Origin: Hemiscyllium ocellatum | Taxonomy: Eukaryota | Direction: 5' to 3' | DNA length: 64,000 nt | Assembly (NCBI RefSeq): GCF_020745735.1 | Contig: NC_083408.1 | Location: 93,216,484-93,280,483, forward strand | Shown here: positions 1 to 64,000 of the stretch, one piece after another | Layout of the letters: every line of letters starts with the position of its first letter | How positions within the stretch are numbered: the stretch's first letter is position 1 | Translations under genes and position numbers: made by a program | The notes under the pieces: generated by a model | Databases searched by the model: none | What the model was told of the DNA's origin: nothing | Seen by the model: only the letters and a program-made list of their open reading frames with translations

Positions 1-205
1 ATAAAAATATAGAATTAAGAGTCTAATGATGATGATTGTCAGCTGGAAAAGTCTATCTGGTTCATGCCCTTTCGGGAAGGAAAATGCTGTCCTTATGTGG
101 TCTGGCCTACATGTGACTCCAGAGTCACAACAATGTGGTTCACTTTCACCTGCCCTCTGGGCAGTTAGGGATGCCCACCAAATACTGGCTTGTGAATGAG
201 TAATA
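1..205 (+). mobile_element. tRNA-headed SINE 'family B' (working label), 3' part
   Basis: Core TGGTCTGGCCTACATGTGACTCCAG..CAATGTGGTT..CTGCCCTCTG and tail GGGCAGTTAGGGATG; the same core recurs at 2173, 17369, 49735, 54348, 57670 and 63320. Confidence 0.75.
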
Positions 206-214
206 AAACTGAAC

Positions 215-1920
215 TTGCCACATTCAATCATAATATTGGTGACCACTTCAGAAACAAATGAAAGGAGGTGATAATGCTGCTGTGTCTGAAACGTTCAGAG
301 AAGAAATTAAATACTAAAAGAAGTAAAGAGAGTATGAAAACAGACTGTTAATGAATGTTAGAGTGAATTCTAAAATTTTCTTCAGGCCCACAAACACTGA
401 ACAGGTAGTAAAAGTAAGGGGCGGGCTGATTAGAGAATAGAAAGGGATTTATCTATGGAGGAGGAAGGAATTGCGAATATAATAAACATCATTGTTTTCA
501 TCCAGGATGAAGATGCTGCCAATATCAGAGTGAAAGGGGAAGTCGTTGAGATACTGGATAATCAGAAACCTGAAACACAAAAGGACTTACAAGTCCTAGC
601 TCAGGATTCTGTAAGAGTTACCTTGCAGGTTCAGTTGATAGTCATGAAGGCAAATGCAACGTTAGCATTCGTTTCAAGAGGTCTAGAATACAAGACCGGT
701 GATGTACTGTTGGGGCAATAAAGCTCTGGTCAGACCTCATTAGGAATATTGTGAAAAGTTTGGACCCTTATTAAGGAATGAAGTGCTGGCCTAGGAGGGG
801 GTGAGAGGAGTTTTTTTGAGAATGGTCCCTGAGATGAATGTCTTGTCATATGAGAATTCTGTGTCTGTACTCGATGAAGTTTAGAAGGATGAGAAGGGAT
901 CTGATTGAAACTCAGAATAGAGTGAACGTGGAGAAGACGTTTCTACTTCTGAAGAGACTAGGACTAGTGGGCAGAGCCTCAGAGTGAAGAGGTGATCCTT
1001 TAAAAATGGGATGAGGAAGAATTTTGTCAGCCAGAAGACAGTTAATCTGTGGAACTCATTGCTGCAGAAGCCTGTGGAGACCAAGTTATTGAGTGTGTTT
1101 AAGACAGAGGTAGATAGGTTCTTCATGAGTAAAAGGATCAAGGGTTAGGGGAGAAGGCAGGAGAATGGTATTGAGAAATATATCAGCCATGATTGAATGT
1201 TGGAGCAGACTCAATGGGCTGAATGTCCTAATTCTTCTTCTGCAGCTTATGGTTTTATGGATGTATTAAAAATTGATTTAGGAGGTGGTAATGGAAATGT
1301 TGGCTGCACACAAACTTGGGAAATTAACTGGTTCAGATGGATCCAAGTATACTGAGGTAAATAAGGGAGAAAATTACATTAGCAATAATCCTTAATCTTC
1401 CTTGGATGTAGTCTGGAAACTGAAGGACTGGAGAACTGCTTATTACACCTACACTCAAAAATAATGAAAATAGCAACTATAGACCAATTAGGGTCACTGG
1501 ATCCATAACCTTAACTTTGATTTCTCTTCACAGATGCTGCTAGACCCGCTGAGCTTTTCTGATTTACGGTTTCTGCAGTTCTATTGATTTTTAAAAATTT
1601 AACAAACATGATAGGGAGGATTTCAGAAATGATTATCCAGGGCAAAATGAATAGTAATTTAAAGTAGATTAATTAAAGAAAACCAGCACAAATTTATCAA
1701 AGGCAAGCATGTTTTCTTCACCTATTTATATATGTTCTGTGAGGTAACAGTGAAGATTGATAAATGTAATGCAGTTGATGAGGTGTGCACTGACTTTCAA
1801 AGGTCTGAGATAAAATGCTACTTAACCAGCTTGGCTGAAAAGTGAAAAGACAAATATGAAAAGGACAATGGCAGCATGGTCATAAAGTTGGATGAGTGAC
1901 AGGATACAGAGGACTGAACT
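215..1920 (+). mobile_element. Decayed CR1 LINE ORF2 region, interrupted by a younger CR1 3' fragment (~560-1260) and a Penelope-end fragment (~1491-1590)
   Basis: ORF 455-721 ends in a CR1 C-terminal motif (KANATLAFVSRGLEYK). CR1-type 3' UTR ends TTATGGTTTTATGG at ~1260. RT-like remnants (GACTGGAGAACTGCT, AACTATAGACCAATTAG, GACTTTCAAAGG) follow. Confidence 0.75.
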
Positions 1921-2172
1921 TTACCAAAAAAGGTGGTTAAGTTCCAATTTCAAGGAGTTTCATGGAGGGCTTCCGTCCGTGGGCTCGAGTGAGTTATCTC
2001 ACTCACTTTGTCATGACTTACCTCATTATTGATGAACCACGATTAATGGAGTTCCACTCATAATTAAACATTTTATACACATTGTACATAGAAGGACTTG
2101 CACTGGCAGAGAAATGCCCAGCAATGCGTGAAGAAAGGTCAGCGACCTTTTCTCTTCCAAATGAGCAAGTTT

Positions 2173-2514
2173 AGGGAGATGATGGCCTCGTGGTACTAAT
2201 ACTGGACAGTTAATCCAGAAACCTAGGTAATGTTGGAAAGAAATGGGTTTGAATCCTGCCATGGCAAATGATGGCATTTGAATTCAATAACAATATGGAA
2301 TTAACAGTCTAATGATGACTATGAATCCATGGTTGATTGTCAGGTAAAACTCATTTGGTTCACTGATGTCCTTTTGGGAAAAAAAACTGTCATCCTTACC
2401 TGTGGCCTATATGTTACTCCAAATCCACAGCAATGCAGTTAATGTTTAACTACCTTCTGGGTGATTAAGGAGAGGCAATAAATACTAATCTAGCCAGCGA
2501 CACCTTCATCCTGT
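2173..2514 (+). mobile_element. SINE family B, near full length
   Basis: tRNA-like head (TGGCCTCGTGGT ... GGTTTGAATCC), the family core, and tail GGCAATAAATACTAATCTAGCCAGCGACACC. Confidence 0.8.
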
Positions 2515-3346
2515 CACTGTCTTCTCTTTGTACCTCGCAGACTCACGAATGCTGCGGATGGACATACGTCCATAGTCTACTACTTTTACAACTGACACAA
2601 TTATCTTCTCGTTCTGTCACAAACACACTCACTCACCAATGCCCCACAGTCTTAACCCTGTATGTTCTCTAAACTGCCTCGAGACCTCTCATCACCTTTC
2701 TCCCATATCCACCAGCTATATGCTAGCTATTTTCAATAATTCCTTTGTCACATAACAGGCAAAAGAAATCCCACAATTGTGCAGACTGAGTCACAATAGG
2801 GCAGAAATCTATCTCCTCATTCCCTTCCAGAAGGGGTCCCTTGCCTTACTGGGAGAGCAGCATGACCATTCATATGGTGATAGTGATATCTCTGTGACTT
2901 GTCAATCCCCAGGTAAGATTCATTGTCAAATGCTGTCTCAGTGCAGCCACTGTGAATGTATTCTTAACATGCCCAAACTGCTACCTGTGTGTCACCACTC
3001 ATACTTTCTCTTGACTCCAACAGGTGCCATTGTACCTGCACAGTATTCACCCAGAAGATAGCAACCCTTTCAGACATCATTGTCCTCCACCTCTGAAGGA
3101 GAAACTAGGATTCCGTACACTGGCAAGGCTGACTTTTGTATCCTCCAGGTTGGTATAGTTGCTAAGTTTCAGCTGGGCATACATTCAGGCGATTACATCA
3201 CTGCCATGGTGGTTGAAGAAGAGATGCCCCAGTTCAGAAGACTGCTGCAGGCCAGGCTCTTGCTCTGCATCAGGCAGGGGAGGACCCTGTGGTCATTCAA
3301 AACGCTATCCAAACACATAAGTAGACAAAGGAACAGCAGGTAGGTT

Positions 3347-3702
3347 GGACTACACGGTGGCTCAGTGTTTAGCACTGCTGCCTCACAGCACCAGGGACTT
3401 GGGTTCGATTCCAGGCTTGGGCGACTGTCTGTATGGTGTATGCACGTTCTCCCAGTGTCTGCTGGATTTCCTCCCACAATCCAAAGATATGCAGGTTAGA
3501 TGATTTGGCCATGCTAAATTGCCTACAGTGTTCAGGGATGTGTAGGTTAGGTGCATTTTTCAGGGGTAAATGTAGAGTAATAGGGCAGGGGGATGGGTCT
3601 GGGTAGGATACTTTTTGGAAGGTCAGTGTGAATTTGCTAGGCCAAAGGGCCTGATTCCAAACTATCAGGATTCTATGAATCTAAAAATCTTCTATGAATC
3701 TA
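3347..3702 (+). mobile_element. HE1-type V-SINE
   Basis: Head GGTGGCTCAGTG..TAGCACTGCTGCCTCACAGC, B-box GGTTCGATTCC, V-domain GTTCTCCCAGTGTCTGC..TTTCCTCCCACAATCCAAAGA, and a CR1-type tail ending in TTCTATGAATCTA repeats. Confidence 0.9.
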
Positions 3703-5113
3703 GTCTGAGGCACTCAGCAAACTACATTGAACTTGGAGGAAGTCTACACATCCCTAGAAGGAATTGCCCAGCTCCCTCCATGGACAGACTGTCTTGGAGA
3801 GTCTGATTCAGCATTTGTGGGATATGTCCATAGATCTGCACTCCGTTGCTCTAGCCATTTGTATTCAGCTCCAATGATTAGGTGAAATGAGGGACCTTTT
3901 CAGGTGAGTCTTCCTCTTAAGGAGAGGGTCATTTCAGTGGGCATTCATTGGAGGCGGAAACATATACAGGTTCCGCCTGGCGGTCTCCTCTCAGGACACA
4001 CTAGGATGCTCAGTCCCTTTACCTTCACCCTGCTTGCCATTCTCCACCCTGTGAATGATCAAACCCAAGAAGGTTGAACCTATATCTATGTAGGACACAC
4101 TCAGCATGTTCAGGCTCTCTAACAACAAATCCATCCAAACTCACCCACCCAAATCTCCAAAGCCAACAGGCCCCAATATCGCGAAGCTCCCTCCAGCTCA
4201 GATGCATCTCTAAACTGCACTTAGATATCATGAGAAGGAAAGGAAAAAGAAAAATAGCCTTATGGTGGTATACAGGTAGGATTGGCGACACCTCAATGTA
4301 CGTACACTATCATAGTTGTAATAGGTGTTTACTTTTCACCATTAGCCGGATAAGCAAATTTCATTTTATCCACAACTATATTGATGACAATACAGAGGTT
4401 GGTCATCCTTGAATTCCTCATCCAAGGAAAAGTCAGGCTGGACTCAAACCATCTGTGTTTCCCAACATTCTGAGTGTTTGTTTTGTTTTCACCTGTACTC
4501 TGTGGGTGTCTGTTTCATTCTACTACTGTTTGAGTGGCCTCAAATTGCACAAAAACAGAATCTCCATGTCTCAGGGAAGGGGGGAGGGGGAAATAATACT
4601 TACTCAACCCATTTCATGTATGATGATAGTTAGCCATTTTAGCTCCCATTGCACACTTTCAATTTCGTTGGAGATGGAATCTAACACAATCACATTTCAT
4701 AGAATGAGTTTCAGGGTCAGCCTTTCAACTTAGGTGACCCCAAACGTTTATGTTCCTTTCTTCTTTGCTGTCCCAGTCAATCCCAAAGGCATTGCTCTTC
4801 CCCGCATTCCCACTTGATCCATTTATTTGACGGCTCATCTCCATGCATTATCCCTGGAGTCCCAGGCATGCAGCTTAGTCACGACAAATATGATCAACGA
4901 TGTTGTCTCATTGAAGCCAGGGTGGAGGGTACTATAAATGACAAATCCTTGCTTCCCCTCATGTCCCCTGCCCCCATCAGGATGATAGCACCCCTTACTC
5001 TCCATGCTCTATCATCTCCCATTCTTATATGTTCAGTATACCCCCTTCACAATTATTACTCCCCTCCCACATCCCAGCATTTTGCTTCAAATCTTTACAA
5101 ATGATTTCCCGGT

Positions 5114-5983
5114 ATTATCCGCCGCCATTTCCGCCACCTCCAAACGGACCCCACCACCAAGGATATATTTCCCTCCCCTCCCCTATCAGCGTTCCGCAAG
5201 GACCACTCCCTTCGTGACTCCCTTGTCAGATCCACACCCCCCACCAACCCAACCTCCACCCCCGGCACCTTCCCCTGCAACCGCAGGAAATGTAAAACTT
5301 GCGCCCACACCTCCACACTCACTTCCCTCCAAGGCCCCAAGGGATCCTTCCATATCCGCCACAAGTTCACCTGTACCTCCACACACATCATCTATTGCAT
5401 CCGCTGCACCCGATGTGGCCTCCTCTATATTGGTGAGACAGGCCGCTTACTTGCGGAACGCTTCAGAGAACACCTCTGGGCCGCCCGAACCAACCAACCC
5501 AATCACCCCGTGGCTCAACACTTTAACTCCCCCTCCCACTCCACCGAGGACATGCAGGTCCTCGGACTCCTCCACCGGCAGAACACAACTACACGACGGC
5601 TGGAGGAGGAGCGCCTCATCTTCCGCCTGGGAACCCTCCAACCACAAGGTATGAATTCAGATTTCTCCAGCTTCCTCATTTCCCCTCCCCCCACCTTGTC
5701 TCAGTCGGTTCCCTCAACTCAGCACCGCCCTCCTAACCTGCAATCCTCTTCCTGACCTCTCCGCCCCCACCCCACTCCGGCCTATCACCCTCACCTTGAC
5801 CTCCTTCCACCTATCCCACCTCCATCGCCCCTCCCCCTAGTCCCTCCTCCCTACCTTTTATCTCAGCCTGCTTGGCTCTCTCTCTCTTATTCCTGATGAA
5901 GGGCTTATGCTCGAAACGTTGAATTCTCTATTCCTGAGATGCTGCCTAACCTGCTGTGCTTTGACCAGCAACACATTTGCAGC
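5114..5983 (+). mobile_element. 5'-truncated Penelope-like element (Neptune-type): intact Cys-rich linker and GIY-YIG frame, 3' end with hammerhead
   Basis: Stop-free frame 5114-5755: ...CNRRKCKTCAH...IIYCIRCTRCGLLYIGETGR..ERFREH...HFN..H...RLEEERLIFRLGTLQPQGMN. CpG-rich, so probably young. Imperfect TSD TGATTTCC at 5102 and 5984. Confidence 0.92.
5893..5920 (+). ncRNA. Minimal type I hammerhead ribozyme core (PLE family 1)
   Basis: CTGATGA-A-GGGC TTAT GCTC-GAAACGTT: CUGAnGA box, helix II, GAAA, palindromic ACGT in place of helix III, NUH site. Confidence 0.75.
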
Positions 5984-6894
5984 TGATTTCCTCAGTGTCC
6001 CAACCACAGCCATGGCCCCTGAGAACTCTGACTTCCAATGAACAAACCCCTTGGCCTGAACATGGCTCACCTCCCTGATTGAATTGATGTGACAGTCAGA
6101 TTGGTATCCTACCATGCTCTTGACTGACTGGCTTTGTATCTTAGCAAAAAGGCAAGGCAAGAGAGAAGGACTGTAGCCTGTAAGTTATGGATGAAGTGAA
6201 AAGTGCGGAAAACAAATGTAATGCAGAGGTAGACTCAAAGTGAGTGAGTGCTAAGAGAGTGAGCAAGAATCCCTGAGATGCATTCTGCTCTTAGCAACAA
6301 CACTGCAATACAAGATGAACTGAGACCTCCAGGTACCGGGTCTGATTTTCTTGTCGGGAATTGTCTGTCTTGTGAGATACAAAAGCATATAAATAAAAAC
6401 TGCATGTAAATGAGATGCTATTAAGTACTTAAGAGATATCGATGCATGCAAATAGGCCTCTTGCCATTCAGTAGTGAGACTCTTATCCTGTCCTTGATGC
6501 GGATTTGAACTCTTTTTCTTGACATTCAGAATCTACTTTTCTTGAACTCACTGTATTTTCCCAACTGACTTTCTCTTGCCCAAATAATTCAGGAATTGGG
6601 AAAATTAAACCCAGGCAAGCAGTGAATAGTTATTTGGTGGACATGATTCTCTGGGTTTACTCAGGGAACGTATTAGGTTCATTGTTTTTCTTGCACTGTT
6701 TAATGACATAAGGTTTTGGGTGCAGGGCACAGTATTTGGAAAATATTGTGGACTGTATGTAGGACAGTGACGGACTCCAGGGCAGAGACAGGCTGATTCC
6801 ATAGCCAACAGTTTGAAATGATCCATTTTGGCAGGATGTATGAAGAAAGGCAGAATAAATGAATGCATTTATTTCCAAAGTAGGTGCAGGAGCG

Positions 6895-7600
6895 GGTAAC
6901 CTGAGGAAAGATGTGCACAAATCGTTGAAGTTGACATGGCAGATAGAGAAGATGCTTAATGATGGAGGGGGAGTCCTGTATTTTATAAATTCTACCACAA
7001 AATACAAAAACAGTGAAATTGTGTTGAATAATTCAAAAACTCAGATTCATTGTCAATTGATAAATTGTGCTCAATTTTGAGCACTGAACTTTCGGAAGAT
7101 TATGGAGACAGAAGCTTGGGTTTAGAAGGATGGGTAAAATTGGTCCCAGGGATGAGGAAGTTCAATTATATGGGTAGATTAGAGAAACATGGGATATTCC
7201 CCTTTGAGAATGTTGAGAGGAAATTTGGTCGAGTTGTTCAAAAAGGAAGAATCTGCACAGAGTGATTCCTCATGAATACAGCATCCCTTACTCCCCATGC
7301 TCTATCATCTCCGTCCTTTCACTGGGATTTAAGGTGTATCATCAAAAAAAAAACAAGGGTGACAAGAGGAAAGTATTTTATACTCAACAAATCTGTTTAG
7401 GATCTGGAACAGACTGCCTTAAATTTTGGTTAATGCAGATTTAATTGTGAACTGGATAATGATCTCAATTTAAAATGTTTGCAGGGCTATTTGTAAAAAG
7501 TGGGGAAGTGGAGTTAGCTGAGATGCTCTAGCAAAGAGCAGACATCAACACATTGGGCTGAATGGTCACTCTGTGCACCATCGGTGTGATTATTTCCTGA
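6895..7600 (+). mobile_element. Old CR1 3' fragment
   Basis: Degenerate CR1 C-terminus (NCAQF.., PGMRKFNYMGRLEK) and 3' UTR GGGCTGAATGGTCACTCTGTGC. Confidence 0.7.
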
Positions 7601-9064
7601 TTTGATGAGGATCTCCATCCTCCAACGTTTTCTCTTTCAAATAGAAAAAGATTTTTAACTCATGTACTGAAGTTAGCTATGTGCTTGCAAAACAATTATG
7701 CAAAAATCACAGGATGGAAGCGATTCAATACTTTGAAGGGAGGTTTGTTTGAAATCCTCAAAGTAATCAAAAAGAAGTGAGACAATCTGACTGAAGCTTT
7801 CTCTCTAGCTCCAATGCTGAAATAATGAAGAATTTTAGTCATGAAAAATTTCTTGAAGGTATTTGGTGAAAAAAGTAAACAAAAAATTTCCAGCCAGGTA
7901 AACAAAAGTTACTTGATATCAAATTGATTTCATGCTCACTGCTTTTCGGTCATTTTTAAGTTACAATATTTGATAAGTCTATGACTGCTAATGATCTCTG
8001 CAAATCAGAAGGAAGAAAATCATTTTGAGTGTTCTACCATATTAATAAAACTATCACTTCCAATTTTTATACAATACCACGAGTTTAGAAGCTTGTGGGA
8101 TTTCTTATAACTCAATTCAGGTTTTCAAATGAATCACATTTGAACTTATGAAGGAGCCAAAATCAGGAACCAAAAGACCAATGGACACATCTACTGAACA
8201 CGAAGAGTCTGTATAATAAACCACACCAATGTGAGATTGAAATGGTCATTGTCAGTTACAGTTCAAGAAATGTGTATAATAAAATCATGCGACAATGTTA
8301 ACTGGATGAAGTAAGACATTTTGGGTTATAAATAACTTGGTGATGAAATAGGAATAATTTGGAGCTGTTATAAGAGGATATTCTGCCAATGTTAAAGATT
8401 TACAAGATGAAAGGATGGAGAGCAGCAAGTGTTAGCAGAAAGGAGAAGGAGAGTAGAGATAACCAGTGAACAAGATTCACAAGATAGAGTTTATTTTATT
8501 GAAGGATTCTTCACCGAACAAAGGCCTGAGTGCACAGACATGCTTACTCAAGTTTGAATTGTGAAGTTCTTAGTTCTTCTACTAAGCACAAACTTTCTCA
8601 ATTGTAGTTCAGGGCAGCTTTCTCACAATGAATATAACTTCACTTCAATGCTACAGTTTAACATAACTATAAGTGGCTGATTCAAGCACAAATGGCATCT
8701 TCTTCAAACACCTTCTACATTTTAATAATGTTTTTGGGACAACAACCTAGATGACAGATAATGTGTGACAGCTTTCACATTAAAAAGTGTAACATTACTG
8801 TTACTGTGGAGACTTCTGTCAAGAACAGCATTCATTGTTGATTCCAATTTCCTTTGAGAAAATGGTGGTGAGCCATTGCCTCTGCATCTATGTGGAACAA
8901 CGTAGTGCCATTAGGAGGAAATCGAAGGATTTTGAGCCAACAACAGAAGGAACAGAAATATAATTCAAATTAGAATGGTTTGTGACTTGGAGAGGAATTC
9001 GCAAGTGCTGGTGTTCTCATTCATCTGCTTCTTTTGTTCTTCTAAGTGGGAGAAGTCATGAAGT

Positions 9065-9962
9065 TGTAACGCCTGTATCTTTTTTTTATTACTGTGGCCT
9101 GAAATGGGAAAGGGGCTGTTATAAAAGCTAGGATTGTGAAGGAATTGCTGCACCTTTAAAAACAAGTTACTGAAACTCATTGTATGTGGTGAATACACTT
9201 GCTGCTTTATTCATGCAGTGGTGGAAGCTGTTTATGGAAGGCAAGCGCCAGGGGGTGTATGCAGAGAGAGATTTGACCGGCTATAAGTAGCCAGTTAGTT
9301 TATGCTTTTGTGCCCAGCGTAGGTATCAGACGTACGACAGGGGACACCAGAGTCAACTTTCTTTTAGTTTCTGAACAGCTTGTGAGCATGAGTGACATAG
9401 TGAAAAACCATTGGACCTTTGGTAAGGCACGGTGTTCCTGCAGTAAAACAAAACCTGAAGTCCTGTGGAGACTCAGTTATTTTCTCCGATCAGTTGCTAT
9501 AAGCTGTGCTCTTAACAGGTAACTAAAGGTTTGAGCAGGTAGTATACTAATCATCCCCCTGAAAGGAAGTGAAGGAACCTGAAGAACAGGATGTTCTGTC
9601 AAGACAGAAGGATCACCTCCCAGCAACCTCTAGGGACTTGTGCTGTTGAACTGTGATTCCCAATTTTTTTACCTGTCTCTCTCTGTGTCTATATGTGTAT
9701 GTAGGTGTTTTAAAGGGGGTTAGGGCTTTAACTAGTAGAACATGTGTTGACAGTTTTTGGCTGTTTATTTGTGATTAAATGTACCTGTTTGTAATAAGCA
9801 GCAATTTTTGTTCTGTGCAGGTCAGTGCTTTCTGTCAACCTGATTCCAAAAGATAGATAAATCGGGGAAATTGTGCACTTTTATAAGATCAATAACTCTT
9901 GTGGCAAACTCAGGAGTATTGGAGCTTCAGAATCAATGCACTTTCCCCTGTGGCTTGTAATA
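9065..9962 (+). mobile_element. Putative solo LTR (Gypsy-like)
   Basis: ~900-bp non-coding block that cleanly interrupts the LINE. Starts TGTAAC, ends GTAATA (degenerate TG..CA), with degenerate flank duplication GAAGT/GAATG and ATTAAA at ~9773. Confidence 0.45.
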
Positions 9963-10359
9963 GAATGTGCAATCGAAAGAGCTGCAGCAAGTGCTACATG
10001 GCGAATTATAGCTGATGAGCACTTATGCCAATGTGATAGAGGAAGTGGATGCTGAGCGTGAGGAATAGGTTGCTGATTAAATGTACTGCTTTATCCTGGA
10101 TGGTATTGAACTTTTCCAACACCTTGGAGCTGCACTCATCCAGGCAAGTGGAATCATTCCATCACATGTCGAACTTGTGCTGGCAGATGGTGGACAGGTT
10201 TTTCAGGGATCAGGAGGTGATTTACTTTCCACAGAATTTCCAGTCTCTGACCTGCTTTTTAACATTTATATGGCTGGTTCAGTTAAGCCTTGGTGAACGA
10301 TGACCCAAAGAATGTTGAGGTTGGGGCATTTAGTAATAATGTTGCTGTTGATGTCACAA

Positions 10360-10815
10360 GAATGATTTTGGGGATGAAGTACTCGTCATATGGGGAGCAG
10401 TTGAGGTCTCTGGGTATATACTAGATGGAGTTTTGAAGGTTGAGGCGGGATGTCATTGAAACTCATTGAATGTGGAGAGACCTGGATTGAGTGGATAGAG
10501 AGAAGGTATTTCCCCTCGAAGGACTAGAACCCGAGGGCACAGCCCCAGAATGAAGGGTTGACCCTTTTGAATGGTCTTGAAGAAGGGTTTCTTCAGCCAG
10601 AGTTTGGAACTCATTGCTGCAAAGACATTAGAGGCCCTCTCATTGAATATCTCTAAGACAGAAATAAATAGAATCTTGATTAGTAAGGGGTTCAAGGATT
10701 ACAGGGAGTAGGCAGGAGAATGGGGTTGAGAAACATCTCAGCAATGATTGAATGTTGGAGCAGACTTGATGGGCTGTAAGGCCTAATTCTGCTCCTATAT
10801 CTGACGGTCTCATAT
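10360..10815 (+). mobile_element. CR1 3' fragment
   Basis: Colinear with 830-1260 (GGACTAGAACCCGAGGGCACAGCC...GGAGCAGACTTGATGGGCT). Confidence 0.85.
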
Positions 10816-12719
10816 AAAGAGGCAAGGTTTGGATTTTTTATGTAAATGGTCATTACCTAGCTCTTGTGTGGAACGAATAATTTTTGCCACTTTTCAGATC
10901 AAACTGTAATATTGTTCTGAACTTCCTTCATACAGGCAGGGACTGCTTCATAGGAGAATCTTGAATAATACTAAACACTGTTTATTAATCAGAAAACTCT
11001 CCACTTCTAACCATAATAATGGGGAGAAGATCACTGATGAAGGAGCAAAAGACAGTTGGGCTGAATACAATATACTCAATATACTTACTCAAAGTTGTTA
11101 AAGTTTTCAATGCAGCACACACACATCTTCTGTAGAAATTTAATATATATATTCAATGCTCTGTCAGTTTGTATGATAGTAAAAAGCACTTTAGAATTAT
11201 CATTTTGTCTAAAGCAAAGTGCATAAACTGCTGCTCCTGCTCATCAGCTGGAGAGCTATTGGATTTTCTTGTTTTTCTAACTGAAGAAGCTTAAGAACAC
11301 AAGAATGGTTGTGTAGGAGTTGGGAAGGTGAAATGGAAATACATTGTATATTCTAATAGAGTTGCTGCACTTGTGTTCTAAAGGGAGGCTAAATGAAGCA
11401 CGCTTTAAACTGTGAACATCTTCCACCAGGCATTTTGAGTAAGATGCAAATAAACTGTGAAATCTGGTTCAAAGCCGAGACACTGTTTACATTTTTTGCC
11501 ACTTGAGTTATTGCTTGAATTACCGAATAGCAGACCTGCATTCAGAGGACAGGGATAGGAATACAAAATAAGTGTTTCTATCTGATAAAAATGTTAGTAT
11601 AATGATATGTAACAAGATATTAATGGAGTCACTTTGCAATTCAAAAAAGCTACTTATTTGTTGGTGAATCATTAACAATATTGTCAAAAGCGTCAATTAT
11701 TTAAGTGAAGTAGTGTCTCATTTTTACTTCCGATTTATTCATTTGCTTAGGTTCAGATTTAACTTCAGCTGAGAATTGCTTTCAACAACGTGATGAGATA
11801 GGTGTTCCTCTGAGGCGCAACAGTCTTATTGTTTAGTCAACATTTTTTGAATTAATTAAAAGGTGCACATATATCTGCAATTTTATTTGGTCTTTGTTTA
11901 TTTGCAGTCTTTACTTAAATTCATTTGTTAGCATGAATGGGGAGGCAATCCGAAATGTAGTGCAGATCACTTTCAGTTGGTCACTGGTCTGGTTGCTATG
12001 GTGCAATGTTTTCCTGAACAGTAGATGATTTCACTGCAATTATCTGATTTCACTGCGTCAACATGATCCAGATTTCAAAGCAGGATAAACAATATTGACA
12101 GCATTAATATGCAGATTCAAAAGCATTTTAGCAGAACTGTCTCTTTAGCAAATGCAGTTTTACGAAGATGAGTAACTTTTACATCAAGTAGACATTGTTT
12201 TCTACATGTACAAGAATCCAAGGAAATAACAATTCAAACTTATTGCCTCATTTTGAAAAGCACAACTGGAATGACCTTATTGACCCGAGGGCATTATTCA
12301 CATGCCAGAGAGATGAAACAGCACTGCTACTATTTAGCTATCTCTCCTGCTATCTAGTTTGCTGCCTGGTACACTGTGCTACCAAACATACCAAATGTTC
12401 AATCACAATCTTGACATCTCATCATTCTGCCAGCACTTATAAACAGGTTCTTGTTACTCTATCTCATGGTTTATGTTCACTCATCCTTTCAGTTTAGACG
12501 AGTTATTTCACAGACATTATTATGTCAGATGCAACTTATAACAACAGATGATGCTTCATACAAAATACAGGTTTTGAATTAACCTTTAGTGACCTCCAGT
12601 AGCTGAGAATGATTTTATGATCAACAGGTTAACAACTTGAAATGAGTAGTTCTATATGATACTGCTGTATATACACCAAAAATACTTTGAAAAAATTTGC
12701 TGTTTGGAACTACTTTCAA

Positions 12720-13690
12720 TCTTCATTTCAACTCCAATGGTCATCTCACTGCTGATTTCGTTTAAATCACTTGTTCCATTTAAACTCTCCTTCCCATATT
12801 TCTAATCAAATGTTCTAACTTACCTTCTCATATGGTCTCCATCATAGATCACCTCACGTATGACCATTTGCTCATATTTCACACTATTAATATCACATTA
12901 TACTTTCCCAACATGAATTATGTGCCTGTTTTGTAAAAAAAACTTTCCCAAGTTCCTTAATAAGTGCATTACAAAACTGCGAAACATCTAACCTACAGCA
13001 TTCTATGATACTTCTTCAACAGTTTGTCTACTCAGCCACCACTAAACACAATGCCCTTTTTTCTCCAGTTTTCATGTTATTCTCGCTCATCTTGGTTGCT
13101 TGTCCTTTCTATGCTTCCTCAAACTCAAAGTTTCAGTCTTGAGCATATCTCACTTACTTGTGGTTTGGTTAGCCCTTACCATATCTGTCTGGAACTCATT
13201 CTCCTCTGCTAAAATCTTTCTCAACTTTAGGATAATCCTCGTGAGTTGAGTCTTGGCCTCTTTTCAGTTTCATCAAATGTGTTCTTTTATTCCTAACCCC
13301 TATTTCCATCTCAAGTGAGCACGAGGCACGCATGGATTTCTCTGTCAGTGCAATTGCATTTGCTGTTCCCAAATCTAACTTCTCTCATCTTCTCTCAGAC
13401 CATACACTTCGCAGCCTTGATCTTGTGTCTTTTTGTAGTTTCTCTGCAATCGTCCCTTTGTGTGGATATTTCACACTCATGATCCACTTGCTGTACCATT
13501 GATGCTAAAATGATAATCTTACAACCTCACTTCCTGACTTCTATGCCATTTCAATTGTCTCCAGTCCAGTTTAATAATCCGTACATCAACCGTCTCTTCA
13601 AGAGAAAATATCCATGATCCATTTTCCCTCGCAAACTAATCTTGTCTTTAACTTTCAGAATACAGTTGTGACTTTCCATATCTGTGCCCT
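12720..13690 (+). mobile_element. Ancient L2-like LINE remnant
   Basis: Pyrimidine-rich sense strand with degenerate endonuclease/RT-region wording (GGTCATCTC..., ATGACCATTTG, CTTGATCTT); no intact frame. Confidence 0.35.
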
Positions 13691-13839
13691 TCAGAATATA
13701 ATGGGACAAACAGGTAAGGAATACTGGGATAGATGGCCAGTTGTGATACTTCAACATTTATGACTATATTTATGGCAATTAACATTTGTCAGAGTTAACA
13801 TTGCAAGTCTACTGAACACAGTATGGAATTTTGATGCAC

Positions 13840-14165
13840 TATCAATGGTACAGGGCACCAAGGTGAGAGGGGAAAGGTTTAAGAGAGATAAGTGAGGGAG
13901 GCTTTTCATGCAGAGAGTGGTAGGAACCTGGAACACACTGCCAGAAGTAGTGGTGGAAGTGAGCACATTGATGACATTTAAGCGGCATTTGGATAGTTAC
14001 ATGAATACACTGGGAATAGAAGAATGTGGACTGAATAAGGGCAGAAGGTTTGTTTTTTAGTTTAGTTGGAGCATGATGATTGGCACAGGTGTGGAGGGCT
14101 GAAAATGTGTTGCTGGTTACCAAAGAGCCTGTTCTTGTGCTGTACCTCTCTTTTGTTCTCTTTGT
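13840..14165 (+). mobile_element. CR1 3' end
   Basis: GGTGAGAGGGGAAAGGTTTAAG...CAGAGAGTGGTAGG..CTGGAAC...GAGCCTGTTCTTGTGCTGTAC and terminal TGTTCT repeats. Confidence 0.85.
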
Positions 14166-14847
14166 TATTTTGTATCTCTATTTCTCCAACTGTAGGACTT
14201 GAGGACCAAACTCAGAGAATACTGATTTCCTTGGTAAAACAGAGGAAAAGGCTCCAGAAACTTAGAACTGTCTAGCTTCATCCCTTTATTCAAAAAGGAC
14301 ATGATTCAGGCCTTCCTCAATTTCTGTGCAAACAGCTCTCCAAACCATTGATGGGTGTACATCATGCCTTATTTGTAAAAGTGTGGCTAGTTCACCATTG
14401 AACTTTGGTGTCTGTGGAGATGCAAGGTATCTCACTGCATAGTGAGCCTTCTGTCAGGTGTTGCAAAATAAGAAACCAAAATTTTCATTGCCCAAGGTAG
14501 TCCCTTGTCTGGACATTGAATTGCATCTGAAACAATGAGAGATGGAATTCATGGACACAGTGGTTAAATTGAAGTAGACTTTGGTGTTGAAGTCTTGATG
14601 CCATCTGAGAAGGCCAATGATGAGCAGTGTAGAAAGCAACATTAAACTGAGATACTATTGATGCAGTTACAAGCTTGAAATAAAAGAGAATTTGCAATTC
14701 AAAAATTTCTTCAGATATTAAATAGGCCAAATTCACAGTCTACAGCAGTCGTTTTCTTTAAATAAAAAGATGTGCAGCCAATTTCTAACTCTGGCACTTG
14801 AATGACAATTTGGAATGAGGTTGTGTACTTGCCTTTGTTGGAAACTG

Positions 14848-14975
14848 GGAGAAAGTGAGGACTGCAGATGCTGGAGACCAGAGTTGAAAAATGTGGCGCT
14901 GGAAAAACACAGCAGGACAGGTAGCATCTGAGGAGCAGGAGAATCAACGTTTCAGGCATAAGCCCTCATTCAGGA
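14848..14975 (-). mobile_element. PLE family 1 3'-end fragment with degenerate hammerhead
   Basis: Reverse complement of the CCTGA..GAGGGCTTATGCCTGAAACGTTGATTCTCCTGCTCCTC...CAGCATCTGCAGTCCTCACTTTCTCC end. Confidence 0.8.
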
Positions 14976-15329
14976 TGGAAATTACCTGATTTGGTTTTCA
15001 TTGAAGTTGCAGGGGTAGAATGCATGGCTCAAGCTCTGAAACTATACTGCACCATGGAAAATGAAAACACTGCAATTAGTCCAAGTTTAAACTTCTTTGA
15101 TTAAAAGACTGTCCATGCCATAAAATATTCCATTTCACAGAGACAAAATCAGTGGATAAATGAATCCTGAGTCATCGGAAGATATTCCAAATGGACTCAG
15201 TCAGAATGTGCTTTGATGATGGCTTTAAAGGGTTGGAAGTGGAACATATTCTAATGCATTGCAGTAAAACAATTAAAGATACCCCAATGATGAGTCAAAG
15301 AAGAGGTGGATGCCTAAGAAGGTGCATTA

Positions 15330-16200
15330 GTGGAATGGACGGCACTGAAGTTTTGAAAAAGTTGATCACAAAGATAGGAAGCAGCATGATCACAAAGGAA
15401 TGAACATAACAATAAGAATTTTCAAGGTTGTACCATCAGGCTACAGGTAACCAATGTCAATTAGTAAAAACAGAGTTGGTAATGATTGAGCAAACTTTAG
15501 TGCAGGTTAGGATACTGGCGCCACAGTTTGGTCTGGCTGAAGTTTATGAAATATGAAAGGTGAGAGAACCTCCCAGAAGAACAGTGGACAAGTCAAGTCA
15601 AGGCGCATACATGAAGGTTTTAACAACAGATAGGCTGAGATGGAGATGGAGATGGGTCAGAGCACAGATGGCAAGTGAGCTAACTTTGTAACGGAGTGAA
15701 TATGTATTGGAAGTTTAACTCAAACTCAATAGGATAACAATATTGTGGATACAAGTAGTTTGGTTCAAATTGAAATAATGTTTGGGGGTAAGGTGGAATT
15801 TGAAAAATAGTCTGACAGTGCTGAGGGAGTCAGAGTGGCGGAGAGATGTGGTGGAGAGTCATCAGAGCTGTTATGGATCTAATCTAATACTCATGTGTGA
15901 TAGAAAGGCAAAAAAGCTCTAACGAATGAAGAAGAGGGAAGATTCATGTTGAACTCCAGAGGTAACAGTGCATCAAGTGAGGAGAAAAATCAATGTTGGT
16001 GATCTTTTGGCTACAGTTGGATATGTTGCAGTGATTTTACTCAGAGAAGAATGGTAGTATTGTTGACCATATCAGTGATTCTATCATACGAAGATAGATA
16101 TTAAACAGTCAGAATGATGTCATTTGTGATTTGGGAATAGGTTATCTGCTGGTTAACTGCAGTGAAGTGTGGCAGGCACATAAATCTGGTTAGATAAACG
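15330..16200 (-). mobile_element. L2-like LINE remnant
   Basis: Purine-rich + strand with typical antisense L2 wording (GTGCAGGTTAGGATAC..., AAGTCAAGTC.., ATGAAGGTTTTAACAACAGA). Confidence 0.45.
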
Positions 16201-16312
16201 GCTATTAATGAAGAATGTCTGTCATAGGAACTACTACCCTAGGATTCTTCAGTTCATAAAGGACGAAGGATTGCCAATACAAACAAAGTTTTAAACTGTT
16301 TGTCAAAATTAA

Positions 16313-16314
<2 letters not shown>

Positions 16315-16394
<80 letters not shown>
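16315..16394. repeat. (GT)40 microsatellite
   Basis: Uninterrupted 80-bp GT run. Confidence 0.98.
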
Positions 16395-16397
<3 letters not shown>

Positions 16398-17368
16398 AAG
16401 AAGAATATTTATTCTTGTAGGTACACAATAGATATAAAGTTGAGTTTGATGCAAATAATTCTGTGATCGGCAATATTTTAAAAATGTGTTTGATAATATG
16501 TGACTGCTCAGATCAATTTTATTTATTCAATATTTGTAGAAAAGGAACCATAGAAAATGGTCTGAGTGTCACAATGGACCTTTGAGACTCAGGATAGCCC
16601 AGTTTGCATTGCATAACATCATCTGTCATTTTATCAATTTAGATGAATGACAATTTTCTACAGTCAGTGCACAGAATACAACGGCAGTGACTGTAAAGAC
16701 AAACATGTGATGCAGATCAGATCAAATAATGCAAAAAAAAAAGAACACACACACATTTGTACTTCCTAATAGCCTCCCCAATGGTTTTATGATCAACTCT
16801 TTAACATTCCAGTTATCTTTTCAGCTACCACAACCACTTTCATCATGGATGAATATTTAAATACTTCGGGGACTGGTAGAATAGTAACTTGAGAATTGAT
16901 GTGGTAATTTTGTACCAAATATAAAAAAAAAGGTGTCACAGTAGGCAAACAACTTGATGATGTGTTTGATGCACAAATTGTTTCCAGATTACTTCTTAAA
17001 ATTAGGAAGGGAAATATCTTAATTCAGAGGATGAAAATCAGTGAAAATGTGTGTCATAGTCATAGAGTCAGTCTGAACATTTTACACTTTCTGTACAATT
17101 TCTACTGAATCCAACTTGTGTGGTAATATATTCACAGCAACAGGGCTAGTAATTAGATCAAATTGGATAAAGCCATCATAAATAATGAATGATATGCCAT
17201 TATTTCTGTGTTCCTTCATAACTTCTTGGTCATTGAAAGCTGTACAATTAATTGTACAATCATACACAAATAGGCTCACAGTTTTGATACCTGGTCTATG
17301 CTGAAATAACTGATGCTTCACGAATGGATGGGGAGTTGGCAGTTTAATCAGGTTCTGATTTCAGGTTT

Positions 17369-17600
17369 ATTTTATTCATTTACAGGATGTGGGTGTTGCT
17401 GGCTGGTCCAGTATTTGTTGCCCACCCCTATCTGCCTGTGAAAGTGAGTGGCCTGATAGGCCCATTTCAAAGGGCAGTTAAGAGTCAACCACATTGCTGT
17501 GGGTCTTGAGACACAAGTAGGCCAGACCAGGTAAGGATAGCAGATTTCCTTCTGAAGGAACATTAAAGAACCAGATGGATTCTTACAACAATGGTTACAC
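17369..17600 (-). mobile_element. SINE family B (3' two-thirds)
   Basis: AGGGCAGTTAAGAGTCAACCACATTGCTGTGGGTC...GGCCAGACCAGGTAAGGA is the reverse complement of the family core. Confidence 0.85.
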
Positions 17601-17618
17601 AGTTACCTTTCAATTCCA

Positions 17619-17885
17619 GACACGGTGGCTCAGTGATGAGCATTGCTGCCTCATGGCGCCAGATATCTGGGTTAATTTCATCCTCAGGCGACTGTCTATG
17701 TGTAGTTTGCACATTCTCCCTGTGTCTGGTCAGGTTTCCTCCCATTGTCCAAAGATGCACAGGTTAGGTGGACTGGCCATGGGAAATGCAGGGTTATAGG
17801 GATGGATGGGATGCCTCTTAGAAGGGTCGCTGTAGACTTAGTGGGCTAACTGGCTTACCTCCACACTGTGGAGATTCTATGATTC
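17619..17885 (+). mobile_element. HE1-type V-SINE
   Basis: Same head, V-domain and tail as the copy at 3347. Confidence 0.88.
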
Positions 17886-18816
17886 ACCATCAGCCACAGT
17901 GTAAATGGAGCCCACATTTCCAGAGAATTAGCTTGCATTAATAGTGCAATTGTAATTATGCCACTCCCTTCCCTCAAACCAGAAGCTGCTTGAGCTCTTG
18001 AGTATTTCCAGGATTTCTACTTTTCTCTGATGGCATTACAGTCAGACTAACATTCCAGCAAGATAACTTCAGATTAACTAAAATTTCTGCTCCTCATATT
18101 ATCTAGTAATTAATGATGAAAAGTTCATGATATGTAAGGAAACTGTGGCTATGTGGCAATGTGAATGCAAAGTGAGGTGTGGATAAGTGAATAGCGATGG
18201 GAATTAGAAATTCACTCATTGGTGATGAAATGAGACCCAGGATGACATAACTCCCAAGCTGCATGGAATTTCCATTGCACGATAACCCATCTACTCTGAG
18301 TGGAATGACAGGATTGGAATAGTACATGGATGCTGGCTGCCTTTCAAACCTAGAGAAATGGGAGGATCAGTGTTGTAGCCATTTCTTGTAGTTTTCATGA
18401 TTGAGTTTCAACTTTCCTCTTGGGGTCTAGTTCAATAAGGAAAATTGAGTAAATGTTTAAATTATGTGCTTCTCTTGGCCAACCAGGGATGAGCGATAAA
18501 TACTGTTGCAGCCAGCAAATGCCTACATATCATAAATTAACTTTTTAAAAATAAGGATTTGCTGGACTGCCTGCTCAGGGCATCTTGCTAAATTTTGTGG
18601 AAGGGCCCTGATTATATTGTTCAGATTCGGCATTCAATATGGAAAGAAGGAGCACACCAGCTTTAGGCTGGTCACCTTTCCGACCAGGTATTAGATTTTA
18701 GTCATTGTGACTTGTATTGAGGAAGAGACTGAAAGTACTTCAGATGCCAAAGCAGGAGGCATTAGTGACCAATTAGATAGAACATCTAATCATCTATTTG
18801 CAGCAACATAAACCAA

Positions 18817-18907
18817 GGGAGAATGTGCAAACTCCACACAGACAGTTGCCTGAGACAGGAATTGAACGCGGGTCTCTGGTGGTGTAAGGTGTGCCACCGT
18901 GCCGCCC
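18817..18907 (-). mobile_element. HE1-type SINE head fragment
   Basis: GAGAATGTGCAAACTCCACACAGACAG...CCACCGTGCCGCCC. Confidence 0.8.
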
Positions 18908-19816
18908 ATTTATATCTATCTATCTATATAATATATATGTTGATTAATCACCAGTAATTTCATATTGCAATATTTATTCTTACATATTATTATTTGGTAA
19001 AATAATATTATCAGATAAAGCTATAATGATAGTCACATTTTCTACAGCATTCTTCATATTAATTATGTAACAAAGGATCTAATTATCAAGTTAAAACCAA
19101 ATATTTTAATTTTAGGTTGCACTTAAGAAGTGCAAATATTTCAGACAGACAGTAATGAATTGATGACTATTTGGTTGAGGTTAAACTTAATTGGTAATTA
19201 GTGTTTTTCGACCTGAAGTCCACAATTGTAATTGATCCTAGTTAGGACTTTTTATTCTTCAGCTGTAATGTTTCAGGATCAGCTAAAGTGGTCTATTCCT
19301 CAGTGAGAAAGATCGCATGTAAGTTGATCCTTATCTGTTCTATTGAGTCATGGAAACTGCTTCAACAAACTAAAGATGAATTGGCACGCAGTGAAAGAAG
19401 TCATAAACACTTAATATTAAAGTCGAGATTCACCGATTGGCAAGAGATAAACTATGCTTATCTTGTTCTGGTAAAGAGCAGAGGTGCTATTATTTTCAAT
19501 TACCAGAGTGTCATTAAAAATAAACACAAAGCCATCTTGCTGATGTGCAGAATGTAATTGCTTCGAAGCCAACATATTTAGGATAGGTTGAGCAGATTTC
19601 CTTCTCTGACAATTATTGGCTTGTTTAAAATTGATGCATTGTTGGTGAAAGCTAGCACTGCATACTTCATATGTTAATATTTATAATATAAATGACAATA
19701 ATAAATATATCAATATCTGCACTTATGATACAAATTTACACTGAAGTGGAAACAACACATACATTGGAAAAAAAAGGTTTGTGAATATTCTGTTCAATAT
19801 GAATGTTAATATCAAT

Positions 19817-20037
19817 AAAAACCAAAAGAACTGCAGATGCCGCAAATCCGAAACAAAAACAGAAATTGCTGGAAAAGCTCAGCAGGTCTGGCAGCATCTG
19901 TGAAGAGAAATCAGAGTTAACATTTCAGAACTGAGGAAGGGTCACCAGACCTGAAACATTAACTCTGATTTTACTTCGCAGATGCTGCCAGACCTGCTGA
20001 ATCTTTCCAGCAATTTCCATTTTTGTTCTGGATTTAC
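19817..20037. mobile_element. Palindromic mini-PLE, family 2, with hammerhead core at 19931-19960
   Basis: Inverted arms (AGAAATTGCTGGAAAAGCTCAGCAGGTCTGGCAGCATCTG / CAGATGCTGCCAGACCTGCTGAATCTTTCCAGCAATTTC); core CTGAGGA-A-GGGTC ACCA GACCT-GAAACATT; flanks AATATCAAT / AATATTAAT. Confidence 0.85.
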
Positions 20038-23000
20038 AATATTAATAGTTGTTCAGGATAGATAGAGTTCATCTATTCTGAGTAGTGCTTACCCATGCCT
20101 GTTTTAAACCTCTTGGTTGAGTTGTATTTGTGTTTAATAATGCGTAAACACCCAGTTGCCATTCTTTCTTCAGTTAATTTCATAAAGTTAAGAGCAAAGA
20201 CAGTTTAAGTGAGATGAATTGGGGCATGATTGTGTGTAACATTAGCAGAAACACCTTGAAACATCAGCATGAAATTTCATGCTGTTCCATTTTATCAAGT
20301 GCGCTTACACATTAATTTTAAATGCATTGATGCTTGTATTAAAACAGGACCCATATTGTGCCAACTCATCACTGATTTGTTCAGTAACATTGTAAGTGGG
20401 GATTTTAACCTTAAGGCCTTGGTGGGCTGAGGATAGAAATGCTCAATTAGCTTTCACTGATGTTTTCTAGAATAAGTTCTTAGCTGCACACCCACTGGAG
20501 TCGCTGCCAACCGTTAATTCACTCACTCTATTGCCAGTTGAAATCTTGATACACTTTGAAGGGATGAGGCAAAATTTATTAATTCCAAAAGCCAGCAAAT
20601 GGAAAGCTAGTGTTGGTAAATTCAGATATATTCCAAAATCGTAATAAACAATGATGCAAAAATCTCATTATCAAAAATAGCATTTCTACTTATTTACACA
20701 ATGCAATCATAAATAATCATTACAACTAAGGAGTCTTTCTGCAGTAATTTTCCTTTATTCTTTATGTTATTAACCAATACCTTCTCAGGAAAGAAATGAA
20801 TTATGCCTGGAAGCTGTTGAGACTACAATTGCATACTCCTACCGGCTCATGCTATAGTCTCAGACTTCCTTTTTGCTGATGTATTAAGATTCTGAATTGC
20901 ACAGGAGACTCAGATGTCATTATAGGGCTGAATTTGTGAAGTTCTGTCACTGGTTTGCATTTTGTAGTGTTTGATTTCAGCAGGGACAATGGCTGACATC
21001 CATGGGCCACACTGCAGTGCAAAACAGGAACATTAAACAGGTCCCACAGTGAGTTTTATTTCTTCAAATGGAGCCCTTAAAAACATTTTAAGGGAAATAG
21101 CTGTCTGTTTCCTTGAATAAAAAGGGTTATTTCAAATATATTTTGGTGGCAGCCATTGAGCTTATATTCTTTTATCTCTGGTTTTGACACATATGCTTTT
21201 ATAACTTGTCAATAATTTGAATCATTATTGTTGGCTCCTGCCAGGATTTAAATTCTACCAAGAGGAGTGCCTCTTTGATTACTGGGGCTGGCCGAGCCCT
21301 ACTGGAGAAGAAACTATTCTGACTCCTCTACAGCAGTGGGCCCCTGATCTAGGGTTGCTGCAGAATTGGAAGCCATCTTATTGGGCCAGCCGCCTGGAAA
21401 ACCAGCGTAATGACCGTTGTTGGGTGGTCAGTCTATCAGCAGCCATTTAAGAAGCACCCTCTCCACCAAGAAAATTGCTGCTGCATGTTTACATGCCTGA
21501 AGAATCTTGACATCAGGACTCACTCACGTACAAGGAAATCACAGCTTCTCGCTATACATATATATAAGCTCTGTACCTTTGTTTAAGAAAAACTGTCAAA
21601 AGTATTTATATAACTATAGCCTGACTTTTCCTTTAAATTGCTCCCACCTATTCACCATATCTTTACTGTCAACATAGTGCCAGAGTCAGAATGAATGTAA
21701 GGGCATGTTTGACTCATGTCTTGAAACATTTTTCCATTTTATCTTCTTAATGAGGTTCAGCCCTCACTTTTGGCTGTCTGAAGTACTTTCGGTTGTTTCA
21801 TTCCACTAACGTTGTTACCATCATTGTGCATTACGGAGCAAATCAAACATCTTCTTGCTGACCTTATCCTTTGTGTGATGGCTTTGTTAGACCAATGCAG
21901 CTCTACGTATTAGATCCCAAGACAGCACATAATTTTCTTGTTGGTCATTTGTACATCCAAAGAGTAATTCACAGAGCCATTACTAAGTTCTGAAGAGCAT
22001 AAAGAGCACTATCATAGACCCTTGCCTCCCTTTGGTGCTTTTGCTGTTTTAGGAGGAGCAATTTTCTTTCTTCAAAGCTTGATTAATGGACAGCATGCCT
22101 TTAACACCAGTACCTTTACTCATTCTTGTGTGACTGATCACTGTTGTAGCAAATGACTTCTGATTGGCACATCCTCTGTGTACATGTTCTTTCCTGTGAA
22201 GAAAAAGCACTGTATTGAAAATCTCATTACCAAGAAGGTATTTAAAGCAATTCAGTACACAAGTAAATGCTAAATTATGCCTTCTTTTGAACAAAATAAA
22301 TGAGGAGAAAGCATTTTCATGCTTATCTTTTTATGAAGTAATGGATTATGGATAATAAACTAATATGCCACAGAGCAAGGATAATGCTCATGTACATTGC
22401 TTGGGCTGTAACCTGACAATAAAGAACATGCCCAATTCATGTTTGAACATAGAGATGAGTATGATAATGGTCAGGTGATCTGCTATGATGGATTATGTGT
22501 CGAAATGGTGCACACTTACTGAGATGACACAGTAAGGGCCATGATATGCACTGTGCTTTTTCACTTTTGTGAACAATTCACTGGATTTGACAATATAATA
22601 TTCAATATGGAAGAACTCTTTGGTTCTAAAGGGAGGTGGCTGTAGTTTCATCCAATGTCATGCAATCATTCATATTTGGAAAAAGACTTCTGTGCAAAAT
22701 GAATGAACATTGCAATTTTTCATAAATTCCTGAGAAGCGAAACTAGAAGTGTGAATTATTTATGTATTATTCATCATTCTATTTTTCTTTTTAACCATGT
22801 CTGATGATATGTGGTGAGCCACATAGACCAGAAGGTCACAGGTTTGAGTGTTGATCTATACTGGCACTGCAATCATGTGCGACAATTGACTTTGGCACCC
22901 CCAATTTCTACCTGGTAAAAATTCTCAACAGTTAAAATGCCTGATAACATTCCAGTGCCTTATGGTGGATAGCACAATTATGTCAGAACACAGGCTCCAT

Positions 23001-23337
23001 TTTTAACACTGAAACCTATGACTGAATCAATTCCTATCACCTTTCAGGGTAATGTATGCTAAACCATCATGGCTGCATACATAAAAAGAACTGGTCTCAT
23101 TTCCCATCTGCAGAGGGCAAACAACTCTTTCAAAATATAAAAGGGCAGGAGAATCCTAGTGACGGAGTGTTGGGGGTGGGGATGAGGGCGCCTGTAGGAA
23201 GATTCCAAAACAGTTGTTCTCCAACTATCGTAAGTCTGATTTTTCCACACATTTATATTAATTTAGTCAAGTTCTCCACACTTCTCAATGACAGAAGACT
23301 CATGAAATTCACTCAGCCAACTTCCTTGACCAGGATA

Positions 23338-23522
23338 GGGCAGCACAGTGGTTCAGCAGTTAGTGCTATTGCTTCACAGTGCGAGGAATCAATCCCACCC
23401 TCAGGTGACTGGCTGTGTGGAGTTTTCACATTCTCTCTGTGTCTGTGTGGGTTTCCTCTCACAGTCCAAAGATATGCAGTTCCAAAGATTGGCAAGCCTA
23501 AAATGCCTATCGTATCCAGGGA
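23338..23522 (+). mobile_element. HE1-type V-SINE, degenerate
   Basis: GGGCAGCACAGTGGTTCAGCAGTTAG...TGTGTGGAGTTTTCACATTCTC..CAGTCCAAAGATATGCAG. Confidence 0.8.
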
Positions 23523-24744
23523 TTGCTGTGAATACTCCAACCTTATCTTTTGCACTGCTGTGTTGGGCTCTTCCAACATTGAGATTGGGGACATTTGTGG
23601 ACTCTCCTTCTCCTGTGAGTTGTTTAATTGTCACCACCATTCACAATCCTGCTTTGCCTATGTTTTGTCTAGGGCTGTTTAAGCATAGAATCCCTACCAT
23701 GTGGAAGCAGATCATTCGGCCCATTGAGTCCACACCAACCCTCTGAAGAGCAGACAAACCAAAGATGTGGATCATATTTACATTGTCAGCTACAACTGTT
23801 TCTTATGTGAAAAAAAATTCGAGCCTTTGTCTTCACTGGAGTTGAGATGAGAGATTCTCCCTAAAGAATCTCAGTGCATATATACCCTCCTGCTCTATTT
23901 CCTTCTCTTGTTCCACCTGTTTAATTTAGCATCTTATTCTAAGGATCTCACGAAACAACATCAACTGAAAAGGGAGGGATATCCACTAAGCTACTGGTTC
24001 ACCATCAGCCATTTTAAACCAATTCACAAAATTAAAACTATCCTAATGAATGGTAACATAGAAATCCAGCTGAAAACCAAATATTTAGATTATGCAGATT
24101 TTTAACTTTGGATTCTTAGCAGAGACTCCAGAAGTGCATATATTTGTTGCAATTGAGGATATTTGCCTTTCCCACCATCTTCAAAGATAATTATGCTGAT
24201 TTAGCCATCTCCCTAGTGACCTGTACATCTTAACTCTTGGACAAAATATATTGGATCTTCTAAATGTCAGGCTGCTTTCTACAAGTACAGTCATGTTTTC
24301 TTTCAAGATTAATTGAAAGGCTTACTCTTACCCATAGGAATTTTAAAAGCAATCTGCAAAGTACCATTTTGTTTGAAAATTGAGCAGGAGAATTTTAACA
24401 GCATACGATCATAGAAAGCAGATCATTGATCCAGGAGATTATATGTATTTCACTTGGGTCTACCAAGCCATATTGTATTCAGAGTAAAACTGCCAAGCTC
24501 AGAGATGCTGTAAGTTAAATCATTGATTTGAAACTTCTCAATGAGTAAGGTAGGAGCCGAAGAAGGAATAGTCTTCAGCCTGTTTCTAATAGCAACTGAA
24601 AATCAAAAGATAACTGAAAAAGTTGGTCATTTTGGATTTATGATGTAATGAGAATATCATTCTCACCAGCCTTTTAATGCTAAGGCTGCTATTCCATCAA
24701 AACTGTTAGGAGAACCCAATAAAACTCACTTTCACTGAAGAAGA

Positions 24745-25250
24745 AAAATGTTGTTAAACTTGAAAGAGTGCAGAAAAGATTTACAAGGATGCTGCCGGGG
24801 TAGGAGGGTTTGATCTACAGAGTGAAGCTGAATAGGCTGGGACTATTTTCCTTGAAGTGTGGGAGGCCGAAGGGTGACCTTATACACGTTTATAAACTCA
24901 TGAGGGGCATGGATAGGGTGAGCAGTCAAGTCATTTCCTAGGGTGGGAGAGTCTAAAGCTAGAGGGCATAGATTTAGGGGGAGAGGAGAAGATTTATAAT
25001 GGACCCAAGCATTAACTTTTTCACGCAGAGTGTGGTGCCTGTATGGAATGAGTTGCCAGAGGATGTGGTGGAGGCTGGTACAATTATTACATTTAAAAGG
25101 CATCTTTATGTGCATATGAATAGGAAAGGTTTAGAGGGGTATGGGTCAAATGTGAGCAAATGGGACTAGATTAATTCAAGAAATCTGGCCAGCATGGACG
25201 AGTTGGACTTGAGGGTTTGTTTCCATGCTGTACAACTTTATGACTCCGAG
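24745..25250 (+). mobile_element. CR1 (HER1-type) 3' fragment
   Basis: GAAAGAGTGCAGAAAAGATTTACAAGGATGCTGCC (ERVQKRFTRML) through a 3' UTR colinear with 46150-46545. Confidence 0.9.
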
Positions 25251-25394
25251 TAGAACAGTGAGATAATCAGAATCTATTTCCTTATTGAGTAGTTGATTTA
25301 GACAAAGACAGACCTAAATCAGTCAATCAATCTTAACAAACTGGGGATAGATAGATTGTAAGTAGAAAACAAATAGACAACGTAAGTTGAAACA

Positions 25395-25855
25395 AACATA
25401 AACAAAAATTGCTAGAAAAACTGGAGACAAGTCAAAATTAGCGGAACTACTGGAAAGAAAAATCATTGGACTCGAAACAGGAACTCTGTTTTCTCCCCAT
25501 AGCTGCTACCAGACCTGTCGGGTTTCCCCAGCAATTTGTTTTTGTTTGTTTGTAATCTCCATTCTCTGCCGTTACAGAATCATAGAGTCATAGAGCATTG
25601 AAACAAGTCCTTCAGCCCACCACATCTATGTGGACCAACAAGTAACAAACCAGACAAATCCTGGTTACTTGTACTTTGTCCATAACTCAGTATTCCCTGC
25701 CATTGATGCTTCATCCAGATGCTTCTTAGGTGCTGTTACAGTACTAGCCTCCAGCATTCTCTCAGGCAATGCATTCCATATTTATACCATCAGCTGAGTG
25801 AGAGAATTGTTTCTCAGATCTCATTTAAACCACTGACTCCTTACCTTAAACCCCT
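25395..25855. mobile_element. Degenerate PLE family 2 palindrome (~25395-25560) followed by a CR1 3' end on - (~25575-25855)
   Basis: AAATTGCTAGAAAAACT ... GACTCGAAAC..CCAGACCTG..CCAGCAATTT; then TCATAGAGTCATAGAG..CCTTCAGCCCACC. Confidence 0.65.
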
Positions 25856-26126
25856 GTTCTATTTTAATGTGAATTGATCCAGACTGTACCATGTTCTGCA
25901 TACACTCCAATTTTATCCTTTCAGGTTTTTCTTGTTCTCTCTTACATTGATACACAGAGACTCCACTTGTGAAACACAGCAAGGCATATGCACATTCTTC
26001 CTTTCTTCACATTCACATGCAAACGATTTTCATCTTCCATCATATATTTTCAGATATTATGGAGAAACTGTTTTTCTCCTCAAGGTTATGGCTTAATTGC
26101 AAATTTGGTACGTATTTTATCAAATT

Positions 26127-26352
26127 AAGAGTGTTGAGCTGGAAAAGCACAGCACGTCAGGCAGCATCCCAGGAGCTGGAGGATTGACTCTTCAGGCATA
26201 AGCCCTTCATCAGGAATGAGCTCATTCCTGATGAAGGGCTTATGTCTGAAATGTCGATTTCCCTGCTCCTCAGATGCTGTCTGACTGGCTGTGCTTTTCA
26301 AGCACCACACTCTCAACTCTGATCTCCAGCATCTGCAGTCTCTACTTTAGCC
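26127..26352. mobile_element. Palindromic mini-PLE, family 1, with two back-to-back hammerhead cores
   Basis: Perfect spacer-less 48-bp palindrome at 26197-26244 (CATAAGCCCTTCATCAGGAATGAG|CTCATTCCTGATGAAGGGCTTATG). TSD-like flanks TACGTATTTTATCAAAT / TATGTATTTTATTGAAT. Confidence 0.9.
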
Positions 26353-26842
26353 TATGTATTTTATTGAATAGATTTGAACAAATTGTTGAGTGCTGCTGAG
26401 AAATGAATTCACAAGTTGAAGGTTATGCAAATCTGATGAGACAGGTGTATCAAAGATCCAAAGTTATCAAAATTTAGAATTACCTTTTGACATCATAGCT
26501 ACCATCAACTATTCCTCCTTCTGTTTCTTCTTCCTCGAGAAACATCTAAATATTGATCTATAGTTGGAGTCATAAATGAAGATGGTTATGGTTGTTGCAA
26601 ATCAATCATCTCAGCCTCAGGAATCCCATCAGGAGTTCCTCACTGTTCAGAAATCAAGAACCACACATTTAAAACAGAGATCAGACAAAACAAATTCTCC
26701 CTGAAGGCTCTGAATCTTTGGAATTCTCTTCTTTAAAAGGTGGTGGAATCAGAGTCCTTGAATATTTTTAAGACAGAGGTAGATAGATTCTTGTTAAGCA
26801 AAGTGGTCAAAAAATAATTGAGGGAGGAATATGGAGTTGAAG

Positions 26843-27522
26843 TGTGGAAGTAGTAAGGACTTAACATACTGCTGCATGATGGGATACTTGACCAAGGTAA
26901 AAGGTATTTTGGCTCTCAGACCCATAGCTTTAGTGGAAAAGTATTGTTAGAGATAAAGATTGAGATTGTGTAATTATAGTTTGACAAAATATGAGGGGTG
27001 TACCTTAAGCTCGTTAGAGGGAATGCTTCTCTAGCTCATTAGTTTCTCTGTCCTTGAGCAACATCAAAGAACAAAGGTGATAACTGCACAATGCATATCT
27101 TTATCTTGAATTATTGTCAAGTCAAATGTAAGTAAAGTTGTTTGTATCATTATATAAGCATAGGTGGGAATTGTTTTAACTCAGTTGGCTCTACTGTTGG
27201 TTTACAGAGCAGTGTAATACCAACAGTGTGGGTTCAAATCTCATCACTGATTTGAAGTTACATGAAGGACTCTCCTTCTCAACCTCATCCCTCGCCTGGG
27301 TTCTGGTGACCCTCAGATTAAATCACTACAAGTCACTTCTCTCCAACGAGAGAGCAGGCCCTATGGTCAGATAGGACTATGGCGACATAACAGGTATAGG
27401 CTGACTGTTCAGCTCGAGAGAGTGCTGTTAGACAGTGATGACTGTAGTAGTCTCTCTGTGAATTCATGAAAAATAAAGCTTCTTCAAACAAGACTCGAAA
27501 TCTCAGATTAAGTAATTTCCTC
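26843..27522 (+). mobile_element. Putative solo LTR in a CR1 3' UTR, itself carrying a tRNA-headed SINE (~27165-27390)
   Basis: Interrupts a CR1 3' UTR (26660-26842, resuming ~27523). Starts TGTGGAA, ends TTCCTCG; TATATAA at 27151 and AATAAA at ~27473. The inner SINE has a B-box GGTTCAAATC. Confidence 0.4.
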
Positions 27523-27629
27523 GATGGAATTGAATGATCAGAGGATTTTATTGAAAGTTAGGGTGGACTCAACGGGATGAATGGAGACGACTCCTGCTCC
27601 TGATTTATATGTATATTTATATGTTGTCC

Positions 27630-28190
27630 AGCAATTTCAGTTGCTTCATTAATGACCTGCCTTCCATCATAAAGTCAGAAATAGAGATGTATAGTGATGA
27701 TTACACAATGTTCAGCACTATTCATGCCTTGTCAGACGGCGAAACATCTCTAAGATGTAAGAGAATAAGTAGGCCATTCAGACTAGCAATTCCACTCCAC
27801 CTTTCAATAAGATCATGGCTGATCTGATCATTTTCAAGTCCATTTTTTTGTCTTTTCCCCATTAAGTCTTAATTCCCTTACTGATTTAAATACATCTATC
27901 TCAGCCTTTCATGTATATAATGGTGTCTGGTCTCGATAGCCATCAGCAGTAAATTCTTCCAAAAATTCATTATCTTCTGAGAGAAGAAATTCTTACCCAT
28001 TTCTATTGTAAATGAGAGACTACTTACTCTGAAATTATTCTCTCAGGTCTTAGACTCTCCCAAACAGGGTACAATTTCTCAATATCCATTCTGCTGTCCC
28101 CTAAGAATCTGGTATGTTTCAAGGAGGCCATCTCTCATTTTTGTATACAGTGCAGACCGAAGCTAATAAATCTCTCCTCATAAGAAAGCC
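27630..28190. mobile_element. LINE RT fragment (+, ~27630-27745) and CR1 3' fragment (-, ~27755-28190)
   Basis: ORF 27609: FSCFINDLPSIIKSEIEMYSDDYT (RT catalytic xDD region), followed by an antisense CR1 3' UTR. Confidence 0.8.
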
Positions 28191-29802
28191 CCATCTGAAG
28201 TCAACTCTATTTAGACAGCATAACCCCTTTCCAATATCTTTGTAATTTGAAAGGTAAAGTTTCAGCAAATGTTTGGCCATTTTAAGAACTTTGCTTAGGT
28301 CACCTACACATCGTGTAGTAGTCTTTTTGTAAATCCTATAGTTTCAGCTCATTCAATGTACTCATTTGTGATATAAAACATGTTTTTAATAACACAATAC
28401 TAGAAGAGAACTAGAGTGCCACACTCCCAAAGCAGGTAATTTGTTTCCACAAAGTCACATTGCATGAACTCCCCCAGGTAATAATGGTCAAAAAATGTAA
28501 TTCCCATTGTCCCTGAGCTTCAAGCAGCATTTAAGCTGGGGGAGTTTGAATACCACTGAGAAGGGACCTTTCCCTTCCCCATCATTGACTATTAATGGAT
28601 ATAAAATCTAGTCCACAATCCTGAGGCCATTATCAACATGTATTTGCATTTGAATCTGCTCGGATGTTGTTGGTTAAAGAACATTTTCAAAGCTGCTGTT
28701 GCATTTCCAAAAGCAAGTCATTCTTTTAACCCAGGGACTTTTTTATGATCTCTCTATTCACTGAGTAATTCAAATTCTATTGCCTTAATTTACCATCAAA
28801 GAATATTCTACAGACATAACCCCTAAAACAAGTCATTTTACTTTAAACACTTTTGTGACAGAAATAAACATTTTATTTTCACATTGTTAGAATTTTATTA
28901 AATTTATTATTCATGTATTAATTCATAAAACACCAGGATTAATATAAGAATATCCGGTCCACTGGAATGGTCCATCTTTTAGAATGACTTATTGGAGGAA
29001 ATATTGACTTTGCACTGTGATGTATGATTGCAAATCAACAGCCTGTGACATCCGTGTCAAGCAATAACCATGTTAAACAGAAAGAATTTCACCATCTCCC
29101 TTTGACATTTAATAGCATCATCATTTTTGAACTCCCGACAATCAACATCTTGTGACCAAAATCTAAATACTGACATGTCAAAGTTGTGACTGAAAGAATG
29201 GGCCAGAGGAGATGAATTCTGTGGCAAATGCCCACCTCCTGTCCCCTGAATACCTGATAGGAAACAGGTGTTGGAGGGGATGTTAGAATATTCTGTTTGT
29301 CATGCGAGCAGCTCAGCAGCATCAATGGCAAAACAGCCCACTGTTTGGCATTCCTTCCACCCTTTCAACACACACATCTTTCATCACTGATGTACAATGC
29401 AACAATGTGCACCATATACAAGATGCAGAGCTCCAATTCACCAAGGCTCCCTAAACAGCATCATAAGACCAGAATATCATAAGAGCAGGAATTCAGCCCA
29501 TTGAGTGTGTTCCAGTATTCAATGAGATCATGAATGATCTGATAATCCTCAACCCCATTTTTCTGCCTTTACCCCATCACCCTTGATTCTTTAACTGATC
29601 AAAAGTCTGTTTCAGCCCTGAATATGTTCAGTGAGCCTTCCTTAACAGCATTTTAGTAAATAATTCCACTGCCTCATTATCCTCTGAGAGAACAAAATCC
29701 TCCTTATATCTGTCTTTAATATATTTCCTCTAATTCTGAGGTTATGCCCTATGATCCTAAACTCTCCCAAAAGGGGAAACAATCTACATGCACCCATCCT
29801 GT

Positions 29803-30387
29803 TGAAGATGTAGATCCCAGGCGGGACCTCTCAGTTTCGACATCAGTCAAAAGAATCATCAGGAATACCGCCTGTTTAAAGCAAGGTTATCAGTTTAATA
29901 GAATTAGGCAGCCTGGCCCTGTTTTGTCCAGCAACACAGAGGTTAAAACTTCTGTGTTCTGTGGCGAAGTTGCACCAGGCTGCCTAATTTTATTAAACTG
30001 ATAACCTTGCTTTAAACAGACCCTGTACCTGATTATTCTTTTGACTGATCTCGAAACCAAGAGGTCCCACCTGGGATCTACATTTTCATATGGTACCGTG
30101 ACTTGTGGTTCGACACGGACAGATCGTGGACAGTGGTGTAAGAGCTTGAGTCCCTCGCTATTGAGTGTTGAGAAATTTGGCCAGCCAGACGTGGGTATTT
30201 TAAGTCCATTTGGCTTTTTTCGCATTCAAGTAGTGGCTGAATTGACCCCTTGCTGTCTATTGTCCTAGTCCAGCCCGAAAAGGATAAATCTTGGCAAGGG
30301 GCGAGGAAGAGAAAGAGAGAGAAAGGTCAAGGACTCTTACAAAGTTGAGAAAACTGAGAGGTTTCGTCTGGGACCTGCAGATCTTCG
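29803..30387 (+). mobile_element. 585-bp non-coding LTR/ERV-like mini-element: foldback TG..CA unit, tRNA-His-like PBS, purine tract, terminal repeat
   Basis: TSD CTGT at 29799-29802 and 30388-30391. Ends TGAAGA / TCTTCG. 114-bp inverted arms at 29803-29916 and 29975-30088 (12 mismatches, no indels). PBS-like at 30091; purine run 30303-30326; 30351-30387 complementary to the first ~35 nt. Confidence 0.75.
30091..30113 (+). promoter_or_regulatory. Primer-binding site complementary to the tRNA-His(GUG) 3' end
   Basis: TGGTACCGTGACTTG matches the canonical His PBS TGGTGCCGTGACTCG at 13/15 and lies 2 nt after the ...TTTTCA end. Complementarity extends to TTCGA allowing G-U pairs and one bulge. 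Confidence 0.7.
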
Positions 30388-32929
30388 CTGTATACAAAGA
30401 ATCTTGTATGTTTCAATATGGTTGCCCTACATACACATAACATACCCAGAAGAACAAAGGAGCAGATGACTGGCACGTATAAATTTCCCTCTAAAGCATG
30501 TGTCATCCTGGTTTGGAACAATATTACTGCTCCTTCACTGAAAGTGGTCAAAATTCTGGAATTCCCTTCTAACAGCATTGTAGGTGCACCTATTCTCCAA
30601 ACACTACAATGGTTTACTAAGGCTGCGTAGCATCATCATCTCCAGGTGAATTAGATATAGATAATAATGCTGGCCTAGTCAATGATGCCCATATTCTATC
30701 ACTGAACGAATAATAAATTTTTAAAAATTAGAAGTGGCACAGCTAAGGGCAGATGTGCTGTAAAGCCTGTGCTTAATTACCAGTTGGGGTAGGAATGAGC
30801 TGTTGTATGTGCAAGGACGTTTTAGCTGTGTATCGTGTGACATGTTGGGTTGTGACTGTTGTTCCACTACATTGATATTGAAGGCCAATTGCAGACTACC
30901 AATGTTTGAGCATGATGGGTGTGACAGCAACTGCAGATGTGGGCAGCATGCAGCCACTGCTCATGAGATGTTGGTGCTAAGTATCCATGGTGGAGGTCCA
31001 GAGCTGGAATTACTAAATACCTGAGCTGACTTTCAATTCTCAACACAAAGATTGCATTCAACAAGTGGGAGAATGGGAGCCTGCTTGTTCATGAGGTGAG
31101 ATTAAATAATCACGAGAGTCATAATACATGTCAACAGGCCTAGGACTTGCTTGGAAAGTGTGTCTTTTTGGTTTTGATGTTCAGAAAAGCTGCACTCGAT
31201 GCCTCACATAATTAGACCAAATTTCTTGCTGTAACCCACTTTGTTCAGGGTCCGAGAGGATTCTATCCTCTGTTCATGATGTGCAAACCAATAAATAGCT
31301 ATTTTTAATTTTCTCAAAAGAAATGTTTCATCAAAGTGGAATTGGGAGAAACATACAGAATCTTCAGGTGAACATCTTTTAGTAATCTGCTACTATAAAC
31401 TCTACTCCCACCATCCATACGCACCTATGCTTGCAAGATTAAATATAAGTAAGTACACTTGAAAGTCATTGTTTAAAAAGTGAGTGAAATGCAGAATGTA
31501 TCTGAAAACAAAACTGAGGCAACTTGCAGTATGAAACTGTACTGATATTCCTATAATACTTCAGAGCTAGCGAGCACTGAACTTCCAACAGATACCCTTT
31601 TCCCTTCATTCTGGCAATGATTGTAGTAGATCTTTATTGAAACTCCATAATCAGACAGGTCGACTTTCATGTGCTACTCTTCGGTTACCTTCTCAAATAA
31701 ATTTGTAAATTGGATCATCTGTCTCATGTCACTCCAGGTATTTATTAATACTTCAGTTTAATTATGTAACACTACATCTAATTCATGCTGTCTTCCTTAG
31801 CACTTTAGCATCATGCAAAAAAATCCAATAACTTTCCCTGCTCCACTAGGTTTCCTTCTAACGTACTCCAACTGTTCTTCTAATCTCCTTAACAATTCTG
31901 TTGATTTCTTCTTAATGGCCCCTAATTGTACTCCTAATCTTCACTGACAATGCTAAAGTTTCACTTCACTTTCCTAACCTCTTCTTATTTCCTCCCAATC
32001 TTCCAACACGTCAGTTAATTGCCCCAATACTCTCCCATACCTATTCTATTATTCTCATTAAATCTGCCAAAGTACTTCACCCTACTCTCTCGCTCTGACC
32101 GTAGTCAAGTATGAGTTGTTGTGAAATATATTCTATGGAAATTAGTTTATGATATAGTAACTATGGGTAATTTTAAACCGTGTCTCTCTCCAACTGATCT
32201 ATGTCATCCAGTGTAATAAGCTTCAATGATTACTGCCAAAATAACTGTGCCAACAGCAGCACTTGTCAATTTGTCATGCTTTTATGGGTAATAGATTGTT
32301 CTGCAAGAGGTCATAAAACACAACGCTTCAATGATAACAAATATAAACTTCACAAGCCTGGAATTGATTTTGTGCATTGTTAATAGATGACCCTTGTAAC
32401 AACTCTGTTAAAATACTGGATAGAGAAATCTCGGATGATGCACTGACATAGTAATATTGCAATGTCATTTCCAAGGTTCATCATCCTGGAAATTTGTTCA
32501 ACAGGTGACCCAGGATATTCCTCTAGGATGAGATAAAGAAGGCAGAGATATTACTAAAGCTGATGTCCTAATGGCGTAAGAGTACCACTGTGACATGTTT
32601 GATTGTTCCAGCCTTCTGCATGTTGTAATGTGGAAGCCTAACTTGAGGACTTTAAGGCCATGCACGAGTGTGTAAAGCAGTAGACATACTGGGCCTAGCT
32701 AATAGAAGAGTAAACACACAAAGGGTGGTATCAGAGCCACAGAAGAAGCTATTATTATGTCTGGGACTTGTCCTTAGGCAGTGAAGCCTCCAATGTAAAT
32801 GCTCCAGATGGAGCTCTCATGCTCGCCAGATCTTTTTCCTTTTTCTTTCTTTTTATTTTCCACTTGCTCCAGTTTTTATTTCACTGCCCCATGCCCCAGC
32901 TTCTCAATTTTTAAAGAACACTAGTTGGA

Positions 32930-33765
32930 GGGAATGGAGAATGGAGTCTGAGACGAGCCTTGAGTGGGAGACGAATTGCAGTCGGAGCGGGAGCAAAGTG
33001 AATGTAGGCCCAGTCCTGGAACTGAGATGTGGCTGGAGCCCGGAGCGGGAGCAGAGCAAGTGAGTGCCAAGTCTTGAAATTGAGTTGCAGCTGGAGCGAG
33101 GAGTTAGAGCAGTGCGAGAGTGCAGGCAGAATCCCAGAATAGACTTGCAGCTGGAGCGAGGAGTCGGAGCAGTGCGAGTGCAGGCAGAGTCCCGGAACTG
33201 ATTTGCAGCTGAAACCCAGAATGGGAACAAAGTAAGCATAGGCCTAGACCCGGAACTGAGTTGTGGTCAGAGCCCATAGCAGGAGCAGAGTGAGCTTGGA
33301 TCGAATTCCGGAATTAAGGTGCAGCTGCAACCCAAAGAAGGAACAGAGCGAGCATGGTCCTAGTCCCTCGTCCCGGAGCCTGGAGAGGGAGCAGAGAGAG
33401 CGTGGGCCAAGTCTTGGAATTGAGTTGCAACTGGAGCCAAGAGTAGGAGCAGAGTGAGCATGTGTCTAGTCCTGGAATTGAGTTGCAGTACATGGAGACT
33501 ACAAGGCCTTGTGTTCTGAAGTCAGGCGGCAATGACTTAGTGAAAAAGGACTATCACTTGACTACTTTAACAATAGTTTTTATTTGCATCCTGGACTTTT
33601 TAAACTCTTGTTTCCATGCTAGTCTATTTTTGTATTAACTTTTCCAATCCTGTAACAATGCATAAAGTGTCTGTGCCGAAGTACCCTGTACTGAAGATGG
33701 CACTGAGAGGCGACATTATCAACTTTTCACCACACTCATTCGAGTGAATGTGACAATAAAGGCTA
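32930..33765 (+). repeat. 58-bp minisatellite (~9-10 diverged units, to ~33490) ending in a Rex1/Babar-like 3' tail
   Basis: Unit e.g. GAGCGGGAGCAAAGTGAATGTAGGCCCAGTCCTGGAACTGAGATGTGGCTGGAGCCCG; tail AACTTTTCA...GAATGTGACAATAAA. Confidence 0.75.
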
Positions 33766-36700
33766 TTGTAGAATGGAACATTTCACTTTAAAGCACTGAT
33801 ACACTCTCCAAAGCAGCTCAGGATCTTTCTGCTTGGCAGGGACCCACTCTGAGGCTTGTAAAAGTTCCACAACTTTGTAATGTGTCTGGCAGTTAGTCAA
33901 CTGATTGCCTGTCTCCAATTGGCAGGTTAAAGTTTTTTGCCATTCTTACCATCTGCTATACCCCTTGGCAAAGGGAGCACTTCGCTCTTCTCTCCCACAC
34001 CTTGTGCCATTTATTTAGCACTTACCTACCCCTCTCCAAAGGGCTGTTAAAACTCAGTCCAATTTTGACTGTTTCTTTCTCCACAGATGTACCCAGACCC
34101 ACTGAATATTTCCAGCATTTTCTGCTTTTATTTTTGGAATCATACTGAAGGAATTTGGAGCCATTCTCCTTTTAGATAAATCTAAATAGAAGGTCTATTT
34201 TGTAAAAGAATGAGCTGAATGCAACAGTGGAGACAGAATTGAGGCATTCAAAATTGGATGATTGTTTGGATAACATTCAGGTGCAAGTGCATGGGGAAAA
34301 AAAAGTGGGAGATTTGCATTAGATAATGAGCCAGTATAGGCAAGAGGGACTGAATTCCCTCCTTCTGCACATGCAATTCTCTGATGTTGTATTTTCACAG
34401 TGGTTTGTGCATTGATTAAAATGACAAGGTAATTTTTGGAGAGCATTTCAATTTTCAAAGCAAAACCTACTGTCAGCTAAAAGTAATTTCCTTATCCACT
34501 AGTCTGCGTAGTTGTTGGTCAGATGATTACAATTAATGACAGTTATAATTTTGTGCTGAGTACTGCCAGTGTTTTATTAATCTAGCTACTGCTGTCATAA
34601 TGTTTACCTTACAAACATTATTACCCTGTTAACTTATGCTGATAGTCCTCTCACCCAGTTTAAAATTGTATTTTCTCCTTTTCAATTTGTGCCTCCCTTT
34701 ATCACAATGCTATTTCCCTTAAGTGTGGATGATGGAACATTCTGCATGTTGCAAACTTCAAACAGAAACACTTGGAAAGGTAAAGATTATACAATTGTTC
34801 ACCTGCGACACAATTGGTGCATATTTACATGACTGCCACCTGATTGATTGTGGGACTGATTCCATAATGCCAGAGATGATCGATGCTGGTAGAGACTGAA
34901 GACAGTCATGGGCTGAGATCCTTAATTTTCCATTCATTAATCATCCCTTACCTGTCCACAGCATATATCAAACTGAGGTAGTTCCTGGCATTCTACCTTA
35001 TTGACACAAATACAACAGATTGTGATCTGTGTCAACAATAATCCAAGACAGGGCACAATTTGTAGGATGTAGACACTATGTGGTCATTTGCATAACTGCA
35101 ATACGGGGCCATCATTTTAAGATCAAGTGCTCCATAGCTGTTCTGCCTGAGGTCTCCTGAGGCCCTCTGATCTTAGGAAGAGTGGAGCCGAAATTATTTC
35201 TAAGCTAGAGGATATTTGAAGGGGGAATTCTTGAGGTGGCTCTTGATGGAGAGAGATAGATTAGAAATTTCATTTCCCGGAATAAATTAACCTGTTGTCT
35301 AATTAATGAAAATTCCTGGTGGTGTGCTCAGATTCGTCACAAGTTCTGAACCTTTCCAGTTAGAAACAGGTCAGAGATACATCTACCTGTTGTAAGGATA
35401 GGATTCTCCAAGGTATTGTTGCAAGTAGGTAGGATTTTTTTCTTTACATCTTTGTTTCACATCAGCCTCATGACTTAGTTCACTATGACCATTTATGCTT
35501 TCATGATAGATGTGGAACCGTAGCACTGGGAAATGAGAGATAATATATACAAAAGATAACTAGAAAGTACATTACATCTTGCAGTCAGCCCCATTCTCTT
35601 GAGGATATAGAGTTAGACAGTATGGAAACAGACCATTCGGTCCAACTCATCCATGCCAATCAGACATGCCTATCTGACTTAGTCCCAGTTGCTAACATTT
35701 GGCTCATATTCCTCTAAACCTTTCCTATCCTTATACCCAAAATTTCAGGCATTTTGTCTTTATTCTTCAATAATCTGATGTAGCAAAGCCAAACCCAGAG
35801 CTAAATAAAGCTCCTCACTGACCCATTGCCAAGTAGCACCATTTCAGTTGTTCACAGAGAAATCTACCATCCCCCTACACAGTATAGGAATGAAATGTGG
35901 ACCTGCCAACTTCACTGTCCTCCCAAATTTAAAGTGTTGAAAAAATGATGCCCTGATTTTAGTGACTGGATTTGTACCTGTGGCAGAAGACACTGACTTG
36001 GCCAGAGTGGGAAGTGTGATACATGGAGAGACCTCCTCCCAGTGATAGCCAATTAATGTGCTGTCACCAAAGATGCCATCTCAAGTACAGCAACATACCT
36101 CCAAGTTACACTTCTTAGGGCCAGCCACTCAGTAGTGATTAGCCATTGGTGACCATTGTGATGGCTGTAGCTGAATGGACAGGAAACCTCAATGACCTAT
36201 GTATTCATAAACTGCTGCACGAGATTGGGGAATGCCTTGGACCAAGTGTTGTGTGGAGCATTTGGTTCTGAAAGGATTAGTGCTGAAGAGTATGATTTAG
36301 AAGGGTAGGGGTCAAGTGCAGGGAAACGAGGTTAGCGTGGGTGGACATTTTAGGTGGCATGGACCATATGGGCTAAAGGGCTTGTCTCTGTGTTGAAGGA
36401 ATCTATGACTCTAGGAGTACACTCAGATCCACCCAATATGACAGTTTCCTGAAGACTGAGTGGGGAGAACAGCTTTGGATCTTGAAGGAGAAAAGAACAA
36501 TCACCAAGGTTTCCATCGTTGTCTTAGCAACAATGATACTCGTACCAATGAAAGTTACATCTGATTGCTATCATACATTAACTACATCTTACTTAAGGCA
36601 AAAGCATCTTGCTGGATAATTCATTGATTTTGTCTGTCAGGCCAGACAAAACAGATTCTAACCTAAAAGGTGGAAAAAGTTAACAAATCTTTAACAAATA

Positions 36701-36860
36701 GTTTATGGTAATGAATATTCCAGCAGCTCATACAATATGACAGCAGATAATCGAGGTTGATGGGGAGGGTGGCATTGTGATGTATCTGTAGTGCTTTTGA
36801 TGCCAAGGATGGCCAACCTTCAGCCTTTACATCATGAGAGCTTGCTGGAAGGCCACAGAG

Positions 36861-36863
<3 letters not shown>

Positions 36864-36913
<50 letters not shown>

Positions 36914-37972
36914 GGCGGGTGTGTGTGTGTTTGTGTACATGTACGTCTGTGTATGTGTGTACTTGTTTGTGTACGTGTGTGTCTCTGTGTACTTGTGTGT
37001 ACATATATGTGTAGGTGTATGCATGTGCGTATGCGTATACGTACATGTGTGCATGTATGTACTTTGTGGGTACACGTGGGTGTTTGCATCTGTGTATACA
37101 TGTGTATGTGATTGTGTACATGTACATTTGTCTGTGAGCATGTGCGTGTATACATGTGAACATATGTATGTGTACATGTGTGTATAGGTGTGTGTGCATA
37201 CATGTGTGTGCACGTGAGAGTGTGGATGTGTGTGCATGTGTATACATGTGCTCATGTGTGTATATGTGCCAGTGTGTGCATGAATGTGTGTACATGTATG
37301 TGTGTGTATGTGTGTGTTTGTGTATGGACGTGTGTGTATGTGTGTACACGTTTGTGTGTGAGAGTGCTTGTAAATATGCTTGTCTGTTTGTGTACGTGTC
37401 TGTGTATGTATGTACATATATGCATAAATGTATTTGTGTACACACATGGGTATGTGTACGTGTATGTGTGTGCATACATGTGTGTATATGTACATGTATA
37501 TTTGTGCATATGTAATTGTGTACATGTACCTGTGTCTGTGTGTACACGTGTTTGTTTACACATGTATATGTGGCGTGTATGTGAACATCTCTGTGTGCAT
37601 GTGTGTACATGTATGAGTGTGTGTATGTATGTACATGTATGTACGTGTGTGTGGAAATGTGTGTAATGTACATATGCGCATGTGTGTGTACTTGTGTGTG
37701 GATATGCTTGCGTATATGTGTGTGTATATGTACATGTGTGTATGTGTGTACATGTGTGCATGTACGTGTACGTGTATGTGTGCATGTGCATACATGTATG
37801 TGTATGTTTTTGTGTGTACCTGTACATGAGTATACGTGCATATGTACATTCACACATACTGGTATGCATTGTGTGTGGGGGAGTGGGTGTGTGTGTGGGT
37901 GTGTGTGTGCATGCGTGTATGTGCATGTGATCATGCGTATATGTGCGCGCGTGTGTTTCTGTGTGTGTGGTT

Positions 37973-38003
<31 letters not shown>

Positions 38004-38013
38004 GTGTGTGTGT
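36864..38013. repeat. 1.15-kb degenerate (TG/TA/CA) alternating purine-pyrimidine satellite
   Basis: Near-continuous RY alternation with pure (TG)n at both ends. Source of all the H/T- and C/V-rich ORFs here. Confidence 0.97.
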
Positions 38014-39359
38014 TCTGGCAGGAGGAGGCTTCAATCACTAGCATTGCCATTTGGTCTATGATTTTATCAATAAGCTATGAGGCTCCTTTGTGCTGATTGA
38101 GTTGACTGATAATATTTGTAGTATCAAACAGCGCTGAAATAGGTCCTTTGTGCCTGTGTTAACTCCTTGAGAGATTTTTAATTTGTCCCAAATCTGTCCC
38201 AAGTCTTTGCGCTGTTTTGTTTTTCATTTTCATATCCATTTACCTTTCATCCTCATTTTTTGGAGCTAGATTGAATTAAATGCAGCCCGTTCCAATTCGT
38301 GCCGTGTTTGTTTGACAGGGTCTGTCTTAGTTTCCTATAGGTGGCCAAAACCTCCTGCTGCTGTTAAGTCAAAGGTGGAAGGTGTCATCTTCTCAGATGC
38401 CATCAGTGCCAGTGTTGGTTACCCAGCACTGGTGGCTTGTGGTTTGCTAATTTATTGTCAATCATCCTTCTTATGCAAAATTATTACTTATCTAATTATC
38501 AGTTGTCAAATATCGGCCTCAATAAAGACTTAACAATAAGAAACACTTGTTTTACATAACAATGTGTAGGTCATTGCATGATAGAAATAGGTACAATTAA
38601 CAGGAATAAGTTAAGACATGATTTCAAATATGAGATGCCAGATATGTTTACCTATATCTGTTTAAGATACACAGTGCAACGCCATATGTTTTTGTGAAGC
38701 TAATGCACCTCTAGCCTTAAACTCTTTTAGAACTTTTCCCTGATATGATATCTCCCCAGACTTTTATCCCCATAATTAACAATTCTACATTCAACTACTT
38801 TATGTATCCACTTTTACAATGACCATGACCTCATCTCCTAAGTGTCTAACTTCGCAAATGTAGGTTGTATCAAAGTTGCACAATTTTTCAAGATCCTGTT
38901 CTTCTCTGACTTGGAAGATTGGTTTGTCTTGAGGACCTTGATTCTATTTCTCTGTAAATCATTTCTCTACTGGAGGATCTTTTCTCTCTTCTACGTACTT
39001 TGCAGAAGATGATGTGGAGGTGCGGGTGTTGGACTGTGATATTGTGTGATTTTTAACTTTGCAGAAGATGTCACTCCTATTGCTGAACTCAGTAGTCAGT
39101 CAATTACCTTATCTGGAGAACTGCTAATCTACCAGGTTTCCATTACAATTAACTCTTTGCTGGTAATGGAGGCAGCTGCCCCATAATACCATCCGGGGAC
39201 CTTAAATTTCAGGCATGCCCAGCGTGGAAAACAATTAGGAAGTATCTACTTTTTGACTGCACCTTGAATTTGGAGATGTTGCTCTGGCTTTGAGGGAGCC
39301 ATATGCAACTCATCCTCACTGAGTTCAAGCAACCCTACAATCATAATCTGCTGATAGAT

Positions 39360-40400
39360 CTGTGGGTGGAAATGTGCACAGTGTGGGTGCAGGTGTGCCC
39401 AGCACAGGTGCAAGTTTGCATAGCGTGGGTGTAAGTGTGCTCAGACTGGGTGGGAGCATGCCCAGCACAGGTGGAAGTGTACCCAGTGTAGATGGAAGTG
39501 TGCTCAGCACAAGTGGAACTGTGTACAATGTGGGTGAAAGTGTGCCCAGCACAGGTGGAAGTGTGCTCAGTGAGTGTGGAAGTGTGCCCAGTGTTTCTGT
39601 ATGTGTGTCCAGTGTGTGTGAAAGCATGCTGAGTGTGTCTGGATGCGTGCCCAGTACCAGTGGAGAGGGGGTGGGGGAGTGTGCTTAGCGCGGGTGAGAG
39701 CATGCCCAGTCCAGTTGGGAGCTTGCCCAGATAGGGGGGGTGAGAGTGCCCAGTGCAGGGTAAGCGTGCCCTGCCTGGATGGGAATGTGCCCAGTGTGGA
39801 TGGAACTGTGCCCAGTGTGGGTGGAAATGTGCTCAGCATAGGTGAAAGCATGACCAGCGTGGCTGGAAGTGTGCCTAATGCTGGAGGAAGTGTGTTCAGT
39901 GTGGGTAGAAGCGTGCTCAGACTGGGTGGGAGCATGCCCAGTATGGATGGCAGTTGGCTCAGCATGCATGAAAGAGTACCAGCACTGGTGGAAATGTGCC
40001 CAGTGTGGTTGGAAGTGTGCTCAGTGTGGGTGAAAGTGTGCCCACTGTGGGCAGAAGTGTGCAAGCAAGAGTGAGCCCTCATTGGGAAAGCCCAGCATGG
40101 AGTGTCTGCAGACTGAGGGCTTAGGAAAGGACTGTAACATTTAACTTTTAACTTTTCTTTCTTTATTTTTCTGCTTTATACTAAGAAGAACCTAGTGATG
40201 AATTTTTAAACTTAGTTCTTTATATTTGTACCTAACATTTTGTACCTTTGTATCTAAGATGGTATTGGGAGTGGAAATATTGTACATTACTCTCTTATAA
40301 CTTTACGCTTCCACTCATAAAATTGTGTTATAGTCAATAATGGTTCCTTACAGAACACTCCAGTGAACTTGAGTACACATGACAATAAAGTCTAAACTGA
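39360..40400 (+). repeat. 21-bp minisatellite (~30+ units, to ~40060) ending in a Rex1/Babar-like 3' tail
   Basis: Unit GTGTGCCCAGCACAGGTGGAA and variants; T-rich linker; TGTATCTAAGATGG...GAGTACACATGACAATAAA. Confidence 0.8.
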
Positions 40401-41514
40401 ACCTAAACCTCACCTAATGCCTTGATCATAGTGGGACAGTATCAGTGGGCTGAATGGCCTACTTCTGGTCCTATTTCTCATTTTCAATGGATAGGAAATA
40501 TTTGCCAAATTGAATAAGAGAGAAAGTGGAGTTGACGACAATATGCAATTAGCTCAGCAGTAACTGTATTGCTGCAAGACTGTCTGAAAATTATTTTTGT
40601 CTGACAGCTGAAAATAGGTTTGTGGTTCTCTAATATATAAAAGCTAGTATGAAATTAAATGTGGTGAGCATTTCATCAAACATGGAGTGTTCCGAAATGA
40701 ACCACAATTTATTTTATCACAGTTGTATGAGTGGAGGTGTAAAGTTACATTCTACAAGTTAAATATGCATGGGAGTTTTTCATATGCTTCCAAAGTGAGT
40801 TTCATGTTGACAGATTTTATTATAACAGAGTCTCCTTGTGTAGTATTAATCAGGAGAATGATGTTGAAAATAACAGGTGCAGTCCCAACAAAGAAAGCAG
40901 ATTATAGGGAACGTCAGGAGCACAACGATCTGGGGGATATATGCAGACAAGTGGAACATATGGAAAATAAACCATGAAGCAATACATGACTCAACTGGTG
41001 CAGGAAGTTCTGAATTATGATTAGAAAACTTAATTAAAAACATAAACAGTATTTGCTTGACTCGTTCAGCAAGTCTGACAGAACTGTGGAGAACAAAACA
41101 GCATTAATGGGCTGGTGTTTCCCACTTCTGAGATGGAAACATGGGTTTTCCAAAACTGGGATGTGGGGTGGGGGTTTCAGAATGATGTATTTCCATCACC
41201 AGCAATACTTCCCATGGGAGGAGAGGTACAGCAATCAATTATATGAATTACTAAGGTAGGCATGAATAAAGACAATTACAAGTAAAATTTGTTATTATTT
41301 TCCACTGTTAGACTGCCATCCCAGAGTAGGGTAGGGCGTAAGGGAAGGGATGGGGGATTGGGAGCTGCCTTTACCATGCAAGTGGCCTCCCTGTAGCAGG
41401 CTAATGGCAGGAACATTAGTCAAGGGATGCTGACTATGCCTCAAGGAGGGGGCTATGACCCACCTCAGTGGTAACTACCTCCCTTAGCCAAGTTGTCAAG
41501 ACTCCAACAGTGAG

Positions 41515-42030
41515 CTGAAACAAGAATTGCTGGAGAAACTCAGCAGGGCTGGGAGCATCTGTGGAGAGAAAGCAAAGTTCACATTTCAAGTCCAGTGGCT
41601 TTTTTCCAGAACTGAGAGCAGATGGTTTTTATGCTGTTGATGGGGCCTGTTAAAGACATTGTTAATAGGGAGCAAGGAAAGAAGAAAAACTAGCTCAATG
41701 TTAATGGGGGCTATGAGTGACTGATAATGGGTTGGCTCAGTCAAAAGCAATGCATGGAATGACAGGACCTGAAGGGGTCAGAGTGGATAATCAACACAGA
41801 AAGAAGTGTTCATGTTCTAAGATGATTGAGCTCAATGTTGATTCCTGAAGGCTGCAGGGTCTCCAATTAAAGGATGGGGTGTTGTTCCTCTAGCATTTGT
41901 TGAGTCTTGCTAGAGCACTACAGCAAGCCTGATACAGAAACGTTTGCATGGCAACACGGTGGCATGTTGAAATGCCAGGTAACGGATGCTCAGGTTTGTT
42001 TTTACAGACAGAATATAGATGTTCACTTCA
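41515..42030 (-). mobile_element. PLE family 2 3' fragment (GIY-YIG C-terminus and end)
   Basis: Antisense frame WHFNMPPCCHANVSVSGLL*CSSKTQQMLEEQHPIL*LETLQPSGINIE parallels the PLE at 5114; the family 2 end lies at 41515-41610. Confidence 0.75.
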
Positions 42031-43045
42031 TTAGTAGTGAATCTGATGGTGACCTATAATCAAATAGGAACTGGGACAGTTTGGTATCTAGTGAAGCTGT
42101 AGGCTGTTTCTTTAAGCCTGCCATCAAAGTTTGGACTACATGGAGCTGCCTGTATATTTTGATGACCATTCAACTTTAGGAAGTACTGTAACTTCCTGCT
42201 GGTAAATGATGACCAGCTATCTGTGCCCGATACTTCCTCTAGCCTGTGTATTGCAGAAGATGCACACAGCCTTTTTATGTTATCACTGTGTTTGATGAAT
42301 GAACTCTATGAACGTCCAACCACTTTGAGTGAACATTCACAATGACTAAGAACACGGAGTTCATTAAAGGACATACATAGTCAACGTGTAACTCAGTCCA
42401 GGGTTTACCCAGCCCTTCCAACAAGTGTGGGGCAGCTGCTGGTGGCAATTTTTGTCTTTGTTGGCACTCTGGGCACTGTCCCACCAACGCAGCTATGTCT
42501 GCATCCAATCCTGGTCGCCGGTATTTAGCAGTGGCCTATGCTTGGGACAACCACTCTTACCCCACCAACCCCCCCCCCACCACCCTCCACTGTGATCTGG
42601 TCTCTCCTGGTCCAAAAATGTTTCAGTTCTAGTTGTGATGGATCTTTAGTTTCCCCCATCACTACCAGCTATTTCAGCTTTGCCAGGACTGGATCTTTCT
42701 CCATCAAAAGTCTGATATTGTCAGCTGCGACTGTAAGTGTGTTCAGAACCCTCACAGCATAGGGGTCCGGGGTTCAATTCCATCATTGGCGATGGTTGGT
42801 GTGGAGTTTGCACATTCTCCCCGTGTCTGCATGGGTTCTCTCCTGGTGCTCCGGTTTCCTCCCACAGTCCAAAGATGTGAAGGCTAGGTTGATTAGCCAT
42901 GTGAAATGCGGGGTTATAGGGATTGGGTAGGGGGGTGGGTCTGGGTGGGCAGTGCTTCAGAGGGTCAGTGTGGACTCGATGAGCCAAATGGCCTGCTTCC
43001 ACACTGTAGGGATTCTATGAGTCTGGAGGTGAATTCTTGTTGCAA
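42030..43045 (-). pseudogene. Gypsy/Ty3 integrase fragment, interrupted by an HE1 SINE
   Basis: ORF 42275-42508: CPECQ zinc finger, PW..LHVDY..P...FLVIV...SKW. Upstream remnant KDPVLAKLK at ~42680-42710. Confidence 0.85.
42751..43020 (+). mobile_element. HE1-type V-SINE
   Basis: V-domain GTGTGGAGTTTGCACATTCTCCCCGTGTCTGC and tail GGCCTGCTTCCACACTGTAGGGATTCTATGA. Confidence 0.92.
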
Positions 43046-44119
43046 CTTCTTATTGTCATTTCAGTATTTATAAGGGCTGTTCTATTTCTGCGTCGAGTCA
43101 ATTGTAACCATCAGGACGTTGACCGTGGGGACTCAGCAATATTTCAAGGTCAAGGGGAGGGACAGTTAGAACATTTGCGTTCATCATTGTCCATACAACT
43201 TTTACTTACCACTTAGAAACCAAAGCCGGAATGTTGTCCCAGTCTTGATGCTTTGAAAAAGTAGTCTGCTTCAGTAACAGAGGAAAAAGTTAAATACTTC
43301 AAATGCTAGGAATCTAAAATAAATAGAAATGCAGGAGAAACGTAGTATCTGTAGAGAGACAGACCTAAAATTTTGAGTCCAAAAATGAGTTTATTCTCAT
43401 GAGACGAAATGACTGGAAAATGCTGGGTTTAGTGCTGTTAACTGAGGGGGAGGACGTGTGAGTGGAACAGATGGTGACAGTGCCCAAAGTAAAGGACAAA
43501 TTGAGTGCTAATGGTGGTAAAGGACCGATAGAGATGTCAGATAAGTGTACACGATAGGTGTGAAAAGGAAAAAAAAATGTACTGCGCAGCAGTGCAGCCC
43601 ACATTTCAGAATTCATTGCAGTGTTATCTTGTATTTGATGCTCATGTCCAAGAGCATGGCTTTAATTTGTCATAAATCCACAGAGCCTGAAGATTTAATA
43701 ATAAAAAAAATGCATGTCAGAAGTATTCCCAAGCTGTATCTTTACATTTTCAGCTGTCAGACTTGCTTAGTGAGAATATTAGCAGCCCATGGGTTCAAGT
43801 CCCACTTTTGGACTTAGGCTTGTAATTACAGCTGATTGTCCAGTGTTGTAAAACAGTAGTGTCATGTGTGCAATTATTACCACTGCAATACAATGTAAGA
43901 TTGCAGGGAGATGGGAGGCAGGTAGATGCTGATATCTGACAGCAACTTCTGTAGGAAGAATGGAAAATTTCTTCTAGTCATCAGCAATCCCTCAGCAACA
44001 GTAAAGAAAAAAAAATGCTGAATTAGTTACTCACTTCATGTTGTCAGTTGGATGCTGCTGTGTTCAGCTAGGGTGCAAGGTTTAATTTTACGACAAAAGT
44101 GACTTGAAAGCTTGGGTTG

Positions 44120-46545
44120 TCCTAAAAGGCATGTGGTTTCTTGAGAAATAGTGACTGAGGAGTCAGTGCGGGAGGACTTTGGTGACAGTGACCATAATGC
44201 TGTTAGTTTTAAAATAGTGATGGAAAAGAATAGACTGCATCTTTTGGCGGCATGGTGGCTCAGTGGTTAGTACGCTGCCTCACAGCACCAGGGTTCCAGG
44301 TTCGATTCTAGCCTCGAGCGACTGTCTGTGTGGGGTTTGCACGTTCTTCCCTTGTCTGCATGGGTTTCCTCCAGGTACTCCGGTTTCCTTCCACAGTCCA
44401 AAGATGTGCAAGTTTGGTGAATTGGCCATGCTAAATTGCTCATAGTGTTAGGTGCATTAGTCAGAGGGAAATGGGTCTGGGTGGGTTACTCTTCGGAGGG
44501 TCGGTGTGGATTGTTTGGGCCGAAGGGCCTGTTTCCACACTGTAGAGAATCTAACCTAATCTAAAAGTTGAAGTACTAAATTGGAGCAAGGCCAATTTTG
44601 ACAGTATGAGGCAAGAACTTTCAAAAGTTCACTGGGGCAGCGGTTCACAGATAACCAAATGGCTGGAAAATAGGAAGTCTTCAAAAATGAGATAATGAGA
44701 GTCCAGAGACAGTAGTCTTATTAGGGTGAAAGGCAAAGCTGGTAAGTGTAGGCAATGCTGGATGGCTAGAGAAATTGAGGTTTTGGTCAAGAAAAAGAAA
44801 GAAACATATGTCAGAAGAGTATATTTAAGAGGGTACTCAGGAGGGCAAAAAGGGGACATGAGATAACTTTGGCAAATAGGGTGAAGGAAAATCCAAAGGG
44901 ATTTTATGAATACATTAAGGACAAAAATGTAACTCGGGAAAGAATAAGGCAGCCTTTGTGTGGAACCGCAGGAGATGGGGAGTTAGTAAATGAATAACTT
45001 GCATCAGTGTTTACTGTGGAGAAAGACATGGAAGACATAGAACGTCGAGAAATAGATAGTGACATCTTAAAAAATGTCCATATTACAGAGGGGAGGTGCT
45101 GGATGTCTGAAAACACATAAAGGTGGATAAATCCCAGGTGTACCCTAGAACTCTGGGGAAGCTATGGAAGTGATTGCTGGGCCCCTTGTTGAGATAGTTG
45201 TATCACCGATAATCATAAATGAGGTGCCAGAAGACTGGAGCTTGGCTAACATGGGGTGCTACTATTTAGGGAAGGTGATAAGGAAAAGCTAGGGAATGAT
45301 ACACCAAAGAACCTGACATCAGTGATGGGCAAGTTGTTGGAGTGAATCCTGAGGGACAGGATTTACATGTATATGGAAAAGTAAGGACTGATTAGGAATA
45401 GTCAACATGGCTTTGTGCATGGGAATTTATGTCTCACTGACTTGATTGAGTTTTTTGAAGTAGAAATGAAGAGGATTGATGAGGACAGAGTGGTCAATGT
45501 GATCTATATTGACTTCTGCAAAACGTTTGACAAGGTTCCTCACTGTAGACTGGTTAACATGGCTAGATCACATGGAATGTAGGGAGAACTAACCATTCGG
45601 ATACAGAACTGGCTCAAAGGTAAAAGACAGACTGTAGTGGTGCAGGGTTGCTTTTCAGACTGGAGGCCTGTGACCAGTGATGTACCACGAGGATCGGTGC
45701 TGGGTCCACTGCTTTTAGTCATTTACCTAAATAATTTAGATGTAAACATAGGAGGAATAGTTAGTAAATTTGCAGATGACACTAAAATTGGAGTTGGAGT
45801 GGACTTTGAAGAAGGTTACCTCAGATTACAGTGGGATCTTGAGCAGAAGGGCCAATGTGCTAAGGAGTGGCAGAAGAAATTTCATTTGGATCAATATGCT
45901 GCATTTAGAAAAACAAACCAGAAGAGGAAATATACATATAATAGTAAAGTCCTGGGGTGTGTTGCTAAAAATAAAGACCCTGGGGTGCAGGTTCATAGTT
46001 TCTTGAAAGTGGAATCACGAGCAGATAGGATATTGAAGAAAGTGATTAGTGTGCTTTCCTTTATTGGTCAATGCATTGAACACAGGAGTTGGGAGGTCAT
46101 GTTAGGCCACTTTTGGAATATTGTGTGCAATTCTGGTCTCCGTCCTACCAGAAGGATGTTATGAGTTCCAGGGAGAGGCTGAATAGGCTGAGGCTGTTTT
46201 CAGAGGCTGAGGAGCATGGATAGGGTAAATAGACAAGATCTTTTCCCTGGGGTGGGGGAGTTCAGAACTAGAGGGCATAGCTTTACGGTGAGAGGAGACA
46301 GATTTAAAAGGGAACATGCAAAAGGTGGTGCGTGTATAGAATGAGCTGCCAGGCGAAGTGGTAGAGGCTGGTACAATTACAACATTTAAGAGGCATCTGG
46401 ATGGGTATATGAATAGGAAGGGCTTAGAGGGATATCAACTTAATGCTGGCAAATGGGATGAGATTAATTTTGGATACCTGGTCAGCATGGACTAGTTGGA
46501 CCGCGAAGTCTGTTTCCGTGCTGAAGGTCTCTATGACTCTATGAC
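44120..46545 (+). mobile_element. CR1 (HER1-type) LINE, 5'-truncated, decayed ORF2
   Basis: SDHN-like motif at ~44188, QHGF, DVPRGSVLGPLL, SKFADDTKIG (ORF 45637-46164); ends CTCTATGACTCTATGAC; multiple stops and frameshifts. Confidence 0.95.
44246..44562 (+). mobile_element. HE1-type V-SINE inserted in the CR1
   Basis: Full head, V-domain and tail ending in CTAA repeats. Confidence 0.93.
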
Positions 46546-47390
46546 TTGATTTATTATTGTCACATGTACTGAAATGCAATGAAAAGTTTTGTTTTTTATA
46601 CAGTACAGACAAATCAAACATACAAAAATCAGAGGGTGAATAAACAGAACAAGGAATACAAAGTTATGGCTGCAAAGAAGGCTCCACAAAGCAAGATCAA
46701 TATTTGAATTTTGAGAGGCCCACTCAGAAGCAGGGAAGAAGCTATTCTTGAAGCTGTTGGTATGTGTGTTTAAGCTTTGTATCTTCTACCTGAAGGAAGA
46801 GTTTGTTAGAGTTTATAAAGAGACTGTGAGGGGTCTTTGATAATGTTGCCTGCCTTTGTGAGGCAGCAAGAAGTGTAGATGGAGTCAATGGATGGAAGGT
46901 TGGCTTGCGTGATGGTCTGAGCTGTGTTCACAACTTCTTACAGTCCTGGGTGGAGCAGTTATCATACCAAGCTGTGATGCATCCAGATCGATGCATCATA
47001 GAAAGCTTTGTATAAAAGTTAGTGAGAGTCCTTATGGACATGATGAATTTCCTTAGCTTCCTGAGGAAAAATAGACATTGTTATGTCTTCTTGACTGTTG
47101 TATCAATGGGGGGTGGTCTAGGACAGATTGCTGGTGATCGTCACTCCGAGAAACTTGACGCTTATGACTATCTCCACTTCAGCAGCATTGATGTAGATAG
47201 GGGTGTGTCCTCCTCCTTCCTTCTTGATATCAATGACCAGCTCTTTAGTTTTGCTGATGTCAAGGGAGAAATTGTTATCTTCATACCATGCTACCAAGCA
47301 CTCTCTCTGTTTCCTGTATTTTGTCTTGTCATTGATATACAGCCTACAACGGAGGTGTCGTCAGTCAACTTGTAGATGGAGTTTGGATGA
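46546..47390 (-). mobile_element. Rex1/Babar LINE 3' fragment, tail-to-tail with the CR1
   Basis: Antisense frames NSIYKLTDDTSVVG (cf. IYKFADDTTVVG), ..FLRKLRKF.., SGCITAWY; 3' tail CTTTTCATTGCATTTCAGTACATGTGACAATAATAAA. Confidence 0.85.
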
Positions 47391-48149
47391 AATAATGGAT
47401 GTTTTGTACACCCTAACAAAATATAATCAAATCAATAGAAATAGAAAATGTGGGAAAGAGACAATTGAACATGACAAAAGACAAATGGAAAGAAAGCGTA
47501 TGAGGTAAATATGTCAGATATTACAAAGGAACAAATACAGATGTTGCAGTTGTGAGCATGATTTATTTTTACAAAGCAGAAAAGTGATGAATGTTTCTGA
47601 ATGACTCATAATAGAAGTTTCAGTCATAGAGTTACAAGCAACAGAAGATCAACAGCTTGGATTTACATGATGCATGATATAACACAATGAACTATCGCGA
47701 GGCACCTCACAGGACCATTACCAAACAAATTTTGACAATAAATCACATAACGAGATATGATGATAGAAGGACAAATTATACAGTAGACTTTATGAAATAT
47801 CTGAAAGGAATTTAGCACACGACATGGACAGGTATTTGGAGAAAGTTATAGAGTGTAGGGCTCAGTAACTGAAGCCAGACCCATGGTAGATTGATACAAC
47901 AACACCGAGATATCGCAACGTGATGAACAAGGCCCCTCTCATCAGATCATTCCCACATGCTGGATTCTTAACTTCCTGCACATGTTTCCCTTGAGATGTT
48001 GAGATGGGAAGTGACTGTTGTTAACCTCCTTGTGGAATATGACTTTGCAAAGACAATCTGGAGAGAGTTGCAATGTTTTTTGTCAAAGAGGATTGTGCTC
48101 TAAGAGTCATTTCCAGGGAGGAACATGTAATATTTTATAAATTCCACTT

Positions 48150-48560
48150 TGGAAATAGAACCAGTCTGACTCAAGATTGGAATACAGACAGACTCTGACC
48201 TCTCACCTTTAATGCATTGTCTGAGCTGAGGTGTCACCTTTTGTTATAAAAACCTAAGTTAGCTCGAAAAGATGACTTAAAAGAAGTTCTGGGATTTACA
48301 TATTAATGAACAGAAAACCTGTAACCCATTCTAAAAGATGAAAGACTTAACATCCCAGGTTAGTTCAATATAGCACTGTATGACACTGTGATCTTTTGCT
48401 ATAAATTCTGTGTCTTATGATCTTATACTCCACAACCACCTAATGAAGGAGCAGTACTCCGAAAGCTAGTGCTTCCAAATAAACCTGTTAGATTATAACC
48501 TGGTGTTATGTGGTTTTTGACATTTGTCCATCCAAGTCCAACATTGGCTCTTCCACATCA
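48150..48560 (+). mobile_element. PLE family 3 3' end with degenerate hammerhead (~48440-48469); a second short copy at ~56195-56290
   Basis: CTAATGA-A-GGAG CAGTA CTCC-GAAAGCTA: helix II and palindromic AGCT. The downstream GTGCTTCCAAATAAA..TATAACCTGGTG is shared with 56230. Confidence 0.6.
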
Positions 48561-48716
48561 ATGTAATTATTAAATGTGGTTATGGGATTATCAACTCAGT
48601 GAGTGATGCTGTGATCTGCATGAATCTTGTTTCTTTTTCAGTCAAGGAGTTTCAAAGTGGCACATACCAAAGCCATGACTGTATGCTGTGGGACATGCTA
48701 AAGCTTTGGGAAAGAT

Positions 48717-48930
48717 GAGATACAAATAGAAATTGCTGGTAAAGCTCAGCAGGTCTGGTAGCACCTGTGGAGAGAAATCAGAGTTAACATCTCAGGTTGA
48801 ATGAACCTGTCACTTGACTTGAAATGTTTACTCTGATTCGCTTCACAGACACTGCCAGACCTGCCGAGCTTTTCCAGCAATTTCTATTTGCGTCACTGAT
48901 TTACAGCATCCACAGTTGTTTTGGTTTTTA
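48717..48930. mobile_element. Palindromic mini-PLE, family 2
   Basis: Inverted arms as at 19817; perfect 12-bp TSD TTTGGGAAAGAT at 48705-48716 and 48931-48942. Confidence 0.88.
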
Positions 48931-49825
48931 TTTGGGAAAGATTGCTGTCTCATTATTTTCAGCCTGAGTACATTGAGGAGCTACAAACCTATTTAGTCAG
49001 ATACCTGCAAAAATGTACATTGTGAACAATAGGAGTAATAAGGCACTTAAAAAGTGGAACATGATCTTTGGAGAAAAAAATTCTTTTAACTATTGCCCTT
49101 GGTGTAGTTTTCCATTTGAAATAGTTTACCCTTGGGTGTCTGTCTGACATAGAATGTATATTGTATAGAAAGAGGACACTATGCTTTCATTGGAAACCTA
49201 AGAGTGGAACATATATTGAGACAGGTAGAATTTTATTGTAATTTTAATGGTATCATTGTTTAACTGCGAACTAACATAGGCTAGAGATTAGCAGTGTAGT
49301 TATTCCAAGATAGCAACATGTTGTGATTAAAATGAAATGGCCCATTCTCCAAGTTATTAATGAACACTGTGTGGGGCTCTGAAAGCATTAAAATTTCCTC
49401 TTTATTTATGCCATTAAGCAAAGAATTGGAAAACAGAATTGCTTAAGTCACTTCATGCCATTTCTGCTACTCATTTGATTTGTTTTGAGGACACTTTGTT
49501 TGGTCTTAAAGCTGCCTTGATTACTGAATTTCTATCTGTCATTTGCTTGGCACAAAGAACTGAATTCTCTCTGTTTTGATGTTTCCCTTTCAAAACTGGA
49601 AGGTATCACAAACAAAGATTCATAACAGTCCTTTAAGAATTACAGTCCTATTATATCTCCTGCCCAAATCAACTGATGTGGTCCTATTGCTCTTGGGGGT
49701 GAAATAGATAGTGTGCTACTTTAATTTGATGAATATTATTTATTCACAATGTGGGCATTACTGGCTAGAACAGCATTTATTGTTCATTCCTAATTGCCCC
49801 AGAGGACAGTTAAGAGTCAACAACT

Positions 49826-51591
49826 AGGTAAAAACAATGACTGCAGATGCTGGACCAGATTCTGGATTAGTGGTGCTGGAAGAGCACAGCAGCATCTGAG
49901 GAGCAGTAAAATCGACGTTTCGGGCAAAAGCCCTTCATCAGAAATAAAGGCAGAGAGCCTGAAGGGTGGAGAGATAAGCTAGAGAAGGGTGGAGGTGGGG
50001 GAGAAAGTAGCATAGAGTAAAATAGGTAACTGGGGGAGGGGACGAAGGTGATAGGTTAGGGAGGAGGGTGGAGTGGATAGGTGGAAAAGAAGATGGGCAG
50101 GTAGGACAAGTCATGGGGACAGTGCTGAGATGGAAGTTTGGAACTCGGGTGAGGTGAGGGAAGGGGAAATGAGGAAACTGTTGAAGTCCACATTGATGCC
50201 CTGGGGTTGAAGTGTTCTGAGGTGGAAGATGAGGCATTCTTCCTCCAGGCGTCTGGTGGTGATGGAGCAGCAGTGAAAGAGGCCCAGGATCTCCATGTCC
50301 TCGGCAGAGTGGGAGGGGGAGTTGAAATGTTGGGCCACAGGACAGTGTAGTTGATTGGTGCGGGTGTCCTGGAGATGTTCCCTAAAGCGCTCTGCTAGGA
50401 GGTGTCCAGTCCCCCCAATGTAGAGGAGACCACAGGAGCAACAAATACAATAAGTGATATTGGTGGATGTGAAGGTAAACTTTGATGGATGTGGAAGGCT
50501 CCTTTAGGACCTTGGATAGAGGTGAGGGAGGAGGTGTGGGCGCAGGTTTCGCAATTCCTGCAGTGGCAGTGGAAGGTGCCAGGATGGGAGAGTGGGTTGT
50601 ACGGGGGGCGTGGACCTGACCAGGTAGTCACGGAGGGAATGGTCTTTGCAGGAGGCAGAAAGGGGTGGGGAGGGAAATATATCCCTGGTGGTGGGGTCTC
50701 TTTGGAGGTGGCAGAAATGTCAGCAGATGATTTGGTTTATGCGAAGGTTGGTAAGGTGGAAGGTGAGCACCAGGGGCGTTCTGTCCTTGTTACGGTTGGA
50801 GGGGTGGGGTCTGAGGGTGGAGGTGCGGGATGTGGACGAGATGCGTTGGAAGGCATCTTTAACCACATGGGAAGGGAAATTGCGGTCTCTAAAGAAGGAG
50901 GCCATCTGGTGTGTTCTGTGGTGGAACTGGCCCTCCACTGGTCCTCCTGGGAGCAGATACAGTGGAGGCGGAAGAATTGGGAATACGGGATGGCATTTTT
51001 GCAAGAGGTGTAATCCAGGTAGCTGAACTGGTTGGGGAGACTGGATGCCTTCGCGCAGAGCGTTTTAGGAAACATCTCCGAGACACCTGCATCAATCAAC
51101 CACACCGCCCTGTGGCCCAACATTTCAACTCCCCCTCCCACTCTGCCGAGGACATGGAGGGCCTAGGCCTCCTTCACCGCCGCTCCCTCACCACCAGATG
51201 CCTGTAGGAAGTACGCCTCATCTTCTGCCTCGGAACACTTCAACCCCAGGGCATCAATGTGGACTTCAACAGCTTCCTCATTTCTCCTTCCCCCACCTCA
51301 CCCTAGTTCCAAACTTCCAACTCAGCACTGTCCCCATGACTTGTCCTACCTGCCTATCTTCTTTTCCACCTATCCACTCCACCCTCCTCCCTGACCTATT
51401 ACCTTCATCCCCTCCCCCAGTCACCTATTGTATTCTATTTCTCTCCACCCCCACCCTTCTCTAGCTTATCTCTCCACCCTTCAGGCTCTCTGCCTTTATT
51501 CCTGATGAAGGGCTTTTGCCCGAAACATCGATTTTACTGCTCCTCGGATGCTGCCTGAACTGCTGTGCTCTTCCAGCACCACTAATCGAGA
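49826..51591. mobile_element. Neptune-type PLE with 5' inversion (~550-bp inverted arms) inserted in a SINE B copy
   Basis: - strand copy 49826-~51020 and + strand copy ~51025-51591. 14-bp TSD AAGAGTCAACAACT at 49812-49825 and 51592-51605. Hammerhead cores near 49913-49940 (-) and 51503-51529 (+). Host SINE B (-) at 49735-49825 and 51592-51693. Confidence 0.93.
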
Positions 51592-53239
51592 AAGAGTCAA
51601 CAACTGTCCTGTGAGCCTCGAGTCACATGTAAGCCAGATGAGGCAAAAGATGGCAGGCTTTATTCCCTAAAGGTCATTAGCGAATCAGATGGGCTAAACA
51701 TTAATGCAGGAGGTATTGCAAAGCTCTTTATTAACTGCCAGAGCATGTTTCGAGTAGATGTCCCAATAGTATTGCCATATGATCTCTGATATTTCAAACT
51801 GAATGATAAATTCATCAGTAGCCTGAAAATGCTGCCAGAAATTGATTTGCTTTATCAAAAATATATTAACAGCCTTAACAGTTCCTCTGTTTGCTTTCAT
51901 TTATTTCTGTAGAATTTACATTCCTTTATTTTACGTCTTTGAAATGGTAACTATTTAAATCATTACTTTCACAAGCTTCATAACATATAATATGACCCTT
52001 TAGGAGACCTAAATATTCATAGGGAAGTCTTTGTGCAAAAACACATACAATTCTCCCACGCATAGGAACAGGATTAGTCTGTTCAACTCCTCGAGCTTGT
52101 CCTATTATCATGACTGATCTGTACCTCAACCACATTTGCCTTCCTTTGCTTTAACTAACACAGATCCATTAGTTTCAGTCTTGAAAACTCCATTTAACCC
52201 AACAGCTACAGCCATCTGGGGCAGGGATCCAAATTTCTATTCCGATATGTGTGAGAAAATGATTCTTGGTTTCATTCGTTAAGATGCAGCTCATATTTTA
52301 AGATTAGACCACATTGTTAATGTAGCATGCAGATAGAAAAAAGGAACTGAGGTTTTCACTGTATAAAATCTTTTAGTCTAGTTGGGGCATGAATATTCCA
52401 CCTCAAATCAACGTTTCTTGTTCTGGCTTTGCTATCTGCATTCATTTATACTCATAAAAATGTATGCTTCCCTCCAAGTTGAAAGGTGAAGTATTCAGCT
52501 TACATTAAATTGCCATTTTTCTTTAGGCTTACAGACAGGAACGTCACCTGAAAGACTGTTAAATACCCTATTATTTGAAAGTAAGGGATTGGAATATGAT
52601 TCAGTCATGCTTTCTTATCAGGGTCTAACAGATTTGTTCAGCAGGCTGTTCACCACACCTATATTTCATATTATAAAGCAGCTGATTAATATGCAAACCT
52701 TTCAAAATGCATGTCAATTTAATATAATGTATTGTTTATTATATATAATTTAATGAACAATGAAAATATCTCTGCTAATGAATAAGCATTGCTTTGTTGT
52801 GTGCATAAAACATGATCTAGCAGGAACTTTGTTTATCAAGGAAAAAAATGTCCTAATTTCAACCTGCTCAGTAACATCCATTATCTAGGTAGGCAATGAC
52901 TCACAATAATTAGTATTTTCTTATGCTTCGACACAGAGGGATTAAATCCTAAATCAGTCTGTAAATGAGATGATTTTTTTTCCCCCATTTCTCTGTGCTA
53001 CCGTGTTATGTGCCAGGATCTATTTGCAAATTTTCTTAGTTTGATCAATAAGTACATTTTACACATAGTTTTTTTTCAGAGATAGTCGCATAATTATGCT
53101 GAATTTTGTTTACAACGCTGAGCTGTTTTGTATAATTCCATTCCCACTGAAGCAATTTATTTGCATTAGAGTTTAATGTTTAGTTTCTGGCCCAAGCATT
53201 TCCAACTGGTTAAACAGAAACAACTTCAACAAGAAGACT

Positions 53240-54210
53240 CTTTTTTTCCAGATGGGTTTTTATGACAATTGCCGATGGTTTTGTGGTCCTCATTTGACTT
53301 TTAATTCATTTTTTTTTGGTTCCAATTGCACCCTCTGCTATGATGGGACTTGAAACCAAATCTCTAGAATAGTACCTGGATTGCTTGATAGTCCAGTAAA
53401 CTAGCCAAAAGGGGTCATCCCTATAGGAAAAGAAATTAGAATCCCTACAGTGTGGAAACAGGTCCTTCAGCCCAACAAGTCTATACGAACAGTGTCCCAC
53501 CCAAACCCATTACGCTACCTTTACCCCTGACTAATGCAAGTAACCTACACATTCCTGGAGACTAGGCCAATTCACATAAACTGCACATCTTTGGATCATG
53601 GGAGGAAACCAGAGCACCCGGAAGACACCCAAATTAACATGGGGTGAATGTGCAAACTCCACACAGACAGCTGTCTGAAACTGGAATCGAACCCAGGTCC
53701 CTGGAGCTGTGGGGCCACAGTGCTAACCACTGAGCCACCGAGCCATCCCGATCTACTGTACCTACCTGATCTGATCTACTTGTATCTAAGAGCAATGTGG
53801 TTGACTCTTAACTGTCCTCTGAAAAAGCACTGAGTTCGATCAAACTGAAAAAATGTTTCAAAGAAGGAATGAAGTCCCCTGCCACTGATTTCTAGGTACT
53901 AGAAATGGCAATGCTAAACACAGCCCTCTGTGTCCACCTGCACCCAGGGGCTTTTCACAAAATTGGAAGACTCGGATCAAAGACTAATCAAACAACTGTC
54001 TGACATGTTTATACTCAAGGAATTAAACCTTACAAACCATGCTTCAGACAACATCTTCATCATTGCTGAGTTTACCCTGTCCCTTTGGCAGGACAGACCC
54101 AGCAGACGTGGCAGCACAATTGTCTACGGTGTGGAGGGAGTTGCTCTGGGAGTCCTCAACGTTGAATGCGGACCCCATGATGTCCCATAGCATCAGATCA
54201 AACCTGATGG
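53240..54210 (+). mobile_element. 5' end of a LINE whose 5' UTR is the SINE B head and core (head inverted), running into an APE endonuclease; HE1 inserted at 53436-53748 (-)
   Basis: Head on - (53240-53400), core on + (53405-53430 and 53750-53830), then ORF 53930: GLFTKL..RLIKQLSDMFILKE...WQDRPSRRGSTIVY..EGVALGVLN (APE N-terminus). Confidence 0.6.
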
Positions 54211-54571
54211 GAAAAGAACCAAAATCATTTTCCTTTATGCCAGGTAAGACAGGTAAGGCAGAGTTTTACCCTGAATTCCCATTGACACGAGTTTTGTTTG
54301 AGTTCACTAATGTCACACATAGTTGAATGCATCTAAAGGGAATCGAGGAGAGATGATGTTGTAGTGGCATTGTTGCTGGATTAGTAAACTTAGACATTCA
54401 GAATCATGTGTTCTGGGTTGGAATCTCAGTACAGAAGATGGTGGAACTTAGAACAAAAAGGATTGGAACCAGAAGTCTAACAATGACCATGAAAACTCAT
54501 CTTCTTCACTAAGGCCCTTTAGGGAAAGAAAAGGGCCATCCTTACCTGGTCTGGCCTATATATGATTCTAG

Positions 54572-55633
54572 TTGTGGTTCTGCTCGCCGAGCTGGAAGTT
54601 TTTGCTGCAAACGTTTCGTTCCCTGGCTAGGGAACATCATCAGTGCTGTTGGAGCCTCGTGTGAAGCGCTGCTTTGATGTTTCTTCCGGTATTTATATTG
54701 GTTTGTTCTTGCTGCTTCCGGGTGTCAGTTTCAGCTGTAGTGATTTGTATGTGGGGTCCAGGTCGATGTGTCTGTTGATGGATGTTCTTGCCATTTCCGG
54801 GTGTCAGTTTCAGCTGTAGTGGTTTGTATATGGTGTCCAGGTCAATGTGTCTGTTGATGGAGTTTGGGGATGAATGCCATGCTTCTAGGAATTCTCTGGC
54901 TGTTCTCTGTCTGGCTTGTCCTATGATAGTGGTGTTTTCCCAATCAAATTCATGTTGCTGGTTGTCTGAGTGTATGGCTACTAGAGATAGCTGGTCGTGT
55001 CGTTTTGTGGCTAGCTGATGTTCATGGATGCGGATTGTTAGCTGTCTTCCTGTTTGTCCTATATAGTGTTTTGTGCAGTCCTTGCATGGTATTTTGTAAA
55101 CTACGTTAGTTTGGCTCATGCTGGGTATTGGGTCCTTTGTTCTAGTGAGTTGTTGTCTGAGCGTGGATGTTGGCTTGTGTGCTGAGTAGCCATACACTCA
55201 GACAACCAGCAACATGAATTTGACTGGGAAAACACCACTATCATAGGACAAGCCAGACAGAGAACAGCCAGAGAATCCCTAGAAGCATGGCATTCATCCC
55301 CAAACTCCATCAACAGACACATTGACCTGGACACCATATACAAACCACTACAGCTGAAACTGACACCCGGAAACGGCAAGAACATCCATCAACAGACATA
55401 TCGACCTGGACCCCACATACAAATCACTGCAGCTGAAACTGACACCCGGAAGCGGCAAGAACAAACCAATATAAATACCGGAAGAAACATCAAAGCAGCG
55501 CTTCACACGAGGCTCCAACAGCACTGATGATGTTCCCTAGCCAGGGAACGAAACGTTTGCAGCAAAAACTTCCAGCTCGGCGAGCAGAACCACAACAACG
55601 GATACCCGAGCTACAAATCTTCAATCAGATTTT
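54572..55633. mobile_element. Young Penelope/Poseidon-type PLE with ~410-bp near-identical inverted arms, inserted in SINE B (54348-55710)
   Basis: ORF 54640-55197 (-): VVYKIPCKDCTKHYIGQTGR..RIHEH...REFLEAWHS (GIY-YIG). Arms 54572-54982 and 55185-55596. 13-bp TSD TATATGATTCTAG at 54559-54571 and 55634-55646. Confidence 0.95.
55524..55557 (+). ncRNA. Minimal hammerhead ribozyme core (PLE family 4); mirror copy on - at 54610-54643
   Basis: CTGATGA-T-GTTCCC TAGCCA GGGAAC-GAAACGTT: perfect 6-bp helix II and palindromic ACGT. Confidence 0.8.
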
Positions 55634-55714
55634 TATATGATTCTAGACCCACAGCAATGTGGTGGACATTCAATTGCCCTCTGAAATAGCCAAACATGCC
55701 ATTCAGCTATATCA

Positions 55715-56190
55715 ACCGGTAAGTAATGCTCTGAATTTTTATACTGTCTATCAAAGTGAACAATTTTACATTTGCCTACTTTATATTCCATCTGCCAGAT
55801 TTTTGCCCACTCACGCAATCTGATGTCTCAGTTGATCTGCAATTCCTTCATGTCAACCTACCTATCTTCCTGTTGCCTGTGAATTTATTGACCATATCTT
55901 CAACTAAGTCACTGACATAAATTGTAAAAAATTGAGACCCCAGCACAGACGTGGGACAGACCTCACTTGTCACATTCTGCCGTACAGACAAAGTTCAATT
56001 TTTCTGCAAGGCAGCTTCCTTCTATCCATGCTAATAGATTTCAACTTTCTGCAATAACCTTTGATGAGACAACTTATCCAATGTCCTCTCGAAATGACAG
56101 CACAGTATGTGCACACGTACCCCTTTATCCACAGTTCATGTTAATCCTTCAAAGAATTCCAATAAATTATTTAAATTTATTTCCCTTTGA
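55715..56190 (-). mobile_element. CR1 RT fragment
   Basis: ORF 55633-55818 EWAKIWQMEYKVGKCKIVHF; antisense GSVLG-like motif at ~55935. Confidence 0.75.
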
Positions 56191-56765
56191 AGAAACCACC
56201 AGATGAAGAAACAGCACTCCAAAAGCTGGTGCTTCCAAATAAACATGTTGGACTATAACCTGGTGCTGTGTGATTTTTTTAAGTCCGATTACTGTGATTG
56301 TTTTGATGTGTGCAGTTATAATCTGTTCAATGATTGACGCCAACAATCATTTTGCCACAACCGCCTTAAAGCTGACTAGCATCAAGTTTAAAGAAGAGTT
56401 GTACTGGACTCGAAATATTGACCCTGTTTATCTCTCTCTAAAGTTGCTGAAAGATCTGCTGAGTTTCTCGAGCAGTTTCAATTCGTATTGCAGATTCACG
56501 ATATCTGCGGTATTATGCTTTAATTTCTGGACTATAGTTTCCTATTTTCTGCCTCCCTCTTGAATAGATGGGTTCTGTGTTCTCTTTTCCAGTCCAATGA
56601 TACATTTCCCTAAATCTCGGAAATTTTAGAAAATTATCATCAACATACCCACAAACATTAACAAATTTTTTTAGACACGTAAGTTCATACTAATAGATTC
56701 TCATTTATGTTAACGTCCAGTCACTTCTCATATTCTCGCTTTTTAAAAACTTTTTCTATTTTCAA

Positions 56766-56974
56766 GGTGAAAGTGAGGACTGTAGATGCTGGAGATCAGA
56801 GTCAGGACTAGAGTGGTGGTGGAAAAGTACAGCAGGTCAGGCTGCATCCGAGGAGCAGGATAATTGATGTTTCGGGCAAAAGCTATTCATCAGGAATGAC
56901 CTGATGAAGGCCTTTTGCCCGGCACATCAATTTTCCTGCTCCTTGGATGCAGCCTGACCTGCTGTGCTTTTCCA
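56766..56974. mobile_element. Palindromic mini-PLE, family 1
   Basis: Centre TTCATCAGG-AATGA-CCTGATGAA; TSD TTTTCTATTTTCAA / TTTCCTATTTTCAA. Confidence 0.88.
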
Positions 56975-57509
56975 TTTCCTATTTTCAACCTCGTTCTCAA
57001 CATTGTCATTCAACTGATATCTGTCTTTTACTGCTTTATTGTATCATCTGTTGCTGTGTTCATCTGGGCAGCTCTATGATTGTTTGAACAACCTTTCTCC
57101 CTCCTGGACATTATTTCACCTGTATCCAAACTACTTTTTCTTTGAAGGCAGCCTGCTGTTCCATTACTTTTTATTTTTCCAGTCAATCTAATTACAATTT
57201 ACTTAGGATGGATCTGTTCTCATTCTTGAGGTTTTCCTCTATTAATTAATTGCTTCACTTTATTTTGTATTACCCCCAGTCCTTTTCCATAATCCTGATG
57301 AAAGAATTATCCCACTAATTGCTCCCCTACTGACACTTAGATTATTTGATAAGGGTTCTCATGGTGCATTGGTAGTGTTCTAACTCTGGGTAAAAAGGTC
57401 CCGGTTCAAGTTTGCACATCAGGATGAAATGTCACATGGAAGTATGCCACATTGTGCCCCAACGGTTTAATTTATGGGGATATAGTGCACAGTCATGTTG
57501 TCCTAAACT

Positions 57510-58500
57510 ACACAGTTTAAAAGGCATTTTGATGGGGATACAAATAGAAGAGTTGAGAGGGATATGGACCAAATGCTGGGAAATGGGGCTAGATCAGTTT
57601 AGGATAACTGGTTGGCATGGACGATTTGGACCGAAGGGTCTGTTTACATGCTGTATAACACTATGACTCTTAGTAATCCAGAGGGCCAGGCTAATGTTCT
57701 GAGGAAATGAGTTTGAATCCCACGATGGCAAATAGGAAAATCAATGACATTTGGAAGTTAAAGAAAAACTAGCCGAATGGTGATTATGTAACCATTGTTG
57801 ATTGTTGTAAAAACCTATCTGGTTTGCTCAGGTCCTTTAGAAATTGGGATGTGTCCTCAGGTCTGGCCAAAGGTGACTCCAGATCCACAGCAATGTGGTT
57901 GACTCTTAATTGCCCTCTGAATTGGCACATGTGAAACTCTCAAATCAAGTGGCAATTGGGGATGGGCCTTCCTGCTGATACTTTAATTATATCAACTACT
58001 GTATCAACGTATCTGTCACACATACCATAAACCCTTCCCATTCTCTGCCTTTTACATAATTACTATCCCAGTTTATATTAGCCTAGTTAAAGTGTTTTAT
58101 TATAACTAGTCCATAGCCTTTGCGCCTCTCTATAGTTTCCTTGTGAATTTGTTTCCTATCGATTTCTCAGGAAAATGTTCTAAATAATTAAAAAGGCTCT
58201 CACTTGTGAAAGGATCTTGAATGAGAGGGCACAGATTAAATAGGTGAAAGAAATAAAGAATTATAAGGCAAAGTGTTTTACATGCAGTGGTCTGAAATGC
58301 ACGGCCTGAGAGTATGGTGAAAGCAGGTACAATCACGACATTCAAAGAGAGAGCAATGGCTGTTTTTAAACGAATAATCTGCTGGGTTTCAGATAGGAGA
58401 CTGAAGAATGGCATCAGCTAAGATATGCCTTTGGAGAAGTTGCACAGATACACTGTGCTAACAAGCCTTCTTCTGTGCTGTAATAATTCAATGATTCTGT
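57510..58500 (+). mobile_element. Cluster: CR1 3' end (57510-57670), SINE B (57670-57975), CR1 3' end (58190-58500)
   Basis: Recognisable CR1 tails and SINE B core (GTGACTCCAGATCCACAGCAATGTGGTTGACTCTTAATTGCCCTCTG). Confidence 0.8.
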
Positions 58501-58889
58501 TTATCACCCAGGTCTCTCTGATCATCACTGATGATCATCACATATGATGATATCACAATGTCATATTTCCATGTAGTCACTTGCCTGCAGCTTACCATCA
58601 TTGTTTACCACACTCTGTGGATTCCAATAGATGCTCGTTAACATTAGTTCAGATATTATCAATTATGTTGTACTCTCATCCAGCCAAATAACATACAATG
58701 CGCTACTCTAGCACTGCATGGCTCTCAAATCTGCATCTTGATTTTCCCTCACTAATTTTGTTTCTTTCCCAGACTCCAGCCAAGTTATTTTAAATCTTCT
58801 CCCAAAATAGCAGCAAATCACGCCAAAAAAGAAAGGCTGTTGGTCAGTTTAGGTTCAATTCTTCCATCCTGTACTGGGTGGCATAGTAT

Positions 58890-59198
58890 GGGTGGCATGG
58901 TGGCTCAGTAGTTAGCCCTTCTGCTTCACAGCATGAGGGATCCTTGTTCAATTCCCAACTTGGGCCATTGTCTGTGTGGAGTTTGCACATTCGTTGTGTG
59001 GCACAGTTTCCTCAGAGTGCTCTGGTTTTCTCCCACAATCCAAAGATGTGCAGGTCAAGTGATTTGGCCATGCTAAATTGCCCATGGTGTCAGGGGTATA
59101 TGTAGGGGAATAGGTCTGGGTGGGTTACTCTTTAGAGGATCAGTGTGGACTTGTTGAGCTAAATGGCCTGTTTCCACACTGTAGGGAATCTAATCTAA
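58890..59198 (+). mobile_element. HE1-type V-SINE
   Basis: Full head, V-domain and tail ending AATCTAATCTAA. Confidence 0.9.
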
Positions 59199-60083
59199 TG
59201 ATCTCACCTCCACCTTAATCTGTTCCAATGTCCCAGGCATTGAGGATACTTCCTTACGCACTTGTTATCTATATACTAACGCATATTACTGGGGACAATT
59301 TAAAGATGACCAAATTTAAAGTTATCCTTGCTCCCTATATTCTCACTGCAAGACCTCATCTCATACTGATATGGACCATATCAATGGCTTTTCACCTTGT
59401 CCACCTGGTAGCAGGAAAACAATATGCCATCTTGGCTACTTCTAGTCACATGAGTGTTTGTCTGCTCCCTGAACAATCAAACCTTCTGCTGCATAATGTA
59501 ATGGTTCTGAAAGAGTTAATGCAGAAGCTGCTTAAAGCTCCACTCAATCTGATGATGCCTCACACACTTTGGAAATGAAAGAAGCAGTCTGCCCTGTTGT
59601 CGAATGGAATGAATGTGTCGTCTCTGACACAAACAGAAAGTATTGGAGAAGCTCAGCAAGTCTGGGCAGCATCCATGAGTCAGAAACATAACATTACCAC
59701 CCCCTTTGCATAATGAAGCTACTCCTTTAACAAAGTTATGCTGTCCTGGTTTTATTTTCAGGAGGTCATAAAGACACAAGTTCCAAAATGTCTGGGGTTG
59801 ATCTGCTTGAAAAGGCTTCAAAGTTGAAAAAAATAACACTTGTACAGTGAAAGAGGCATGACCAGTTCTTCCCAGCTCAGCTTTACTCTAGATTGGTTTG
59901 GGTTTAGCTGTTCATTGAATGCACATATGGCATGTCCAGAACACCTTTTACTGTGACACCTGTGACCTTTTCAATCTCTCTCATTCTGCAACCTTCCTCC
60001 AATTCTCCTTGTACTTACTTTAGTGTCATCTCTGATAGTCTTTGTAATTAAGTCTACACTTACTGCTGTCATGCAATTAACTA

Positions 60084-60271
60084 GGAGACAGTGAGGTCTG
60101 CAGATGCTGGAGATCGTAGTTGAGAGTGTGTTGCTAGAAAAACACAGCAAGTCAGGCAGAATCCGAGGAGCAGGAAAATCATCCTGGAGGGCTTCGGCCT
60201 GAAATGTCGATTTTCCTGCTCCTCAGATTCTGCCTGATTTGCTGTGCTTTTCCAGCAACACACTCTCAACA
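60084..60271. mobile_element. Palindromic mini-PLE, family 1, centre deleted
   Basis: Inverted arms; TSD CATGCAATTAACTA / CATACAATTAACTA. Confidence 0.85.
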
Positions 60272-60425
60272 CATACAATTAACTATATTAAAGCAAATAT
60301 CTAGTTTTTTTTGAAACTCTATAGTTGTTCAACACTTACCACTGCTAAATAAGACAAGCCTTTAGAATCAGTTAATAAAGTAAGATCGGTGGCAGGGCTC
60401 TACTCGAGCAGCAGAAGAGAAACTA

Positions 60426-60598
60426 CAGAGGAACCTTGATTATCCAAAGGACATGGGTGGGGAGTATTTTGTTCAGTTAATTGAATTCTGGACAATCAAA
60501 TGCCAGGTAACATAGTTTAGCAAAGCATCGGACCTTGCGATCTTGCCAGTTAATCCGATATTCGGATAATCAAATGCCAGATAATTGAGGTTCCTCTG
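60426..60598. mobile_element. Tc1/mariner (pogo/Tigger-like) MITE nested in an antisense PLE family 2 fragment (~60390-60980)
   Basis: TIR CAGAGGAACCTTGATTATC ... GATAATTGAGGTTCCTCTG flanked by TA on both sides. Confidence 0.88.
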
Positions 60599-63319
60599 TA
60601 GTAGACTTTGCTGGAAGCAACCCATATAATGTGATGATCGGACTAAGAGTAGGTGAGAAAGGGTTAGCTGTGCTGAAAGTATCCCACCTGATGATTGGAC
60701 AGGAAGTGGGGATGGGTAATAAACATGGAAGGACATGATCAGGTTCTCAAGTCAATGAATTCAGTGTTGAGTCTGTTGAGGCTGCAGGGTCCCCCAAATG
60801 GAAAATGAGATGTTGTGCTTCAAGCTTGCGCTGAAGCTCGCTGGAAGATTACAGCAGGTCTGTGACAGAAATATTATCGAGAGAACATGGTGGTGTATTC
60901 AAGTGACAGACAACTGGAAGCACAGGGTCATCTTTGTGGACACAACGTAGGCATTCTGCAAAGTGGTCACCCACTTTCATTTCTCAATGGACATTTACAC
61001 AACTTACCCATTTTCTCCTATTATTAGCTCTCATCAACAGTTATTCAGCTTCTCTTCTGTTCTTATCTCTCTGGAAACTTTATTATTTCACATTGACAGC
61101 TGTATTCAAGTGGAAAAGTAATTCATTGTTCAAATGTTTGGGCACAAAAGTTTGCTATTTTTAATCTTTCCATTTCATAGTTGAAGATTCACTTCTGCTG
61201 ATCTGTGTCTGCATTGATCTAACTTTGTCCCCAGCTAACCTCAACCAGCTCCCTTATTATACTGAATATTGCCTTTGTCAAGTCTGGCAAATTTATCTTT
61301 GACTCTTCATTGTCTTATTCTCTTCCATTAAACCTAACAATGATGGGGTTGCTGGTTTCCAATTATGGTACTGTTTTTACAGCCTACAATGCTTTGGTTA
61401 TACAATTAAGCCTGTGGTACTTTCCCAAATGATCATCCCTGGTACCTTGTGTAATTTGACAGATTTTCCAGTATGTCATAATAGGGAAAGTGTTTTTTGG
61501 ATAGTTTGCTGACACCAATCCTCCATGTGTTGCTGCTCTGTCTTTGCCTATCTTGTGATTTGTGGTAGAGGATACAGCAAACTAGAGTATCTGCCGAAAA
61601 CGCATTATTCTTGGATAATGAAGGTTGAGTGCATAAGATTAAGTGCCACTACATTTGTTAAAGCATACTTATTAGGACCTTAATTACCTGGTACAGATGT
61701 GTTTACTCTCTGAAAGCTAGAATCTTTATTTACACACTCAGACTATATGATATCAGTAGAATGAGTGAAGACACTAAATTTAGCATCAATGCCTTCTAGA
61801 ACAAAAGTAACCAATGCTCTATTCTTCCTTTGAATAGGTACAATTACTTTAGTAAATAGTCTTAATTGCATTCTATAAACTATTTCATACTTAGACTACA
61901 TGCCTACCTTGCTATTAATAATTCATCAAATGGATATGTATGCCCAATATTATGCCATGTTGCTCTTGCATTTCATTCTGAACTATCTTATTAGATCACA
62001 ATCATTTATTATCTTTAATAAACACTAAGATGATATATTTTCTCTTCCTGTGCTTTAACAAAGGAGGAAAGGTTAACTAGTAATTTGGATAAACTCATTT
62101 AGCCTTTCTTAAATGAGTCCAAATGAATTATTATTATCAACCAAAGTCAGTATTCAAACGTTTTAGTATAATAGCTGATCTGAATAAGAACACTACTCAC
62201 ATTTCCAAAGTGCTGCAATGAAGTGTTGCCCTGCAATGTGCAGTTAAGCTCCACTTAACTTGAATTTGCATTCTTAAAAGGCAAATATTGCTATCCACTG
62301 AGCTAGCTTTTCATTATTGTTGTGTATAAAAAAAATCCCTTTTCAAAATCCATACCCTTTCTAGTTCCAGAATGCTTATATTTTATATCAACACATTTAG
62401 TTCATGGGAAAACTCTGATATTAAAATATTTCATCTATTTAGATAAATCCACTGAAATCATACCTCAATGTTATATTGAAATAAATTTCAAGCAAAAGAG
62501 GAGTGCAAGCATGCAGTCACGGACTCAGAATAGATAAAGTTACCATTGTCATTTATGCTTAATTTATGTTTAATCATAAAGGGAAGACTGCGAATGAGTC
62601 TTTTTTCAAAGATTTGTTTATGGAAGAATTTGCACTTCACCATAGAATTATTATCACTGTCTGGCAGTTTTAAATTGCTGCACTGCAGCAACAAATGACT
62701 TTTGAGGTGATGTGATGCCTCTGAGGCAAGCTAATAGAAATACTAGTGTGAACCTAATGTTCTACAGAGAGCCATAAGGCAAAATAAATTAGAAGCTGTA
62801 GTCTTCAAAGAGAATCTTTTAAAAGCACAAGCTTCACCTGGAGTTTGGAATTAATTATTAGCAATTAGGAAGTTACTTCTTCTTAAAGCTTTGTTCAGGT
62901 GCATCACATATGATTTAGAAATGTTTTGTGGAATGACAAAAAATGTGAAGTTACTCCATTCTTTTTCTCTTCATTTTCTGCTGGATGTGCAGGGCAAGGC
63001 ACTTTCAATGTACGGACAGACCGGTACTGACTCCTCCCACTATAAACAAGTGAATGTGGCTTGTAAATATATAACATCCTGACTTGCACGATAATTATTA
63101 AGTTTTTACACAGTGCAATGTGTGAAATTTTGCTGTGCTATTTCTGTAATGAATAACTGAGGTTCCTCCCTTTGGTCTTTTAATTTTAACCAAACAATCC
63201 AGGCTGACAGTTCACTACAGTCATAAAGAAGTGTTTCATTGTCAGAGTTACTGAGTTTCAGATAAGATGATAAACAGAAGCCTTATTAGCTCAGTCATAT
63301 GGAATTAAGTGACACAGCT

Positions 63320-63600
63320 AGTTGGTAGCATAACAGTTATATTACTAGGAAGTAATCCCAGAAACTTAGACTAATGATTTACTAACATCACTTCGAATTT
63401 CTTCATGTCATCTGGGAATTTGAATTCAGTTGATTATTAAAATCTGAAATAAAAAGCTAATATTAGGCAAGATAATCATAAACTCAGACACTTGTCATTA
63501 TGCATCTGGTTCACTAATGTCCATTAGTGAAGGAACGCTGCCATTCTTAACGGGTTTGACCTGTATGTAACTTCAGGCCAGCAGTGGAGTGATAACATCA
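63320..63600 (+). mobile_element. SINE family B, degenerate
   Basis: GAATTTGAATTCAG..., CATCTGGTTCACTAATGTCC..GAAGGAA. Confidence 0.7.
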
Positions 63601-64000
63601 AAATGCTGTCACAAACAGCCTCACACACCATTTAGTTCTATCAAATGCAGCCCTTGACAACGCTCATTCCTTATCCAATACCATGGGAATAGATAATTTG
63701 ATCATTTATTTAAATTGTTGTCATGGTCCTTCTTGATGCAAATCAGGTGCCATTTTTGCGTACAAAATAAGCAATATCTACTCCTTGAAAACAATTTTGT
63801 AATTGTGAAAGCTGTTGGACAGTTCGTGGACATGGATGTTTCTCCTAAAATGCAAGTTTACTCTTTCTTTTTAATTAACAAAGATGTTAACTCAGTTGAA
63901 ATCAATAATGAATTTCTCTTGAATTACGTCTACGATTACAACTTGATAGAGCTATGGAGCTTGGAAGCTAAGCTGTTTTGCTATCAGTAGGTTTGGCAAT

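Follow-up and report, generated by a model that had tools for sequence, protein, structure and literature searches.

An endogenous retrovirus remnant with its 5′ LTR replaced by a fold-back of R-U5, probably derived from self-primed minus-strand strong-stop DNA

The window analysed here is a stretch of 64,000 nucleotides of Hemiscyllium ocellatum DNA. It contains a unit of 585 bp (29803-30387) with CTGT on both sides, at 29799-29802 and 30388-30391, read on the plus strand. As originally predicted, these are the two copies of a 4-bp target site duplication (TSD), the length typical of the parent endogenous retrovirus (ERV) family described below. The right end of the unit is CG, not CA. The left and right flanks belong to one host repeat and adjoin each other in 5 of 15 host loci; its identity as CR1, which is presumed from a protein motif, found no support in a Pfam search of 18 host-repeat segments (no matches). 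With one CTGT removed, the site is about 5 nt shorter than the host-repeat copies in this species. The TSD stands, because contigs of organisms B and C have three additional bases at this apparently short site. Independent short-read contigs of organism A show no differences to the unit, and contigs of B and C cover both junctions at approximately 94% identity, with no single contig covering the whole unit. Since the contigs of A match and those of B and C cover both junctions, the insertion is real, old and shared.

The left half of the unit is an inverted repeat (29803-30088) with 142-nt arms that are 83% complementary and a folding z of -16.1. The near-palindromic first unit of 286 nt that had been described is therefore present, but it is not an LTR in its own right: it consists of the final 173 nt of a 590-nt LTR in fold-back form. 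The first part (29803-29975, minus strand) is a copy of those 173 nt, the predicted R-U5 of the parent. It begins at the U5 att end and has the extent expected for minus-strand strong-stop DNA; nucleotides 1-171 of the unit matched the ends of conventional LTRs on the minus strand, with up to 84% identity. Within it, 29916-29975 (minus strand) forms a hairpin at the predicted 5′ end of R, and the fold-back takes place at its last base, 29975, which lies 30-31 nt past the parent TATA box. The second part (29976-30088, plus strand) is the copied-back arm, the last 113 nt of the LTR. It contains the rest of R with ATTAAA, then U5 and the CA end, and runs into the primer binding site (PBS). In place of a 5′ LTR the unit thus carries the final 173 bases of the LTR, folded back. 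The copied-back arm is 88% identical to the other arm (103 of 117 columns), and the two are sisters in a tree with support of 97/91. This identity is comparable to that of 5′/3′ LTR pairs of the family (83-89%, four pairs), and fits a palindrome formed at the time of integration.

The palindrome is followed by TA (30089-30090) and a PBS (30091-30103, plus strand) in which 12 of 13 positions agree with the tRNA-His complement, in accord with the original prediction, and the same site follows conventional 5′ LTRs. The assignment is supported by tRNA-His(GTG), which was found at all four loci checked from 95 pattern matches. Next comes the 5′ leader of the parent ERV (30104-30351, plus strand), which aligns colinearly with the leaders of loci L002 and L005 and has a splice-donor-like motif near 30191. 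The purine tract noted earlier as 24 nt lying before the tail is there, but it is a GA-rich tract of 29 nt (30298-30326) that aligns with the L002 and L005 leaders and so belongs to the 5′ leader. Its candidacy as the polypurine tract (PPT) was rejected on this alignment, the family PPT being a different motif, found directly before the 3′ LTR and seen before eight LTRs. The match to the L002 and L005 leaders stops at 30351, where the last 37 nt of a U5 begin (30351-30387, plus strand). This tail, correctly recognised as a diverged copy of the end of the first unit, is joined to the leader by a deletion with an overlap of 1-3 nt, and is taken as the remnant of the 3′ LTR. In a multiple alignment it is identical to the two arms at 23 and 19 of 36 columns. 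The lack of a recognisable open reading frame and the raised CpG content also held: the longest stop-free stretch is 111 codons, and the observed/expected CpG ratio is 0.54, compared with 0.12 and 0.25 in the 2-kb flanks. A U3 promoter, a PPT and a 3′ R are all missing from the unit, which, as judged from these absent parts, would be unable to replicate.

Conventional members of the parent family share the PBS and leader seen in the window, which follow LTRs of approximately 590 bp, and two direct LTRs were found in 7 of 15 ten-kb stretches. Thirteen of 39 stop-free segments matched Pfam families, namely reverse transcriptase (RT), RNase H, integrase, MLVIN_C or a TM heptad family. The RT piece is closest to MLV/XMRV RT (E 3e-24, compared with 2e-15 for foamy virus), and the parent carries a second RNase H, an MLV-type integrase C-terminus and an env TM piece. 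In PDB the integrase piece matched foamy integrase only, and weakly. On these sequence matches the parent is assigned to the class I (gamma/epsilon-like) ERVs. TSDs of the family are 4 bp, being exact in seven and with one mismatch in three of the 10 loci, out of 29, in which both outer ends were seen. The search for coding elements with the same termini and PBS led to a conventional two-LTR ERV, and the predicted integrase origin, His PBS and ERV1 relationship are borne out. By its sequence, the unit is a dead remnant of such an ordinary class I ERV. It differs from a class I provirus or solo LTR, with which the parent family shares TG..CA LTRs, 4-bp TSD, His PBS, PPT, MLV-like RT, MLVIN_C and the TM heptad piece, in that an inverted R-U5 stands in place of U3, U5 forms both ends, and the coding region and the PPT have been lost together with almost the entire 3′ LTR.

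Several other features of the family were seen. Many LTRs (L044, L045, L048, L051, L052, L055, L056, L061-L064, L068, L076) have an internal U3 duplication of approximately 90 nt at reference positions 277-366, which lengthens them to about 680 bp. Loci L008, L009, L011, L012, L014-L017, L029 and L030 are clustered copies of one ERV locus, mostly at G000:C14:90.0-92.2 Mb; the cluster is probably a segmental or tandem duplication, and it inflates copy counts. In L008 a second LTR start lies about 850 nt away in the opposite orientation. Two partial LTR ends of different subtypes lie in tandem at L053:1399-1893. At L074:9140-9200 (G000:C14), a 3′ LTR has a short inverted stretch in U5, turning at GATTC/GAATC and followed by a normal U5 end, with the TSD intact.

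Among 40 scored of 927 candidates in the genome, the only full-length match to the 585 bp was the window itself, and the leader-to-U5 junction also had a single match. Of 30 loci that were fetched, two were the window and three were palindromes; the other 25 matched the right arm and mostly the leader. One site that at first appeared palindrome-like, C3:16475170, proved on alignment to be an ordinary LTR (L094). A search of Rfam gave no matches. The unit in the window is inert, old and single-copy. The proposal of a replicating non-autonomous parasite, for which full-length copies with differing TSDs were to be counted, has accordingly not survived: the unit is a rearranged conventional two-LTR provirus, and single-copy status and such a rearrangement were among the findings that the original prediction had named as counting against itself. 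The rearrangement envisaged there was a chance event, which does not hold, as the same-base fold-back is found in six loci from three LTR subtypes (see below). The view that the architecture is neither that of a provirus, nor of a TRIM, nor of a solo LTR was sound. TRIMs and other non-autonomous LTR elements are short and non-coding, with a PBS beside the terminal unit and a TSD. The unit shares all of these properties, but in place of two direct LTRs it has an inverted R-U5 on the left and 37 nt of U5 on the right; it has no promoter and no PPT before a 3′ LTR, and one match instead of several same-ended copies at different sites. Nor is it an ordinary or solo LTR, which is one U3-R-U5, whereas the unit has no U3 and has the PBS and leader inside.

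Palindromes with one and the same turn base were found at six loci: the window, L010, L020, L026, L041 and L085. Six is a lower bound, as tight patterns miss diverged or interrupted copies. A junction pattern found four of them. An inverted-motif pattern found five (none with the control), and a second such pattern found the same five together with three unrelated matches (1+1 with the control). The sixth, L085, is split by a 1-kb insertion. The flanks are not inverted and the TSDs are direct; they are exact 4-bp duplications in the window, L020, L026 and L041, and match at three of four positions in L085, L010 being truncated. Stand-alone palindromic units are about 289 bp long, with TG..CA ends and a 4-bp TSD, and the PBS and leader are kept in only one of the six loci, the window. 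At the left ends, the base at position 4 is U5-type in 5/5 palindromes, as opposed to U3-type in 22 of 23 printed LTR starts. A 31-nt R/U5 motif had 194 matches in the genome at two or fewer mismatches, of which the palindromes make up roughly 3%, both counts being lower bounds. At L086:7351-9383 (G000:C3), the L010 palindrome, its left arm cut short, lies 1.6 kb from a 5′-truncated ordinary LTR of the same subtype.

The palindromes turn at a motif of the GCGC type. A spacing of approximately 30-31 nt after a TATA box predicts an RNA start, and among 23 printed LTRs, with spacings of 25-37 nt allowed, the motif was called in 12 (no call in 11) and lay 30-31 nt after TATA in all 12. The turn point is therefore predicted, from TATA spacing, to be the 5′ end of the RNA. 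The 60 nt past it fold into a hairpin with a second GCGC at its foot. When minus-strand DNA of seven decayed natural LTRs was folded, the long hairpin formed in five and the 3′-terminal bases were paired in three (all four terminal bases in two, three of them in one further LTR). Of four RNA folds, only one was far beyond its shuffles. This unevenness of the hairpin among decayed copies weighs against the self-priming reading given below. The hairpin is followed by ATTAAA, with AATAAA at the same place in a related LTR (L115).

Ten palindrome arms were placed in a tree with 34 LTRs (44 rows, 118 columns), leaving out the window tail, the L010 right arm, the L085 distal piece, L051_1, L066_1 and L074_2. 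The panel was drawn from matches to two palindromes, and 22 of the 41 branches are open. The ten arms are interspersed with conventional LTRs that represent three U5 subtypes, and a single clade of palindrome arms was rejected (p-AU 5.3e-6). The palindromes therefore have several origins, in three LTR subtypes. In L026 the two arms differ at 14 U5-tip columns, and at 12-13 of these each arm has the letter of a different subtype; the columns form one adjacent block, and the subtypes were defined within this analysis. By these letters, the L026 arms point to two templates.

We think it probable that the palindromes are integrated products of self-primed minus-strand strong-stop DNA. Synthesis primed by tRNA-His would halt at the RNA 5′ end, the predicted GCGC 30-31 nt after TATA. 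The R hairpin would then pair the 3′ end of the minus strand with the second GCGC, allowing RT to copy back through U5 and into the tRNA. The PBS end of the resulting hairpin may anneal to a second minus strand, probably from a co-packaged genome, in place of plus-strand strong-stop DNA, and the outcome would be a linear DNA bounded on either side by a U5 att site. Integrase would insert this two-U5-ended DNA with a 4-bp TSD; insertion of the self-primed product by the viral integrase is likely. A later deletion would have joined the leader to the 3′ U5 tip. For the stand-alone palindromes there are two candidate origins: a pair of strong-stop DNAs may have primed on, or invaded, one another, or a provirus resembling that in the window may later have undergone U5-U5 recombination. 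In the window copy the PBS follows the copied arm and the other R is antisense to it, which is the orientation that self-priming predicts. At all six loci the extent appears to be that of a self-primed product, as would the turn point if the RNA starts at the GCGC; in the window the orientation agrees as well.

A precedent exists in HIV-1. According to the accessible text of PMC1919501 and PMC4668388, the 3′ end of its strong-stop DNA self-primes with the help of the TAR stem-loop, nucleocapsid suppresses this, and abortive products arise in vitro when the strong-stop DNA anneals intra- or intermolecularly. As is proposed here, a stem-loop in 5′ R brings about self-pairing of the strong-stop DNA 3′ end, which is then extended back towards the primer. 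The HIV-1 reaction as described in those texts is abortive and suppressed by nucleocapsid, whereas the predicted products of this class I ERV were integrated with a TSD in the germ line, and the product in the window ran on through the PBS into the leader. A literature search, in which subscription papers and older virology were thinly covered, found no report of integrated or germ-line self-primed strong-stop DNA, and the accessible parts of PMC13185573 and PMC12789967 added nothing on integrated products. Within this coverage the reaction was described only from work in vitro, which does not establish that integrated products are absent from print. Inverted terminal repeats and hairpin-type priming also occur in DIRS and Penelope-like elements (PMC3601003), but these lack a DDE integrase, whereas the parent here has one together with a tRNA PBS.

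Chromosomal template switching after integration is an unlikely source of the palindromes, though it accounts for some of their features. A replication fork in an ordinary LTR would switch template twice, first at a short terminal inverted repeat and then at the R hairpin, converting U3 into an inverted R-U5 with the TSD kept. The start and end of the family LTRs are indeed near-complementary over approximately 12 nt, the two-switch inversion within U5 at L074 indicates that other switches have taken place in a family LTR, and a plus-strand version of the scheme gives the observed orientation while preserving the TSD. However, both switches would be needed at the same bases in six loci, and the chromosome, unlike the RNA 5′ end, has nothing that would make synthesis stop at the hairpin foot. 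The five U5-type left ends and the absence of an inverted flank also argue against switching, as does the search for U3-side palindromes: the one pattern used found none, its two matches being L114, which is unrelated, and L115, an ordinary LTR. The two subtypes in the L026 arms would be left unexplained.

It is very improbable that the palindromes form a replicating non-autonomous family, or a palindromic-LTR subfamily with the 289-bp units as its solo copies. The six loci share their ends and turn point, and L010, L020 and L026 are mutually 88-91% alike, which speaks for such a family. Against this, the 585-bp unit is single-copy and without promoter, PPT or 3′ R, the palindromes are nested among conventional LTRs and not in one clade, and the approximately 5 kb around L010, L020, L026 and L041 contained no second LTR-family palindrome. 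A MITE-like palindromic family descended from a master copy was rejected on the same tree test and the finding of six copies. The stand-alone units, as palindromes with TG..CA ends and a 4-bp TSD, resemble MITEs and TG..CA DNA transposons such as Ginger; the units differ in consisting of retroviral R-U5, in having several origins and in showing no sign of amplification. Palindromes are also a known artefact of long-read sequencing, but a fold-back artefact of sequencing or assembly can be dismissed with near certainty, given the 12% divergence between the arms, the perfect match to the organism A contigs and the junctions covered in B and C.

If the palindromes are integrated strong-stop DNAs, self-primed or primed on one another, they may, as a more tentative and rather doubtful extension, belong to an unrecognised class of vertebrate retroviral insertions with two U5 ends, which would number a few percent of the LTRs in those families whose R begins with a hairpin. 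Self-priming is a standard reason given for nucleocapsid chaperoning and, in the accessible text of PMC1919501 and PMC4668388, is known in vitro as a dead end. Six germ-line insertions with one turn point, from three subtypes, suggest that it occurs in real replication and that its products can be integrated. Were the class to prove genuine, TAR-type self-priming would take place in vivo and yield integrase substrates, the insertions would locate the cap site of extinct viruses with single-base precision and record the use of both co-packaged genomes (L026), and MITE-like palindromes and hairpin RNAs could originate from retroviruses by this route. For repeat annotators there is also a caution, as some palindromic TG..CA 'MITEs' may be retroviral by-products.

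Two further observations were made in the course of the analysis. Other palindromic repeats of 160-220 nt are present at L005:1192-1353 and L023:2402-2623, one of them inside an LTR, and these short palindromes look like MITEs of unrelated families. L115:1443-2056, a solo LTR, comes from a family that is related but more distant; its ends, TATA region and R hairpin are the same, and AATAAA takes the place of ATTAAA.

Follow-up and report, generated by a model that had tools for sequence, protein, structure and literature searches.

The hairpin at positions 29803-30088 of the window, the 64,000-nt stretch of the Hemiscyllium ocellatum genome analysed here, is very probably the fossil of an aberrant reverse transcription event in a class I-like retrovirus: strong-stop DNA that primed its own extension and was subsequently integrated. 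This reading starts from what can be followed in the sequence itself, namely the topology of the element, its breakpoints, its att ends, its target-site duplications and its repeated origin in the same genome.

Anatomy of the element

The arms at 29803-29916 and 29975-30088 pair over 114 bp with 12 mismatches, five of them clustered at 29864-29871, and zero indels. The 58-nt loop contains an inner hairpin at 29933-29958. TTTAAA occurs at 29875 and 30011, and ATTAAA at 29992 on the plus strand has its mirror image at 29894 on the minus strand: both strands of the hairpin carry a poly(A) signal. The predicted RNA fold of 29780-30120 reaches −208.8 kcal/mol, compared to −82.3 ± 4.9 for shuffled sequences (z −25.7; 0/100 shuffles equal it). 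The recount and the fold thus bear out the hairpin as described in an earlier note made from the letters alone, with its arms, mismatches, loop, inner hairpin and motifs on both strands. The arms stand as claimed; the biological junction, however, lies at 29975/29976, and the element extends to 30387. Its parts are as follows.

29799..29802, plus strand: left copy of the target-site duplication, CTGT, repeated at 30388..30391; the host repeat, in its other copies, lacks 611-615 nt at the element's place
29803..29975, minus strand: inverted R-U5 of 173 nt, corresponding to minus strong-stop DNA read on the plus strand; reverse alignment to the last ~170 nt of ordinary LTRs
29916..29975, minus strand: copy of a 60-nt TAR-like hairpin from the 5' end of R, the putative self-priming site; found in 31/31 ordinary R-U5
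29976..30088, plus strand: putative self-primed arm of 113 nt, with distal R (ATTAAA at 29992-29997) and U5 up to its CA end; 6/6 junctions
30091..30108, plus strand: primer-binding site (PBS) for tRNA-His(GTG), behind a TA spacer; complementarity to tRNA-His
30109..30351, plus strand: 5' leader of the endogenous retrovirus (ERV); 79-80% identity to the leaders of ordinary copies L031 and L033, ending exactly at 30351
30352..30387, plus strand: last 36 nt of a second U5 (3' LTR end); 28/35 against the U5 end of L031
30388..30391, plus strand: right copy of the target-site duplication, CTGT, paired with 29799..29802

The inverted R-U5 starts at the U5 att end (TG) and stops at the putative cap nucleotide. 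The loop with its inner hairpin is part of the R-hairpin copy; it aligns to ordinary LTRs in reverse only, antisense to the right arm and the PBS. The right arm begins at the first base past the R hairpin, as it does in all six fold-back copies described below. U3 and the TATA box are missing. The second U5 end differs from the two arms at 6/34 and 10/34 positions, and the interior between the leader and this second U5 end is deleted.

Sequencing runs from four other samples of the same organism contain 94-98% of the words; one run shows 0 differences over 29524-29954, 29993-30272 and 30256-30900, 29955-29992 being bridged by none of its listed pieces. An assembly artefact as the source of the hairpin is ruled out by these reads. 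In two other organisms, contigs cross the flank-to-arm junction (29524-29959 and 29524-29899) and the leader-to-right-flank junction (30223-30585 and 30223-30523), spanning in addition the junction left by the internal deletion. They differ from the window by ~5-7% (24/436, 22/363, 21/301). Paralogs swamp the aligned contigs, and with them any covariation of the orthologous arms. As both junctions are spanned, the insertion and the internal deletion predate the split of these organisms. An Rfam scan of 27000-34000 gave no match over the element, and its one sub-threshold hit is distant from it.

The retroviral family and its ordinary copies

A search of the element's own genome listed 926 candidates, and the 40 that were scored yielded 82 matches. 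Most family copies have a single arm preceded by ~420 nt of shared upstream sequence, which makes an ordinary LTR of ~590 nt. Two direct TG..CA LTRs, 4.8-8.9 kb apart with a decayed interior between them, were found in 7 of the 17 longer (9.9-kb) stretches; the window copy itself is without two direct LTRs, its 5' LTR being rearranged. The palindrome is not the LTR of the family: ordinary copies have direct LTRs of ~590 nt, and fold-backs number 6 against 196 ordinary junctions.

Remnants of reverse transcriptase (RT), RNase H and integrase domains occur in the interiors of the family. A natural ORF of copy L043 matches RVT_1 (E 3e-20), and the best PDB matches of the family RT are MLV RT (E 3e-24), foamy virus (2e-15) and HIV-2 (2e-8). 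The family is a decayed class I-like ERV, with an RT closest to the gamma/epsilon type by its PDB matches. Among the target duplications of seven ordinary copies examined, two are clean 4-bp repeats, one agrees at 3/4 positions, one is 5 bp long and three are unreadable.

In ordinary LTRs, TATAAA is placed 31 nt upstream of the breakpoint G in 12/31 rows (five of these 12 being near-duplicates of a sixth), and a looser pattern in 20/31. A spacing of 31 nt is the usual distance from TATA to transcription start. A poly(A) signal follows ~75 nt downstream of the same G. With the breakpoint at this spacing and the poly(A) signal beyond it, the inverted piece is R-U5, equivalent to minus strong-stop DNA on the plus strand; the cap site is inferred here from the TATA spacing and the breakpoint.

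A 16-mer of the PBS from a family copy has 136 matches in the genome. ARAGORN, run on eight of these loci, called five tRNA-His, one tRNA-Ser and two without a tRNA gene. This upholds the suggestion that a PBS with a tRNA-His primer adjoins the hairpin. Priming by tRNA-His is known from fish epsilonretroviruses. Counting the CCA end, the PBS of the window agrees with tRNA-His at 13 of the first 15 letters and at 13/18 overall. Its positions 16-18 carry the family version and not that of the tRNA, as in most ordinary copies, so that the copying of the tRNA has left no direct trace. Most PBSs of the family match tRNA-His over ~15 nt, break at 16-18 and then resume (30091-30112 in the window); L023 and L028 retain the tRNA version at 16-18. 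This mix suggests that the primer corrects the PBS only in part.

Several further variants were seen in the family. A tandem duplication of ~90 nt in U3 (LTR ~275-367) is carried by L021, L022, L127, L130, L131, L132, L138 and others. In L126 (C1:7396500-7400500), 1.4 kb of interior is inverted against a partial LTR and followed by a tandem second R-U5; this is another rearranged form, not a cap-site fold-back. Finally, C14 at 90.0-92.5 Mb and small contigs hold a segmental amplification of a single decayed provirus, whose near-identical copies (L008, L009, L011, L012, L014-L017, L029 and L030) have the same flanks; several of them have an inverted LTR piece ~0.6-0.9 kb upstream.

Six fold-back copies share both breakpoints

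A search pattern for the junction matched 4 places in the genome. A second pattern matched 40, of which 6 carry the fold-back junction and 34 the ordinary one (30 retrieved). The pattern for the ordinary junction has 196 matches, compared to 0 in the control, and includes at least two inner arms of fold-backs. Fold-back copies thus amount to ~3 per 100 LTR copies, both counts being lower bounds.

Both breakpoints are identical in 6/6 fold-backs: the first G of R, and the first base past the R hairpin. Five of the six have perfect 4-bp target duplications (CTGT, AAGG, CCTC, AGAT, CAGG); the sixth agrees at 3/4 positions. The copies on C2, C55 and C113 are solo palindromes, flanked by AAGG, CCTC and AGAT, respectively. 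The C182 copy is a solo palindrome interrupted by a 1-kb insertion, with TAGT and TATT at its flanks. The C3 copy, with CAGG duplicated, consists of an inverted arm, a shortened R-U5, pol fragments and a 3' LTR, and is devoid of U5 end, PBS and gag. Its loop is in sense orientation, flipped relative to the interior; the check for a flipped loop proposed in the earlier note is therefore positive. Interior sequence and a second U5 end within the duplication are found in the window and C3 copies, and none of the six keeps the whole interior.

Two small relics have a U5 att at both ends and no middle: one of 97 nt with an ACAA duplication, the other of 169 nt with a 3/4 duplication. A permissive pattern with two U5 ends facing each other matched 5 places compared to 4 in the control, three of the five being family members and two without a family match. 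Searching the DNA again with the C2 palindrome as query gave 723 candidates; the 40 that were scored contain no additional full hairpin. Candidates on C1, C57 and C185 proved on inspection not to be fold-backs.

Separate origins and decay of the arms

We built a tree from 58 rows and 114 columns, with 20 ordinary LTRs added; the C182 row was trimmed, five near-identical C14 rows were dropped and the partial C3 row was left out. The fold-back arms are distributed over three variant groups of LTR, interspersed with ordinary copies, and forcing the 12 fold-back rows into one clade is rejected (p-AU 0.0002). By this phylogeny, the six fold-backs represent several separate origins.

The two arms of the window copy are sisters in the tree (support 98/91). 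In C113 (22/115 differences) and C182 (22/85) the arms are not placed as sisters; the sister grouping, tested at p-AU 0.40 and 0.395, is not rejected. The arms of C55 come from different variants (25/112; p-AU 0.004, for a pair picked after seeing the data). This chimerism could reflect a route with two templates or later gene conversion, and the distal part is twice as variable across the family (0.281 vs 0.135); gene conversion among LTRs is the topic of PMC4921805.

At 12/113 differences, the window arms diverge like ordinary 5'/3' LTR pairs (14/113, 17/113, 14/115 and 21/109), and this stem is not kept better than neutral (12/113 compared to 14-21 in ~113). Arm mismatches tolerated as G.U pairs number three on the plus strand and four on the minus strand, with no strand bias. 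Taken with the empty Rfam scan over the element, the stem does not qualify as a selected structured RNA (miRNA or endo-siRNA hairpin). The 8-nt mismatch patch is mildly unusual (p=0.015 by simulation, for a patch picked post hoc); as a conserved feature it was rejected, being absent from the other five fold-back copies and private to the window copy.

A model of self-primed strong-stop DNA

We propose that minus strong-stop DNA was primed by tRNA-His and copied up to the cap, a step whose topology is seen in the element and whose end point depends on the placement of the cap site. The strand would then not have jumped to the 3' R: its 3' end would have paired with the opposite foot of the R hairpin and primed an extension that copied distal R-U5 and the primer site, by analogy with the self-priming of HIV-1 at cTAR. 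The snap-back strand may then have acted like plus-strand strong-stop DNA, jumping via the PBS onto the minus strand of another template; strand displacement would open the hairpin and give a linear DNA with U5 att at both ends. Integrase would have inserted this product with the 4-bp duplication observed. Later, the window and C3 copies probably lost their interior by deletion, the four solo palindromes may stem from recombination between the distal R-U5 repeats, and the arms would have decayed neutrally, to the divergence observed today.

Part of this course can be compared to predicted DNA folds. In C2, C55 and L068 the pairing includes the very last base of the strong-stop 3' end; in L008 it is partial, and in L036 and the more mutated window copy it is absent (3/6 paired overall). 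In C2 the terminal 5 nt pair in a register that gives the observed next bases (z −2.7); the 3' end of the window copy itself no longer folds in register (z −1.1). The first bases of the right arm are the template bases that come next after the paired 3' end. Importantly, a loop antisense to the right arm and the PBS is predicted by the snap-back of strong-stop DNA and not by a fold-back from the leader side.

The sense loop of C3 is not given by a simple snap-back and counts against the model; C3 would need either an inversion between its identical arms or a nick by integrase at the hairpin-capped end. PBS positions 16-18, which keep no imprint of the tRNA, and the incomplete interior of every copy also count against it. 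Sequence comparison places the cause of the event in the 60-nt hairpin at the start of R in ordinary copies, with the 114-bp stem as its result. The snap-back envisaged in the earlier note is thus retained insofar as strong-stop DNA folded back and was copied toward the PBS; its long stem turns out to be the product and not the cause.

Alternative explanations

The hairpin might instead have arisen in host DNA: at the R hairpin of an ordinary 5' LTR already in place, a replication fork or a break could have left an inverted duplication that took over from U3. Inverted repeats abound in this genome (the window alone has 157 pairs, and several lie in loci of the family), the R hairpin would be a natural switch point, and the loop orientation of C3 fits arrival from the internal side. 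However, every copy has its new end precisely at the U5 att, and the duplication there matches the far end of the element (5/6 perfect). A rearrangement after integration would not recreate these duplications, which largely refutes the idea; moreover, the loop of the window copy is opposite to that expected from a fork on the leader side. We consider such an origin very improbable. We give equally little credence to a lineage with functional palindromic LTRs that primes by snap-back and dispenses with the first strand transfer, or to a MITE-like unit using the integrase of the family. The four solo palindromes do resemble mobile units, in that each ends in TG...CA and has a duplication of its own, one junction is common to all and one loop is flipped. 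Yet the copies do not form one clade (p-AU 0.0002) and are spread over three LTR variant groups, they number only ~3 per 100 LTR copies, U3 and TATA are absent, the arms diverge as ordinary LTR pairs do, and the mismatch patch is private. Without U3 and TATA, and with arms decayed like those of ordinary pairs, the element shows nothing of a working palindromic LTR; in all likelihood it is inert, and no function is indicated. Later co-option of the hairpin as a source of double-stranded or small RNA, or as a two-way terminator, would agree with its very stable predicted fold, the poly(A) signal on both strands and an insertion kept in three organisms. It is nonetheless highly unlikely, given arms that decay at the neutral LTR rate, G.U-tolerated changes split three to four between the strands, orthologous contigs that are ~5-7% different and an element without promoter.

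Somewhat less remote, though still unlikely, is a variant that keeps the origin by self-priming and has the solo and flipped copies form directly, with no full provirus stage. The hairpin DNA would be re-primed at the copied PBS, or integrase would nick its capped end at the internal U5 att, and repair would open it. Such a course would account for solos in 4/6 copies despite a recombining repeat of only ~115-175 nt and for the two tiny relics with U5 att at both ends (97 and 169 nt); nick-and-repair, besides, gives exactly the orientation of C3. The window and C3 copies nevertheless hold interior sequence inside the duplication, and C55 needs two templates or later conversion. For C3 a flip between identical arms is a simpler account, and cutting by integrase at an internal or long-overhang att is an assumption. 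We keep to self-primed strong-stop DNA that would have passed through a provirus with two U5 ends.

Relation to known systems and implications

The family shares with class I ERVs and their solo LTRs the MLV-like RT, the RNase H and integrase remnants, TG..CA LTRs of ~590 nt, a tRNA PBS and a mostly 4-bp duplication. Contrary to these, its fold-back copies have an inverted R-U5 in place of the 5' U3, U5 at both ends and palindromic solo forms. Snap-back retroviral DNA was studied in papers from before 2000. We found no report of integrated self-primed strong-stop products in the literature searched, where older subscription work is mostly outside coverage. DIRS1 with its inverted terminal repeats, the self-priming Tf1 and chromoviruses, parvoviruses with hairpin flip-flop, and MITEs all have inverted termini, hairpin priming or loop inversion in common with the element. 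In these systems they are heritable strategies of a lineage; the window element would be a recurrent by-product of a tRNA-primed retrovirus. Chromovirus hairpin priming is mentioned in the available part of PMC3601003, together with the anatomy of LTR motifs.

The closest parallel is HIV-1. As described in the part of PMC6088434 at hand, its minus strong-stop DNA self-primes at cTAR in vitro, yielding dead-end products that are suppressed by NC; the same part states that self-primed products were not detected in endogenous reactions. PMC4668388, in the portion available, describes abundant abortive products in vitro, one of them primed in U5. As in our model, the 3' end of HIV-1 strong-stop DNA folds onto the copied 5' R hairpin, from where it is extended back over R-U5. 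Unlike the HIV-1 products made in vitro, the element described here has a PBS, a leader and a second U5 end, was integrated with a duplication and has been inherited. The accessible part of PMC13185573 holds nothing further on the integration of such products. A fish ERV with an inverted LTR end, guppy PrERV-1, is said to have a whole inverted 5' LTR, of unclear origin (PMC5210030); the available part of that report describes neither a cap-site junction nor a fold-back arm.

Self-priming is a standard argument for the need of chaperoning by nucleocapsid and, in the reviewed material accessible to us, is treated as a dead end in vitro. The copies reported here indicate germline infections in which it would have happened, been completed and led to integration, repeatedly. 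Their integrase would accept two U5 ends, the transcription start of a dead virus would be marked in its DNA alone, and LTR elements would have a route by which to seed long perfect hairpins in genomes. It is possible, and we put it forward tentatively, that self-primed strong-stop DNA is a general but overlooked exit from reverse transcription in vivo, leading to integration-competent DNA with two U5 ends and accounting for a few percent of germline insertions. Just as tentatively, it may act there as a plus-strand primer, or integrase may resolve the hairpin end. If so, ERV and LTR families in which R opens with a closed hairpin are expected to contain U5-R-U5 palindromes, which should also turn up among defective HIV-1 proviruses; each palindrome would fix the cap site of an extinct virus at single-base resolution. 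Any genome or proviral set can be screened for them by a precise signature: a U5 att, an inverted R-U5 broken off at the cap, an arm that starts after the hairpin and a 4-bp duplication.

Other repeats in the window

A young insertion at 54571-55637, which we presume to be Penelope-like, has inverted arms of 412 nt that are 99% alike and an 11-bp flanking duplication. It is 97-99% identical to an insertion within ERV copy L045, and its ORF has no Pfam hit. A repeat related to it, at 4703-5755 and 49889-51591, has inverted arms that are nested (407 nt, 90%) and carries a GIY-YIG domain (E 1e-4); we class both segments as Penelope-like remains. Short head-to-head hairpins of two common SINE-like repeats are found at 19844-20035, 26125-26316 and 56820-56974. 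Tandem arrays with units of 21 nt and ~58 nt occupy 39357-40066 and 32984-33488, respectively.
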